64,000 bases of DNA from Setoptus koraiensis (GCA_048013815.1 CM106585.1:17608001-17672000), one strand, 5' to 3'. Shown: positions 1 through 64,000, counted from the stretch's first letter. Notes: generated from the sequence alone by a model not told the origin. Numbers and translations: made by a program.

Positions 1-885
1 CCAAAGACATGGCTACACATAATGCGCACAGAGGGTGGGGGTAGGCAATGTTTTTTCCACCGTCCAAATATTTAATCACACGGTCGCAGACGATGACCAG
101 TCCAGCCATCTCGAGCATTTTCTTCTAATGAGCATACTTTGTGCGTTTTATTTGAGCCAACTATACGGATTTACAGTGAAACTCCGACAGGGGCGTCGTC
201 GTCGCTCGAAAACACTTTTCCAAGGATAGAATGTATCGGTAGGTGTTTATCTCTTGACTGATTCATCCGTACATGTCCGTGCCGTTCAGCCATGCAAATT
301 TTTGAGTTACACTCAAATGCATAGAGCAGAAAGCTGACCAACGCCGCTCTTGCGGATCATTTTGAAAACTCGGATGAATCAAAAAGGGAATTGAAAGAGA
401 AAACATCAGATATTGAATCTAAAGGTCGGATCGGGATGGCCCAGGCTGGATCGATAGCAGCTTATAGGGGGCGAGGTTCCCTCCAGTCGGCGAACCCGGT
501 TATGCGAAATTAGTAAGCAACAAAAAACTAAATTGATTTTTTCTAGACAATCACGAATGTTATGTAAAACCATTGCTGTAAGGTCTGTTCTGTAAACTCA
601 AACGTTTGGTTTCATCCAAAACAAATATCATCTGACATTGATCAACTACTTTTTATTATTTGAAGAATTCATCGGCTCAGATTTTTGTTGAACTCTTTCG
701 GATTACATGGTTTTCTAAAAAAGCACATAGTCTGTTAATTAAACGTATCATAGTGCTCCCGGGTTTACTTGCCACGTGGATATTTCATTATTATTTTGAT
801 TCTTTTCGGCTTTTTAACAATAATACCAGAAGACTGATGATATAATGTTGCAGTATCTATTCTTCTATGAGTTTCCCTCATCATA

Positions 886-2553
886 TCACTTGGTCTGTTG
901 TTTATCTCCAGCTAGAGCGCGGCTTGCTAGAAAATTCTCAAACTCGGAGTTGGGTATGGATATTTGCTCAGAGCTTGAAAGTTGATTGTTAGAGTCAGTA
1001 GCTAACCACTTTTCTATCTCCTCAAAATCTTGCTCACGGACAGATGATATTTCTTCTGGTAATCTTGTAGAAGAGTTTGGAGTTGCTGTAGTTGCAACAG
1101 GTGTTATGTTCTTATTAAGTGACATTTTGTTTAAATTAGTTGCCACTTCTTCGACAGGCTCGTAGTTCGTCGGGCCCTTGCGATCACTATAGATGGAAGA
1201 TCTAGATTGTGCAAAAATATCGAAATCCGGATCTTCCGAAGTTCTAGTAGATGTGTTAGTTTTCGAGCTTGTCTGCTCGCCTCCCTCAGTGGATGATTTC
1301 GCTATTGAGCTGAGAACTGGGCCCACCGAATCTTTGACTAGTTGCTGTTTACTTGCGACACCTGATCTCTCGCTCTTGTCGCCACCACTGGCATCTTCAT
1401 CTTTAAAATCTATCAATGACAATTCAGTAGGCTGCTTTGGCGATGGAATGAACGGGGTGTTACTGGTTGTGCTCGACGCTTTAACAGGAGATGTTTCCGT
1501 TGTGCTTTTGATAGCTGGTTGCTCTTGATTCGAAGCTGCTGCCTTAGATGAGCTCTGTTGCTTCTTTAATAGTCGCTCATATTTAACGAAAGCATTATTC
1601 AGCTCATCGTTCAATCTTAGCAATTCGATGGTTAGATTTTCATTGGCTACCCATTCAATGAGATCCACGATGCGCACTTTCATTTGCCGACAACTATTAT
1701 TGAGTTCTTCTAACAAATTCCATTCTTCGGCATCATTTTTCACTGTTATTTGGCTCAGGATTTCATTGAAAACGTTTACACTAGATTGAACGACACTCAA
1801 ATCTTGACTGATTTTGTTATAACCCTCACTGTCCAACATGACAGGCGTATCTGGGTGTTGTTGTTGTTGCTGCTGTTGTGGCGAAGCAATTCTTCTAGGT
1901 TGGTTCATATTGTCGTAAAGATTTCCACTAAATATTTGCGTGGGACTGTCAGGACTACTACCACGATTATTCGAATTCAAGATTGCTACTGTTGGTTGGT
2001 GATCTCTGCTATTGGGTGACGAAGAATAAGTGGCACTACTACGGGGTGTTTGGATGGGTGCCAGAGTGTCAAAATTTTGTGGCGGAAAAGTGATGCCTTT
2101 AGCTTTTAATTCGTGATAAACTTTGACTACGCCTTGTAATTCTGGTTGTGTGTCGAATGCGTCTGCCCAGCGTTCAATTAAACTCAATACGCGCTCTTGT
2201 AACTCGATTGGTGGATCGTTTTTGGGTCCTATCAATTTAATTAACTCCTGAATAAAATCCTTATTCATACACAATATGTGAAAACGAAGATTACAATTAT
2301 TGACGCAAGTTTCCAATACTGTTATTGTGCGATAAATAACATTAAAATTTTTACTTGAATCTACGATCAATCTTTTTTTAATAGCACGTATTGCATCCCT
2401 AGCTCCGTCATCTGTTTCATTGATGATGTCACAAATTTCTAAATTTAACACCCAATTGTCCTCTTTCAATCCTGGATCTGTGGCTTGCTCAATTTTTCTA
2501 CCCACAAGCGTTGTCATGGGATTACCACTGAAAATTTGCATAAAATCTGTCAT
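886..2553 (-). CDS. TOM1: Target of Myb1 (TOM1/TOM1L2)-like endosomal adaptor, VHS + GAT domains, ~555 aa, intronless CDS
   Basis: VHS domain (GNPMTTLVGRKIEQATD...NWVLNLEICDIINETDDGARDAIRAIKKRL), GAT domain (ELNNSCRQMKVRIVDLI...ELLRLNDELNNAFVKYER), clathrin-box-like LIDF, DFDIFAQSR and C-terminal SEFENFLASRA motifs. First in-frame ATG at 2553; the ORF-track start at 2676 is a TTG. Confidence 0.93.
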   Translation of the reverse strand: MTDFMQIFSGNPMTTLVGRKIEQATDPGLKEDNWVLNLEICDIINETDDGARDAIRAIKKRLIVDSSKNFNVIYRTITVLETCVNNCNLRFHILCMNKDFIQELIKLIGPKNDPPIELQERVLSLIERWADAFDTQPELQGVVKVYHELKAKGITFPPQNFDTLAPIQTPRSSATYSSSPNSRDHQPTVAILNSNNRGSSPDSPTQIFSGNLYDNMNQPRRIASPQQQQQQQHPDTPVMLDSEGYNKISQDLSVVQSSVNVFNEILSQITVKNDAEEWNLLEELNNSCRQMKVRIVDLIEWVANENLTIELLRLNDELNNAFVKYERLLKKQQSSSKAAASNQEQPAIKSTTETSPVKASSTTSNTPFIPSPKQPTELSLIDFKDEDASGGDKSERSGVASKQQLVKDSVGPVLSSIAKSSTEGGEQTSSKTNTSTRTSEDPDFDIFAQSRSSIYSDRKGPTNYEPVEEVATNLNKMSLNKNITPVATTATPNSSTRLPEEISSVREQDFEEIEKWLATDSNNQLSSSEQISIPNSEFENFLASRALAGDKQQTK

Positions 2554-3550
2554 CTTCTGATTGATGTCTTCCACTGTATAATGGAGCCATTGTTTGTTTA
2601 TTTGTTTGAATGAATGGATGGATAATTGGTACCAGTTGGCGATAGTAATAATTGCAGAATTGTAGTAAACAAACAAATAAAATATTATTGAGAAAAGTTA
2701 TTACATGAATGTGTGATTATAAGGATGTCTGACTATAAACGAATGTCGTCAAAACTGAGCTACATGCAGTTGTTTTAGAATTGTGTCGGGTAGTTTACGG
2801 CATTTGCGACTATAACTAGGCCAACGACAGCAATAATAAACTTGCAATAATAGAGCACATTATGATCATGGATAACAATACAATGAGGTTGGGTGTATAG
2901 AGCAAGTAAAGTTGATGTCTAAAGCTTAGGCTGGCTGGTTGGTACAGACTAATTAGCTGCCCAATACTTACTTGAGTTCGAAAGGTGATGGTTCTACTAG
3001 TTGTACACTGACAGGATGATAACTACTCAAGGGGGTGGGCAATAACAACAACAACAAGGATAACAGGCAACAACAGCAGCATAAAACAATGACAGTTACC
3101 TTGTGTAGGCAGCTTATCCGCTGACGAAACACGATTGCTATTCTTCAAGTTGTTGTTGTTCTGCTCTAGCTTTTGTTGCTATTGTTGCTGTTACTGATGT
3201 CCTTATTGTAGCTGCTGTTGTTGTAACATAATATTATGTTACACTAACCATACCAATATAATGTTGACAATGTCAGATGATTGATCGGCTATCAATAATA
3301 AAATAAAACCAGTGACACTAAACAACAATACAACAATGTATTTGCTGACACTGCTGCGACAAACTACCGCGCCGCCGCGAATTTCGAATTGAAATTGACG
3401 GATTCTCAATGAGAATTGAATTAAAGCGTGCAACGGTTCTACAAGAAAAGAGTTATTGAAAAGTCAGTAAGTGTAGGAAGAAATGGGTGGCTACATAGTG
3501 TGGCCTATGATTGCGTTGAGAGACTTGGGTTTCTTTACTTCTATTGGAAA

Positions 3551-4624
3551 TCAGTCGATAGGTAATGATTCTATCAGAGAGTCTATTTTGCGATACATGA
3601 TAAGGAGATTTTTTACCTCTATGAAACTCTGATTACGCATTAAAGTTAACAGAACACGGCCATTGCAAGGATCTAATCGACCATCTATACATGCTTGGCA
3701 CTCCTCCATTAATTTGTCGAAGAAATTAGTATGATGGTCCGATATCAATATTTTGTCCTCTTTGATGCTGTTCAATTGTGTTGTTAGTTCCTCAGCAGTG
3801 TACACTCTCGGATTATAACTTAAATAAGCTAGATCGTCCTTTTTAAGGTGTCTCAAGTATGCATCGGCGTCCAACTTATTGTGCATGGTAATTTCCATTT
3901 GTGGTGTATCGAGAGAATTGTCATGATTTGTTGTATCGTGTGTGTCGTCCGTTGTATCTGTGTGTTGTTCTGTTGGCTTTGTGAGTTGTTCGTTTGATGA
4001 ATTTGCATCTTGAATCACTGGAGACATTTCGGTTTGGCCACTAATGTTGTCGGTATTATCATCTTGTTCACTGGCAATACAATTTATTGCCTCTTCTGTT
4101 TCATCAGATTCAATTTCCATTTGAGAAGGTTGTTCGCGGGACAATCTTCTTACCATTCTGAGAGATTCCTTGCGCAGGGCCTCCAATGGACTTGGATCGC
4201 ATGCGAAGCATATAAATGGAAAGGCAATGTTATGCTTATGCTGATAGTTGGGCAGATTTCGCGATATACAATCCTGACAGAAGGCATAGTGGCACTTTTT
4301 GCCAGCATAATGGTCCATATTAGCGCAAACTAATAACTCGCCGCCATCCATACACCAGCGACAGTAGTTTTCGTCGCCAAAATCGTCCGCGTAGTCCTCA
4401 AGAACACTGAAGTCTCCGTCGCCGTATGAATCGTGGCAGCGCTTGCAAACTAAAACTGAGAGCAACGGATGAAGGCAGGCATCAAAACAACTAACTATGG
4501 CTCGCTTACAAGAGGTACACTGATTTTCAGCTGTTGAATATGACAACTGGCCAACAATGTCGGTATCCTGACTGTTGGCGTCATCTGAAATCTTTGTTTG
4601 TGACTGTCCCAATGAACTAACCAT
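3551..4624 (-). CDS. Stand-alone ATRX-type ADD-domain protein (GATA-like + PHD zinc fingers), 357 aa, no helicase domain
   Basis: CTSC...HPLLSVLVCKRC followed by YCRWCMDGGELLVC...CHYAFCQDCISRNL...ICFACDP matches the ATRX ADD pattern (CRWCxxGGxLxCC...AFCxxCIxRNL) rather than DNMT3. ATG at 4624, TGA at 3551-3553. Confidence 0.85.
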   Translation of the reverse strand: MVSSLGQSQTKISDDANSQDTDIVGQLSYSTAENQCTSCKRAIVSCFDACLHPLLSVLVCKRCHDSYGDGDFSVLEDYADDFGDENYCRWCMDGGELLVCANMDHYAGKKCHYAFCQDCISRNLPNYQHKHNIAFPFICFACDPSPLEALRKESLRMVRRLSREQPSQMEIESDETEEAINCIASEQDDNTDNISGQTEMSPVIQDANSSNEQLTKPTEQHTDTTDDTHDTTNHDNSLDTPQMEITMHNKLDADAYLRHLKKDDLAYLSYNPRVYTAEELTTQLNSIKEDKILISDHHTNFFDKLMEECQACIDGRLDPCNGRVLLTLMRNQSFIEVKNLLIMYRKIDSLIESLPID

Positions 4625-5318
4625 TATTGCTCTTGTATTACTATTAATTGTACTATTATGATTATAATATAATATTAACGCGTATGTATATTATTGTTCT
4701 TGTCGTTTACTTATAAATTAAATTTTGTCCTTGTTTCTAAATCTATTGTTTGTGTCGCTGATACTGTGTTGTTGTTATTGTTGTTGATGTAATAATAACA
4801 ATGATAATTGTGGCTATTTGTTTCACATGTTAGGGCTTCTTACTGATGACGAGAACAGTGGGATAATCGACAGTTAGCAAATGCGTGCATTTTGTGAATA
4901 ACAGAGAGAACGTGCAAGGTTGTTATAAACATGTCGTTGCGCCCTAATCATCGCCCGATCATTGCTGCGGAACAGTAAGACTCTCGGATTATTGCGAATG
5001 TAGTTCAAAGCCTGACAAACAATCACGTTTTCAATTACTGACTTGTGAGATGTTCAATGTTTTCATTTGTTTCTGCATAAGCTTTTTCGTCACTTTCATA
5101 CGCATGGCGCGAGAGTTTAAATAACGTTCACGCAAATACGCATTACGTGATGCGTACCAACTTGAATCAATAACTTTCCGTTGTGTGTCTCCAACACCAA
5201 TCACCATTACAATTATCACCGAAACATTTCTAAGACTAATTAAAAATAACTGTATGCTATTGTATTCCGAAAAACAATTCACAGTGGCAAAGTGAGCATC
5301 TTTAATTTGATACGCAGT

Positions 5319-6068
5319 TCAATTGATGCTCGCCATAGCGGCGTCAATCAATAACTCTATGGACAACTTTAGAGACTCCTTTATTTCTTCCAGGGAGAAT
5401 TTATCCGTGTTTGGTATGTGTATAAATACGGCGCTTGAATTTTGACACAAAGATTTGTGATATATGTACTCGCAAACATATAAACCTGCGTCATGGCTCT
5501 GCATTGCATCCAGCTTGATACGACCCTCTTGTTTGGCCCTCTTCAGTTTATCCACAACAACGTTTAAATTTAGACAAGTACTTGAAGTATTTTTAGCCGT
5601 TTGAGAGTTGTCTTCAATAACAGCGCTCTTGTTGTTTATATCACCAGCACTGTTTATATCAATTGTTGTATCTAAACTATTTGCGCTGTCAACTGTCTCG
5701 GTCAATTGTTTTGTGGCTCGATGTTGACTGCATACCGGGTAGCATCCAGTGACATCAGCATGCAAATATGGACCCGACCTAGCGCAAGTCTCCAGCCTGA
5801 GTTCGCCATATTGAGCGGCCAATCCTACGTGAATCATTAATAGTGGCTTATATGTTGACCATAATTCTGGAATAGTAACATCTACTGTATCATAGGCAAC
5901 TGTAACTTGTTTCACTATCACATTAACAGGTCTGTCTATATTGATTGGATCCTTGATTGCCTCCCATGACGGATTGACTGAATGATCGCGAAACGGTCCA
6001 AATCCGGTAATAACAACATTCTTTCTGTCTCTGTCGCCACAACAGCCTGCATCGCTGAAGCTGCCCAT
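5319..6068 (-). CDS. PGPEP1: Pyroglutamyl-peptidase I (peptidase C15), 249 aa
   Basis: VVITGFGPFRDHSVNPSWEA, IHVGLA, RLET (catalytic Glu), SHDAGLYVCEYIY (catalytic Cys), VFIHIP (catalytic His); carries a ~45 aa low-complexity insert. Confidence 0.93.
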   Translation of the reverse strand: MGSFSDAGCCGDRDRKNVVITGFGPFRDHSVNPSWEAIKDPINIDRPVNVIVKQVTVAYDTVDVTIPELWSTYKPLLMIHVGLAAQYGELRLETCARSGPYLHADVTGCYPVCSQHRATKQLTETVDSANSLDTTIDINSAGDINNKSAVIEDNSQTAKNTSSTCLNLNVVVDKLKRAKQEGRIKLDAMQSHDAGLYVCEYIYHKSLCQNSSAVFIHIPNTDKFSLEEIKESLKLSIELLIDAAMASIN

Positions 6069-8561
6069 TTTGAGTGCAAGCAGAGGTCAACGCCAAAGAA
6101 ATCTATACGACGGTAAATAGTAAATACGAATAAAATTGAAATAAAAATAAATGATGACAATATAAAATGTATTGACGATTCTGCACGATTCTGGCAATAT
6201 TGCAGATAGTGAGCGTTTCGTCATGATAATTCTCCCTTGTTGTTATGATTTTGTTAAGTTGAGAAAGCGTCCGCGAGGAGCGCTGGTGACGCTTTGTGTT
6301 GTTGGTGTCAGCGTACAATTATTAGCTTGACAGGGCTCGAAATGGAGAAGCTTGTTGATTTTGGTTGCTCAACAATATCGATTAATCGTTGGCTTCGTTT
6401 TCATTCGTGACCGTCAGTATTGAGACAAACCAATTTATTTAACCATTTAAAAAAAATTAGTGTCGTAATTACTGATGCAACGACCTGCTTTGCCTGTTGC
6501 CCGGGCATTGCGACTAGCGGAAGTTGAGGTGCCGCGTATAGCAACATTGTGCAATACTCGTGGCCAACTTACATGGCGAGATTGCTTGATTTATAAATGG
6601 TATACACACAGAATAATAATAAAAATCTGCCTAGAAATATCTGTGGATGTACATGTATGGATATATCCAAACGCATATAGATATATCCACATATAGAATA
6701 GATGCATCTGCAGACATGGGCATGTCAAGCTCTGATTGTCACCTGAGTGTGACAAGTGCGCCACCTCATTGTGGCTCACCTATTGCGGCAATGTGGCAAG
6801 AAGGTGACTCAACATTTATGGCAAAATATGGTGTTGAATGGCAAAATAATGGCAACTCGTTATTTCTCAATAATAAATAGCGGGTAATCAGTTTTTCATG
6901 ACAAGTGAATGATTTAAGCGTCAGTTGGTTGACTTGCATCATTGGTGGCAAGCTCGCAAACTCACTAACTGGCTGATGGTGCCAGATTTTTGATATGACT
7001 GTTTTTGTGAGTCATCGTAAGCGTTATTGTCATCATCTTGTTAACAAATTCTAGACAAATGCCCGTCATATCACCAAACCGGCTGAACTGAGTGAATTAC
7101 AGAGCTGAAGAGCTCGAGAGAATCGACACACCACTTCTTGTGTGTGTGTGTATTTTATCTATCTACCGTTCTGACTGTCGTTTTATGGTGCGCTGCGGCT
7201 GAGATGACTCGAGTTATAATGAGGACACACAAACAAACACACGAGAGGCACAAAATCAAACACACTGGCGAATTCTCGCCAGCAACACAACAAATGTTGT
7301 TGTTGTTGTCGCCGTTGTCGCCGTTGTCGCTGTTGTCGTTGTTGTTGTTGTTGTTGTTGTTGTCATAACGGCGACTTGAACAACTGCTTCGTTTGCTAGA
7401 TATGGTGGCACCGTTTCAACGTGTTTACCGTTTCGTCTGGCGTGTGATCTTGCGACGCGACAATAAGCGAGCAAACGGGCAAGCTGGCGATAGTAAAAAG
7501 TGAAACTATACCCACTGTATTACGTAACTAACGCGCACTATCGGACATTGTCATGGGTGATTGTTGATGTGTGTGTGTGTGTGTGTGTGTGTGACAAAAT
7601 CGTTAGTTATTACTTTGGCCCATAACTCTCCGGCCTGGCGCCGCTCTCGGATATATAACTTGAGTTGTATAACTCGAGTTATATAACTCGAGTTACATAG
7701 CGGGCCGGCGGGCCAGTGGGCGAGTATCGGCCAGTTATACAGCAGTGGGCGGGCGCAAGCCAGATATATGGCTCATGTGGCGCCTATATATCTGTATATC
7801 TGTAAATCTGCAATCTAGATAGATAGTAGAGAGCGAGCCAGCGAGAGGGCGAGAGATTTGAAATTGAGAGATGGCCATTGTCTCGCGGCACTTTTCTTTA
7901 CAATGGTCATTGAGTCTTGGTCGGGCCGCGTCATATCTTGCCCGCGCCTCTCTGGCGGCGTCCGTGGCGGCGTCCGTGGCAGCGTCTGCGGCAGTGTGCC
8001 CGTGCCAGTCAGTTATCCAGCCCGGCCTGGCCGGCGAGCAATCACAGCCAGTTGAATGAGAGCGCCGGTTGAGCGTGCTGAGTTTTGTTTGCACGCACCG
8101 AAGCTACAGAGAAAACATCTCTCAATCTGACGTGTCTATTCTGATCTATTCACGAGGCATTTGGATAAATGCTCGCACCAAGTTGTCACTGGCAACACTA
8201 GCGGCGAGCGTCGTTTAAATTAGATATCACAAATGGTGACACCAGTCGCAGAATAACGGGCCAGCCGCGGCAGCAGCTCATTTCATCATTTTATGAGCTC
8301 GAGTTGGGCCCGGCTAGCAGGCTGGCAGGCTGGCAGGCTGGCAGGCTGGCTCGCTGGCAGGCTCTGTGTCTGGCTGGGGCCTGACGGGGGCCCAAGTCGC
8401 GCTGGCTGGCTGGCACGCACGCACGTCTGCACCCACGCAGCGCCAGCAGTGACGGTGAAAAAAACCTAGCAAGACTCGTCGAGTTATGAAGAAGAATGAT
8501 GATGATTGTTGATATCGTGTGGTGCGCGCTAACGTTTCTGGTCGACGCAAGCGAGGCCCGC

Positions 8562-8705
8562 GTTCGGTTCGGTTCAGTTTGGTTTGGTTCAGTTTGGTTT
8601 GGTTCAGTTTGGTTTGGTTTGGTTTGGTTCGGTTCGGTTCGGTTCGGTTTGGCTCGGTTCGATTCGATTCAGTTCAATTCGGTTCAGTTAAGTTCGGCTC
8701 GGCTC
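8562..8705. repeat. (GGTTC/GGTTT/AGTTT)n degenerate pentanucleotide tract
   Basis: Read directly from the sequence. Confidence 0.9.
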
Positions 8706-9786
8706 GCCTCGATTCGAGGCGATTCGCTTCGATTCCATTCTATTCTATTCTTCGATTTCGTCGCTCTTCCTCCCTTCGCCCGTTCGGCATGGCGCCCACT
8801 GCGCCCATTGCGCCCACTCGCCATTTCGCCCGTTCGCCCACTCGCGTTCGGAGAAGAATCGCTCGCTGTTGCGTGTGCCGATTGCGGCCCCGATTCCTGC
8901 TCGTGGCTCTATTGTAAAAGCAAAACGATGAGGAGTCCCTACTAAGACATAATAAGTAGTTTTTCTTGTCATTCATTTAGACTATCTCTATCGCTCTGCG
9001 GCTGTCTAAATAAAATAGACGGTATAACCAGCATAGATGTTTAGATTAAATCTATTTCTCCCGCTCCCGCTCTCGCTGTCTGCCTGTGTCTCGCGCCGTG
9101 TCTCGCGCTGTCTCTGTCCCAATGTCTCGCACTGTCTCGCACTGTCTCGCCGGCCGTCGCTCGCTCGATGGCTCGATGCTCGATGCTCGAAATGCTGATT
9201 CTTTTAGGTTTCATCATCGATCACAACGATTTGAAAATTGTGCCCAATGATTGTCGTTCATATCTCAACTGGGCCCGGCGTTGTCGCCCTCGGCGCACCG
9301 AACGCGACACCAGTGCAACTGGCGCTCGCTTGTTAGGCCAACGCTGGCTCTTGATAAGAGCAGATAAGAGCGCCCCAGTAATGACAAAGATAAATTAACA
9401 ATTGAGCAACACCAACTGGCCCCCTTGCCTCGCTGGCTGGGGCCGTTCACAGACGACTGGCGACACACCATTGCTTCGCCAGCTCTCACTCACTCACTCA
9501 CTCGCTGGCTGGCTGGCTGGCTGGCTGAAAATATCGATAACACGCACAAATTTTCATCGTCGTCGTAATATCTTTGTTTGCTTAGTGTTGCGTTGCCTTG
9601 TTTTGTGTTGCGTCAGAGTGTTGCGCTGCTGCTGCTGCTGGCCCCATTTCATTCTTGTATTTTATATTCTTTGCCTCGTGGACGAACGCACCGCGTGTGT
9701 GTGCGGTGCCGCCGCGATGGGGCGCCACTCTTGCCATTCTTGCCGCTCTTGCCGCTCTTGCCGCTGTTGCCGTTCTTGCCACTCTT

Positions 9787-9840
9787 CAAGTTGCCCATGA
9801 CAAGCCACTGGCTCGCCACTGGCTTGTCATGGGCAACTTG
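9787..9840. repeat. Perfect inverted repeat, 21-bp arms, 12-nt loop
   Basis: CAAGTTGCCCATGACAAGCCA (9787-9807) / TGGCTTGTCATGGGCAACTTG (9820-9840). Confidence 0.95.
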
Positions 9841-10626
9841 CTCATGTCATTTGTCCCGTGGCTTGCCGAATGGGGCCCACTTGTGCCGTACAAGTTGTGC
9901 GACACTTATTGCCACAATAAACTGTGCCAACCGCTCGGCCAACAACTCTAATTGTTGTCTATTTATTACCTTGCTGGGCCCTTTCGAGTGGGCCAAGATT
10001 CGGCCAAGATCGACGCACTCAAACGCGAGCGACAATCGCCGACTTGGCCTGACAAATTAGCCACCAGAGTCATTTTAGAATCAAGTCGGCGGCCTCAACT
10101 GTCAGCTCACCTGTCGTTGGCTTGTTATTGTTGCTGGCGCTGCTGTCGTTGTCGTTGCTGTCGTTGTCGTTGCTGTCGTTGTTGCTGCTGCTGTTGTTGT
10201 TGTTGGTGTTGTTGCGGGCTCAGCACAAACTGCAGGCGCCACGTGAAAGTGTCAGAGAGCCAAATAATAAAGACCAATCAACTTTACATTTCACTCTGTC
10301 GCTTTCTCGCAGTCGCTCGGCGCACTTGTACGTTGGTCAGTCGGTGGCTTTTCGCCATTGTCATGTCATCTATTATATATAATATATATAGATACATATG
10401 TTACATAAGGTGCTGCGTGTAGCACCTTGTTAGCTTAGGTAACATTTTGTATTATGCATCTATATATTGTGTGTAGCGCCTTGTGTAACTGGCTGCGCTA
10501 GCTGGCGGCCAGCGGAAGAGTGGCCGCCAGCCAGTAACTAGCGAGCCGAGAAGAGCCAGCCAGAGTGCGTTTGTGTCAAGCATTATCTGACCAAAGTGAC
10601 CAAGTGCCGCTTTAAACAACTGATAC

Positions 10627-10656
10627 CAACAGCAGCAACAACAGCAACAACAGCAA

Positions 10657-10715
<59 letters not shown>

Positions 10716-10729
10716 ACAACAACAACAAC
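10627..10729. repeat. (CAACAG)n/(CAA)n microsatellite
   Basis: Read directly from the sequence. Confidence 0.95.
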
Positions 10730-11037
10730 CGCCAGGTAACTGGCCAAAGGCCGAGCCAGTGCAAGCGACAGCCAGTGATAGTGCCACACAGCGGATCAGG
10801 TCAGCCAGTTGAGTAGTTGCGTAAGCAAACAGTGCACAATTGGCGCCTCTTGGCCCCGCTGGCACGATGGTGTCGAGTCATCTCTTTCGCTCTGTGCTCG
10901 CGCTCTCGTCGCTACAGCAGCAACGATACTCTCGCCAAGACAATTGTAGCAAGACCAAGCTGCTGCTACACTTAACGCCAACTGACAGTGAATGTGTTTG
11001 CTTTTGTGTATTGGCCCCAATTGTTGTGCTGCGTCGA

Positions 11038-11038
11038 G

Positions 11039-11099
<61 letters not shown>

Positions 11100-11115
11100 C
11101 GTTGTTGTTGTTGTC
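11038..11115. repeat. (GTT)n microsatellite, ~26 units
   Basis: Read directly from the sequence. Confidence 0.95.
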
Positions 11116-14100
11116 GCTGTGAGCACAGCGGCGCGGCACACGACGGGACAGCAACGCGGCGACGAGCTGGCCCAAAAGGCAAAAGTTAGCTGGCCGCCCG
11201 AAAGCTAACGGACCCAAACGAGCGCCAGCAATAGTGTTGGCGAGAGACAATGCCAACGGTATTACTATTATTATTGTTTTGTTGTGTTGTCTTGCTGGCC
11301 CATTATCTTATTCAATTCATCTGATGGATGCTGCCACTTGCTGGCCGTGCCTCCATCTATGCCCGGCTCGCTGCATTGGCTCGCTGCATTGGCTCGCTGC
11401 ATTGGCTCGGCCCGGCTGTGCCCAGCTCGCCAAAACAAGCTCGCCAAAACAAGCTCGCCAAAACAAGCTCGCCAGCAGCAACACTAACAGCGGCAACGGC
11501 ACAAGTAAACCATCATGAAATTATATTTGCATATTTATTTCGGTTTGGCCCTCTCTCAAACTCACATAACATTACATTACATGCGACAGCGAGAGCGAGT
11601 ATATCTGAGAATGAGTACATGCGAGAACGTATGTGGCCCAGTTGGCCGCATTCACAGTTTGTCTCATCACCGATTTGCCGATGGCTCTCGAGTTATAAGC
11701 GGGCTGTCTTAAACTTTCACTTTTGGCCCCTGTCTCCGCTGTCCACTCGTCCACTGGCGGCCAACTTGGGCCAACTTGAACCAACTTGGGCCAACTTGGG
11801 CCAACAGCAAGCACCAAAGCAGACAGTTTGAGAGTTTTGATCGTTTGATCGCTTGCTCGTTTGGTGTTTTGGCCTGGCCAGCGCACACAATCTCTTGCGC
11901 TGCTGGCCCAAAATACCGGTTACCTGGAAAATTTAAGAGCCACTTGCCAACGAGCGACTGGCCACTGACAGATGTCAGTGGCCGATTTGAGAGTTGAGAA
12001 TCGCATTAAATTATCTCTATTCATGCTATTCATTGCATATTGTTCATATTGTTGGCCTGTGTGTCGCATTCTTTAACATTCGTACATTGGCATTGTGAGA
12101 TATTGTTGACTGACCCGCTGTCACAGCACGTGTAACACAACACATTGCATACAGAGGCAACGGCAACTCACCTTTTGACCTCTGCACTGTGACAGGGCGC
12201 GCCGAGGCCGCTAATGAGTGAGTCGCAACATATGACAAGTGGCCATTGTGACAGCACTGTTACACTCACGCCGGGCCCGGCCGCTCGGGCCAGAGTGTAC
12301 GAGCTGCGAACACTTGCAACGTTTCGATGTTGGGGATATTTCAAACACTTTCGACTATTTTCTTTCTCTTTGCACTTTGCAACAAAGTATCGAGCACAGT
12401 GTTCAGTTGGAAGTTCGCGCACGGCGCAACTAAAACTGTGCCGACCGGCTCATTGGGCCCAGCGGCCACCTTTGCCTCGGCAGCTCAGAGTTGCGACAGC
12501 AAAGTTGCCACTGCAAAGTGTGGGCGACCGGCCGGCCAGATGCAGTGTGTAGTTGTATCTACTGGCGAGTTGTGCCTTGCATAACTTGCATCTTGCTCGC
12601 TGGTGCGGGGGTGGCTAACAGAGACAGTGCGCTATGTGTTAGTCGTGTTATGTGTCAGCGGCACACAACGACAACGACAACAGAGACAGCGACAGCCACA
12701 ACGACAGCAGCACCAGCAACAACAACAACGGCGACAACAACAATTGCAAACCGCTGCTGCTGCTGCTGCAAATGGCCTTCATGAAATATAGAGCAACGAC
12801 AGCGACAAAAACAAACACGCCAAGACTGGACGCGAGTGGACACGAAATTTTGAAATTTGAAATCTGATCCCATCTCAGTTGATTAAATTGTCCAGTGAGC
12901 GCCATTCACCGGCTCGCTTGCTACATTCGCAGTTACAATTGTCAGACGATTGTGCACACACATAACTGTTACGTAACTGTTGTCGTTGTTGTCGTTGTTG
13001 TTGGCGCTGGCCGTCGTCGAGTCGGTCGGTTGTTGTCGTTGTTGCTGTTGCTGTTGAACCTGTTGTGAGGCGCGCACGCTCTCGTGGCGCGGCGCTCGCG
13101 CTTGCTTATTTGGGGCCAGCAAATCCATTTGGGCGCCGGATGCTGGGGCCAGCAAAACGACGCCAGTGCCCATGAGCAAGGAGTTTGCGCGCAACAATAG
13201 GCACACTATCTAGGCACAGTCGCCTAGATAGTTGTTGTTGGTGCCTGTGGCCTGTGTGTGTGTGCGTGCGTGTGCGTGTATGTTGAGCAGAGCACAGCTA
13301 CACAGTAGGCAGTTGACACGACATGACACGACGCGACACACGACACGCCAGATATCCAGTTGCGTATGCGTCTAGCCAGTGTGCGCGAGCCTCTGTTGTG
13401 AGTCTATTTTGAATATTGATGTGCTGCTGTTATTATTATTTATATTATTTATAATATTATTATCATATTATATTATAACGATGTTATAATATTATGGTCG
13501 CTGTAATCAACTTTGTTGACACACACACACACACACAATCGCATTGTACAATTTGTATAAATATAACAACAACAAACACATAACAAGTATCGACAACAAC
13601 GACACCGACAACAACAACGGCGACAACGACACCGACAACAACAACGGCGACAACAACTGCAACTACAACAGGCAACCAGGCAGCCAAGTGACGTCCACAC
13701 TGACATCATAGTTAAATAGTGAGGTTGTCACATTAGTGCTAAATTTAGTAATAATAATAATACTATAAATTACCTCTGTCGGTGCCATTGTCACTGCCTG
13801 TTAATGACACTGAATTAGTGTGGCCCGCGCGCCCGACTGCAGCTTGTTGATGCAACAACCACAACAGCGACAACAGCGACAACAGCAACCACTTGCACCC
13901 AGCTAACCGCGCCAAGACCCGTCTGCCTGGGCCGTGTGTCTCTTTTGTGCGGATTATCGCGGGGATTATCGCTTGCCATCATTTCAATCATCGTCATCGT
14001 ACTTGTCATTGTCATCATCATGTCGCCATGATTGGGCACAAGCGAGCGCGACGACCGGCGCGATGCCGATGCAAACTACAAACAAATAATCGGATATGCT

Positions 14101-14619
14101 GATATCAACACCTCCTATTTACCTGTTATCACATATTCACCTGTGCTCACATACTCGCCTGTGCTCATATGTTCACCTGTGCTCACATTATCTCCTCTCA
14201 CCTAGCTACCTGATCCGATGTAGCTGTGCTGTTCCTGTTGTGACATAACAACAACAGTGATCATTTATTGACAACAATTAGCTCTCATTAACTGGCGAAT
14301 CAAGTGCGAATCATTCACAAGTCACTGCTATTATGCTGCTATTATGCTGTAATTGTGCTGTTATTGTGCTGCTTGTGTCAATCTCTCAATCAGACATGTT
14401 CAATGCCGTTCAATGTTGTAACGAGCAGCCCGGCGACGAGCGATTAACGAGGCGACAATGAGGAAATATTTGATATGAGCGACAGTCAATATTGTTCAGT
14501 GCACACACACGGCGAGACAACGACGACGACGACAATTAATGAGAAGGCAAAACATGTTACTAATATGATTTAAAACGACGACGACGACATCAAGTCAATG
14601 AGACGTGCAAAATTAGTGC

Positions 14620-14759
14620 AACACAACACCGACAGCAACAACACCGACACCGACACCGACAACACCGACACCGGCAACGCCGACACCGGCAACAGCAGCA
14701 ACAACAACAACAATAACAGCAAAAACAACAGCAATAGCAACAGCAGCAACAACAACAGC

Positions 14760-14805
<46 letters not shown>

Positions 14806-14820
14806 GCGGCAACAACAACA
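14620..14820. repeat. Compound (CAACACCGA)/(CAA/CAG)n tract
   Basis: Read directly from the sequence; source of spurious poly-N/poly-L/poly-C ORFs. Confidence 0.9.
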
Positions 14821-15157
14821 TGCTCGCCAGCTGACTGCAGAGCTGGCAAAATAAAACACGGCTCACCTGTGCAGAGGCCGCCACTGGTATCTGTTGTGTT
14901 GAATTGTGTGACATTGTCAATCAGCGAGTTATTAGGAAAAGTCATCGACAACTTCAACTATTGATACAAAGGTCTCGTGTTACGTGCAATTGAAATTTGA
15001 ACTCGGCATTGTTTACACACACTTGACACTGTCTGACAATCAGACTGTGATTTGTCATCGTCAGATGAGTTTGGCGAGTGTGTGTTCAATTAGCAGCGCG
15101 ACACGACAGCAGCAACAGCTCACATTTGTCTGACAATTGTGAATTTTGTTTGAGTCA

Positions 15158-15189
<32 letters not shown>

Positions 15190-15405
15190 AGCTTGTTGGT
15201 GCAAGTGTCTTGGCAATTGTTTGCAACTGTTCAGCGTGCCTCACACAGCTCGCCAAGCTCGCCAAGCCGACACAAGAATGGTGACACGAGAGCCGAGCGA
15301 GTGATTCAGGCAAAACGAGAGCGAGACAGCGAGAGACAGCGAGAGAGAGAGAGAGCGAGAGAATTAGATGAGACAGATAAGAGATTACACAATTGAATAA
15401 ATGTG

Positions 15406-15973
15406 ATGTGGAGCAATTATGCACGCTGGCTTATTATTGTGGTGCTGTTCGGCGGACCGCTTCTCATCGGCCTGACAACGGGGGCCAAGACGACACAACA
15501 AGAGCAAGACGAAGACGACAACAACAAGTTCGCAAGCAACAACAACAACGACGACGACCAGCCATCGCTAGCACCAAGTGACCCAACAACAGAACCGGAA
15601 ACGCACGGGCCGGCCCCAAACAATTTGGTCAGCGCGCAAGACTTGGCCGGCTCGTACAGGCTGGCCGGCACAAGCAATTTGCGGCCAGCAAATCACAACA
15701 GCAGCGAGCCGGGGCCCGTTCACCAGCAGGCGCCCCCTCAGCAGCAAAAGCACAAGCCACTCGCCAGGGAGAGCGGCGTGTTCAGGTGGCCTTACCTGGC
15801 CTTGATTGTTTTAATGATAGGCGGCGCGCTGGGCAACATTCTCGTCTGTTTGGCCGTGTTTCTCGAGCGCCATTTACAAACGGCCACCAATTATTTTCTG
15901 TTATCGCTGGCCGTTGCCGATTTGCTTGTTTGCACACTAGTGATGCCATTCGGAATTATATACGAATTCTACG
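15406..15973 (+). CDS. 5-HT2B: 5-HT2B-type serotonin receptor, coding exon 1 (N-terminus, TM1, TM2)
   Basis: GNILVCLAVFLERHLQTATNYFLLSLAVADLLVCTLVMPFG is the 5-HT2 TM1-TM2 signature. ATG at 15406 (15403 is GTG). Donor TACG|GTGAGT at 15974, phase 1. Confidence 0.9.
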
Positions 15974-15984
15974 GTGAGTACCCC

Positions 15985-16034
<50 letters not shown>
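15985..16034. repeat. (CAA)n immediately after the receptor exon-1 donor
   Basis: Read directly from the sequence. Confidence 0.95.
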
Positions 16035-17487
16035 CGACAAAATCATCCACAAACACAAATTAGCCGCCAACGTGTTGTGCGGCCGGCAAACAACAACAAC
16101 GATATGTCAATCACAATCGCTATCTCTGCTCGCCCGCGCCCGCTATCTCGCCGGCGCGGGCAAGTTGCTGCGAGCGGGGCCCGCGAGGGGGCCCACTCCA
16201 GAGCGCGGCCCGGCGTGACTGTGCTCGTTATGACTAACAAGTTACAGCGAGCATTATGTAACTTTTTCAACTGCTGTGCCCACTCACTCAGTGTGCGCGA
16301 TTATTACAAGATTAAGCAGACAGTAGGCAAATGACAGTGCGTGCTGCGCGCTAAGCTGTTCGCTCTAAGCTCGCCAGCGCACGCACGCCTACACGCACAC
16401 GCACGCCGACACACACACACACACATACGCACAAACAAGCACACACACACACACACACATACGCACAAACAAGCACACGCACACGCACGCCGACAGACAG
16501 GAAGAAGATGACAATAATAGGCGCTGACAGTTGTTGTTTGTGTTGCTTTCTGTCAAGCTCGCTCGCTAAAGCGAGCACAGTGACACTGGCGAGCCGGGCA
16601 CAGTTTGCACACTGCTCAGCGAGTGTGACACGGCGGCGACAGCACGACAAAACGACTGTCGGACAAACAAACTAATCGGCGCAAACACAGCCCAACGTAA
16701 CCGGCCAACCGCGGGCCGCCAACCCCAATCCCGCGCCGGGCAGTGGGAGTGGCGGTCAGCGCGGTTATCGTACGTAATCGAGTTAATTTTGAGTTGGCTC
16801 ACTTTTTGGGCACGCACACGCGCCAATGCCGAGTGCGCCAACGCCGCTATGCGCCCATACAGCCGCTGTGCGGCCACATAGCCGCTGTGCGGCCACCTAG
16901 CTGCTGCACAGTGGCGCTAGTGGCGCCGTGCAAGGGGGCCCGCCACCATGCAGCAGCGCCCCAAATGTTGCGCAAATGCCGCCCAAGCCCGAGCTTAGCA
17001 TTTGTGATGATGATGCAGCTGCAGCGGCCGCACAGCTCGGCCGCAACTGATCAGTGGGGCCCCATCATTGGGCCAGCTAGATAAATGGCCTGTTTGAGCT
17101 GGCCTCTGCCGGCCTCTTGGGCCTCATCACGCCGGGCGCCGCGCCGCGCGTATGTGTGCGTGTGTGTGTGAGTGCTCGCGCCTGGCGCGCCTAAGCCGGC
17201 GAATCATTATTTGAATTTGTTCAAAATTTGTTTTTCCAGCCAGCCAGCCAGCCAGCCGAGCCGCTAGCCAGCCTGTATGGCTGGTGTCGCGTCAGCCATT
17301 GTTTTGGTCGCTGGCGCGGGGCCCGACGGAACCGACTGCCAGTCGTCGGAATTATCTGGCCCGGCCGGCCGACGCTCCAACTCGCAACCGCCGAGCCGCC
17401 GAGCAGCCGAACAATGGCGCGCGCGCACCCAATCGTCGGAACAGCACTCGGCGTTGCGTCATCTGGCAGCGCTGCAGCGCGCAATCC

Positions 17488-17562
17488 AACAACAACAACA
17501 GCAACAACAACAGCAACAACAACAGCAGCAACAACAACAACAACAACAGCAGCAACAACAAC
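17488..17562. repeat. (CAA/CAG)n microsatellite
   Basis: Read directly from the sequence. Confidence 0.95.
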
Positions 17563-18236
17563 ATATTGCGCTGCGTTGTGCGGCGGCTGGCACTTTTTTG
17601 GGGCCCAGCCGCCGGCGCGCGCCGTTCCATTGGATTGTTTAACTGTTCGCCGACGGTTGAGCTACCGAGCAGCCAGACAAACAGCGGCGGCGGCAACGAT
17701 TTTCGTGCCCAGACAGCCGAGTCGGCGGGCATAATTTGTTTCATTTTAAATGCAAAATATGCGACAAATTGTTGCCAGCGCCTGGCCGGCCAGCGCCGAG
17801 CTGGCTGCACAACAACCTGCACGGCACGCTGTTGTGCCAGTTGTTGTGCCAGTGTCGTCTCGAGTCGAGACTCTCAAGTTGAGATTCTCGGGCCGGGCCG
17901 GCGACGGGCCGAATCAGAGCCGCGAATCGCGTGCCTCGCCAGCGAGCTCATCTATCAAAACTGGTGAAAACTGCAACTTTTTGCTCGCTCGCTCTGTCTC
18001 GTGTCTTTTTTTGAGTTCACTGAGCACTGAGCCAGCCACCGCTACCGCTAATGCCGCTGTTGCGTCACACTTGCGCTGCTTTTGCTGCCGTGCATGTGTG
18101 TGCGTTATCACGAGATATTGCGTAACGAGATGTTGCGTCGCGCGCGCTGTCACGCCGTTACAAATCGTTACTGAATCTAGCGAGCGAGCGGGCGCTCGCT
18201 CGCGATTGCACTAAGCTCGCTGTAATTTGTGTTTCG

Positions 18237-18400
18237 CCAGTTGTTCCAATCGCGCCAATTGTGCCAATTGTGCCAATCGCGCCAATTGCGCCAGTTGTGC
18301 CAATTGCGCCAGTTGTGCCAATTGCGCCGGTCGGCGCCAATCGAGCCAGTCGTGCCAATCGCGCCGGTTGTGCCAATCGGGCCAGTTGTGTGCCAATTGT
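18237..18400. repeat. Degenerate 9-bp tandem repeat (GCCAATTGT/GCCAGTTGT/GCCAATCGC)
   Basis: Read directly from the sequence. Confidence 0.85.
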
Positions 18401-20896
18401 GATTTGCGCAATTCGGTTGATTTGAAATCCGGATCGCGGAATGCGCTTTTTTGAGCGCAATCCGCATTTTTGAGTCGGCAACGCGACCGAGTCCGCAATT
18501 GGAAATTCACAATCTGCTACCCGCGCGCGTGCAGCTCGCCAAGAACAAGTTGCCACGTGCACACAGATGCGCCAGAGCGAGCACGAATGCAAGTATAAAT
18601 ATAAATGAGGCCCAGCTGGGGCTGGCTCATCTGGCTGGCGAGCGGATCGGCTGGCGGCGGGCCGCTGTCGGCAATTATCATCGGGCCGACCCGAGACAGC
18701 GCAACAGTGCACCGGAGCGCGTCTAACCGTCGGCACGCAGCGCCCCGAACGGCGCGCCCCAAACAGCCCGCCGGACACACAATCAGCCCGCTTACTGGCT
18801 TGCTAAATATACCTATATATGTCAATTGGTGGCCCGCCGTCGATGCGGCGCTCGCTGATGCAATTTGCCGCTCTGTCTGGCCACTTATGCGCCACCCGAG
18901 CCGCCGCTCGGGTCGCCGTTTGGGTCGCTGTTCGGGTCGCTATGCGCGCGAGTCGCTGCGTGGGCCCGGCGAGCGAGCGGGCCACGGGCAGCCAGCGGCA
19001 CAGCCTTATGCAGTCAAACGTGATGCCCGACGTAATCAGCCATTTAGAGTTGGCGCGCTGCCGGGTTCCTTTCATTGTTTCGGGCCGGTTGCAGCGGGCG
19101 CTGTCTGCGTGCAGCGCAGCCGGCTTACCTGCAGCCAGCTTGCTCGTGCATCTCGTGCGTTTAGCATTCTGTGGTCGCTTTTGGCCCCAATCGGCTTCTC
19201 ACTGCACGACGGCCCAAAGGTCGGCTGACGCGGCTCGGCTCGCATGCAACGGGGCCCCATTGCATGCTGTCAGTTTGAGAAAGGGTCAGACAGAGCCAAA
19301 GTTGGCCTCACTGGTGGCGCCAATTGAGCAGTTAGCGGCGGCGGCAGCAGGTGCGCAATCTTCATTTGTTTTGTTGTACTTTATTGACTGCTCGACAGCG
19401 ACGGATTGGCGCAAATCGCCGGGCCGGCCAGCCAATTTGAGTGCTGTCAGTTGATTTGTTGCCAACTGGGCCACTATTGGCCGGAGCGCGCCAGCCAGCG
19501 CCCCAGAGCCGAGCCCGCGCTCCAAAGTGAGCCAATGGCGCCGGTCAGCGCGATGAAACCGGCCGGCCTACTGACCGGCCAGCCGCGTGTCCGCCACGGG
19601 GCCACGGGGCCGCAGTGCCGCGAGCGCTGCTGAGCGCCAGCCGGGCCGGCTTGAGCGTTGTGCGCGGGCCGGCCGCATAATGCGCACTCGGACTGAATAT
19701 AATGTGAATATATTGTGCGCCCGTTTGCAGCTCTCGCTTTTGCACACACAACATATTCTATTAGAGAGATAGAGGAACAAGCGAAGCGACAAATTATTTA
19801 TCGATCTCTATCTAAACCCAATTACGCCAACCATTATCTGCGCTCTTTACACGTGATTCGCTTGTTGTTGCTGGTGGCGCTGTGTCGCTCGTGACGCAAC
19901 GTGCCGCATCCCGATTTGGCCGGGCTCTGGCTTTGGGGGCCGAACGGGGCCCCCAAATGGGCTAAATCGACTGGGCATCGACAATGAGAGCGGGCCCGCC
20001 AGTCAGACGGCCAGTCAGACGGCCAGTCAGCCAGCCAGTCAGACGGCCAGTCAGACGGCTCAAGTTTGTGAGCAGTGAGACTGTGCGAATCGGGATTGTG
20101 TGCAGCCATAATAAAGTATTGGCCATAATTCATGTGATGCAATGCGGTAATAGATTCAATGAGTTCAATTGGGCGCGCACGATTGAAATTATTATTACTG
20201 CTGCGGCCACTGGGCCTGTCAGTGCAGTCAGTGCAGTCGCCAGAGTCGCCAGAGTCGCCAGAGTCACTAGAGTCAGAGTGCGCGAATGTCGCTATGCGCC
20301 CAATGCGGCGCACTGTCAGCCACATTGGGACACAGCGACATCCGCATCGACATGCTGTCACACTCAGCAACTTTATGCGCCAACAGCGACAACTGCGTGT
20401 TATACGTGTTACAAGATGACATAAGATTACATAATGGTAATATAATCTGTGCCAGCCACACACAACTTGTATGACGCCACTTGATTACTTAATGAGTTAT
20501 ATGTTGCTCTTTCTGGCTCGTGTGTCGGCCCTGTGTCGCTCTCGTGTCGTTGTTGTGTCGCGTTGTCGTGTCGTTGCTGTGCTGGGCCCCATCGATGGCC
20601 AACTGTGAGTTGGCCGCAGTGACAGCGGGCGGCCGCGCGGGCTTTTATCCGCACAACTGTTCGGATAAAAGCCCAGTCACATAATCCCGCTTGTGCGACC
20701 AGTGTGTGATCACTGTGCCGCGGGCCGCATCGATGAACCTGGCCAGCCGTGACCGTTTCCGGCGCGCCGAATCACGTCCAGTCACGTCGGCGGGCCGCCA
20801 TTTGCATGCCATTGCGCAATATGTGCCAATATGTGCCACAGCAAGCTCCACGCCAATTGCGTTTTGTCCATTTTTTCTCGTTCGCTCGGCCCCCTG

Positions 20897-20975
20897 TTGA
20901 CTGAGCCCCACAACCCGTTCACTGAGCCCCACAACCCGTTGAACGAGCCCCACAACCCGTTGAGTGAGCCCCAGA
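20897..20975. repeat. 21-bp minisatellite (GAGCCCCACAACCCGTTxxxx), ~3.5 copies
   Basis: Read directly from the sequence. Confidence 0.85.
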
Positions 20976-23371
20976 AGCGAGCCGGCCGCTCGACAGCGCC
21001 GCCGAGCCCTCCAAGCGGCCAAGACGCCAACTACGGGCGTCACTGCAAGCAATGAATGAATATTTATAACAGGGGCGAGCGCACGCACAAATGAGCTCGT
21101 TACAAATCGTGCTCATTTGTCTCCGCCTGTCTCTATCTGTTATGCCAGCGGGCCCCATTCAACGCCGCTCGGCCCCATCGATGCGAATGGACGAATGGGC
21201 GCACTGGCGAGCGTCGGCTGGCCGTGGTTTAATCGGCGGCCATGCATGCACTGACAACTGCGCACCCAAGTGACATTGTGAGCTGCACAATCTCGACAAT
21301 CTCTGTTGCGCAATCACTGTTTGTTTGTTTGTTTGTTTGCTCACAACAATTGTTAATTGATGATCACTGATCAACAACTAACTTTTGCGCATAAGCACGC
21401 CATAAGCAACTAGGCCAACACAGAGCGTGTGCGTGCGCGCGCTTGGCCCCAAATTGTTTATCAATAATTGATAGAACACACTCTCGTTCGGGGCCCCTGT
21501 GAGCGTCGCCATTCGGGGGGCCCCATTGAGCGCCGCTGTTCGGGCCCGGACTTGGTGGCCGTGTCAGTGCGGCTGGCTCGTTGCGCGCCGTTGGGGCCCA
21601 ACGGCGAACAGTTGCGAACAGTCGCCGATAGTCGCCCCGCCGACTATCGGCCGACGGTGGCCACTTGCCGGGCCCGCTGGCCAGTGCGCGACAGGGCGAC
21701 AGTGCGCGACAGGGCGACAGTGTCGCCTGGCGACGAATTCATTTATTTCCAGCGGCCAGTTATTTGTCTGTGTGCGTGCCATCGATCATCGCCAGCCAGC
21801 TCGCTAATAAATCGTCGTATGGGCCCACATGTCGTGTTATATGTTGTATGCGATATTTATTCATGTGCGCCCGCTTGGCATCCGCTGCGAGCGGCGGATA
21901 AATAAATCCGATAACTGGCACAATTTCTGGCGCACGCCGCACTGTTGAGCGACCGCCGCTTGTCGGCCAAAACCACACAATAATAACTGGACACTGTGCA
22001 ACTGCGCCTGTGCCATGTTAATGATGGCCGGCCGCCGATTGCTCATTATTCATAGATTCGGCAATTTGCGCGCCAAGGGGCGCATTCGGATCTCGCCCGT
22101 TATTCGGGTATCGCCCGTTATTCGGGTCTCGCCTGTTGGCAGCCGGGTGCATTGTCGCCGGATCGCCGCCCGGCGGCTGCCCGGTCGCCGGCCCGCTTGC
22201 CGCCGGCCCGACCAGTGCCGAGCTGTGGGCCCAATTGTGGCAATTGTGGCGACTGTGGCCTCGCAGTGGCGACAATTGCACTTTCGCCGGACGCTGTCGC
22301 TGGCAAGCCCAACGCAAGCAACGACAATCTGGCGCAAATCTGGCAACGACGGCGTCTTGTCGCGCTGCAAGCCACCGAGCTCATTATTCAAAGTTATGCG
22401 CGCTCGTTGCGCCATGGCTCTGTTGTGGCGCAACAGTGATACCGCCACTAATAACAATATCTCACGTTGCGTCATGTTGTGTGCGACAACCGCTCAATGC
22501 GGTCTTGCATTTAACTCACTGCAATCACTGGTTACATTTGTCACTCGTTTTGGTGCTTACGTAATCATCAGCAATCTGTTGTTGTTGTTGTTATCTTCAC
22601 TCTTTTTACTTTCGCTCTGTTTTGCACTCTTTTGCCGCCATTGCCGCCATTGCCGCCATTGCCACTATTGCAACTGAACTGGGCCTATTGCGTCACTTCC
22701 TATTGCAACAGTGTGTTTTGTGTTGGCCGGCAGCGGCGGTGTCGAGCAAGTTGACAGCGGTGCTGGCATTAAATGAGCGTTGTTGTCGTGCGTTGTTGTT
22801 GTCGCTGTTGTTGCCAATCTTGTGACAACAACAACACTGTGTTATGTAACAACAAAAGCAGTTGTTGCGTAATACAGTGTGCGTCGCGCCTGGAGCGCAC
22901 AGCCTAGAAAGTCTCTACTAGAAAGTCTCTACTAGACAGTCTCAACTAGAGACTGTCTAGTAGAGTCACCTCACTGAGAGCAACGATAATGGCTATTGAC
23001 AGTATCGACAGTCGGACGGCGGAAGAGGCGCGCGAGAAAAGTGAAACTAGCCAGTTACAGTTTAAGTGAGTGATACTAAACAAGTCAACATATAAACGAG
23101 TCACACATTGCGTGGGCTGGCTGTCAGTCGGTGTGAGTTATTGTTTTGTGCTGCTCACCTGAGCTAACTAACGGGTCAGCCGCACTCCGCGCCCCGATCA
23201 GCGATAATAATCTTGCTGTGTGTGTGTGTGTGTGTGCCATCAATAAATTAACTGGCCACTCGACTGACAATCGCTGTAAATTGTGTTTCTTATCAATGTT
23301 TATCAGTGCCGGCTTATCAGCTGGCTCGTTTGGCAAGCTTGTGTCGAGCGAGCCGCAATTTGGCCGGCCGC

Positions 23372-23517
23372 CAACAGGGCAAACTGTCCAGAAACCGGGC
23401 AAACTGTTCTTAACCAGGGCAAACTGTCCGTAACCAGGGCAAACTGTCCGTAACCAGGGCAAACTGTCCGTAACCAGGGCAAACTGTCCGTAACCAGGGC
23501 AAATCGGGCAAACTGGG
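23372..23517. repeat. 20-bp minisatellite TAACCAGGGCAAACTGTCCG: 4 perfect, 1 partial and 2 degenerate copies
   Basis: Perfect units at 23411, 23431, 23451 and 23471. Confidence 0.95.
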
Positions 23518-24715
23518 AAAAGTCAGGCTGGCCGCTCACTGGCGGTCACTTGACACCTTTGGTGAAGTGTTGTCGTCGTTGGTGCTTGTGTGCACTCAAT
23601 ATCGGGTTACCGGCACTAAATTTATATAAATGGCATTAAAACGAGCACTATACCGAGATAAAATGAAATAAAAAAATAATAAAATGTGCGCGCCAAATGT
23701 GAAAAACAACACCGCCTAAATGGGGGTCGGCAGTGGGCTGGTAATTGCAATTAATTTAACTGTTTGCTGTTGTCAAGCGATAGTGGCAAGATTGTTGATT
23801 GGTGGCATCACTTGATTATGGCCGGATTAATTTAATCAATGTTGATGATGATGACATAATGTGTTGCAAGTGGCAACTGTCATATTCGTCGTATTGCTGC
23901 GTGTAGGCGCCCATTTTTGTCAGACAGTTGTCAGACAGACAGCTGATCAGGTAACGTGATTACATTGTGCGAGTTGTTATGACATGATGTGAGTCACATG
24001 AGCACCAGTGATTAGGCGCCAGTACGTGCAGCTCGTTACCGGTGGCCAGCTTGCAATTACTGGCTTGCCGCATTCTGGCAATTTAGTCTCTCGTCCATTG
24101 TCTGCTGGTCAGTCTTGCGCCGACGGTCTGGTCAGGCTTGCGCCGACGGTCTGGTCAGGCTTGCGCCGCCACAGTCTGGCCGAGAGAGAGAGAGAGCTGG
24201 CGAGAGGGAGAGAGTTTAGAGTTACATCATACTCTGGGCCGACGCTGGCCAGCAACTGACAATTGTCTGGTCGCTCGTGATTGCTCGCGCTGCCTCTACC
24301 TTGAGTTGGCCTCTCTGTCTCGTGCACTGGTCAGCGGCCCCACAATCGGCGCCCGTCGAGACTGGTCAAGCAGTACGTGCTGCAAAACAAACACTGGCCC
24401 CATTAGTATAAGTAGTATATAATTTGTTGGCCACTCAAGCAGCACACATTATGTGTAGCGCGCCAATGATTTTGGGCCGGCGCTGGCCAGTTAGCTGGTT
24501 GCTGACCAGCGACTAGCCAACTGACCAGCGACCAGCTAACTGACCAGCGACCAGCTAACTGGCCAGCGGGGCCAGCGGGCCTGGCGGAATCAGCGGTTAG
24601 CCAGTGAGCAGCTACTGCTGCGTCTAAATCTATGTGGCCGCTAATAATTTAAGCAAATTGTTGTTTTTGTCTAGCGCCGGCTTACCAGCGACATGCCCGG
24701 CGCGTAAGCCCAAAC

Positions 24716-24815
24716 TAACCAAACAAGCGAATGGCCGTTATAACCAAACGAACGAACGGCCGTTATAACCAAACGAACGAACGGCCGTTATAACCAAACA
24801 AGCGAATGGCCGTTA
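24716..24815. repeat. 25-bp minisatellite, 4 copies in A-B-B-A order (TAACCAAAC[AAG/GAA]CGAA[T/C]GGCCGTTA)
   Basis: Units at 24716, 24741, 24766 and 24791. Confidence 0.95.
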
Positions 24816-26964
24816 GAGGGCGGCTGCTGGGGCCCCTCGCATGTTGCATGTTGCCCGTTGGCCAGTGTCAGTGGCAGCGCCAACGCAAACAAATGAAAAT
24901 GCAAATTACAGATTGTTAACATTCTAATTGTTTTACTATGCGACTGTGTCTCTAATAACCGATGGTGGTGATTTGCATCGCCTCGGGCGTTTTGTGCGGC
25001 TCCCCCCCCCGCCCCGCATAAGCGCTCGTCACTGGACCGGCCCGCTGGCAGTGCGTTCAGACAGCGCCGACTAGAGATTGTATTCAATCAACAGCGTTGT
25101 TGCCAGAGTTTGACAGAGTTTGCAGCCCCCATTGGGGCCGGCGCGTCGAGATATCGCACGGCGCACGCACACGAGCGCCGATTAACAGACGTGACTGGTG
25201 ACATAAGGAGCAGTTGATACTTGTTATGTAACACATGAATTGCAGCCTGTTATCGGATCCAATATCTCATCTCCGATGTCTCACATCCGCCGCTCGTGCG
25301 CCGCCAACGTGGCCCCTGCAGCGAGTTCCGTTTTGTTTTCTCTTTCGGCTCGCCTCTCCCCCTCTCCCCCTTTTCCGCTATCCCTGACCAACTGATACGT
25401 AATATGTGGCGCAATATGTGCAATTTGGGCCGCGCTCGCTTTTTTGCGGCCAGTCAGGCCAGTTAGGCCAGTTAGGCCAGTTAGGCCAGTTGGGGCCAGT
25501 TGGGGCCAAGTTGGGCCCAAATTGGGGCCTCACTGGGCTGGCCAAATTTGCTCATTTTTTGCCGCACCGCAGCCAGGCCAGAGACCAGGATCAGATTGAG
25601 CGTGGGGGGGGGGCGCAGTGCATGCAAATGAATTATCCGCTACGTTGCTCCGTTGCTGGCGCAAACGACGCCACCAGCCCGGCTCGACTGGCGGCTCACT
25701 TATCACTGGTACAACAACCGTGGGCCCCTTATTGAGCCCCCCCCCCTCCGCCAGCCAGATTATCAAAATTGTTCATGAGAGTCATCAATATCACCTCGTG
25801 AACTCGCTGAAATTTCTAGCTAGTTTCACTTAGCTCGCTCGCTGGCCCGGCTGGCCATGTCCAGACACCAACTGCAAATTGGTCTAGTGACTGCGCCAGC
25901 TAAAATCAACTGAAACCAACTAAAACCAACCAAAAGCGGCCCAACTATCGGCCTAAAAGTAAACCCTTGCCACTAGCTAAGAATGGCCGCTAGCTGGGCG
26001 TAATTACTTTACACACGATTAGGCAATAATTCAGTTAAACTGGCTCGCATTAATAATTTGCTGGCCGTCCGGTCGGCCAGTTGTTGTTGGCGTCGTTGTG
26101 TGGTTGCTGTTGTTGGCCAGTGCGCTTGCTAGTGGCGCCACCGACAGTTTGAAATGAGCGGCTCAACAATGCGGCCGTAGTTGCAGTCAATAAGTTGTGT
26201 GTGAGTGAGTTCTCTGGAACTAATAATCATTATCCCATATATTATTAGTTGATAATCACGTGGCTAGGTGGCCATGGCAGGGCACGGTCGGCCAACGAGA
26301 TCCGCGGCCGACTTGAGACAGGCGTCAGTGGCAATGGTTTAGTTGGTATCGCCACCTAGTGCCGTTATCAACTAAACATCAACTAGCAAGCAGTCCCATT
26401 GGCTGCACTGTCTGAATTTTCAGCCGGTGTCAGCCGGTGTCAGCCGGTTCTCATCCGGTTGGTTGGCGTTTATGAGCTCGTGTTCGTGAGCTCGTGCCGT
26501 TTCCCGGCCACAAATGACAGTTTGATGACAAGCGCGCCGGTTACAGTTAACTGGTGCGACTAGGTAACGGTCGTCATTGGCCCATCACTGGCCCCACTTC
26601 CGGTTCGGAGATGGGGCCTCTATCTGTTTGTGTGTGTGTCACTTTATCATGCTTAATTTGCTTGTTACACACGTTGTCTAACTGGGCTACACGCAGTGAC
26701 GCACAAACACTGATTGAGGCTAGTCATGTCATTAGATCTATTTGTAGTCATTGTTTGTGTGTGTGTGTGTGTGTGTGTGTCGTGTGTGCGCCCCACTGGA
26801 ACTAATAATTATCATCCGATACGTTATTAGCTGATAATCACACTAGGTGGCTATCACACACTCGTTGGCCAGCCAGTGCATGGCCGACTTGAGACAAGCT
26901 CTCGAGCTGGCCAAGTCGGCTCGATGCAGCCAGATGGAGCCCAAAAGGGCAGAGCGGGGCCTAG

Positions 26965-27040
26965 CAGAGCCGAATGGGGCCGAACAGAGCCGAATGGGGC
27001 CGAACAGAGCCGAATGGGGCCGAATAGAGCCAAATGGAGC
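26965..27040. repeat. 20-bp minisatellite CAGAGCCGAATGGGGCCGAA, 3 perfect + 1 degenerate copies
   Basis: Read directly from the sequence. Confidence 0.9.
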
Positions 27041-27370
27041 GATCCCAGCGGATTTGTCGCTTAATTTGCCGCTTCATCGATCTCGGGTGCTCTTCTATTT
27101 TGGTCTCGACGAGCTTGTCGTCGTGGTTGCAGTCTGGCTGACTGGCTGGTATGTGTGTAATATGTGTATAATCGCGCACGGGCAAACAGGCGACAACTCA
27201 TAACTCACTTAATGACTCAATGGCTCATTATGGGCAACAATGGCTAGAAATAAACCCAGTGAACTGATTATCTCTCTGAGGCATCTTATGTGACGCAATT
27301 GCCATTATCGGGCCTCTCAGGAGCCACCAAGGGGCCAACAACGAGCTATGCATGCAATACACGACGGTTA

Positions 27371-27414
27371 TTATTGGACAGTGTACAGGTGCACTCATGT
27401 ACACTGTCCAATAA
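27371..27414. repeat. Perfect inverted repeat, 17-bp arms, 10-nt loop (extends 3 bp further past one mismatch)
   Basis: TTATTGGACAGTGTACA (27371-27387) / TGTACACTGTCCAATAA (27398-27414). Confidence 0.95.
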
Positions 27415-29915
27415 CAACAATCCAATAAAAATAATAATCATCGCATCATGTAATATTAATATAATAATAATCTAATAATAATCAGCACACTTTATTGCGC
27501 ATGCTAATAATTTCATTATTATTATCATTTCATATCATGACATTACACGCTAACAACGCCTCACGATATTATATTATAATAATAATAATAATATATATAT
27601 TACGTCCATATTATGTGTATATTATGTAATGCGCTGTGAGGCGTGACACATTGCCCTTGTTTGTGTCGTCGTTGCGTAATGAGCCTGACTAATAATGTGT
27701 ATTTTGTGTTATGCCAAAATACATACAAATTCAAGCTAGTTAGTGTGGCTGCTCACAATAAGTGCAGATGCAATAATTAGTCAATTGTTGTAATTGTTGC
27801 ATTTGGCATTATCACAATTAAATGTTGCACGTTATTATTACGTGATACCACGTGATATTTATGCGCCACATCCAGTCCAGTCAAGTGCGTCTCTAATTGC
27901 GAGCAATTGTTTACAAACAGTTGTTGTTGTTGTACGATACGACAATACGACCATACGACAACTGTCAGACAATCGTCAGTAGCCACCGCACTGCACAACA
28001 ACAACATCCGGTGCGGTAATCTCGTCTCTCTCGTTCCGTTATCATTATGCCAATTTTCGCAGTTTTAATGCCATCAATATCTGATGATAATATTTGCAAT
28101 TGGCCACTCGGTCAAGCCAAAACTACGCACTACAACTAATGCAGTTATATCAATATGCAATTGTGTCTATTATCATCATCGAACAAGCTCAATCATATTT
28201 GCTAAATATTTGTTAAATAAGCGATAGCAAAATCGCCTGTCGTCACTGTTGTTTGGCGACATCAAAGTGACATGAAACAGCGTTTAGTGGTCAGTTGATT
28301 GATATTAAATTGACTGTGTTGTTTTAACGGAACTACAGGGGCCGAAACAGAGCGACAAATTGACAAAAGTTGAATAAATTAGAATCATCAACACACAGCT
28401 TGACAATCGAAGCGCGATGCTGATTCGCGCTCCACTGAACTTTATTGTCACAAAAATGTTTTTTCGGCCGCTCTTATCCTGTGTGACTCACAATTTGTGA
28501 GTGGCCGTTGCAGTTTGGATGACAACCATTTATCCATTTATAATGATATTAACTATGTAGGATTGGTTAGCTGTTGTCGAGCAAACAAAGCGCCAAACTG
28601 GCAAATTAGCGGCCATCTTGCGGCCAATTTGTTGAACGAGGGCTCGCTTGAGCAATTTGGAGAGCGCACACTGTTGACTTGACAATGTGTTTTCACTTTG
28701 AGAGATTGGCTCACTCAGCTGACGGGGCCGTGTCAGGTAAGCCAATTAGTTGGGCCAGTTAGTTTGGCGAGCTGATGGGCCGAAACAAAAGTGGAGCCAT
28801 TTCACAGATTATTATTCTGTCTGTTGTCAGTAGTGTGTTGCCGTCAATGCGAGGTGTTGCCTTTTCGGGTTTTGTGGGCCCTTTTATATTTATTCTTGAT
28901 CGTGTTCAAATGGCACAGTCGAACGACTCGGCTGACTCGTATAACTCGGATAATTGAGGCCGAAGCCTCTGGCAACGGCTCGCCGGCTCGATGCTGGCTG
29001 GCGCGCACAAACAAGCTCAATTGTTTTTGCCTTTTGTTGGCCCCATCGGATCGGGCGCACAGCTCATTAGGTGGCCAGGCACTGGCTGTGCCCGTTTGAG
29101 GCTTGATTATCTCATGCGAACAGTTGTTTTTCAGTGGTGCTGTCTGTGTATTTATTGTTAGCCGGCCCAACAGTGGAAATTGGTGCGATTCTTGCCATCA
29201 AGTCACTGTTGCCAGCCAGCGAGAGCTGTCATCTGGTGAGAGCTGGATGATGTTGGCCGTAATTGATTTAGTTAGCACCCATCTCGCCATCTAACCCATC
29301 TCGCCATCTAACAAATCCATCTAACGGATCCATCTAACAAATCCATCAGACGAGCCAGGTCAGGCCAGGCCGAGCGTGGGTGTTGGCAGTAGTCGTCTTA
29401 ATGATCATCTATCATCGTTTATTTCATCATCGACTAACGCTGACTCTGTGACCGTTTGACAACCAACTCACAAAGGTTGTTGTCAGACAAACTTGTTAAC
29501 TGGCACCCTTAACTGGCACCGCTAGCTAGCACCGCTAAAACCAAAACGGCGCCACAGGGTCTCTCGTGTCGTCGCTGCCGTTAGGCGGCCTAAGTCGGGC
29601 CGTTTCGCTTTATTTCTGATGACGTGTGCACTTTATCACTATTTATACAACAAAATATATATATAAAATAAATATTTTGTGTATATATTTTGCACATTTT
29701 GCACCATTTGTGTGTCTTATCTGTGTGCCTTATCGGCGAGGGCGCCTCTAATTATCGTGTTATCTAATAACTGGGCCTCATTATGGTGGGCCCAGTTATT
29801 AGAGCGAGCATTATGGTGGCGAATGCACACCTTGCTTTTGTAAATATATAAATAATAACTTATGCCAGCGCCATCTATCAACTGGTGCCCTGTTTGACAA
29901 GTTTCATTTTGGACA

Positions 29916-29968
29916 TTTTTTATCCATGTGCGATGAGCAATGTAGGCGCATCGCACATGGATAAAAAA
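29916..29968. repeat. Perfect inverted repeat, 20-bp arms, 13-nt loop
   Basis: TTTTTTATCCATGTGCGATG (29916-29935) / CATCGCACATGGATAAAAAA (29949-29968). Confidence 0.95.
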
Positions 29969-30096
29969 CACTCGACAATCAATAACCCAAACAGCCAAAC
30001 ATTTAAATAGCCAAATATCTGAAAGAGCCAAATGTAACTAATTTATAACTGTAACGCATATCTGGTTATATCTGGTATTTTCCACATTCCACGCAG

Positions 30097-30402
30097 GTTA
30101 CTGGCCCTTCAATTGGCAAATATGCAATCTCTGGGTCACCTGTGACGTGTTCACCTGTTCCTCTTCCATATTGCACATGTGCTTCATTAGTGTTGGCAGA
30201 CTGATTGGCATCAGGAATCCGTTGCATGCCAGGCACGCACAATTTGTATCTAGACGGACAGTCTTTTTAAAGATCTCCATAGCTTGGGCCATATCGGGCC
30301 TCATAGCCTTAGCACTCACCTCTATCGCTTGGGCGGACACCAACAACATTGTGCCAGAGACAAACGTTTGCGCCATTAACAACTCATATTTCCTTTTCTT
30401 CG
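30097..30402 (+). CDS. 5-HT2B: 5-HT2B-type serotonin receptor, coding exon 2 (ECL1, TM3, ICL2, TM4, ECL2)
   Basis: Translates YWPFNWQICNLWVTCDVFTCSSSILHMCFISVGRLIGIRNPL...NIVPETNVCAINNSYFLFF. Aminergic Asp3.32 at 30144-30146. Donor TTCG|GTGAGT at 30403. Confidence 0.92.
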
Positions 30403-30819
30403 GTGAGTACTCACTACAACTCACTACAACTCACTATAACTCACTATAACTATCTCGACCAATCTATCTCGCGCCTCACCTGGCGCTCCGGAGCACTCCG
30501 TCATGACAACACTGCCTGCGATGTAACCGTTATAACTCGTTATAAATAACTCAGTTATTTATATCGCGTTATATCGCGTTATGTCGCGTTATGTAAGCGC
30601 GTTATTTTGTGTGATATGCAAAATAACGGTGTGTGTATTTTTAATTAAACAATCCAACTTTGCGTCGCTTTGAGCTAACGAATCAACTGTTTTCTTTCTC
30701 TCTCTGTCGCTCTTTTGCATTTGCGTGCGCTGTCAATGTAATTAACGTTACCCACTGACGACAACAACATGCACCTGATGTATAAATTGCGATGACGCTC
30801 GAATTGGCGCAACCCGTAG

Positions 30820-31228
30820 GCTCTTTCACTGCCTTCTTTTTGCCGTTATTTGTGATGATCTACTCATATGTGATGACGGTGCGACTTTTGTCGCAACGAG
30901 CAAAATTTGTCCGCAACAACAGCATACAACAGGAACTAGACCAGCAAGCCTCAAACCAATCAGACAGTCTCATACAGCAGCAGCAAGTGCAACCGCAGCC
31001 GGACCAGCACGTCGAGCGGCCGGCCAACAGCAACAACAACAACAACAGCAACAACAACAACAGCAACAACAACAACGACAACAGCAGGCAGTTCAGAGAG
31101 AAACAACCGAATGACCTCAGCAACAATCACAATTCGCACCACAGCCACAGTCACCGTCATCACCACCGTTTGCCACTGGACCAATCGCCCAGCGCCATGT
31201 ACAACGGCCAAGACGACCAATCGGCCAG
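30820..31228 (+). CDS. 5-HT2B: 5-HT2B-type serotonin receptor, coding exon 3 (TM5, start of ICL3)
   Basis: Acceptor CCGTAG at 30819 gives G|SFTAFFLPLFVMIYSYVMTVRLL (TM5); poly-Q/N/H ICL3; donor GCCAG|GTGAGT at 31229, phase 2. Confidence 0.9.
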
Positions 31229-32337
31229 GTGAGTCGCGCCCCCGCGCCCGTTCGCGCATTCGTTGCGCCTCTTTGGCCCCCTTCGGCCCCCTTTGGCCCC
31301 ATTCTTCTCCGTCTGGCCCCCTAAAATGCACCTAAAATGCCCCCGAAACGAGCCAATTTTTGCCTGCGCACGTTCCATTTTTGTCGCCGGCATTTTTGTC
31401 GTCTGTCAGCGCGCGCCCCGACACTGACACTGGCTCGCTGTCGTGATGGATGGCCGCTTGATTGGCTTGATTGGCCCCACGGGCACGCACTCCCCTTACC
31501 TGTGTGTGTGTGTGCGTGTTTTTGACACTTGTCCGTCTGTCTGTTTGCCTAACTAACATTCAGCATCATCGTTTCTCGTTGTTATCGCTCACTTGTTATC
31601 GCTCGCTTGTTAGCCAACTCGCGCCACTCGCCGTTACCTGTGCCGCTCATAAGCGCTCCACATTCCCCCCCTCCCCTCGTTCGCGACACTGGCTGCTGGC
31701 ACGTGGTTGGCGGTCGTGCGCGTGCCGCCACCTGTGCCCCCTCTGCTCACGAGCAGACTCGTCGCCAGAGTGTGCTGTTTGCAATCATCGCCATGCTAAT
31801 GCCCAGTGTGTTTGTATGTGCGGCCGCTCGTGAGCCATCAATCACTTGCTGTTGTTGTTGTTGTTCAAGTTATGCAACAGCAACGCCATTTATAACTAAT
31901 TTAATTCACCGTTGGCCGCCGTTTGTGTGCGAACCAGACTGTGAAATCTGTGCCACAATATAGTGCCCAAACAAAGATTGATCAGCGTGCCTGGCTCAAC
32001 TGCACACCGACCCGCTCACCTGTCCGGCCCAAGCGCATGCAACGCTGCACCGGCTCACCTGTGCAGCGCTCCCCACCCCCAGCCCCGAATTCACGCTGTT
32101 CACCTGTGCGCGCTGTCAAATGCGCGCGCCACAAAATTACTGCCGTTGCCGCCGCCGTTAATTAACCGCCGATTTATTCTTTGTTTATTTGCGTGCCCCG
32201 GCCGCCCCCATCTGTCATTTGCAACTGCAAACTGCGCACTAATCATCGCAAACCGCCTGCTAAATACACAATTATGCCAATTATTACCAAATTATTATTA
32301 TTACCAATTATTATTAAACCCAATTACGCAACAACAG

Positions 32338-32822
32338 GAGTAACAACACAACCGGCAACAACAGCAACAACAAGAATCAGGCGCAAAAGTCGTCGTCGCT
32401 GTACTGCAAGAGCAGCCACAAGTCACATCCGCCCATGATGCGATATTTGGGCTCCTCCATGCAGGTGAGAAATGAACAAAAGGCCACCAAGGTGCTAGGC
32501 GTGGTATTTTTTACGTTTGCCATTTGTTGGACGCCATTTTTTACGTTGAACGCGGCGCAAGCATTCATCGATCGGCACTCAATGGAACAGGCCATTCCAA
32601 ATCAGGTTATGACGACATTCCAATGGTTGGGTTATTTCTCATCTATTATTAATCCAATTATTTACACTATTTTCAATAGAAATTTCAGGCGCGCTTTTAG
32701 AAAGATATTGTTGTGTCAGCGCTTTGGTTTGTATTATCAGCACTCGAGTGATATCAATCAGCAAAATACAAACAATTGTTATAGCAAAAGTTTCAGGCTG
32801 AGCCAGTACAACAGTCGCAACT

Positions 32823-32868
<46 letters not shown>

Positions 32869-33486
32869 CCAATTGACAGAGTCAAAGGTCAACAATGCCA
32901 ACAGCGGCAATCAGCAGCAACAACAGCACCGACTTCAGCATCAGAACACCATCAATTTGAGCAGCAATCCAGCGTATCCGGTCGAATGTAAACCACTCAG
33001 TGAGTTGGCCAACGACCACGGCGACGACAACCACCAATTAACCGACAAGCTTGTCGCGCAAGCTCAACCACCAACCGCTGCTACCACCAACTCACCTGAT
33101 CAACTGACCATAACGGTACACGGTGCCGACAAGCAGCAGCCGATGACCACTGTAAATTATTCACTTAAACAACACAATTTGCTGGCAACTTGTACGCAAT
33201 CGACAGCCGAGGATAAACTGGTGGAAAAAAGTGAGTCGCCGCCAGCATTTGCAACTGCTCACCCCTTGACCACTACAGCGGATGTTTGCGGTGAACAGCC
33301 GATGACAACTGTCACCACTGTCACTAGTGTCAACAGTCTGAACACTGCCCTTGCCAGACAGCACCAACCGCATCAACAACAGCAACAACAACACCTGCTT
33401 ACCACCTTTGTGTCGACACAACACAAGCCTCATCATCACAGACAGCTGATAATTAAGGAATGTGTCAACGAGCAAAGTGATCCATG

Positions 33487-33517
<31 letters not shown>

Positions 33518-33783
33518 AGCAGCAGCAACAACAACAACAACCAACAACCACAACAACAACCGCCAGTGTTGTTGTTGAATAATCACTGCAACAACTGCCA
33601 CCACCACCGAAGTAATCATCATCATCATCGTCATCATCATCGTCACCATCATCGCAAGCACGTGCATAATCAGCACAATTTGCACCATCATAGGCACCAT
33701 AGGAATTGTGCGCTCAACAGCCATTGTTATTATAATCAATCGCAACAACAGCAACAACAACAGCAACAAACTACTTCCAATTC

Positions 33784-33815
<32 letters not shown>

Positions 33816-33907
33816 CCGCAACAACGGCACAGGTTGTTGCCACAGAACAAACCAGGCCACAGTCCAACAACACGCTCGGCTGGCTCGACGATCAGCTGAC
33901 CGGTTGA
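32338..33907 (+). CDS. 5-HT2B: 5-HT2B-type serotonin receptor, coding exon 4 (end of ICL3, TM6, TM7, helix 8, ~395 aa low-complexity C-tail)
   Basis: Phase-2 acceptor CAACAG at 32337 (AG|G = Arg) is open into NEQKATKVLGVVFFTFAICWTPFF and WLGYFSSIINPIIYTIFNRNFRRAF. The four exons total 2853 nt = 951 codons. The exact acceptor is inferred from phase. Confidence 0.9.
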
Positions 33908-36900
33908 GGGTCGTGTGGTGGGCACTTGTATCGCCGCTGGATTCTAGTGACTGGATACTAGTGACCACATTATACTCACTAGATACAACAAATAAATAAA
34001 AATAATAAACATTTTTTAACAAATAAATCCCTTTGTTGTGTCACTGATAATGTGAGCTCAATAAATAGTGAGAGGCAGCACAATTTGGGTGAGCTCGTTG
34101 CAATAATAACATTTGGCAATATTTCGCGACGCATCACAATGTTTCACGATATTTCACCATGTTTCACAATATCGAATGCGATCAAACAAACACCCTTATC
34201 CACAATGTATTACAACAATGTAATACATTGTACGCATAATATGATAAGTGGGCATTTCATTGAGCTTTGTTTGCTGTCAGCGATTTTGACGTCCGCTCAT
34301 TTTTACCTGGCCTCATTTTGACGTGCGCCGATTTTGCCAAACTGGCCACCGTCACTGTCCATTGTCGGTGGCCAGTTTGTCACTCGCCTGGCAACATTTA
34401 CATTTGTTACGTTTGTAGTTAATTGTGGCTGCCGATTGTCGATCAGTTGGTTCAACCGATTCAACGGCCCCAACAAACTCCAACTAGCTAATTGTACAAG
34501 TTGCGACTCACAAGTTGTGGGTGATTGGCGCAAAATGTGATTTGCGTTCGAGACAAAGTTTGAAATTTTGAATGCACGGTATACCGTTGGCAGCAAACAC
34601 TCACCATCGGATATTGGGCATGCTGACAAATGCGATTTTTTTTTTGTGAAAAGTGAGCTAAAAGTTGGCGCCAAATGGTCAATTGGTCAATTGTCGATGC
34701 GTGCAGTTTTGTCAGTGTGTCGCTATTGTGTGTCAGTGTAACGCTATTGAGAGTCGGCTACAAAACGCTTGCTCATCAACAATAACAGGTGATTGTTGTT
34801 GGATGGAGACAAGTGCAAATGAGTTTGGCCTGCATTTGCATGACGCCAGCGCGTTATCAGCGCCATTAAAGGGGGCCCAACTTGACCTTTTGGCGGCCGC
34901 TTTCGCTTGGGTATTTGTAAGGGCGCCAGATAAGGGCTCTACAAATAGCGTAGCGGGCAAAATAATGCAAATTGGGCTAGCGAAATGCAGCGAGCGTTCG
35001 CCGATACCGCCGATTTTGGCGGCGCTGCCGATGCTGCCGATAGTGTCGATAATGCCGGCTCAACGACATATCGGCCAGCATAACGGCGCCCAGGCGACTA
35101 GCGGCCAAATGCAAATTAGTCGCGAGCCTGGCCAGACCTCTGGCTGTTGGCCGTTGGCTGGCTGGCTGGCTGGCTGGCCGGCTGGCTGGGATGATAAGTG
35201 GACGATCAATTATTCCATCTTTATCCCGTTGCTATATCTATTTCGGTGTCGCCGTGCCACGGCACCACAACGGCGACGGCAAACAAACAAACACTGACCG
35301 TCGCTCAATGAGGCCCGGTGTCTGATTGGGCCGATGGCCATATATTGCTGCTCGCTTGGCTCGCTTGGCTCGCTCGCTCATTGAGAGCTCACGTGGGGCC
35401 AGGCTGGCGAGCTCGCTCAACGTACATGAGCGACAATATGAGGCCAGCGCATAGGTGAGCGGTGATTGCATGATTCAATGACTATCTATTCAAATGATTT
35501 GGTCGCCGCACACACACACACAGTGACAAATGGCCCCTGGCTTGGCCGCCAAATCAGTTTGGCCAATCTAAGTGTGTCTCGGTCATTAGGAATAGGCTAT
35601 AAATTTGCATACTGTTGGCATTATTTGACAGGCCTTTCGTTACAATATGGCACTGTCATTGTGGCGCGTCCGTGTACGTGTGCGCTTGTGTGTATTCATT
35701 TATGTGTATACACACACTTGCTAGTTACAACGCACACGCACGCACAAATGGTGAAACGGTCAAATGGTCAAATGGTCAAATGGTCAAATGGTTGGTTTGT
35801 TTGTGTTGCATCATAGGAGCATCATAGGAGCGTCTTGAATAGAATGGGAGCGACAACATTGAATAAGAGTTGCGACAACAATGGTTACAATGAATCGCTA
35901 ATGGTGCCAGCAACTGTGTTGCAAATCACAAATGCCGTCCCTCTGTGGCCCTGTCTCTCTGCGCCTCTTTGCCTCTGTCCCTCTGGCGGCCGGTCAGTCC
36001 GCCGGTCAGTCCGTTCAACAGTCCGCCGGTCAGTCCGTCCCTCTGTCGGCCGGTCAGTCCGTCCGTCCGTCCGTCGTTAGCTGGCCAAGGCAACATGACG
36101 TAACACACACAGTGATAAACTAAGCACGAGCACACTTACAGACATTTGAGCCATGAAATGTCTCTATTTGACAACCATCCGTCGGCATAACAACGATAAT
36201 ATCTATTATAGGTGCCATAGGCAATATTCAGTGTGTTCGCATGCACAGATTGTGTTACATCACTTGTGATGATGATAATAATAATAATGTGAATGTGAAT
36301 GTCGGACGCGCGCGTGATAAGAGAGACACACACATTTGATATGCCAGTTATCTTGATGCTGGCACGCCGAGCTCACGCCGACGGGCCCCAAGTATCGAGC
36401 TTTATTATTATGGGCCATCAAGAATTTGTTGTTGTCTCTGTTGTTGTCTCACCGATACACGATATGTTAGTTATGTTGTTGTGTGTGAGTGTGTTATAAC
36501 TCCATTCGAGCACTTGAACTGCCCTTGTCTCACTTGTCCCATGCACGCCGACATGATCTCTCGCAATCTTGTCAGATCTGACCAACTTGTGACCAACTTG
36601 TGACGCAACTTGCGAGCCTCAACTTGTCAGGCCAATCGAGGGTCACTCGCTACATGCGCTATTAGCGTATTTGTTTTGTATTTGTCGTTGTTGTGGTGCA
36701 CAATTCACCAACTTGAACATTACGGCCACTTGGCCCTTGCAACACACTCAATGATGATGATGATGATGATCCACTTATACATGTTTGCCAACCCCATTGT
36801 TAGCTCCATTGTTGCTCCACAAGCATTGTCATAACGTCATATCGCTGGCCAGTCGCCAGTCGCCATTCGCCATTCGCTTGTCCAGTGGCCAGGTAACCGA

Positions 36901-37560
36901 GCTAGCTAACTGTTGGCGGCACAACTCGTAAGTAACTGCTGATGCGGCTGCCACTGCTTATCGCCTGCTAATGACACAACGACAAAACAACTTTTCCTAG
37001 TTTATTCTGCTATTATGTAATACAATACGATATGTAAATAGTGATTTTCTATGCTATGAGCGCATTGTTTGTTGTTATTAGTGCGTAATAATTTGGCGAC
37101 AGCACGCACACACAATTAACATGACAATATTGGCCTAACAAACATTGTAAGACCAACATTGGCCATTGTTGTTGCACAACACAGTTATTATATATCTATT
37201 ATACACGTTTTATTATACACTACAAGTATTATACTAGTATCGCATGTATTACACGTGTAATCAATCGGTTGTTGACTCGTTCAACAGTGCTTGCATAATA
37301 GCCTGTTATGCTGATTGCGAGCACAGCTGATTGGTCTCTTGATGGTACGATCATTAGACGATTGATTATGGCAGTAATCGCTAATTAGTGCCGCTGCATG
37401 ATCAAGACAGCGAGCACTAGTTATTGGTGCAGTGTACAAACAACTAGTATTATAAACTATAACTCGTGCAACAGTAAAATGGTTGCAATCGTCAAGTTGT
37501 CAGCACTAGATTGTATCAGACAACAACAATTGATTGCCAGCGCCCCACTACCAATACACT

Positions 37561-37650
37561 GCAGTAGTGGCAGTAGTGGCAGTAGTGGCAGTAGTGGCAG
37601 TAGTGGCAGTAGTGGCAGTAGTGGCAGTAGTGGCAGTAGTGGCAGTAGTG
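37561..37650. repeat. (GCAGTAGTG)10 perfect 9-bp tandem repeat
   Basis: Read directly from the sequence. Confidence 0.95.
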
Positions 37651-40010
37651 ACAGTAGTACACGTAGTAGTGAAAAACAAATCAATTGATGATCTAGCTTG
37701 TTGTCTGTATGTCGTTGAACGTGTGAGAACACTTTGCACGCGTTTCATTGACAATTGTGAGCGCTTGTTGATTAGATTTACTGTCACAAATGTCACTGCA
37801 ACTGCGCCCCACACTAATGGGTGCCTCCAAACTATACTAACATTATGAACAATATACTACAAACAACTGTATACAAACCTATACGTCTATACGTGCCGAT
37901 GAGCGTAACACACTATCGTGCTCATATAATCGTGTCACCATTATATCAATAAACAACAACAACAAGCAACCGATTAAACTGTGTCATTGGGCCACTGGGC
38001 AAAACATTAGCTTGGCATGAGTAAATTTTTGTGAATAAGCCAGTCGCAAACAATTCACACTCGTCAATACAATCGAGCGGTGAAGGTCAGTTGACTTTTT
38101 GGCCGATAGTTACATAGTTGTCATAACGATGGCCGATAGTTAGATAGTGAGCAAGCACTGTTTGTTTAATCAACGCTCATTTGCAACCAAAGTAACAACA
38201 ATTTATTTAATGTAACAGTTGCAGATAGATAAGTCATCCACACGCAAGATAAATTTGTATAAATATTGTCACTCGCCTCTCACAACTTGCATCAAGAGCA
38301 ACACTGAGGCCAAATTTTAGAAACAATTTCCGACACAACATTAGTTTATTAGTGCGCCGATAGACTCATCAACTGGGCGTTGCGCATCCGTTTATTTTGG
38401 CAAGCCAAACGAGCAATTTAGAGACTATGCACAACTATGCCCGTCATGTTATCTGGCCGTGATCTTGTTTTGGATAAACAATCGCCTACAATATTTTTGG
38501 ATTCATTTCTCCTTCTGACAGGTGAACAGTGAAGAGAGTGCATAAGTGTGTATTGCGCATAGCATTCCGGTTATCTAATGCGAGATCTTTCCACTTCTTT
38601 CAACATTTGTTTAGAGAGGCGCGCAAGTTTGCCACTTTCTCTGCTCCCTTCTGCCATCTCGCTTTTCAGTTCACTTTTTCTTTTCACTTTTCACTCACAA
38701 GTCAGCTATAGAATTCTTGTAAGCGCATAAATGAACACACACATACACAATCGCCATTAATATCTCAGACGGCGTGCCAGATAATTCCAAGGCGAAAAGT
38801 TTTGGCCACGCCAGAGTCGGTTTCGCATCACGAAAGCCGAACAAGCAAGCCACTGTTTGGCTTTGTCCGGTGGATAGTGGGATAGTCGGCTACTGGGATG
38901 ATGGGATAGCGGAATAGCGGCATAGTCGGACAGTGTGCATGTGCAGATAATGGAGGACAACAACAAATGCAAAGATCAATGTTGCCCTCATTGGCGAAAA
39001 GCAAGCATAAGGCAAGTTTATATAATCAGCGAATTTTCACAACTTGTAATCTCAGACAATTTTCTCGCCAGCAGTTTCTATGAAAAGAAAATGGGTCTGA
39101 TGATGGTGGCACACAGTGGCTAACAAACAGCAACATGAATCATCGTTAGCAAAGTGCTTGAATAAAGAGACAATGCACTCTATATGTCTCAGCAGAATAG
39201 ACACCACGCAGTCTCTCAAGACTGCTTTCTTGAATTCGCCAATAACCCATTAATATGAAGAGTCAAGCAATGTTAACTGGGTGCCTTGCTGTTGATGTTG
39301 CTGTTGTTGTTGTTGTTGCTGGTGAGGACTAGTTGAAAATCATCATCGCTCAGCTGACATCATCCATTCAATAGATTCTCTTTGGCTATAGAGGCACTCT
39401 AAATGATGATCAAGTCAATGATTAACCAAAGACTTTATTATAAACAGACAAAAGCCAACTTGTGACACAGTTAGTGAGCGAGCGAGTATTACTTAAGTTT
39501 GAGTAGTCACAACGATAATTGATGATGGCAAAACATCACATCATGACTACAAACTGATATTGTTCAACCAACTGTGTGTGTGTGTGTGTGTGTGTGCGCC
39601 ATAGCGACGTTGGATAACAACAATCAATGTGAAAGATAAATTATTGACTTTGTAGAAAGACGCTCTTTATTTGGTGCGTAACAGCAGGGTTAAAATCTTC
39701 GTTTCGAAGGACTTTACACATCCCCTTGAAGTGTGTTGCTCTATATTATTTATGATCAGAGTTAATGATCTGACGAAGAGTAACATAGTAGTAGTCGCAA
39801 GATACACAACAAAGTTATATACATTTATATACGTTTATCAACATGGATTGATATGTTGATATGCATGATTGAAATGGGCAACTTATTGGGTGCTTTAATC
39901 AATTTGTTTCAATTGTACAGTGCTAGTTGAAATGCTTTTAAAAAGAGTTATCACGAAGAACTCTTTCTGGATCAACCGATTGTCTCCATCACGACATGGC
40001 CCGATAATAT

Positions 40011-43000
40011 TCAATTACATACTTGATTCTTTGACATGTTATGCGGGTTATAGGCTAACGCATTGGTAGAATTGTATATTTTGGTTATACCAATTAGTCG
40101 ATCAGCCAGCTCGTACATGTTATTCCTCAAGGAGATTACGAGAAATTGAGTGTCCTTAGTTTTCTCTTTTATATAATGGGCAATAATAGACACATTCTTG
40201 AAATCTAATGCAGCGTCTATCTCGTCCATGACATACAGAGGCGATGGTTTATACAAATGTAGAGCTAATATTAGCGCCAAAGATGAGAGGGTTTTCTCGC
40301 CACCAGACAATTTTGTTATTGGGCCCCATGTTTTCTTTGGAGGTCTGACTTTAAACTCTATACCTTCGAGGAACGGATCCAAACTATCACATTGTATTAA
40401 TTCCGCTGAGCCGCCCTTGGATGTAATTGTCTCATAGATCATAGCCAAATGTTTATTGATTTCCACGAAGCCGACCTCAAACTCCTTATGTCTCATGTCC
40501 TTTACTTGTTCATAAGCCTTACGGTGGTCATCACGACGCTCAGTAACCTCGTTTAATTCTCTGGTTCGCTCGATATAAAGAGCCTGCTTCTGTCTATACT
40601 GCTCTATCGCCGCAATGTTAGGCTTTAATTTTTTGATTTCCTTATCAAGATGCTCAATATTCTTCGTCAATTGATTAATGTCTAAATCTTCAACATTTTC
40701 ATCCTCGTCTTCCGCAAGGCTTGTGAGATCTACACCTTCAATCGTATTGGGTTTGAGATTGGCGATCATTGATGACCATTTAGCCACGTCACGCTCTTTC
40801 TCCTCTACTTTCTTCTTCAATTGATCTGCTTTATGCTTGATATCCAAGTTATCACTGAGAAGGTTTGCTTCTTGCTCTTTCATTTTGTTCAACTCTACCT
40901 GGGATGCTTTCAATCTGCCATTTATTTCCTCCTTCTTGGATTTTATCTCTTGGCGCTCATTATCGATTGATTCTAGTTCCTCTCGAATCTTGTGTCGCCT
41001 TTCTTTAAGTTGTATGAGTAAAGTTTTACTTTCTGCTATTTCCTGTTCACACTGATCTATTTTTTCTTTACATTTTTCGATAGAACGGGCGGCAGTTTTT
41101 TTACCTGCCTCAGCTTTAGAGATTGCAAATGAGGCGTTTTCTAAATCTTTCTTGAGCTGTTGTACTTTTCTTTCAGCTGGTCCAATTTTTCCCGATATAA
41201 TAGATTTGATCTGTTGGTTGATCTCGTCCACTTTGTCCTCGAGAACTTTGGAATCCTTTTTCAGATTGTCGTAGTTCTTCTGCAATTTATCGATCTCCTT
41301 CTCAAGGGCACTCTTCTTCTTTTCATCTGGTTTCACCTGTTCCAATCTTATCTTGGATTCTTCTATGGCTGTCCTTAAGCTGGAAACAGTTTTACCAATC
41401 TCATCGACCTCCATCTCGAATTTTGGCTTTTGGTTTCTCATAATCTCATTATCTCTTTTTGCTTTTTCAATGTCAGCCTCAAGTCTATCATGTTCTACTT
41501 TCAGTATGGACAATTTTTCCGAATAATCATGGGCTTCGTTTTCTAGCCGCTCTAAATCTTGGGCACTCAATCCTGTTGCTAAACTGGTTCGACGGCTATC
41601 ACTCGATAAGGCCATCTTACCTGATATAGGTTGACCTCCACCCGACATTGTACCAGAAATCTCTATCAACTGACCTCTCAATGTAACTACTCTCCATTTT
41701 CGACCGCCATAGGCGATTTTTCGTGCTAGATCCAAACTATCGACAACGAGAGTATCGCGAAGAAGGGCAGAAAATGCAGGCACGTAATCTTCATCATCAA
41801 TTTCGATTAAGTCTATCAAGCGTTCGGCAGGCTCGTCGAAGTCAAAATCTGCATGTCGCCATTTTTGTTGCTTATCCAAAGCGGTGAAAACGGCTCGACC
41901 TATGTCGTTTTTCTTCAAGTATTCTATGCACTTTTTGGAGGTTTCAACATTATTAGTAAGTATCTTGTCCAACTGGCTTCCTGCTGCTGTAGATATCGCA
42001 ATATCGTACTTTTTGCTAATATATGCAAGATCTCCCAATCTTCCGAATATACCTGTGAGATGGCCTTTCTTCTTCTGATCCATAAGTCGTGATAGTACAC
42101 GATTTCTAGATTCTTTGGCATGGTGGGCACTTTTGGCTTGGTTTATAGTTTGCATGACTTGTGTACGTTTCGCGTCAAGTTCGTTCCTTTGAGTTCTGAT
42201 GTTTTTCATTTTTTCTATACTTGACTCAATTCTTCTTTCACTTGCAGGAAGATCTGTGTCGAAGCCCTCAACAAGTTTCTGTTTCTCTTCTAATTTGACC
42301 AAACTACTTCGTAACTCTGATTCTAGCGAGGCCAATTTTGATCTCTCCTGGCGTTCCGCTAAAAGATACTGATCAAGATCTGATTTTTTCAAGTCGACGG
42401 CAGATTTAGCTTCATTGATGGCTTTTTGTAGATTTAATAGTTCTGACTCGTACTTTTCCTTGTCTTCTCTCAATGGTCTTACGTCCTCTTCTAAGGTACC
42501 TCGCTGAACACTGAGATCGTCTTCGGCTGCAGTGAATAGAGCTTCAAGTTCTTTCTGTTTGACTAGACTTTCTTCGATCTGCTTATCAAGTAACGGAATT
42601 TGATCACTAGTTTCCTTGAGAAGATCTTCAGCGGCGTTCTTATCGAATACAAGCTTTTTTCCTTTTTCTTTGGTGTTGGTATTCTTAGTTCTGTTTTGCT
42701 CACCTTCTTTTTCCAAAGATTTGTATGTTTCGTTCAAGGTTTCAAACTGTTTAGATAGGACCTCGTTTTCTTTGTTGATTTCGTCGCACTCTTGTTGTTT
42801 CAATTTCTGGCCCTCCTTGAGTTCGTTGACTTGCTGAAGGGCCTCTTTGAGGGTTTCTTCGGCTTTTGAGCGTTCTGCTTCGACTTCATCACATATACTC
42901 TGGGCTTTTGCTTTATGTTTCTGATAAAGAATTTTTTGGCGTTCCATTAATTTATTTTCAAAGCTGAGAAACTTGATCGCTTCATTTCTGACTTTTTCGA

Positions 43001-43805
43001 GCTTATCCAATTCTTTTTTCACCAGTTTTTGCCTGGTTGTCTTCTCAGACCAGAGTTCATTTAGCTCGTCAACTCGCTCTTGGATTTTCTCTAATGGTGC
43101 TTTCAATCTTGTTGTTCCAATCATTTCTTCAAGGAATTCTAACATACCAGATTCGTTTTCATTTTCAGCTTTAGGTTTCATAAGCGATATTTGTTCGACT
43201 TCTCCCTGTAAGATAAGAAAACGGTTGTATCTGAGATCAATGCCACGAGATTGTAATAGTTGTGAAACTTTTTTGAATTGTACTCTGTCATCATTTATGC
43301 AATAGTAAGAAGAATTGTCTTTATGAGCTGTTCTGGAGATTGTGAATTCCGTGCCCTCAATGATATCCATCTCAAATTCGTGTTTGTCGTGAATGTAAGC
43401 AAAATGGACGGTCACCGTACAATCTCTACAATTGGGATAGGTGTCTGAATTGTGAATGAGTAATGAAAGCTTTTTGAGTCTCAATTTTTGCGCTCTATAA
43501 CCGAAAACAAATAACAAGGCATCAATAACATTGGACTTGCCGCTCCCATTGGGACCAACGATGGCTGAAAAACATTTGTGGAGCGGACCTAAAGATTGTG
43601 TTCCTCCGTATGATTTGAAATTTCTTATGACAATCTTTGTGATAACAAGACGTTGTCCGTCTTGAGAACCAGTGTGCTTGGGTGGCGGGGGCACATAAAT
43701 ATCTCCGCACACTTTGTGGCACGCGTCCTCTTTTCCTTCGACGTCGTACTCGTCCTCTTCCTCCTCGAAGGATTCATCGTTGGCTGGTTGGTCCGCCACA
43801 GTCAT
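40011..43805 (-). CDS. SMC4: Structural maintenance of chromosomes protein 4 (condensin), 1264 aa, intronless
   Basis: Walker A GPNGSGKSN, NRFLILQGEVEQI, hinge GIFGRLGDL...RVVTLRGQLIEISGTMSGGG, signature LSGGEKT, Walker B/D-loop YVMDEIDAALDFKNVSI. Confidence 0.97.
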   Translation of the reverse strand: MTVADQPANDESFEEEEDEYDVEGKEDACHKVCGDIYVPPPPKHTGSQDGQRLVITKIVIRNFKSYGGTQSLGPLHKCFSAIVGPNGSGKSNVIDALLFVFGYRAQKLRLKKLSLLIHNSDTYPNCRDCTVTVHFAYIHDKHEFEMDIIEGTEFTISRTAHKDNSSYYCINDDRVQFKKVSQLLQSRGIDLRYNRFLILQGEVEQISLMKPKAENENESGMLEFLEEMIGTTRLKAPLEKIQERVDELNELWSEKTTRQKLVKKELDKLEKVRNEAIKFLSFENKLMERQKILYQKHKAKAQSICDEVEAERSKAEETLKEALQQVNELKEGQKLKQQECDEINKENEVLSKQFETLNETYKSLEKEGEQNRTKNTNTKEKGKKLVFDKNAAEDLLKETSDQIPLLDKQIEESLVKQKELEALFTAAEDDLSVQRGTLEEDVRPLREDKEKYESELLNLQKAINEAKSAVDLKKSDLDQYLLAERQERSKLASLESELRSSLVKLEEKQKLVEGFDTDLPASERRIESSIEKMKNIRTQRNELDAKRTQVMQTINQAKSAHHAKESRNRVLSRLMDQKKKGHLTGIFGRLGDLAYISKKYDIAISTAAGSQLDKILTNNVETSKKCIEYLKKNDIGRAVFTALDKQQKWRHADFDFDEPAERLIDLIEIDDEDYVPAFSALLRDTLVVDSLDLARKIAYGGRKWRVVTLRGQLIEISGTMSGGGQPISGKMALSSDSRRTSLATGLSAQDLERLENEAHDYSEKLSILKVEHDRLEADIEKAKRDNEIMRNQKPKFEMEVDEIGKTVSSLRTAIEESKIRLEQVKPDEKKKSALEKEIDKLQKNYDNLKKDSKVLEDKVDEINQQIKSIISGKIGPAERKVQQLKKDLENASFAISKAEAGKKTAARSIEKCKEKIDQCEQEIAESKTLLIQLKERRHKIREELESIDNERQEIKSKKEEINGRLKASQVELNKMKEQEANLLSDNLDIKHKADQLKKKVEEKERDVAKWSSMIANLKPNTIEGVDLTSLAEDEDENVEDLDINQLTKNIEHLDKEIKKLKPNIAAIEQYRQKQALYIERTRELNEVTERRDDHRKAYEQVKDMRHKEFEVGFVEINKHLAMIYETITSKGGSAELIQCDSLDPFLEGIEFKVRPPKKTWGPITKLSGGEKTLSSLALILALHLYKPSPLYVMDEIDAALDFKNVSIIAHYIKEKTKDTQFLVISLRNNMYELADRLIGITKIYNSTNALAYNPHNMSKNQVCN

Positions 43806-44210
43806 GTTCGGTATAAAACTATCTTGTATTAATAATATGACTACAATAAATCTCGTCGATGCAAATCTAAAATCTTCTAGGACAACAATTGCTTGATTAT
43901 GCGCCTCACTTATCTCATGACGTGTTGAATTTTTCGGCCTGCCTCAAGTATTAGGTCATAGCGACAGAATAAGGTTGGTTGAAAAGTGGTAGAGTGTTTC
44001 GTAATTTATGTTTTATTTCCTGCTAATTATGACAATAAAAACAGATAGACAAAATACTATTGCGTGTAGTAGATTACTTCATTCATGTGTACGAGTTGGA
44101 GAACAAGTTTTAACGGTTAACAAACAGATAATGAATAAGCGCGCTGATTATGCTTTGTGATACATTTGCGGCGCGTAGTTTAAAAAAGAAAAAAATCAGG
44201 GGAGCTGTCT

Positions 44211-44239
44211 CCCTCGTTTCCCATGTCCCGTCTAACCCC
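44211..44239 (-). promoter_or_regulatory. Canonical G-quadruplex motif in the divergent SMC4/RNF115-126 intergenic region
   Basis: Minus strand reads GGGG-TTAGAC-GGG-ACAT-GGG-AAACGA-GGG, a GC-rich island in AT-rich DNA. Function not shown. Confidence 0.45.
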
Positions 44240-44693
44240 ACAATAGGAGCTTTCTCCCGGCCTCCCTCAATCTCTAAAAAATCCACACTTGGCTCCGAAC
44301 TGCACAAGTGAATTCATAACAACTTGCTCTTCTGTTTACAAAACGGATATGAATAGTTGCTTGAATACATATTCACATTAAACTGTTATTATTCATGAAT
44401 CTCTTACGAAAGAGAAAGAGAGTGTTCGCTCGCGATTCGCAGATCGGCCTCGTTCCAGTTCAAATTTTGCGCAATAGCTCGCATGAAAACACTTTTGTGT
44501 CAATTGAAACGCTGCATTGCAATACAATCAAGAACAATATTAGAAAGCAACACTTTTTGATTTGTTTCTTGTGTGATATAATATTATTACTACTATTATT
44601 ATTATTAAATTTGCAATTTTATCTCTATTCTAGGAATTCCTCTCTGAAGATTATTATTAGAGCACGAATTGCTAATAGAATATATATCCAATC

Positions 44694-45916
44694 ATGCGTT
44701 ATTACTGTCATCATTGTCACAGTCAGATTAGCGCCGAGGATTTATTACCAGATTTCACATGCCCCAATTGCCAATCGGGTTTTGTTGAGGAGATAACTAT
44801 TACACAGGCATCGAGGCGAAGCTCAAATGATCGATCATCATCTAGAGATGATGGGACGGGCTTAGGTTCGTCCAGGATATCAAGTGATGAATACTCAGAC
44901 GATAACAGTGACGCAGAATTAATGGAGGCTGTTGGAGCTCCTCTCGCTCATCTTTTTGGTCTATATGAGCAGCGTATGTCTGCAAATAACCCGCAACAAC
45001 CACAGGGAAGCACATCAGCGTCCACTGAAGCCACTACTGCCCCGGATGTCTTGACCGGAGTAGCCCGGTCTGCATCGACATCAGCCGATCCACATGCACA
45101 TCGATTCATAATCAGAGCGCCTGTTCAAAACAGAGGTCAACGTAGCCGATCACAAGATCAAGCACTATTAAATGATTCTACATTAGTAGATGTATTATCA
45201 GAATTTATAAATCATGCACCACCGTTCGGAAACCGTTTCACAGGCTCCTCAAATGCTGGCCAATCAAATAGTAGCGGAGTTCAAACACCAGCTGGACGTG
45301 GCTTGATAAACATAGATGTACCATTACCTTTATTCTTACATAGTAGCCCAGGTGATTACGCCTGGGGAAACTCGGGGTTCGATGCAGTTATTACACAACT
45401 TTTGAATAACCTTGATGGTACTAGTAGTGGACCACCCCCTATGCCGAAAGAACAGGTAGACGAACTGCCTACTGTAAAAATAAGTGAGGAACAAGTTTCA
45501 AAACAAGGTTTACAATGTACAGTATGCATGGAAGATTTTCGTATTGGAGAAAGTGCCCGCCAATTGCCTTGTGAACACACATTTCACCAGGACTGTATAA
45601 TACCATGGCTAGCTATTGTAAGTAAAAATATTTTGAAATAATATTTATGATAATAATTGACCAAAAACTTGACTAACATTTATATTTTATCCTCTATATA
45701 AAGCACGCTTCATGTCCAATATGTAGGAAAACGTTTGGAGTCCTCCCCGGTGCTGCAAGTTCACAACAACGGGCCATTCAGACAACTGGCCCTGCAAGCA
45801 CCAGTTTAGATATTACAAGTCACCCCTCGACCATTGTGTCAACTTCAAACTCCGATAGTCACGCAACTCCAGATCCATCGCACAACTATGATTACACTGA
45901 GGATGATTGTGACTGA
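44694..45916 (+). CDS. RNF115: RNF115/RNF126-like E3 ubiquitin ligase; join(44694..45617,45704..45916), 378 aa
   Basis: N-terminal zinc ribbon RYYCHHC...FTCPNCQSGFVEE, GDYAWGNSGFDAVITQLL, and RING-H2 CTVC...CEHTFHQDCIIPWLAI|HASCPICR. The RING is completed only by removing an 86-nt intron (45618 GTAAGT ... GACTAAC branch point ... AAG 45703). Confidence 0.92.
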
Positions 45917-45937
45917 CAAAATTCATTCTTTAAAAAA

Positions 45938-45946
45938 TTTAATAAA
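45938..45946. terminator. Overlapping bidirectional polyadenylation signals (AATAAA on +, ATTAAA on -)
   Basis: TTTAATAAA lies within the 51-bp gap between the convergent RNF115/126 and XKR stop codons. Confidence 0.5.
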
Positions 45947-45967
45947 TCATTATAATTTAGTTAGTCA

Positions 45968-47945
45968 TTAATTTTGCACTTGACCGTATAGATCTCTAAT
46001 AGATCCATTAACAATTGTTTGAATGTGAGATGTAGGCATTTTCTTCTTTCTTTTGGTTTGCTTGGTGAAGGCGGGGTTGAATTTGCAGCTGAACACTCCG
46101 GCAAGAGGCATGTTACACGGCAGTGCAGGTCCCTTGAGATTTGACCCAATATCTAGTTGTGAGCCGTTGCCTATTAGGGTGGGAAGATTGTTCGAATATT
46201 GTTGGCCAATGATTGATATTTGACCGTAGCCCGACGAATTAGATTTGTAACCAGCAATCTTTTTACCCGCTGCAGATAGTTGCTCTGCTATGGAGTCTAA
46301 AGATTCATTACTTTGTGAAAATTCTGAATCTAAAACATTTACATGGAAGTGTCTATAATATATGAACATGAACGCGATTCCTGTTATAAAGCCCAAATAA
46401 ATAGTCAGGATGGATAGGTTTCTGAACCAGGGAATATATGAGAGTGATGAAAAGCCGACGCATACGGATAATAGTAAATTGTTCTCTAGGAACATGAGTA
46501 GGTAATAGATGAACATTTTTTGTTTTGAATTGCGCTATTTCGTTATAGTGTTTTCGAGAGCCAACCAACCAAAAGAAAAAAAAAAGGAAAAACACGATTA
46601 GTTATTTGTTGAAAATTGTAGTTAGTTTAGTTTGGTTTGGTTGTAGCATGTGATATCAACTTACCTCTTCGTAGTTTAGGTAACAAAAACAGTAGACCCA
46701 AGCAGTGATGCCGGCATAAAAGAATTTCTTTGACTTGTTCAAATCCTTTTCATCTCTAAGTAAATTGTTGGGTAGTAGAAGCCACAAGAACATGGAGGAC
46801 CAATGAAGGATAAGAACTATAACAACCCAGTAACCATAATGAACAGCGTAGATAGTCAGCGCAACAATTCTCGATGATACTGTTCCTAATCTCCACAAGA
46901 ATTGTGTTATAACACCGAGCCATGTTAAGACAAATCTCTGTAGAAATTTCTCTCTGACATATTTGGTGAATGAAGCAAGTGCCCAACAAACGCTAAATAG
47001 TGACAACAGGACTGATGTTATGCTGAGGCTTGATATTGACGTTGGTGATGTTCGCGACCAGATAATGTAGGTTTGAAATAACAATAATGGCGCTGATTGT
47101 AGAAAAGCATGACACATCCTCAATATACACAAATCTCTTGCATCATTTTTGACTGTGGTTGTGTCATCAACAGGTATCACAAGGCGTATATATCTGAATA
47201 GTATGCCTCCTTGGGCACAATGTATGACTGCCTCGAACAGTATGGCCATATAATAGTCTGATCTTATTTTGGCAGCACTATTACCAGGTATTCGTTCTCT
47301 TGAATTGTGCACAACTTGATGTTGTCCACCGGATGACGATGATGTTGAGGTCATGTGATTTTGTATGTGTATGTGGTAGGGATGAGAGGGCGACGATGAT
47401 GCCGACGAGGACGACAGCGAATAACCAGCCAACTCTAGATCGTCTTCAAGCTCATTTTGTGTCTCTTCGATTTTTCTCTTGTATTTCTGAAATTGTGTTT
47501 TAAGTGACCATTTCAAAGATAATGATTGACTTATTAGCGATGAGAAACAAATAAAGGTGAGGCCTAGATGGGCCCAGATTCTAGTTTGCGCGGATTGATA
47601 TAATGCAAAGAATGCTATAATGTTAAATGTAGAATCACAGAAATAGGCAATCATTGAGATTAGATTGAACATGAGATCGCAAATGGGTAAGAATTGTGCG
47701 GCTACATTTGTTTTGTTTGGCCCGATAATGCTGGACAACGTATGCTGCTGCCTGGTGTCTGGGTGATGATTTAGATTTTGGCTGTCTATTATCTGGTTGT
47801 TATTATCTAACTGTTGTTGTTGTTGTTTGCGGTCGTTCGTTGTGGTGAGGAAATGATCTTGTATATTTTGAACAAATTGTTGCTGGTGTGGAGGGGTGAG
47901 TATACGAGCGAACTCGTGGTCGGCAGGAACAGTGGTGGGCGCCAT
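45968..47945 (-). CDS. XKR: XK-related protein (XKR family lipid scramblase); join(complement 46665..47945, 45968..46534), ~615 aa
   Basis: Multi-pass XK pattern (AYFCDSTFN, HAFLQSAPLLLFQTYI, SLFSVCWALASF, LWRLGTVSSRIVAL). A 130-nt intron 46664..46535 (GTAAGT, ACTAAT branch point, T-tract, TAG) joins YLNYEE|RNSKQKMFIYYLLMFLENN in phase 0. Start uncertain (47984 is TTG; first ATG 47945). Confidence 0.88.
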
Positions 47946-48550
47946 CACTGTTAGCTGTGTTTGCTTTTGTTGCTGATTGTTCAATTTTTGTTTTTGTCTT
48001 ATTAGTGAAAATCAAATCGAATTAATTCCGATAATTGTTTTTCAATTTGTGGTCGTTATTGGTTGAATAATAATGATTATCCGTTAATAATAGTGCTTGT
48101 TATGTATTATCTGTATTGATTTGCCGCTGACAACTGTGTCTCATTTGCGCTGGCCTCAATGTAGAATAATCTAAACGATGACCATGAATCGCCGGCGATA
48201 CGAGCCATTCTTTATTCGATTTATATTTTCAAAGAGCCCGAGTGTTGGCTTGCAGAGTGAATGTGCGTGTGTGTGTGCCACGATATAAGCGAGTGTGTGT
48301 GTGTGTGTTGTGTGCTGGTTGTGGTGTTTGTGGAATTTTTGCAAGATTGCTATTTGCAACTGAGTGCCAGCGAATGGACACAAGAATCCAACGATAATCT
48401 GCTGCTGCTGCGGCCTTTGTAACACTAACTGACCAAACTGCGAGCGACAAACGCACAGCAGAGAACACAGACTCCCTTGTCCGTGCCTGCCGGACTGTGT
48501 GTGCGTTTGTGTGTGTGTGCGTGTGTGTATGCGTATGTGTGTGTGCGTGC

Positions 48551-48584
<34 letters not shown>

Positions 48585-48964
48585 GAGAGAGATGAAGAAT
48601 GTTTCTTTGGCAACAACAGCACACGACGACCATGATGCGAGAGTGTGTGTGTGTTGTGCCCATTGTGAGGAATGATAACAGCGCACCACGCAAAAGGAAC
48701 GGACAAGAAGCGGGTCGCCGCATCAAAATTCTATTGATCGAACTGGCAGCGCAGCCATTAGCGCAGCAGCGGTGCGGCGGTCACTATCCACCAGTGGATG
48801 GCGCACAACAAGCGCGAGAAAATAAAGAACCGAGAAGGAGTGTTTCTATTGGCCGATTCTGCTGATGTTGCTTTACGATCAACAACAGAGAAGCGCAAAC
48901 AGCAAAGGAATTCCAACTATGTTGTGTCCACCACTGTTGCTCATTACAGCCTGTCTCAGTCAGA

Positions 48965-48971
<7 letters not shown>

Positions 48972-49037
<66 letters not shown>
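48972..49037. repeat. (TG)33 microsatellite
   Basis: Read directly from the sequence. Confidence 0.95.
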
Positions 49038-49042
<5 letters not shown>

Positions 49043-50757
49043 GCGTATGCATGCCCGCACCAGCAGCATACTATTGCTGATATATAGTAATAATAATAAT
49101 CTGTGAGTGCTCCATGTATTCTATAAATTCGAACATGGAATATCAAGAGACAGCCCATATAATCTTTAAACAAGCTCACATAAGAGTCCAAACAAAAAAG
49201 AATCTCGTTCGAACTTCCAAGCATACACACCACGTGCTCTTTCCCCCGTCACTGGCCCCGGTGAAAATTGGCCGGCCAGCGTCCATTCGTGACAGGGGGA
49301 AGCAGGCGCAACAGCCACCACGGGCCAAAGGCAAATAATCGAGTTTTGTCCCCATCAATTTTGCCGAGTCCTTCTTTTTTATCTTCCCTAACCTTCATCA
49401 TTCCTACGCCAATCAGCCAATCGCTGACACTCACACACGCACACACAAAACCGGACCCTGTATCATTCTAACGCAGGATATATATGCAGTGACTGACCAA
49501 AAGAAGCGATTATGATGATGATGATGCAGGACAGATGTGGACTGGCAGTGAGTTTTGGACATGGCTACAGGATGAGGAATCTCATGCTCACGATATCAAA
49601 CATTCTTAACGTGCCTTTTTTCATTCTGCAAAACAAAATTCACTCGCTTCTCGAACGTATATTCCGTTTGTTGCTTGCTAACCATAAGCTAAATTCTTGA
49701 CTGACATGCTGCTCATGGTAGTAGGCATTATCAGGATATACATGCACAACGAACATGCATCGATGAAATGGAATAATAATTAGACTGAAATGACATGACC
49801 GATATCATGGGTCAGCTTATTAACTCGCCCATAATGCTGTGTTGATTTTATTTATCAGAGCAGAGCAAAATGGCATCTGTGAGCCACACTCTCTTATTTA
49901 TTAAAAGTTGTGAACAGCAATGTTAACTAGTGGCAAACTTGTTGAATGCCTACAATTTCTATGTCCACATTTAAATTGACAGGGCGACAAAGACATAAAT
50001 AAAAGAGATCCATAAGAAATAATGGGATATTGCATGAGAGCTGGCCTGTTTAGCTTGCAGCGCCAAAAGTCGTTTCTAGTTATGCTGCTCACAACTAATT
50101 GGCACTCAATTGTAAATGTTCGATTCAGGATTTGATGCAATGCTGAACTAGTTTCGAATTATGCCAATTCATCACATTTGCAACATACGCGCTGATTATG
50201 ATTTCAATCTTAATTTTAATTTGAATTACAGACAACATGATTCTCTTTCTCTCATACAGTATACAGTCTGTATAAATTAAGTTTTGTCGGCCCGCTCTGG
50301 GTCTTGTGTAGTGTGTAGAATGTTTAGAAAGAGATACAATGATAAGTCCATCTCATACCCAAACCAGGTATCCGCCGGGGTATTGTTGACGACCGCAACA
50401 ATTGTATGCGTGTGCGAGCAAAATGTAACAGCGACCGCAATGAATATGATTCAACCATTGCCGTATGCCTACCCAAAAATACCCAAAAAAAGGAACTATT
50501 TTTGTGCGAGAATCGAACAAAAATCGGTTATTCATTTCTGCGCACGAAGAAGAAAGGAAATTAATTCTTTCCCCACCATTGTTCAATTCTTTTACCCACA
50601 ATAGTCATCCTTTAGGTGCTTCCTTTAGGCAGCTCATTCTGTGCTCACTAGCAAGGCCTAATAAACATGTGATTTATATTTAATGTTGACATATTTATAG
50701 AATGATTGAACCCAATTTAGATTTTTCAAAATCAATAAATTAAAATAAAAAACAAAA

Positions 50758-52002
50758 ATGGAAAAAATATCTAAAGATACGGTTAGTCTCATAAATTCAC
50801 TCTATGAGCAACTAAAATCTATTGAAGAAGTAGCTGGACTATTGGAATTGTCTTCAGCGACAGTGAAAAGAGTCATAATGGGATCACAACCGAGAAGGAG
50901 TATTTCGCATTTAAATAACAAAATGACTGATCAGGAAAAAGCTCAAATTGAGGCAACATTCAGATTTCTTCAAGAGAGAGGAGAACGTGTAACCCTGAGT
51001 AAGATTCGACAACAAAGTAACTTAATGCACAAATCCATAGGAACCATTTGGGATACCATGAAGGCAATGAACTTAGGTTACCCATTGAAATCAAGAAAAG
51101 AGAAGGTTCCTATCAAAAAAATTAGAGGGGCAGTTACAAACCAGCTTCAAACTCCAAATACAAACGGGCATTACGGAGGTACCAATCAACAACAAGCGGC
51201 AACAACAAATCAATCTTTACTTAGTAATGCCGACCTGGCAGCTGTAAACAAGCCTCCGATTGAAAAGATCGAAATATCACAAGGCAGAATTGTCAGGCAT
51301 CCTATAAGTAAAAGTGGAATGCCACAAGCAAAAAACTACTTCACACCAGCGAAAGCCCAGCTCCAAATACCAAATGCGAAAGGACGACCGGCAAAAACAA
51401 GTAAATCTTTAATCAGGAAGCCTGTCACTAAACCTTTAATTGAGAAAATTCTTTCCGACATAAAATATTCCGTTGGAAAGAATGATCTGCCGGTAACAGT
51501 AAATCAGCCTCCAGATATGAAAAAAGAGCTTCCGATGATAGTTGCTAAGCCTTCTATTGATAAGAGCGAGCAACCGACTGCCCAACAAGGTAAAACTAAT
51601 TCACATAACGAACAAACTCACCCAGGTGATATTTCCGGCCAATCCACCACCATTCTATCAACAAATTCGTGCTCGGAGAGAGAGAAGGACATTTTGAATA
51701 TGAGCGTTAATGATGTAATTGAAATAATCCTAGAAAAAGATGAAATTTTGGGCAAACGTCAAGACATTTTCCGCGAAAACGTAAGTTCCATATCTAATTA
51801 CCATCACTTCTAGACTACTGCTGCAATAGACTTGACAAATATTCTTACATCTGTTTATATACAGGAAATCGATGGGAAATCTTTCATGCTACTCGATCAA
51901 GAATGTATGTCAAAGGACCTGGGTCTAAAACTGGGACCAATTCTCAAAATAAAACATCTACAAGAAGAGTTCGCCAACAAGAGAAGTTCCGCACAAGGAT
52001 GA
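50758..52002 (+). CDS. HTH-HTH (Tc1/mariner-like DNA-binding domain) + C-terminal Ph/Scm-type SAM domain protein; join(50758..51780,51865..52002), 386 aa
   Basis: An 84-nt phase-0 intron (51781 GTAAGT ... TATACAG 51864) joins MSVNDVIEIILEKDEILGKRQDIFREN|EIDGKSFMLLDQECMSKDLGLKLGPILKIKHLQEEF, a complete SAM. N-terminal KSIEEVAGLLELSSATVKRVI and RVTLSKIRQQ...SIGTIWDTMKAMNLGY resemble two HTHs. The gene model and SAM are well supported; transposase ancestry is less certain. Confidence 0.8.
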
Positions 52003-53777
52003 ATTGTCATTCGAAACGCCTTTATCACGACAGAAATATCCTCCACCGATGATCTCTCGTGTCGTACTTTGGTGAGCCGAGTTGCTGTTCTATTCTGAAA
52101 TTTACACTCTAAAATTAATATAAATAAACCTGTTACACCTGGTTGAATCAAAAGCCACCCATTCATCTATCATACTGACATAAGCCAGCAGGTCACAGGA
52201 TCTAGCTTTCAAACAATCATCCACATATTTAGTTATCAAAAATGACGCGACGAACTAGCCAAACAGTATCTGTTTTGATATATCTCATCACGATTTTCTT
52301 ATAGCAATATTAATCAATAAAGCAATACATTTATAATTATACGACAACTATACTGCGTATGAACTAAAATTTACTCAACGTAAAAAGTGTAAGTTACTAT
52401 TTCATAACGATCTTCATCAATAGAGTTTTTGTTGGAGCAAGTTATGTAAAAAATATGTGAGCGATCGTCTGACGGAGCAGTAAGACTTGCAGTATGTCAA
52501 CAGAGAAATAGATTTGATTGTCTTTTAGATTCTACAACAATCAACTTGATAATCATCTAGTTGAACAACCACAAAAATCTATATCTCTGTATCTAGCAGT
52601 GACTAGTCATGTGTATTTCCGGCTAGAACATGCAACAAAAGGTGTAACAATCTATCGGGTCTCGGGGCAATGGGTTAGATATTGGCATTTTATATTTAAT
52701 TTGATTTTTTTCTCTTATACAGTCAACAAAGAATGATCTCAAGGATCACAGATGCGCTTCCCTTGTTAGAGAATTCCAGTTGCTATAGAAATATTCTACA
52801 ATTGATATCTACATAGATTAGAATAGTAGAGATTGGGTATATCACTATTTTATACCTTGAATCCATTAACTTCCGTTCTGGAATTTAGTGATCGAGAGTT
52901 GATTCAGGGCCCTGTTCAGCGTATGAATGTAAGTGTATTTAGTATCAACAGTTGTTTAGGACTACTCCAGATTGAATCAGGTAGAGTATATGGCGATTAG
53001 AGTATATCTGGAAACGTCCACTATATCCATTCTCACTTCTTAAATTTAGGCCACGAACTATGGACAAACTGGGTGCTTCATTTTCTCCATTTCTAATTTC
53101 ATTTACTTCTCTTCGCTGTTCATCCTCTAATCGGTTCGATATCGGGCCATCCATAAACAGGCAACCGATGAGTTTCGTTGAGATATTTGAATTACTAAAG
53201 TTTACTGAGATAGTCATTGAATTAGTTTTACGCCAGTTTCATTAGAGATTAAACATTAAAAGATTGAGAATGTAGGTCATAGTATTTGAGACCAAATATT
53301 AAGTTCCAACGCTTACAACAATCTGTCAGTGAAAGATGTCCGATTTGAGAATGAACCGATCATTGAAGGAACAAACTCTGTCACAATAGAGATAGTTAAT
53401 CATGATGAGCATAACTGTCCAACGTGACTAACAAGCCGAATCGTCGTTCTGTTTTTAATTATAATTACACATCACCTTCTAGTTGCTAATCATAAAATAG
53501 TTTAGCATCTATATAAATGTGGGGTGTACCTTGGGACATTTGAATCATAGGTTACGTCCACTTACACTGTTTCTTGTCATTTTTTCTTGGAATAGTTACA
53601 ACTTGTGTCCAGTTTGTTGATCTCGTTCACAGAGAGAGCCACATCTCGATGCCTCTAAAGGTCGCTCGAAACCCGAGCACAACGACTCGTGACATTCAAA
53701 GCACGTTGCCCTTTGGATTAGCAACAATTCCATGATTTATTTACACAATAGTCAACTTGTGTATCAAAATGTAATTC

Positions 53778-55268
53778 TTACAGTTTTAGCTGAATATTTT
53801 CGTGTTCAAAATCGATATGCCCGTTCTCTGTAACAAAATCCTCATTATTAGGCGAGTCTCTAGTTTTCTCTTCCAACTCAGAGACTAAACTATCAATTTT
53901 CTCTTTACATGAAACCAAATCTGTTTCACATCTGTGCAACCTTTCTTTCTGCTTCTCAAGTTCATTTTCTAGTTTGACTTGATCTGACTTAAGATTGCTA
54001 ATTTCTTTCTCAAAATTTTGATTCTCCAATTTCTGTATGTGAGTTTGGTTCTCAGACCACAACTTCTCCAATTGTTGAATTTCGTCTTCGATTTTAGATA
54101 TTAGTTCATTTTGTTCTAAATTTTTAGTTTCCCAATATTCGGATTCTGTGTCTAGCTTGTTGAGCTCATTCTTTTGGTCAATCAGAACACGTTTCTGTAA
54201 CTCAATGACACGCAACATGTCCTGTCCTATCTGAGAGACGGACATATTACTATCTAATTGTTTGTCATATGATGATGCTGCGATAGACTCATTAATAGGA
54301 TAATTTAATGCGTTCTGATTACTTGGCGGTAACCTAACATTTATGGCAGAACCTCTATTGATGATTAAACCAGGTTCGATAAATCTGGGTCGATTAGTGA
54401 TGCTATGGGGTTCCATGGGACGATGAAATAAACTTGCTGATGAATTATTATACATAGAAGGAGTATTTGAGTTAACTGAGTGTTGCTGTACACCTGTTGA
54501 TGGCATTGTTGAAGAGTACCTTAAGGCTGGATTGGGGCCAGGGGAATTGAGAGCATTCATCATTGGTGAAGTTTGCATGTGTTGCTGTTGTTGTTGTTGA
54601 TGCTGTTGTTGTTGTTGCTGTTGTTGTTGCATAAGGTACATGGCCGACATGCTAGATTGCAATCTACCATCATAAGAGGCCTGGGATGCAATAGAAGAGC
54701 TTGACGAAGCCTGTGGCATTTGACCCCGTTGTTGAACAGCCTCTATGTAATCCATGTAACCTGGTGGACATCTACGCCTGGGTATAGAGGGCGACGGTTG
54801 CCTCACCCCATAGATATTTAGTGGGTTTTGTGTGGGAACATAGAAATTGGACCTTAGTTGTTGTTGTTGTTGTTGAAGATGATGATTATAAGTGGGCAGC
54901 TTAGGTTTGGCCGGAACAGCAGGAGGGTTTTGGCGCTTCTTATTAATAGTGCTATATAGATCCTCGTAAGGTTGTTGGGCGGTTATTGACTGTGGAGTGG
55001 CTGATTTTCTCAATATAAATTCTACTTCGTTCATTCGATCACCCCATCTTTGTAGCGTGACTAGCGGTTGCTCCGTTGGAGCTAATAAACGTTCATTTGT
55101 TCCCCATTTTTCCACCATGGTAAACCTGCCTGTTTGTTGGGTGGCATGAGCTAAGGCAAACACGATCTCTTGACAAGTGGTGCTCAATTTGACTCCACAA
55201 ACTACTCGTTCCACATTATCCACCCAAACTCGGAGCTCCATTCCTGGTTGGCCTCCATTGAGCTCCAT
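53778..55268 (-). CDS. RASSF8: Ras-association domain family member RASSF7/8-like (N-terminal RA domain, Q-rich middle, C-terminal coiled coil)
   Basis: MELRVWVDNVERVVCGVKLSTTCQEIVFALAHATQQTGRFTMVEKWGTNERLLAPTEQP...WG...VEFILR is the N-RASSF RA domain. ATG at 55268 or 55241. A possible GTAAGA donor next to the stop makes the extreme C-terminus uncertain. Confidence 0.9.
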   Translation of the reverse strand: MELNGGQPGMELRVWVDNVERVVCGVKLSTTCQEIVFALAHATQQTGRFTMVEKWGTNERLLAPTEQPLVTLQRWGDRMNEVEFILRKSATPQSITAQQPYEDLYSTINKKRQNPPAVPAKPKLPTYNHHLQQQQQQLRSNFYVPTQNPLNIYGVRQPSPSIPRRRCPPGYMDYIEAVQQRGQMPQASSSSSIASQASYDGRLQSSMSAMYLMQQQQQQQQQHQQQQQQHMQTSPMMNALNSPGPNPALRYSSTMPSTGVQQHSVNSNTPSMYNNSSASLFHRPMEPHSITNRPRFIEPGLIINRGSAINVRLPPSNQNALNYPINESIAASSYDKQLDSNMSVSQIGQDMLRVIELQKRVLIDQKNELNKLDTESEYWETKNLEQNELISKIEDEIQQLEKLWSENQTHIQKLENQNFEKEISNLKSDQVKLENELEKQKERLHRCETDLVSCKEKIDSLVSELEEKTRDSPNNEDFVTENGHIDFEHENIQLKL

Positions 55269-55676
55269 CCAGAGTGTTTCGGTAACCAATATTAACAAAG
55301 GCAAGCAATGGTCTAACGTGGTGTGTTTTTAATAATAATAGTAATAATAAAAATAATAATAATAAGGTCACTTCAATTAAGACATTAAAATAGTAAAAAA
55401 ATATGTATATAATATTTATATATATTACATAGACGAAATGATTGAAAAGAATTGTAAAAAAATGACAATATTTTTGTTCATTAGCACTAGAATACACATA
55501 AACTAAAAAAGAGAATGTTCGTTATCTGTGCACTCCAATTGAAGCTCTACGTTGTGCACTTCTGTGCCTATCTGTGTTTACAAGTTGTATGTGCGTGTGT
55601 CTGTCTGTCTGTGTCGGTGTAAGTTCTTCATTTGTCTGTCTGTCTGCGTGTGTGTCTGTGTATGTGTGCGTGTGTG

Positions 55677-55682
<6 letters not shown>

Positions 55683-55760
<78 letters not shown>
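55683..55760. repeat. (TG)39 microsatellite upstream of RASSF8
   Basis: Read directly from the sequence. Confidence 0.95.
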
Positions 55761-55764
<4 letters not shown>

Positions 55765-56432
55765 TAAAGTGTGCCTGTGTGTCTATAAGGATTTGAAAGA
55801 GGATTCGAATTCTGAAACAATTCAATTAGTGCAAGCATCTTTGTTGATGTCACAGATAAAATACATATAGAAATCAAATGCCTGTTATTCCAATCTCGCT
55901 TTAGCCAAAAAATAAAGCATCTATCACATTACCACTAACTTATAACAGCAGCAGCGAATCTCGCACCCACAACAAGTTTCTATACATGTAGCTTTGCCAA
56001 GCGTAAGATGATCTTGTTTTGCTTCAACCACCCACAGTTTCAATTTCACAAATGATTTCCTGAATCTGACAAACATTGCCTCATGACGAACTCAGATTGT
56101 AACTTGTTGCAGAGCCTCATATATGTTTTCACTGATGATCCTGGTGTTAATTAATCGAATATCATAATTACATGCCAGCCAGGATAATCGACTCTGCTCG
56201 ATTAGGACCAGTTGCAATCCATTGAACCATTTCAAACAAAAGTGCCGCTAAACGGTGACCTCAATATGAGTTAATGGCAACCAGATCTAAGCGACTCTAT
56301 AACTATTGCTATTCATGCTCTTGAACTATTCTCGATGGATCTGTGTAGATTAGTGTCAACACATGATGCTTAGAATCTAATTGGACGAGACGCAACATGT
56401 GGATATTGTAGTTTCAATTGATTTCATTTTAT

Positions 56433-58649
56433 TCAAACAACAAAAATCGATCTGGGTGATTTCAAATATGTTCTCCTAAAACGAGGATTTAGGCCAAGGC
56501 ATACTAATCCTACAATTGATATACATATGAAATATAGCAGTAGACATAAGCTTATATCACCATTTGATACCTTGAACTCGCCATCATCCACTCTGTCATT
56601 AGGGTGATCGCGTATTAATTTGAGAGTTTGCTCCATGTGATTTCCAACATATTTAGTATCAGCAGAGTTTTTTGAGACTATTTCCGTTTGAATATGATCA
56701 TGTCTATAGCGATTTAGAAGATATTTAAAAATTTCCTTGGTGTCCCATTTTATATCAGTGAGAACCTTGTTGGGGATATAAGGTGTATCTCTTGTGTCGA
56801 GGTAGCACTTTGGACAGTCCAACGCTGAAGGATATATCACTTCCTCCAAAGGTTTTCTCTTATTCAATTGTTTTTCATTGTTCAATCTTTCATTGACTCG
56901 ATTGTGGGTCATCCATAACCAGAGAACTGATGAATTGCGTTGAGACAATTGAGTCTCAAGAGTAGCTGACTCCTTCTTGAAATTTTCAGCGCATTCGGAG
57001 CAACCAAAATAAGTTATAATATAATCTCTCATGATATACAAGACGGAGTGCAAGTTACCCCAAGCAGGCGGAGCCTTCATGAACTCGCTCACAGTAAGTG
57101 TGTGGAAAGTTAGCCATAGAGAGCAAGGATACCCTTTATGAAAAGTCTCAGATTCACTACATGAAACCCATTCATTTGCTTGGGCCGATATATTTGAAGA
57201 CGGATTGTTCTCTATATCGGATAGGATGGCATTGAGTTCACGATGAGTTAAGCCGGTCTTCTCGAAGCGAGAGTTATTGGCGTCTAAACGTGCATTGAAA
57301 GCATTCAGAAAGTTGCCGGTTACTTCGCTCCATTGTGCAACTGGAAGAAACTTGAGGAAAACTCCTAGTAGATTTTTGATGATTAAATACTCGTTCGGAG
57401 CAATGTCTCCCCTAGCTTGAATTTCATGATGGAATATGTAGCGAATGGAATTAATAATATCCATGGAATAAACCTTTTTCTTACCATCTGGATAGGTGGA
57501 ATCTTTCAATTGTGCAGTTTCTTCAAAAGGACTTTTGACAAGAGGAAAAGCTTCGTCGGAGTGGTCTTTTGGTGGAATACTCTTGTTTCTGTTCAAGGTT
57601 TCCAGTTCAATGGAGTAGTACGACTCGAGAAACTGTTTAAATTTATTGTACATCCTGTCCTCTTGATCCGTTTCCTCGTCATTTGATGAGAACGTTACGT
57701 CGGATCCCTTCAATAGTAACTGATTTACTACCTTGCGACTTCCTGAACTGTTTTCTGCATATCTTACAAGAATAGGCATTAACTTACTGAGTTCATTCAT
57801 AGTAATTGGTAAAGTCAATAATTTTATAAACGAAGTATTATTAGCAAACACTGTTCTAAGTTCCAATTTATGACTCAACAATGAAAATTCTAAAATTAGC
57901 TTCCTGCCAAGAAAGGAATTATCCGGTTCAATAATAAACAGAATGTCCCTTTGTTCATCGTTAACTTTCTCACTGTAAATTGATTTTAGTTCGTTTGGGT
58001 CGAGCTCAGCAACAGGATTTAGAGCACGTAAAGTAGATGGAATATTTTTTCTGTCTTTTAGTTTCATTAGATACTCTATTATACCCTCCTCTATTCCATC
58101 TATATCCCAATTCATTTTAAGATCTCTGAAATTGGTAGGTGGATCTTTGGGATCTTGAGCAATTGCATTCGGAGGAAATATAAGTATAGTAGGATAGCCT
58201 TGAATATTGTTTTCTGAGCATGTTGGTATATTTTCGTCTCTAGAGCAATCAACACCTGCTATCTTCACAAGTGGGCTCCAATTTTTAAGTCTTGTAGCAA
58301 CCTCTTTGTAGATGGGGGCAAACATTTGACAGTGACCACAAAATGAATTGTAGAATTCTACCACAAATGTTGTGTTTTTGTTAGTGTGAAACACTGTAGG
58401 AATGAATGAGGTCGCATTCAGTCGTATCACATCATCTTTATCAGTATACAAATCAGTAATGGTGGTGTCCTCTTTAAGAAAAGTGAGCGAGCTGACATAA
58501 CCAAACATTATTGTTGTTATTAAAGATACGATTATCAGCCTGTAAGTAGTGTTAGTTATCCATTGATTTTGTGATCCTTTCTTGGGTCGATCGCGCCACC
58601 ATTTTGTGGTGGAAGATCTTATCTCATAGTTTCTCAAATATGTTTCCAT
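56433..58649 (-). CDS. QSOX1: Quiescin sulfhydryl oxidase (thioredoxin + ERV/ALR domains), 738 aa, intronless
   Basis: N-terminal hydrophobic signal/anchor, Trx VEFYNSFCGHC, GYPCSLWLTFHTL, ERV FGCSECAENF, LWLWMTHNRVNERL, YPSALDCPKC, C-terminal TM helix. Confidence 0.95.
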   Translation of the reverse strand: METYLRNYEIRSSTTKWWRDRPKKGSQNQWITNTTYRLIIVSLITTIMFGYVSSLTFLKEDTTITDLYTDKDDVIRLNATSFIPTVFHTNKNTTFVVEFYNSFCGHCQMFAPIYKEVATRLKNWSPLVKIAGVDCSRDENIPTCSENNIQGYPTILIFPPNAIAQDPKDPPTNFRDLKMNWDIDGIEEGIIEYLMKLKDRKNIPSTLRALNPVAELDPNELKSIYSEKVNDEQRDILFIIEPDNSFLGRKLILEFSLLSHKLELRTVFANNTSFIKLLTLPITMNELSKLMPILVRYAENSSGSRKVVNQLLLKGSDVTFSSNDEETDQEDRMYNKFKQFLESYYSIELETLNRNKSIPPKDHSDEAFPLVKSPFEETAQLKDSTYPDGKKKVYSMDIINSIRYIFHHEIQARGDIAPNEYLIIKNLLGVFLKFLPVAQWSEVTGNFLNAFNARLDANNSRFEKTGLTHRELNAILSDIENNPSSNISAQANEWVSCSESETFHKGYPCSLWLTFHTLTVSEFMKAPPAWGNLHSVLYIMRDYIITYFGCSECAENFKKESATLETQLSQRNSSVLWLWMTHNRVNERLNNEKQLNKRKPLEEVIYPSALDCPKCYLDTRDTPYIPNKVLTDIKWDTKEIFKYLLNRYRHDHIQTEIVSKNSADTKYVGNHMEQTLKLIRDHPNDRVDDGEFKVSNGDISLCLLLYFICISIVGLVCLGLNPRFRRTYLKSPRSIFVV

Positions 58650-59273
58650 TCTAAATTGAAAATTAAGTATATATTAAGTAGCTCAAATATTGCCTTCGTG
58701 AAAAATAAATTAATCATCCATCAGTCATCGATGTAAGTACAGAAAGCGGAACAAACACGTTCTTCACGAATATCCGTATTGCATGTACATCTGGTTGTAA
58801 ATCTTGGTTTGGGTGTATTATCTGATTCAAAGGCTCATCGTGAGAGAACGCTTTTTTTTCATTGTGATTGTTGTCTCTAATGTTTGAGTATGAGTTGATA
58901 GGAAACTAAAGTGTTAAGTAGTGAATAAAATAATTTTTGTATAAAAATCACCAGATGGGAATTGAATATATAGTGGCTGTCATCTTGCTATATTTTGTTT
59001 CGTTCCAACACCGCCAAGGAGTTGCCATTAAAATTATTTTATGAGTCTACAGTGCTCGTTGCGTGTATTTCGTAGACGCACAGCGATACAGGCTAAACCA
59101 TCATATGATGGACAAAATCTTCATGCGCTATCCAATCATTTCTGTGACATAATCAAGAATTAATTTTACTATTATCATATATGCCCTCTTATACACATTT
59201 CATTGACAGTATATAATTAATTATTAACCTTTAACGACAGCATCATCAGAGAAACTAGGAAGTTAGGAAAAAT

Positions 59274-59672
59274 ATGAATAGGAATTTATTTAAGCTGATA
59301 TTCAACAAGGCCTTGTTCTCGACAAAAGCAACCAAGGAGACCGTTTCGGTCACATTTACAAAAGCTGACGGTTCAGCTACAACTGTTGATGGCCACGTTG
59401 GAGAGACACTTTTGGATGTAGTTTTAAACAACGATCTAGATTTGGATGGTTTTGGAGCTTGCGACGGAACATTGGCCTGTTCGACCTGTCATCTTATTTT
59501 CAATCAGGGCGATTACGATAAACTAAGCAAACCTTGTGATGAAGAACTGGACATGCTTGATTTAGCCCTCAATCTGACGACAACATCCAGGCTAGGTTGT
59601 CAGATTTGTCTAACAAAAAATTTAGATCCATTAAATGTTGAAGTTCCGGCCACAGTGAATGATGCTAGATAG
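59274..59672 (+). CDS. FDX1: Mitochondrial [2Fe-2S] adrenodoxin-type ferredoxin, 132 aa
   Basis: GFGACDGTLACSTCHLIF...DEELDMLDLA...SRLGCQI; the GTLAC spelling and C-terminal DAR indicate FDX1 rather than FDX2; short basic presequence. Confidence 0.95.
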   Translation: MNRNLFKLIFNKALFSTKATKETVSVTFTKADGSATTVDGHVGETLLDVVLNNDLDLDGFGACDGTLACSTCHLIFNQGDYDKLSKPCDEELDMLDLALNLTTTSRLGCQICLTKNLDPLNVEVPATVNDAR

Positions 59673-59740
59673 TTGCAGCATTAATGAATTGCCAATAGTA
59701 AATCAATAACAATAAACAGTTTCCCGGTGGTTGCTGTCGA

Positions 59741-60031
59741 TTATTTACCCCTCAGGTCGTTGGGCAATGAGAACTCGACTGTTTTTGTGAAAGGAGTTAA
59801 GGTCTGCATCTCGTCCAATTTTTTTAAGTTATAATACTCTGACAAGTGGTTCCATATGTCGTCTGGTGTTGCTTCGACACCCTTAGCACGTAATCTCTCA
59901 TATATGAACATCATGTGAAAGTGTTTGCTAATACCAACCGGTCGATAGCCTTGCATGGCATGAAATAAACAATTGATTCTTTCTGGTGTCCATTCGAACG
60001 GTTTGTTGTCCCCATCTTGAGTCATTGTCAT
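59741..60031 (-). CDS. MRGBP: MRG/MORF4L-binding protein (Eaf7 family, NuA4/TIP60 subunit), 96 aa
   Basis: WTPERINCLFHAMQGYRPVGISKHFHMMFIYERL...IWNHLSEYYNLKKLDE...FSLP matches the Eaf7/MRGBP core. Confidence 0.9.
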   Translation of the reverse strand: MTMTQDGDNKPFEWTPERINCLFHAMQGYRPVGISKHFHMMFIYERLRAKGVEATPDDIWNHLSEYYNLKKLDEMQTLTPFTKTVEFSLPNDLRGK

Positions 60032-60246
60032 TGGCTACAAGCTACAAGTATCAACGAAATGTTTTCTCTGAATATTACAGGCAAAAGGAAGGATGAATTT
60101 TTCTAATTGTGTTCTAATTGTATGGACACATGTAAATATATATATTCTAAATCGGCATGCTTGATGGTACCCGACGCATATGGTGCCGTCCGATGCGCTC
60201 TGGACGCTCCTAGCGGAATAATAACAAACTAGCTCGTATTATTGTA

Positions 60247-60255
60247 AAGATGGCG
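60247..60255 (+). promoter_or_regulatory. YY1/Pho-like motif AAGATGGCG in a CpG-rich patch upstream of MRGBP
   Basis: Match to the YY1 core in a likely divergent promoter; a short motif that may be chance. Confidence 0.2.
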
Positions 60256-60922
60256 CACGCTGCGTGCAATTCTGTGCTAACCCGTGCAGCGCGCTGCGCG
60301 CAACCAATCACTCAAGCAATTGCATTTCCATTCGCTAGATGTCTCGCCAGGTTTGCTTCTTTTCGGATTCTTTTTTCGAAACGAGTTCGACAGGTTGTTT
60401 TGGATAGTATTCGTCGTCGTCGTTGTTAGCATTGGTGGGACACACAAACAGGTTAAGGTGTAGCTTGTAAGCCGTGTAGGCAGTGAGTTGGTATCGTGTT
60501 CGTTGTTTGGCTTCGAATGCCAGTTGCGAAAAAGCTCTCGTCGAGTGCACATCTATCACATATCAAATGATTTACTATATCAGTTTGCATCTATCTCTAT
60601 CTCATTTATCATTTTTAGTGGTTGATATCTAATGGTTGATGCAACGCAATACACACACACACACACACACTCACACAACTGAAGGAAAGTCGTTAGTAAT
60701 GAGGCACCAACATGGCTATAGTTTGCACATAGCAATAGAACAACGATATTTAGCAAAAAGTAGTATCGGCAAGACGCGCAATTGAAGACAAGCCCGTGAC
60801 TACTGGCCAATCGGTAGTATGGCCAGCCAACAGTAGCAGTGAATTGTTTGTGCAATATTAATGAAGCTACCAATTAAACACACAACAACAACAACAGCAG
60901 CAGCAAATCATATAGCAACCAC

Positions 60923-61403
60923 ATGTCGTCTGGACGGATGACCGGCGATCAATTGCAAATCGTGCTAATCAATACTGACCACAATAACACACCAATTAAG
61001 ACAGGGGCCATGTTGGCACGACACAGCCGCAAGCCAGCATCGTCTCTAGGGCAGAGGCCTGACCATCAACAGGGACAATCGTCAGCAGACAACAAGTGCC
61101 AATACAAAAAAATGCTTTCATCTAAATTCATCACAAGCTATTATAATTTGCGTCGCCAGCAAACAACATGTGAACACATTGCAAAAATGAATATGAAAAG
61201 AAGGAAAAGGAAAAAGATAAATAATCACAATGACAGCTCACTGAAAGAAGATTCAATGCCACATCTTAGAAGAAACCACAACAACAAATTAGCAACGTTC
61301 AATGGTTCGGCGTCCGTCCTGCTTAATCTAGTTGTGTTTATCTTGGTAGACGTCGTCATAAGCAACCACAATAACGTCGTTTGGGCCAGCACAACCGACA
61401 AAG
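60923..61403 (+). CDS. Probable first coding exon of an unidentified secreted/membrane protein gene continuing beyond the window
   Basis: ATG in ACCACATG context; open frame ending in a hydrophobic segment VLLNLVVFILVDVVI and a donor-like AAAG|GTAAAT at 61404, followed by intron-like repeat-rich DNA. No homology recognised. Confidence 0.35.
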
Positions 61404-64000
61404 GTAAATATGACGCCTGTCACTAGCAGATGCTGTAAATCAAGCTCTCATCTATCATCCAGTTCTTTTGGAGTTGCTCTCCAGGTTAGCTCTCTATCGC
61501 TCTGTTTTTAATTAACTATTAGAAGAGAATCTTGCTTGACGTATTGACAGCATCAGCAATCACCATTGATGGATGATGCCGCTGTCGCTGCTGGTGACGA
61601 TCTTCATTGCTGGCTTTTTCGGTTGTCATTGCCGGATACGCGCCACTTGTTTGTGTGTGTGATATATAAAGATATCCACGCAAAAAATGATAAATGTTAG
61701 TCGGTGTCGCTTGCCATACAATGCTATACAATCTTAAATGTGCAATGTCATGACTGATGATTGAATGACTAGGCATGACTGCGTGACAGGCTGATGCGAT
61801 ACCGTCGCTCTCTTGTCATTTGTTTGATTGTATCATACCATTGGCAATGATTACCAATTGCAACAAATATTTAGAGCAAACTCTGGCCTGCCGAACTGAT
61901 TCGGGCCAACATAACATGTGATAGGCCGTATACAAGTGTTGCGTAAGTTACTAGTAAAAAACGGCCAGCTATTGCGAGTGAAAGTTGTATTGTGACTCAC
62001 AATTTGTGAGTCGCATAGAGCGAAAGGGACATACAGCAAAAAGGAAGGAATGATATTCAATTAGACAGCATAACTTTTTATTATTATTATCATTATTATT
62101 ATTATCCGCTCATCTGCTATCCACTGTTACTCTGTTATTCTTGATTTAGGCAATTATTAGTGGCGCTCATCACAATGGTGGTGATCGTCGTCGCTTTTGG
62201 TGCTGGATTGTAGGCAACAAGCTTTTAACGATTGCCGCCAGGCCAAGCGGTGCCTCGACCACTTTTAATGGTCGCCTTAATCACTTAACTTGCTGATACA
62301 ATCTCGCCATCTGTATCAATACTGTATCTATGCGGCCATAATCATGCTAGCATCGGCCTGGCCCGCGCGATAGTGACTTTGTTCAACTTTGAGACACACA
62401 ACTACAGACTTTTTTAGCTGGCCATTGCTGGCAAAAAGTGGACAGATCAGCAAGTAAGGCAATTATTGACATTATTTGCATTAGCGGGCATGCTTTTTTT
62501 ATTGGCAGCCAGGTGAGCAAGTGCTCAATTGGGATGGCGACTATGAGCGATCGTGTCATGTGTGTGTGAGTGTATGTGATGGACGACAAGGAATATTTAT
62601 TATATCCAAGCCAGTGATTATCACATTTACCTATCACTACACATATCAGTCAGTTTTATGTGGCTCATTTTTATGTCCATCAAATCGCAGATTCATCGAG
62701 ACTGGTCATATCACTAGATCGCTAGACTTGATGAGCCGTCCATCTAACTAGATCAATCGCTCATTATATGACCAGTTCTAATCAAATGACTTGCACTTTC
62801 TCTTATCCATTGAGCCGGCAGCCTACTCATCGCGAATTGTTGCAGGGGTCATCCTCACAACAACGACGACGTTTATCTGACATCTAACCAAGGCTAATGT
62901 GTGACATTTGAGTGCAACATTGTGCAAGACCGCGTGAAGGTGTTTATTACAAATGTCGTATAAGTGATGAGATATAAATGGGCACACTCATTGTGGCCAT
63001 TGTTTGGCCGTTGGTTGATTGTGTCAGCTGCACTTGCTGTGGCTGCCAGTGTAAGTGACCGCTAACAAGTGGCGAGCCATTATCACTGTCCATATCTGGA
63101 CTGGACTGGATTGTTGTTGCACCACACAAAAGTCATTGATGATCAATAATCAATGAGCCATAAGTGATTGTTGCTTTCATTTGTGCCGCGATCAGTATGG
63201 TTTTGGTTAATTGAATGGGGTGCGTTTGAAGCGAATCGGATCGGTTGGATTGGTTCGACTCGAGTCAAATTGAATCAAATCAAATGCATGAATGAACGAG
63301 CGCACCAACATGTCGCTGACAACCAATACTCACTCGTCCAAACATTATGACTGACACTCTCAAAGACAATTAACACGCTGACAATCAACGCTCACAACAA
63401 TCGACGCCAGCTATAATTTATAATTATAATCACTTGGTCTAGATGACTCGAACACACGCCGCTTGTCTCACCTGTCCAATATCGCCCCAGACAATGACAA
63501 TTGTAGCAAGCAGTAAAGATGAACACAACAACACCAACACCAGCACCAACAACAACAACAACAACAACAACAAGTGATTGTTTGAATAGATTGCATTGCA
63601 TACGTTGAATAGTGAACGGGGAGAAGAAGGGATCATCTCACCAGTTTTTGCGATACACTATGGTACAGGCGATAAGTGATAAGTGATAAGCAATAACTTA
63701 ACGCCAGTGGTTTTAGAAAGCGCTAACTGGGATTGTCAGTGTGTCGCTCCGTTTTTAACTTATTCCGTTGCCCACTCTAGTTCTTCTTCTTCGTCTTCTT
63801 TATTTCCGGAAACTTGCTTGCGAAATACACACACTCGCATGGAAACGCAGCACAAACGCACACAGGTGGAATGGATAACGATAATTTAAGCCGCCACAAG
63901 CTCAGCTTTCAGACTTGTTGAGACTCGTTAGCGACTAGATTATTGTTGTTGTGGTGTCGTTGAGCAGAGTGAGCGGAGAAAGAGAATAGAAGAGGATAAG

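Follow-up and report, generated by a model that had tools for sequence, protein, structure and literature searches.

SETMAR is a host-transposase fusion built on a Tc1/mariner DNA-binding domain. Tc1/mariner domains are the commonest donors to such fusions, in which transposase domains have been joined to KRAB, SCAN, and SET partners (Cosby et al., bioRxiv 10.1101/2020.05.07.082677). In a screen of 10-million proteins, the Caenorhabditis F-box A2 family was found to carry a mariner helix-turn-helix (HTH) (PMC12062965). Among Polycomb proteins, a chain of SAM domains from Sfmbt, Scm, and Ph links PhoRC to PRC1 (PMC4863741; PDB 1pk1, 1pk3, 5j8y). SAMD1 (Atherin) has a winged-helix DNA-binding domain, a disordered linker, and a C-terminal Polycomb-type SAM; its binding to chromatin requires the two domains together, and it tethers L3MBTL3 (PMC8115922).

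We analyzed a two-exon gene in a 64,000-nt stretch of the Setoptus koraiensis genome (GCA_048013815.1 CM106585.1:17608001-17672000; hereafter the window, with positions counted from its first nucleotide). A first-pass annotation of the window had proposed that this gene fuses a domesticated transposase DNA-binding domain to a Polycomb-type SAM. The gene is immobile and spliced, occupies the same position in two species, and is selectively maintained. Since its transposase-derived and host domains share one transcript, purifying selection, and synteny, it is a host-transposase fusion. The interpretation we favor, at a probability of roughly 0.45, is that this lineage-restricted host gene consists of the N-terminal bipartite HTH of a Tc1-like (DD34E) transposase and an Scm-like SAM, with the catalytic domain and transposon ends gone, and that its protein tethers or nucleates Polycomb-type assemblies.

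Like SETMAR, the KRAB, SCAN, and SET fusions, and the F-box A2 family, the gene carries a transposase DNA-binding domain without the transposition machinery together with a host effector, is immobile, and is under purifying selection. It differs from those fusions in having a Polycomb-type SAM as the partner, in encoding the HTHs and half of the host domain in one exon instead of joining them by splicing, and in the strong erosion of its basic DNA-contact positions. Host-transposase fusions are well known, but we found a Polycomb-type SAM as the partner described nowhere. A full-text literature search for a transposase-SAM fusion gave no match, and a SAM partner is absent from the text of both bioRxiv 10.1101/2020.05.07.082677 and PMC12062965, including the nine supplements of the latter. 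A profile search of 1.84 billion representative proteins returned no other protein with this architecture beyond one orthologue. The first-pass annotation knew of no description of the pairing, and neither the literature searched, screens of transposase fusions included, nor these protein representatives supplied one. It had named annotation of this architecture across arthropods as a refutation, and these searches gave no such case.

The gene also resembles two Polycomb-linked proteins. As in Drosophila Scm, the SAM lies at the extreme C terminus past a disordered linker, matches that of Scm without gaps, and keeps both end-helix leucines and five of eight mid-loop residues. Unlike Scm, the protein lacks the MBT repeats, the zinc finger, and the Scm body, and the rest of it is the transposase-derived HTH module. 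The order of an N-terminal DNA-binding-type module, a linker, and a C-terminal SAM is that of vertebrate SAMD1, whose SAM is the second-best match in the PDB. However, the N-terminal module here is a tandem tri-helical transposase HTH, while that of SAMD1 is a winged helix that reads CpG. As the two genes are not orthologous, the shared architecture is convergent.

Table 1. Features of the fusion gene and neighboring genes in the window
Feature	Position	Strand	Evidence or remark
Gene, two exons	50758-51780 + 51865-52002	+	386-aa protein
Exon 1, 341 codons: start codon, transposase-derived domain, linker, first SAM half	50758-51780	+	Continuous ORF
Predicted bipartite HTH domain (aa 1-112) from a Tc1-like (DD34E) transposase DNA-binding domain	50758-51093	+	Profile search, hhalign, BLASTP
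First predicted three-helix HTH (aa 6-43)	50773-50886	+	AF2 helices 6-19, 22-29, 33-43, pLDDT ~90; weak Pfam HTH_38, HTH_7, HTH_40
Second predicted three-helix HTH (aa 58-103)	50929-51066	+	AF2 helices 58-73, 80-86, 94-103; aligns with HTH_Tnp_Tc3_2 part
Low-complexity K/P/S/T/Q-rich linker (aa 113-307)	51094-51678	+	Alignment with L001, composition
First SAM half (aa 308-341), helices 1-2 region	51679-51780	+	85% identical to orthologue; gap-free with Scm SAM once joined
Intron, 84 nt, phase 0, GT..AG	51781-51864	+	Spliced contig of run X1; same position in L001
Exon 2: second SAM half (helices 3-5), short tail, stop	51865-52002	+	PDB matches, omega 0.018
SMC protein, one 1264-aa ORF	40011-43805	-	Ordinary animal gene
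RING protein	44694-45641	+	Ordinary animal gene
XK-related protein, two exons	45968-47984	-	Ordinary animal gene
RASSF8-like RA-domain protein	53778-55304	-	Ordinary animal gene
QSOX-type sulfhydryl oxidase (Thioredoxin + Erv1)	56433-58649	-	Ordinary animal gene

Several lines of evidence bear on the gene model (Table 1). A continuous ORF extends from 50758 to 51813. Since exon 1 comprises 341 codons, the intron, which has GT at 51781-82 and AG at 51863-64, is in phase 0; it carries an in-frame TAG at 51811-13. Exon 2 adds 45 aa and ends with TGA. At the other end, the start codon corresponds to Met1 in both the orthologue and the related transposases. The joint between 51780 and 51865 is carried by one 241-nt Logan contig (depth 2.9) from run X1, whose listed kind, "RNA?", is a guess at its type; the contig maps to 51722-51780 and 51865-52046 and skips 84 nt bounded by GT..AG. 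In contig L001 of a second species, the intron falls after the same codon (FREN/EIDG) and is 112 nt long. As this is not a multiple of three, read-through would shift the frame. Between the species, identity is 69% in the intron and 87% in exon 2, and the downstream exon of L001 codes for a near-identical peptide. Exon 2 alone scores 27.8 bits against the Scm SAM; once the exons are joined, the score is 46.5 bits, in a single alignment without gaps.

Together, the contig, the conserved intron position, and the gain in SAM score reveal that the gene is real and spliced. The first-pass annotation had noticed that the ORF ends at 51813, had placed an 84-nt GT-AG intron at 51781-51864, and had predicted that splicing completes a SAM, and all of this agrees with our data. 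That annotation had also stated that an unspliced intron would refute it, which is contradicted by the spliced contig and by the retention of the intron in L001. Raw RNA-seq from three runs with the same species label (X8, X11, and X12) contained 0-1 reads at the gene, so either expression is low or those libraries are uninformative. An AATAAA at 52123-52128, 121 nt past the stop, may serve as the polyadenylation signal; the spliced contig stops at 52046.

The sole close homologue, P0001 on L001, is an orthologue in a syntenic position. It was the one protein recovered when exon 1 was used in a word-indexed protein search, and exon 2 alone gave no match; the gene was seen in only two fairly close species in the profile search of 1.84 billion representative proteins. 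The first-pass annotation had suggested looking for orthologues between genes for XK-related and RASSF8-like proteins, and this is where the orthologue lies. The window and L001 share the order and orientation of genes for a 315-aa RING protein, the XK-related protein, the fusion, and the RASSF8-like RA-domain protein, and neighboring proteins are 89% and 96% identical. Between the two fusion proteins, the N-terminal domains are 68% identical, the first halves of the SAM are 85% identical, and the second halves of the SAM are almost identical. In both species, a single exon encodes the HTH domain together with the first half of the SAM.

We estimated omega between the window species and L001 by the Nei-Gojobori method. 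The transposase-derived domain (aa 1-112) gave 0.16, with 0.30 for the first HTH and 0.095 for the second when taken singly, and the SAM gave 0.045. The synonymous difference (pS) for the gene was ~0.55. Neighboring genes have omega values of 0.04-0.08, and dN of the N-terminal domain is 4-9 times theirs. The values of 0.16 and 0.045 indicate that both domains are under purifying selection, as judged from this pair of species; the first-pass annotation had predicted dN/dS below 1. We also noted that dS of the gene, ~1.0 between the species, is about twice that of its three neighbors (0.32-0.51), for which small sample size, codon usage, or the local mutation rate may be responsible.

We found no hallmarks of a mobile element. 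Pfam detected no DDE/D catalytic domain, and aa 113-341 had no similarity to the catalytic part of P0019, a related transposase. No flanking inverted repeats were found in 48500-54000, and there was no second copy of the gene in the 64-kb window. These results match the first-pass annotation, in which neither a DDE/D domain nor terminal inverted repeats had been seen. An 18/19-nt direct match between 48828-48846 and 50888-50906 (the QPRRSIS codons) was considered as a paralogous remnant and rejected; it has no extension or protein-level similarity and is probably due to chance. Long (TG)n and (TGCG)n microsatellites occur ~1.7-2.2 kb upstream of the gene (48500-48600 and 48965-49050), and a (CA)n patch complementary to them lies at 49421-49449.

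It is very improbable that the locus is non-functional, whether as a decaying transposon remnant that lies beside a SAM exon by chance or as a gene carried by a mobile element. Very low expression evidence and the restriction of the family to two fairly close species would fit such an origin. However, the ORF is intact in both species, with the above omega values at a pS of ~0.55, and the HTH and first SAM half share an exon in each. The syntenic position, the spliced transcript contig, and the lack of inverted repeats, a DDE remnant, or a second copy in the regions searched also argue against it, and this explanation is largely refuted.

To trace the N-terminal domain, we used HMMER to compare a profile of the two orthologous domains with the 1.84 billion representative proteins. 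The search recovered the orthologue and 16 further proteins at E <= 1e-3. Between 13 and 15 transposase N termini aligned end to end, with residues 4-112 of the query on residues 2-111 of the target (E 1e-7 to 8e-4). Five full-length relatives of 304-331 aa (P0006 and P0011, and their cluster mates P0018, P0019, and P0020) have HTH_Tnp_Tc3_2 and DDE_3, and four of the five contain a D-84/85-D-34-E triad, which is the DD34E spacing. By these motifs, the full-length relatives are Tc1-type DD34E transposases. Three multi-HTH repeat proteins (P0008, P0013, and P0017) were set aside as relatives, as they matched one subdomain only. BLASTP of exon 1 against P0019 gave 27% identity over 104 residues (E 5e-8) and no similarity past the DNA-binding domain. 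Profile-profile comparison with hhalign gave a probability of 99.5%, but since its comparison set was picked from the HMMER hits, the search of 1.84 billion proteins is the unbiased statistic. Matches in the ESM Atlas (scores <= 0.88) were leads only. The N-terminal profile had no meaningful match in a PDB sequence search, and Pfam searches with exon 1 and with the N-terminal 115 aa left HTH families below the cutoff of 27 bits (HTH_40, 17 bits; HTH_38, 14.6 bits).

An AF2 model of the domain (pLDDT 79 overall, ~90 in the bundles) contains two three-helix bundles with a disordered linker between them, in agreement with the two HTH-like segments of the first-pass annotation. Structural neighbors were IstA, Tc3 (1u78), Mos1, Pax5/6, CENP-B, Myb repeats, and AFDB clusters named "Transposase Tc1-like", all with weak scores. 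The best Foldseek E values were 0.15 against the PDB and 1.6e-3 against AFDB clusters (TM < 0.5), and VIA-align Z scores were at most 7.2; over both bundles, Tc3 1u78, Pax5/6, IstA, and CENP-B reached a Z of only 5.4-6.8. These matches are consistent with a tandem HTH and do not separate transposase, paired, Myb, and resolvase folds. The first-pass annotation had suggested an AlphaFold and Foldseek comparison and expected a Tc3/Mos1/SB DNA-binding domain; Tc3 and Mos1 are among the neighbors.

Both the fold and the Tc1-type transposase ancestry of the domain are clear: it is homologous to the bipartite DNA-binding domain of Tc1-type DD34E transposases, as the first-pass annotation expected, and not to an ordinary host family. 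Homology to the five full-length relatives extends over the N-terminal 110 residues, starting at residue 2, and the core residues in common are Y16, V25, T35-V36, I64, V78-T79, and L89. Unlike those transposases, the protein lacks DDE_3 and the GPKxK linker and has far fewer basic residues, and its gene lacks inverted repeats, is syntenic, and has no second copy in the window. Intact genes for 331-aa DD34E Tc1-like transposases with kinship to the domain are present on two short metagenome or run contigs, L002 and L003 (ENA ERZ28601755, Logan ERR3210053). No inverted repeats were found on L002 (1.7 kb).

We asked which DNA-contact features of the transposases remain in the domain. Its net charge is +5 in both species, compared to +8 to +25 in the related transposase domains, most of which have ~+18 to +20, and the first HTH is net neutral or acidic. 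Of 13 columns that are K or R in 70% or more of the transposases, 4 have K or R in this domain. In the GPKxK linker, the G (present in 92% of relatives) and the P (85%) are replaced by H/Q and L/Y, and a Gly takes the place of the conserved Arg in the second recognition helix. The first-pass annotation had taken a QPRR motif for a GRPR-like linker. This assignment fails, as the motif reads QSKK in the orthologue and GPKxK aligns a few residues later, with SHLNNK. Other features persist: the hydrophobic core and 10 of 16 highly conserved transposase positions are kept, the TV(K/R) at the start of the first recognition helix is retained, and the whole domain is still basic (pI 9.5-9.7). Since only 4 of 13 basic positions remain and the GPKxK linker is lost, sequence-specific DNA binding by the domain is unproven, unlike its fold and ancestry.

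These changes raise the question of whether the HTH-derived domain still binds DNA at all. It may instead have become a protein-interaction or regulatory module, with the protein capping, modulating, or adapting Polycomb SAM polymers, for example by limiting the length of Ph/Scm chains or bringing in another partner. The absence of 9 of the 13 basic positions, of GPKxK, and of the Arg in the recognition helix, together with the low charge and the neutral or acidic first HTH, points in this direction, as does the purifying selection that the domain nonetheless experiences. The residual basic character, the retained core and conserved positions, and the TV(K/R) start argue the other way, and we regard this explanation as doubtful.

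For the SAM, searches used a 71-aa segment joined across the two exons. In the PDB, the best match was the Drosophila Scm SAM (E 2.8e-11), which aligned over 61 residues without gaps at ~46% identity, followed by the SAMs of SAMD1 (2.7e-5), L3MBTL3 (4.2e-5), Ph (3.6e-4), and Sfmbt (4.8e-4). Only Polycomb-type SAMs fell below E 0.01, while those of BicC, SARM1, ANKS6, and SHANK had E > 0.1. Exon 2 alone also matched only Polycomb-type SAMs in the PDB (Scm at 1.8e-5, then L3MBTL3, SAMD1, Ph, Sfmbt, and PHC3). The 34-aa SAM tail of exon 1 found no SAM by itself and is informative only when joined to exon 2. With Pfam SAM_1, the joined segment scored 22.4 bits (E 1.6e-4), 0.6 bits short of the cutoff of 23. 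The matches indicate that the SAM is of Polycomb type and closest to Scm, within the Ph/Scm/Sfmbt/L3MBTL group that the first-pass annotation had named.

We compared the residues that mediate SAM-SAM contacts. In Scm, mutation of L855 and L859 in the end helix stops polymerisation (Frey et al., PMC4863741), and the mid-loop surface comprises E833, D835, A838, L841, L842, M846, K849, and Y850 (PMC4863741). The equivalents of L855 and L859 are both Leu, within KLGPILK, in both species. On the mid-loop surface, five of eight residues are identical to Scm (E833, D835, L841, L842, and K849), and the protein differs from Scm by A838S, M846C, and Y850D. All of these end-helix and mid-loop positions are identical in the orthologue.

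A SAM of this kind could also serve without Polycomb. The protein would then be a self-polymerising DNA-binding repressor or architectural factor in which the SAM serves only to add avidity to weak HTH-DNA contacts (as in Yan/TEL, LEAFY, and the SAMD1 ring) and does not dock on Ph, Scm, or Sfmbt. SAM polymerisation boosts DNA or chromatin binding in SAMD1 (PMC8115922) and is reported to do so in LEAFY (PMC4844672), and a need for avidity would fit an HTH domain whose basic character is weakened. The three mid-loop residues that depart from Scm are also compatible with this idea. Nevertheless, no other SAM comes close to Scm as a match (E 2.8e-11), and both end-helix leucines that mediate the Scm-Ph contact are kept. 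We consider a Polycomb-independent role unlikely.

Our favored interpretation remains a Polycomb tether. In this model, the C-terminal SAM would make head-to-tail SAM-SAM contacts, for which the end-helix leucines and most Scm mid-loop residues are kept, with its own kind or with those of Ph, Scm, or Sfmbt. Targeting to chromatin or DNA would come from the N-terminal HTH module, probably with altered specificity or with weak binding that depends on avidity. In this way, repressive assemblies of the Polycomb type would be tethered or nucleated at particular sites, by a mechanism analogous to those of Pho/Sfmbt-Scm (PMC4863741) and vertebrate SAMD1 (PMC8115922). Points that count against this model are the eroded basic positions and low charge of the HTH domain, the faster protein change of that domain, the three substituted mid-loop residues, the Pfam scores below cutoff, the undiscriminating structural matches, and the sparse expression evidence. 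If this is true, a DNA-binding-type module and an Scm-like SAM in one small protein would make a minimal natural Polycomb tether, and transposase capture could feed the Polycomb system, beyond regulators of the KRAB, SCAN, and SET type.

How Polycomb finds its targets is a long-standing question. In flies, to our knowledge, Pho-Sfmbt-Scm, which is held by SAM-SAM contacts, is the only sequence-specific link. We suggest, with considerable reservation, that the gene could give Polycomb SAM polymers a new, lineage-specific point of entry directed by sequence, invented independently of PhoRC and SAMD1 but similar to them. Its targets might be relics of the transposon from which it arose, which would connect Polycomb repression with the control of transposons in this arthropod lineage. 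If instead the domain does not bind DNA, the gene would still be a case of selection maintaining a transposase HTH in a new role.

The orthologue should be biochemically easy to test, since at 212 aa it is essentially the HTH domain and the SAM, joined by a 13-residue spacer. Approximately 172 residues of the linker in the window gene (net charge +14) are missing from it. From the alignment, this length gap appears to be either a recent expansion here or a deletion in the other species. The linker contains internal repeats, including KP-x-IEK motifs and a 31-nt repeat whose two copies, at 51197-51227 and 51389-51419, are ~80% identical.
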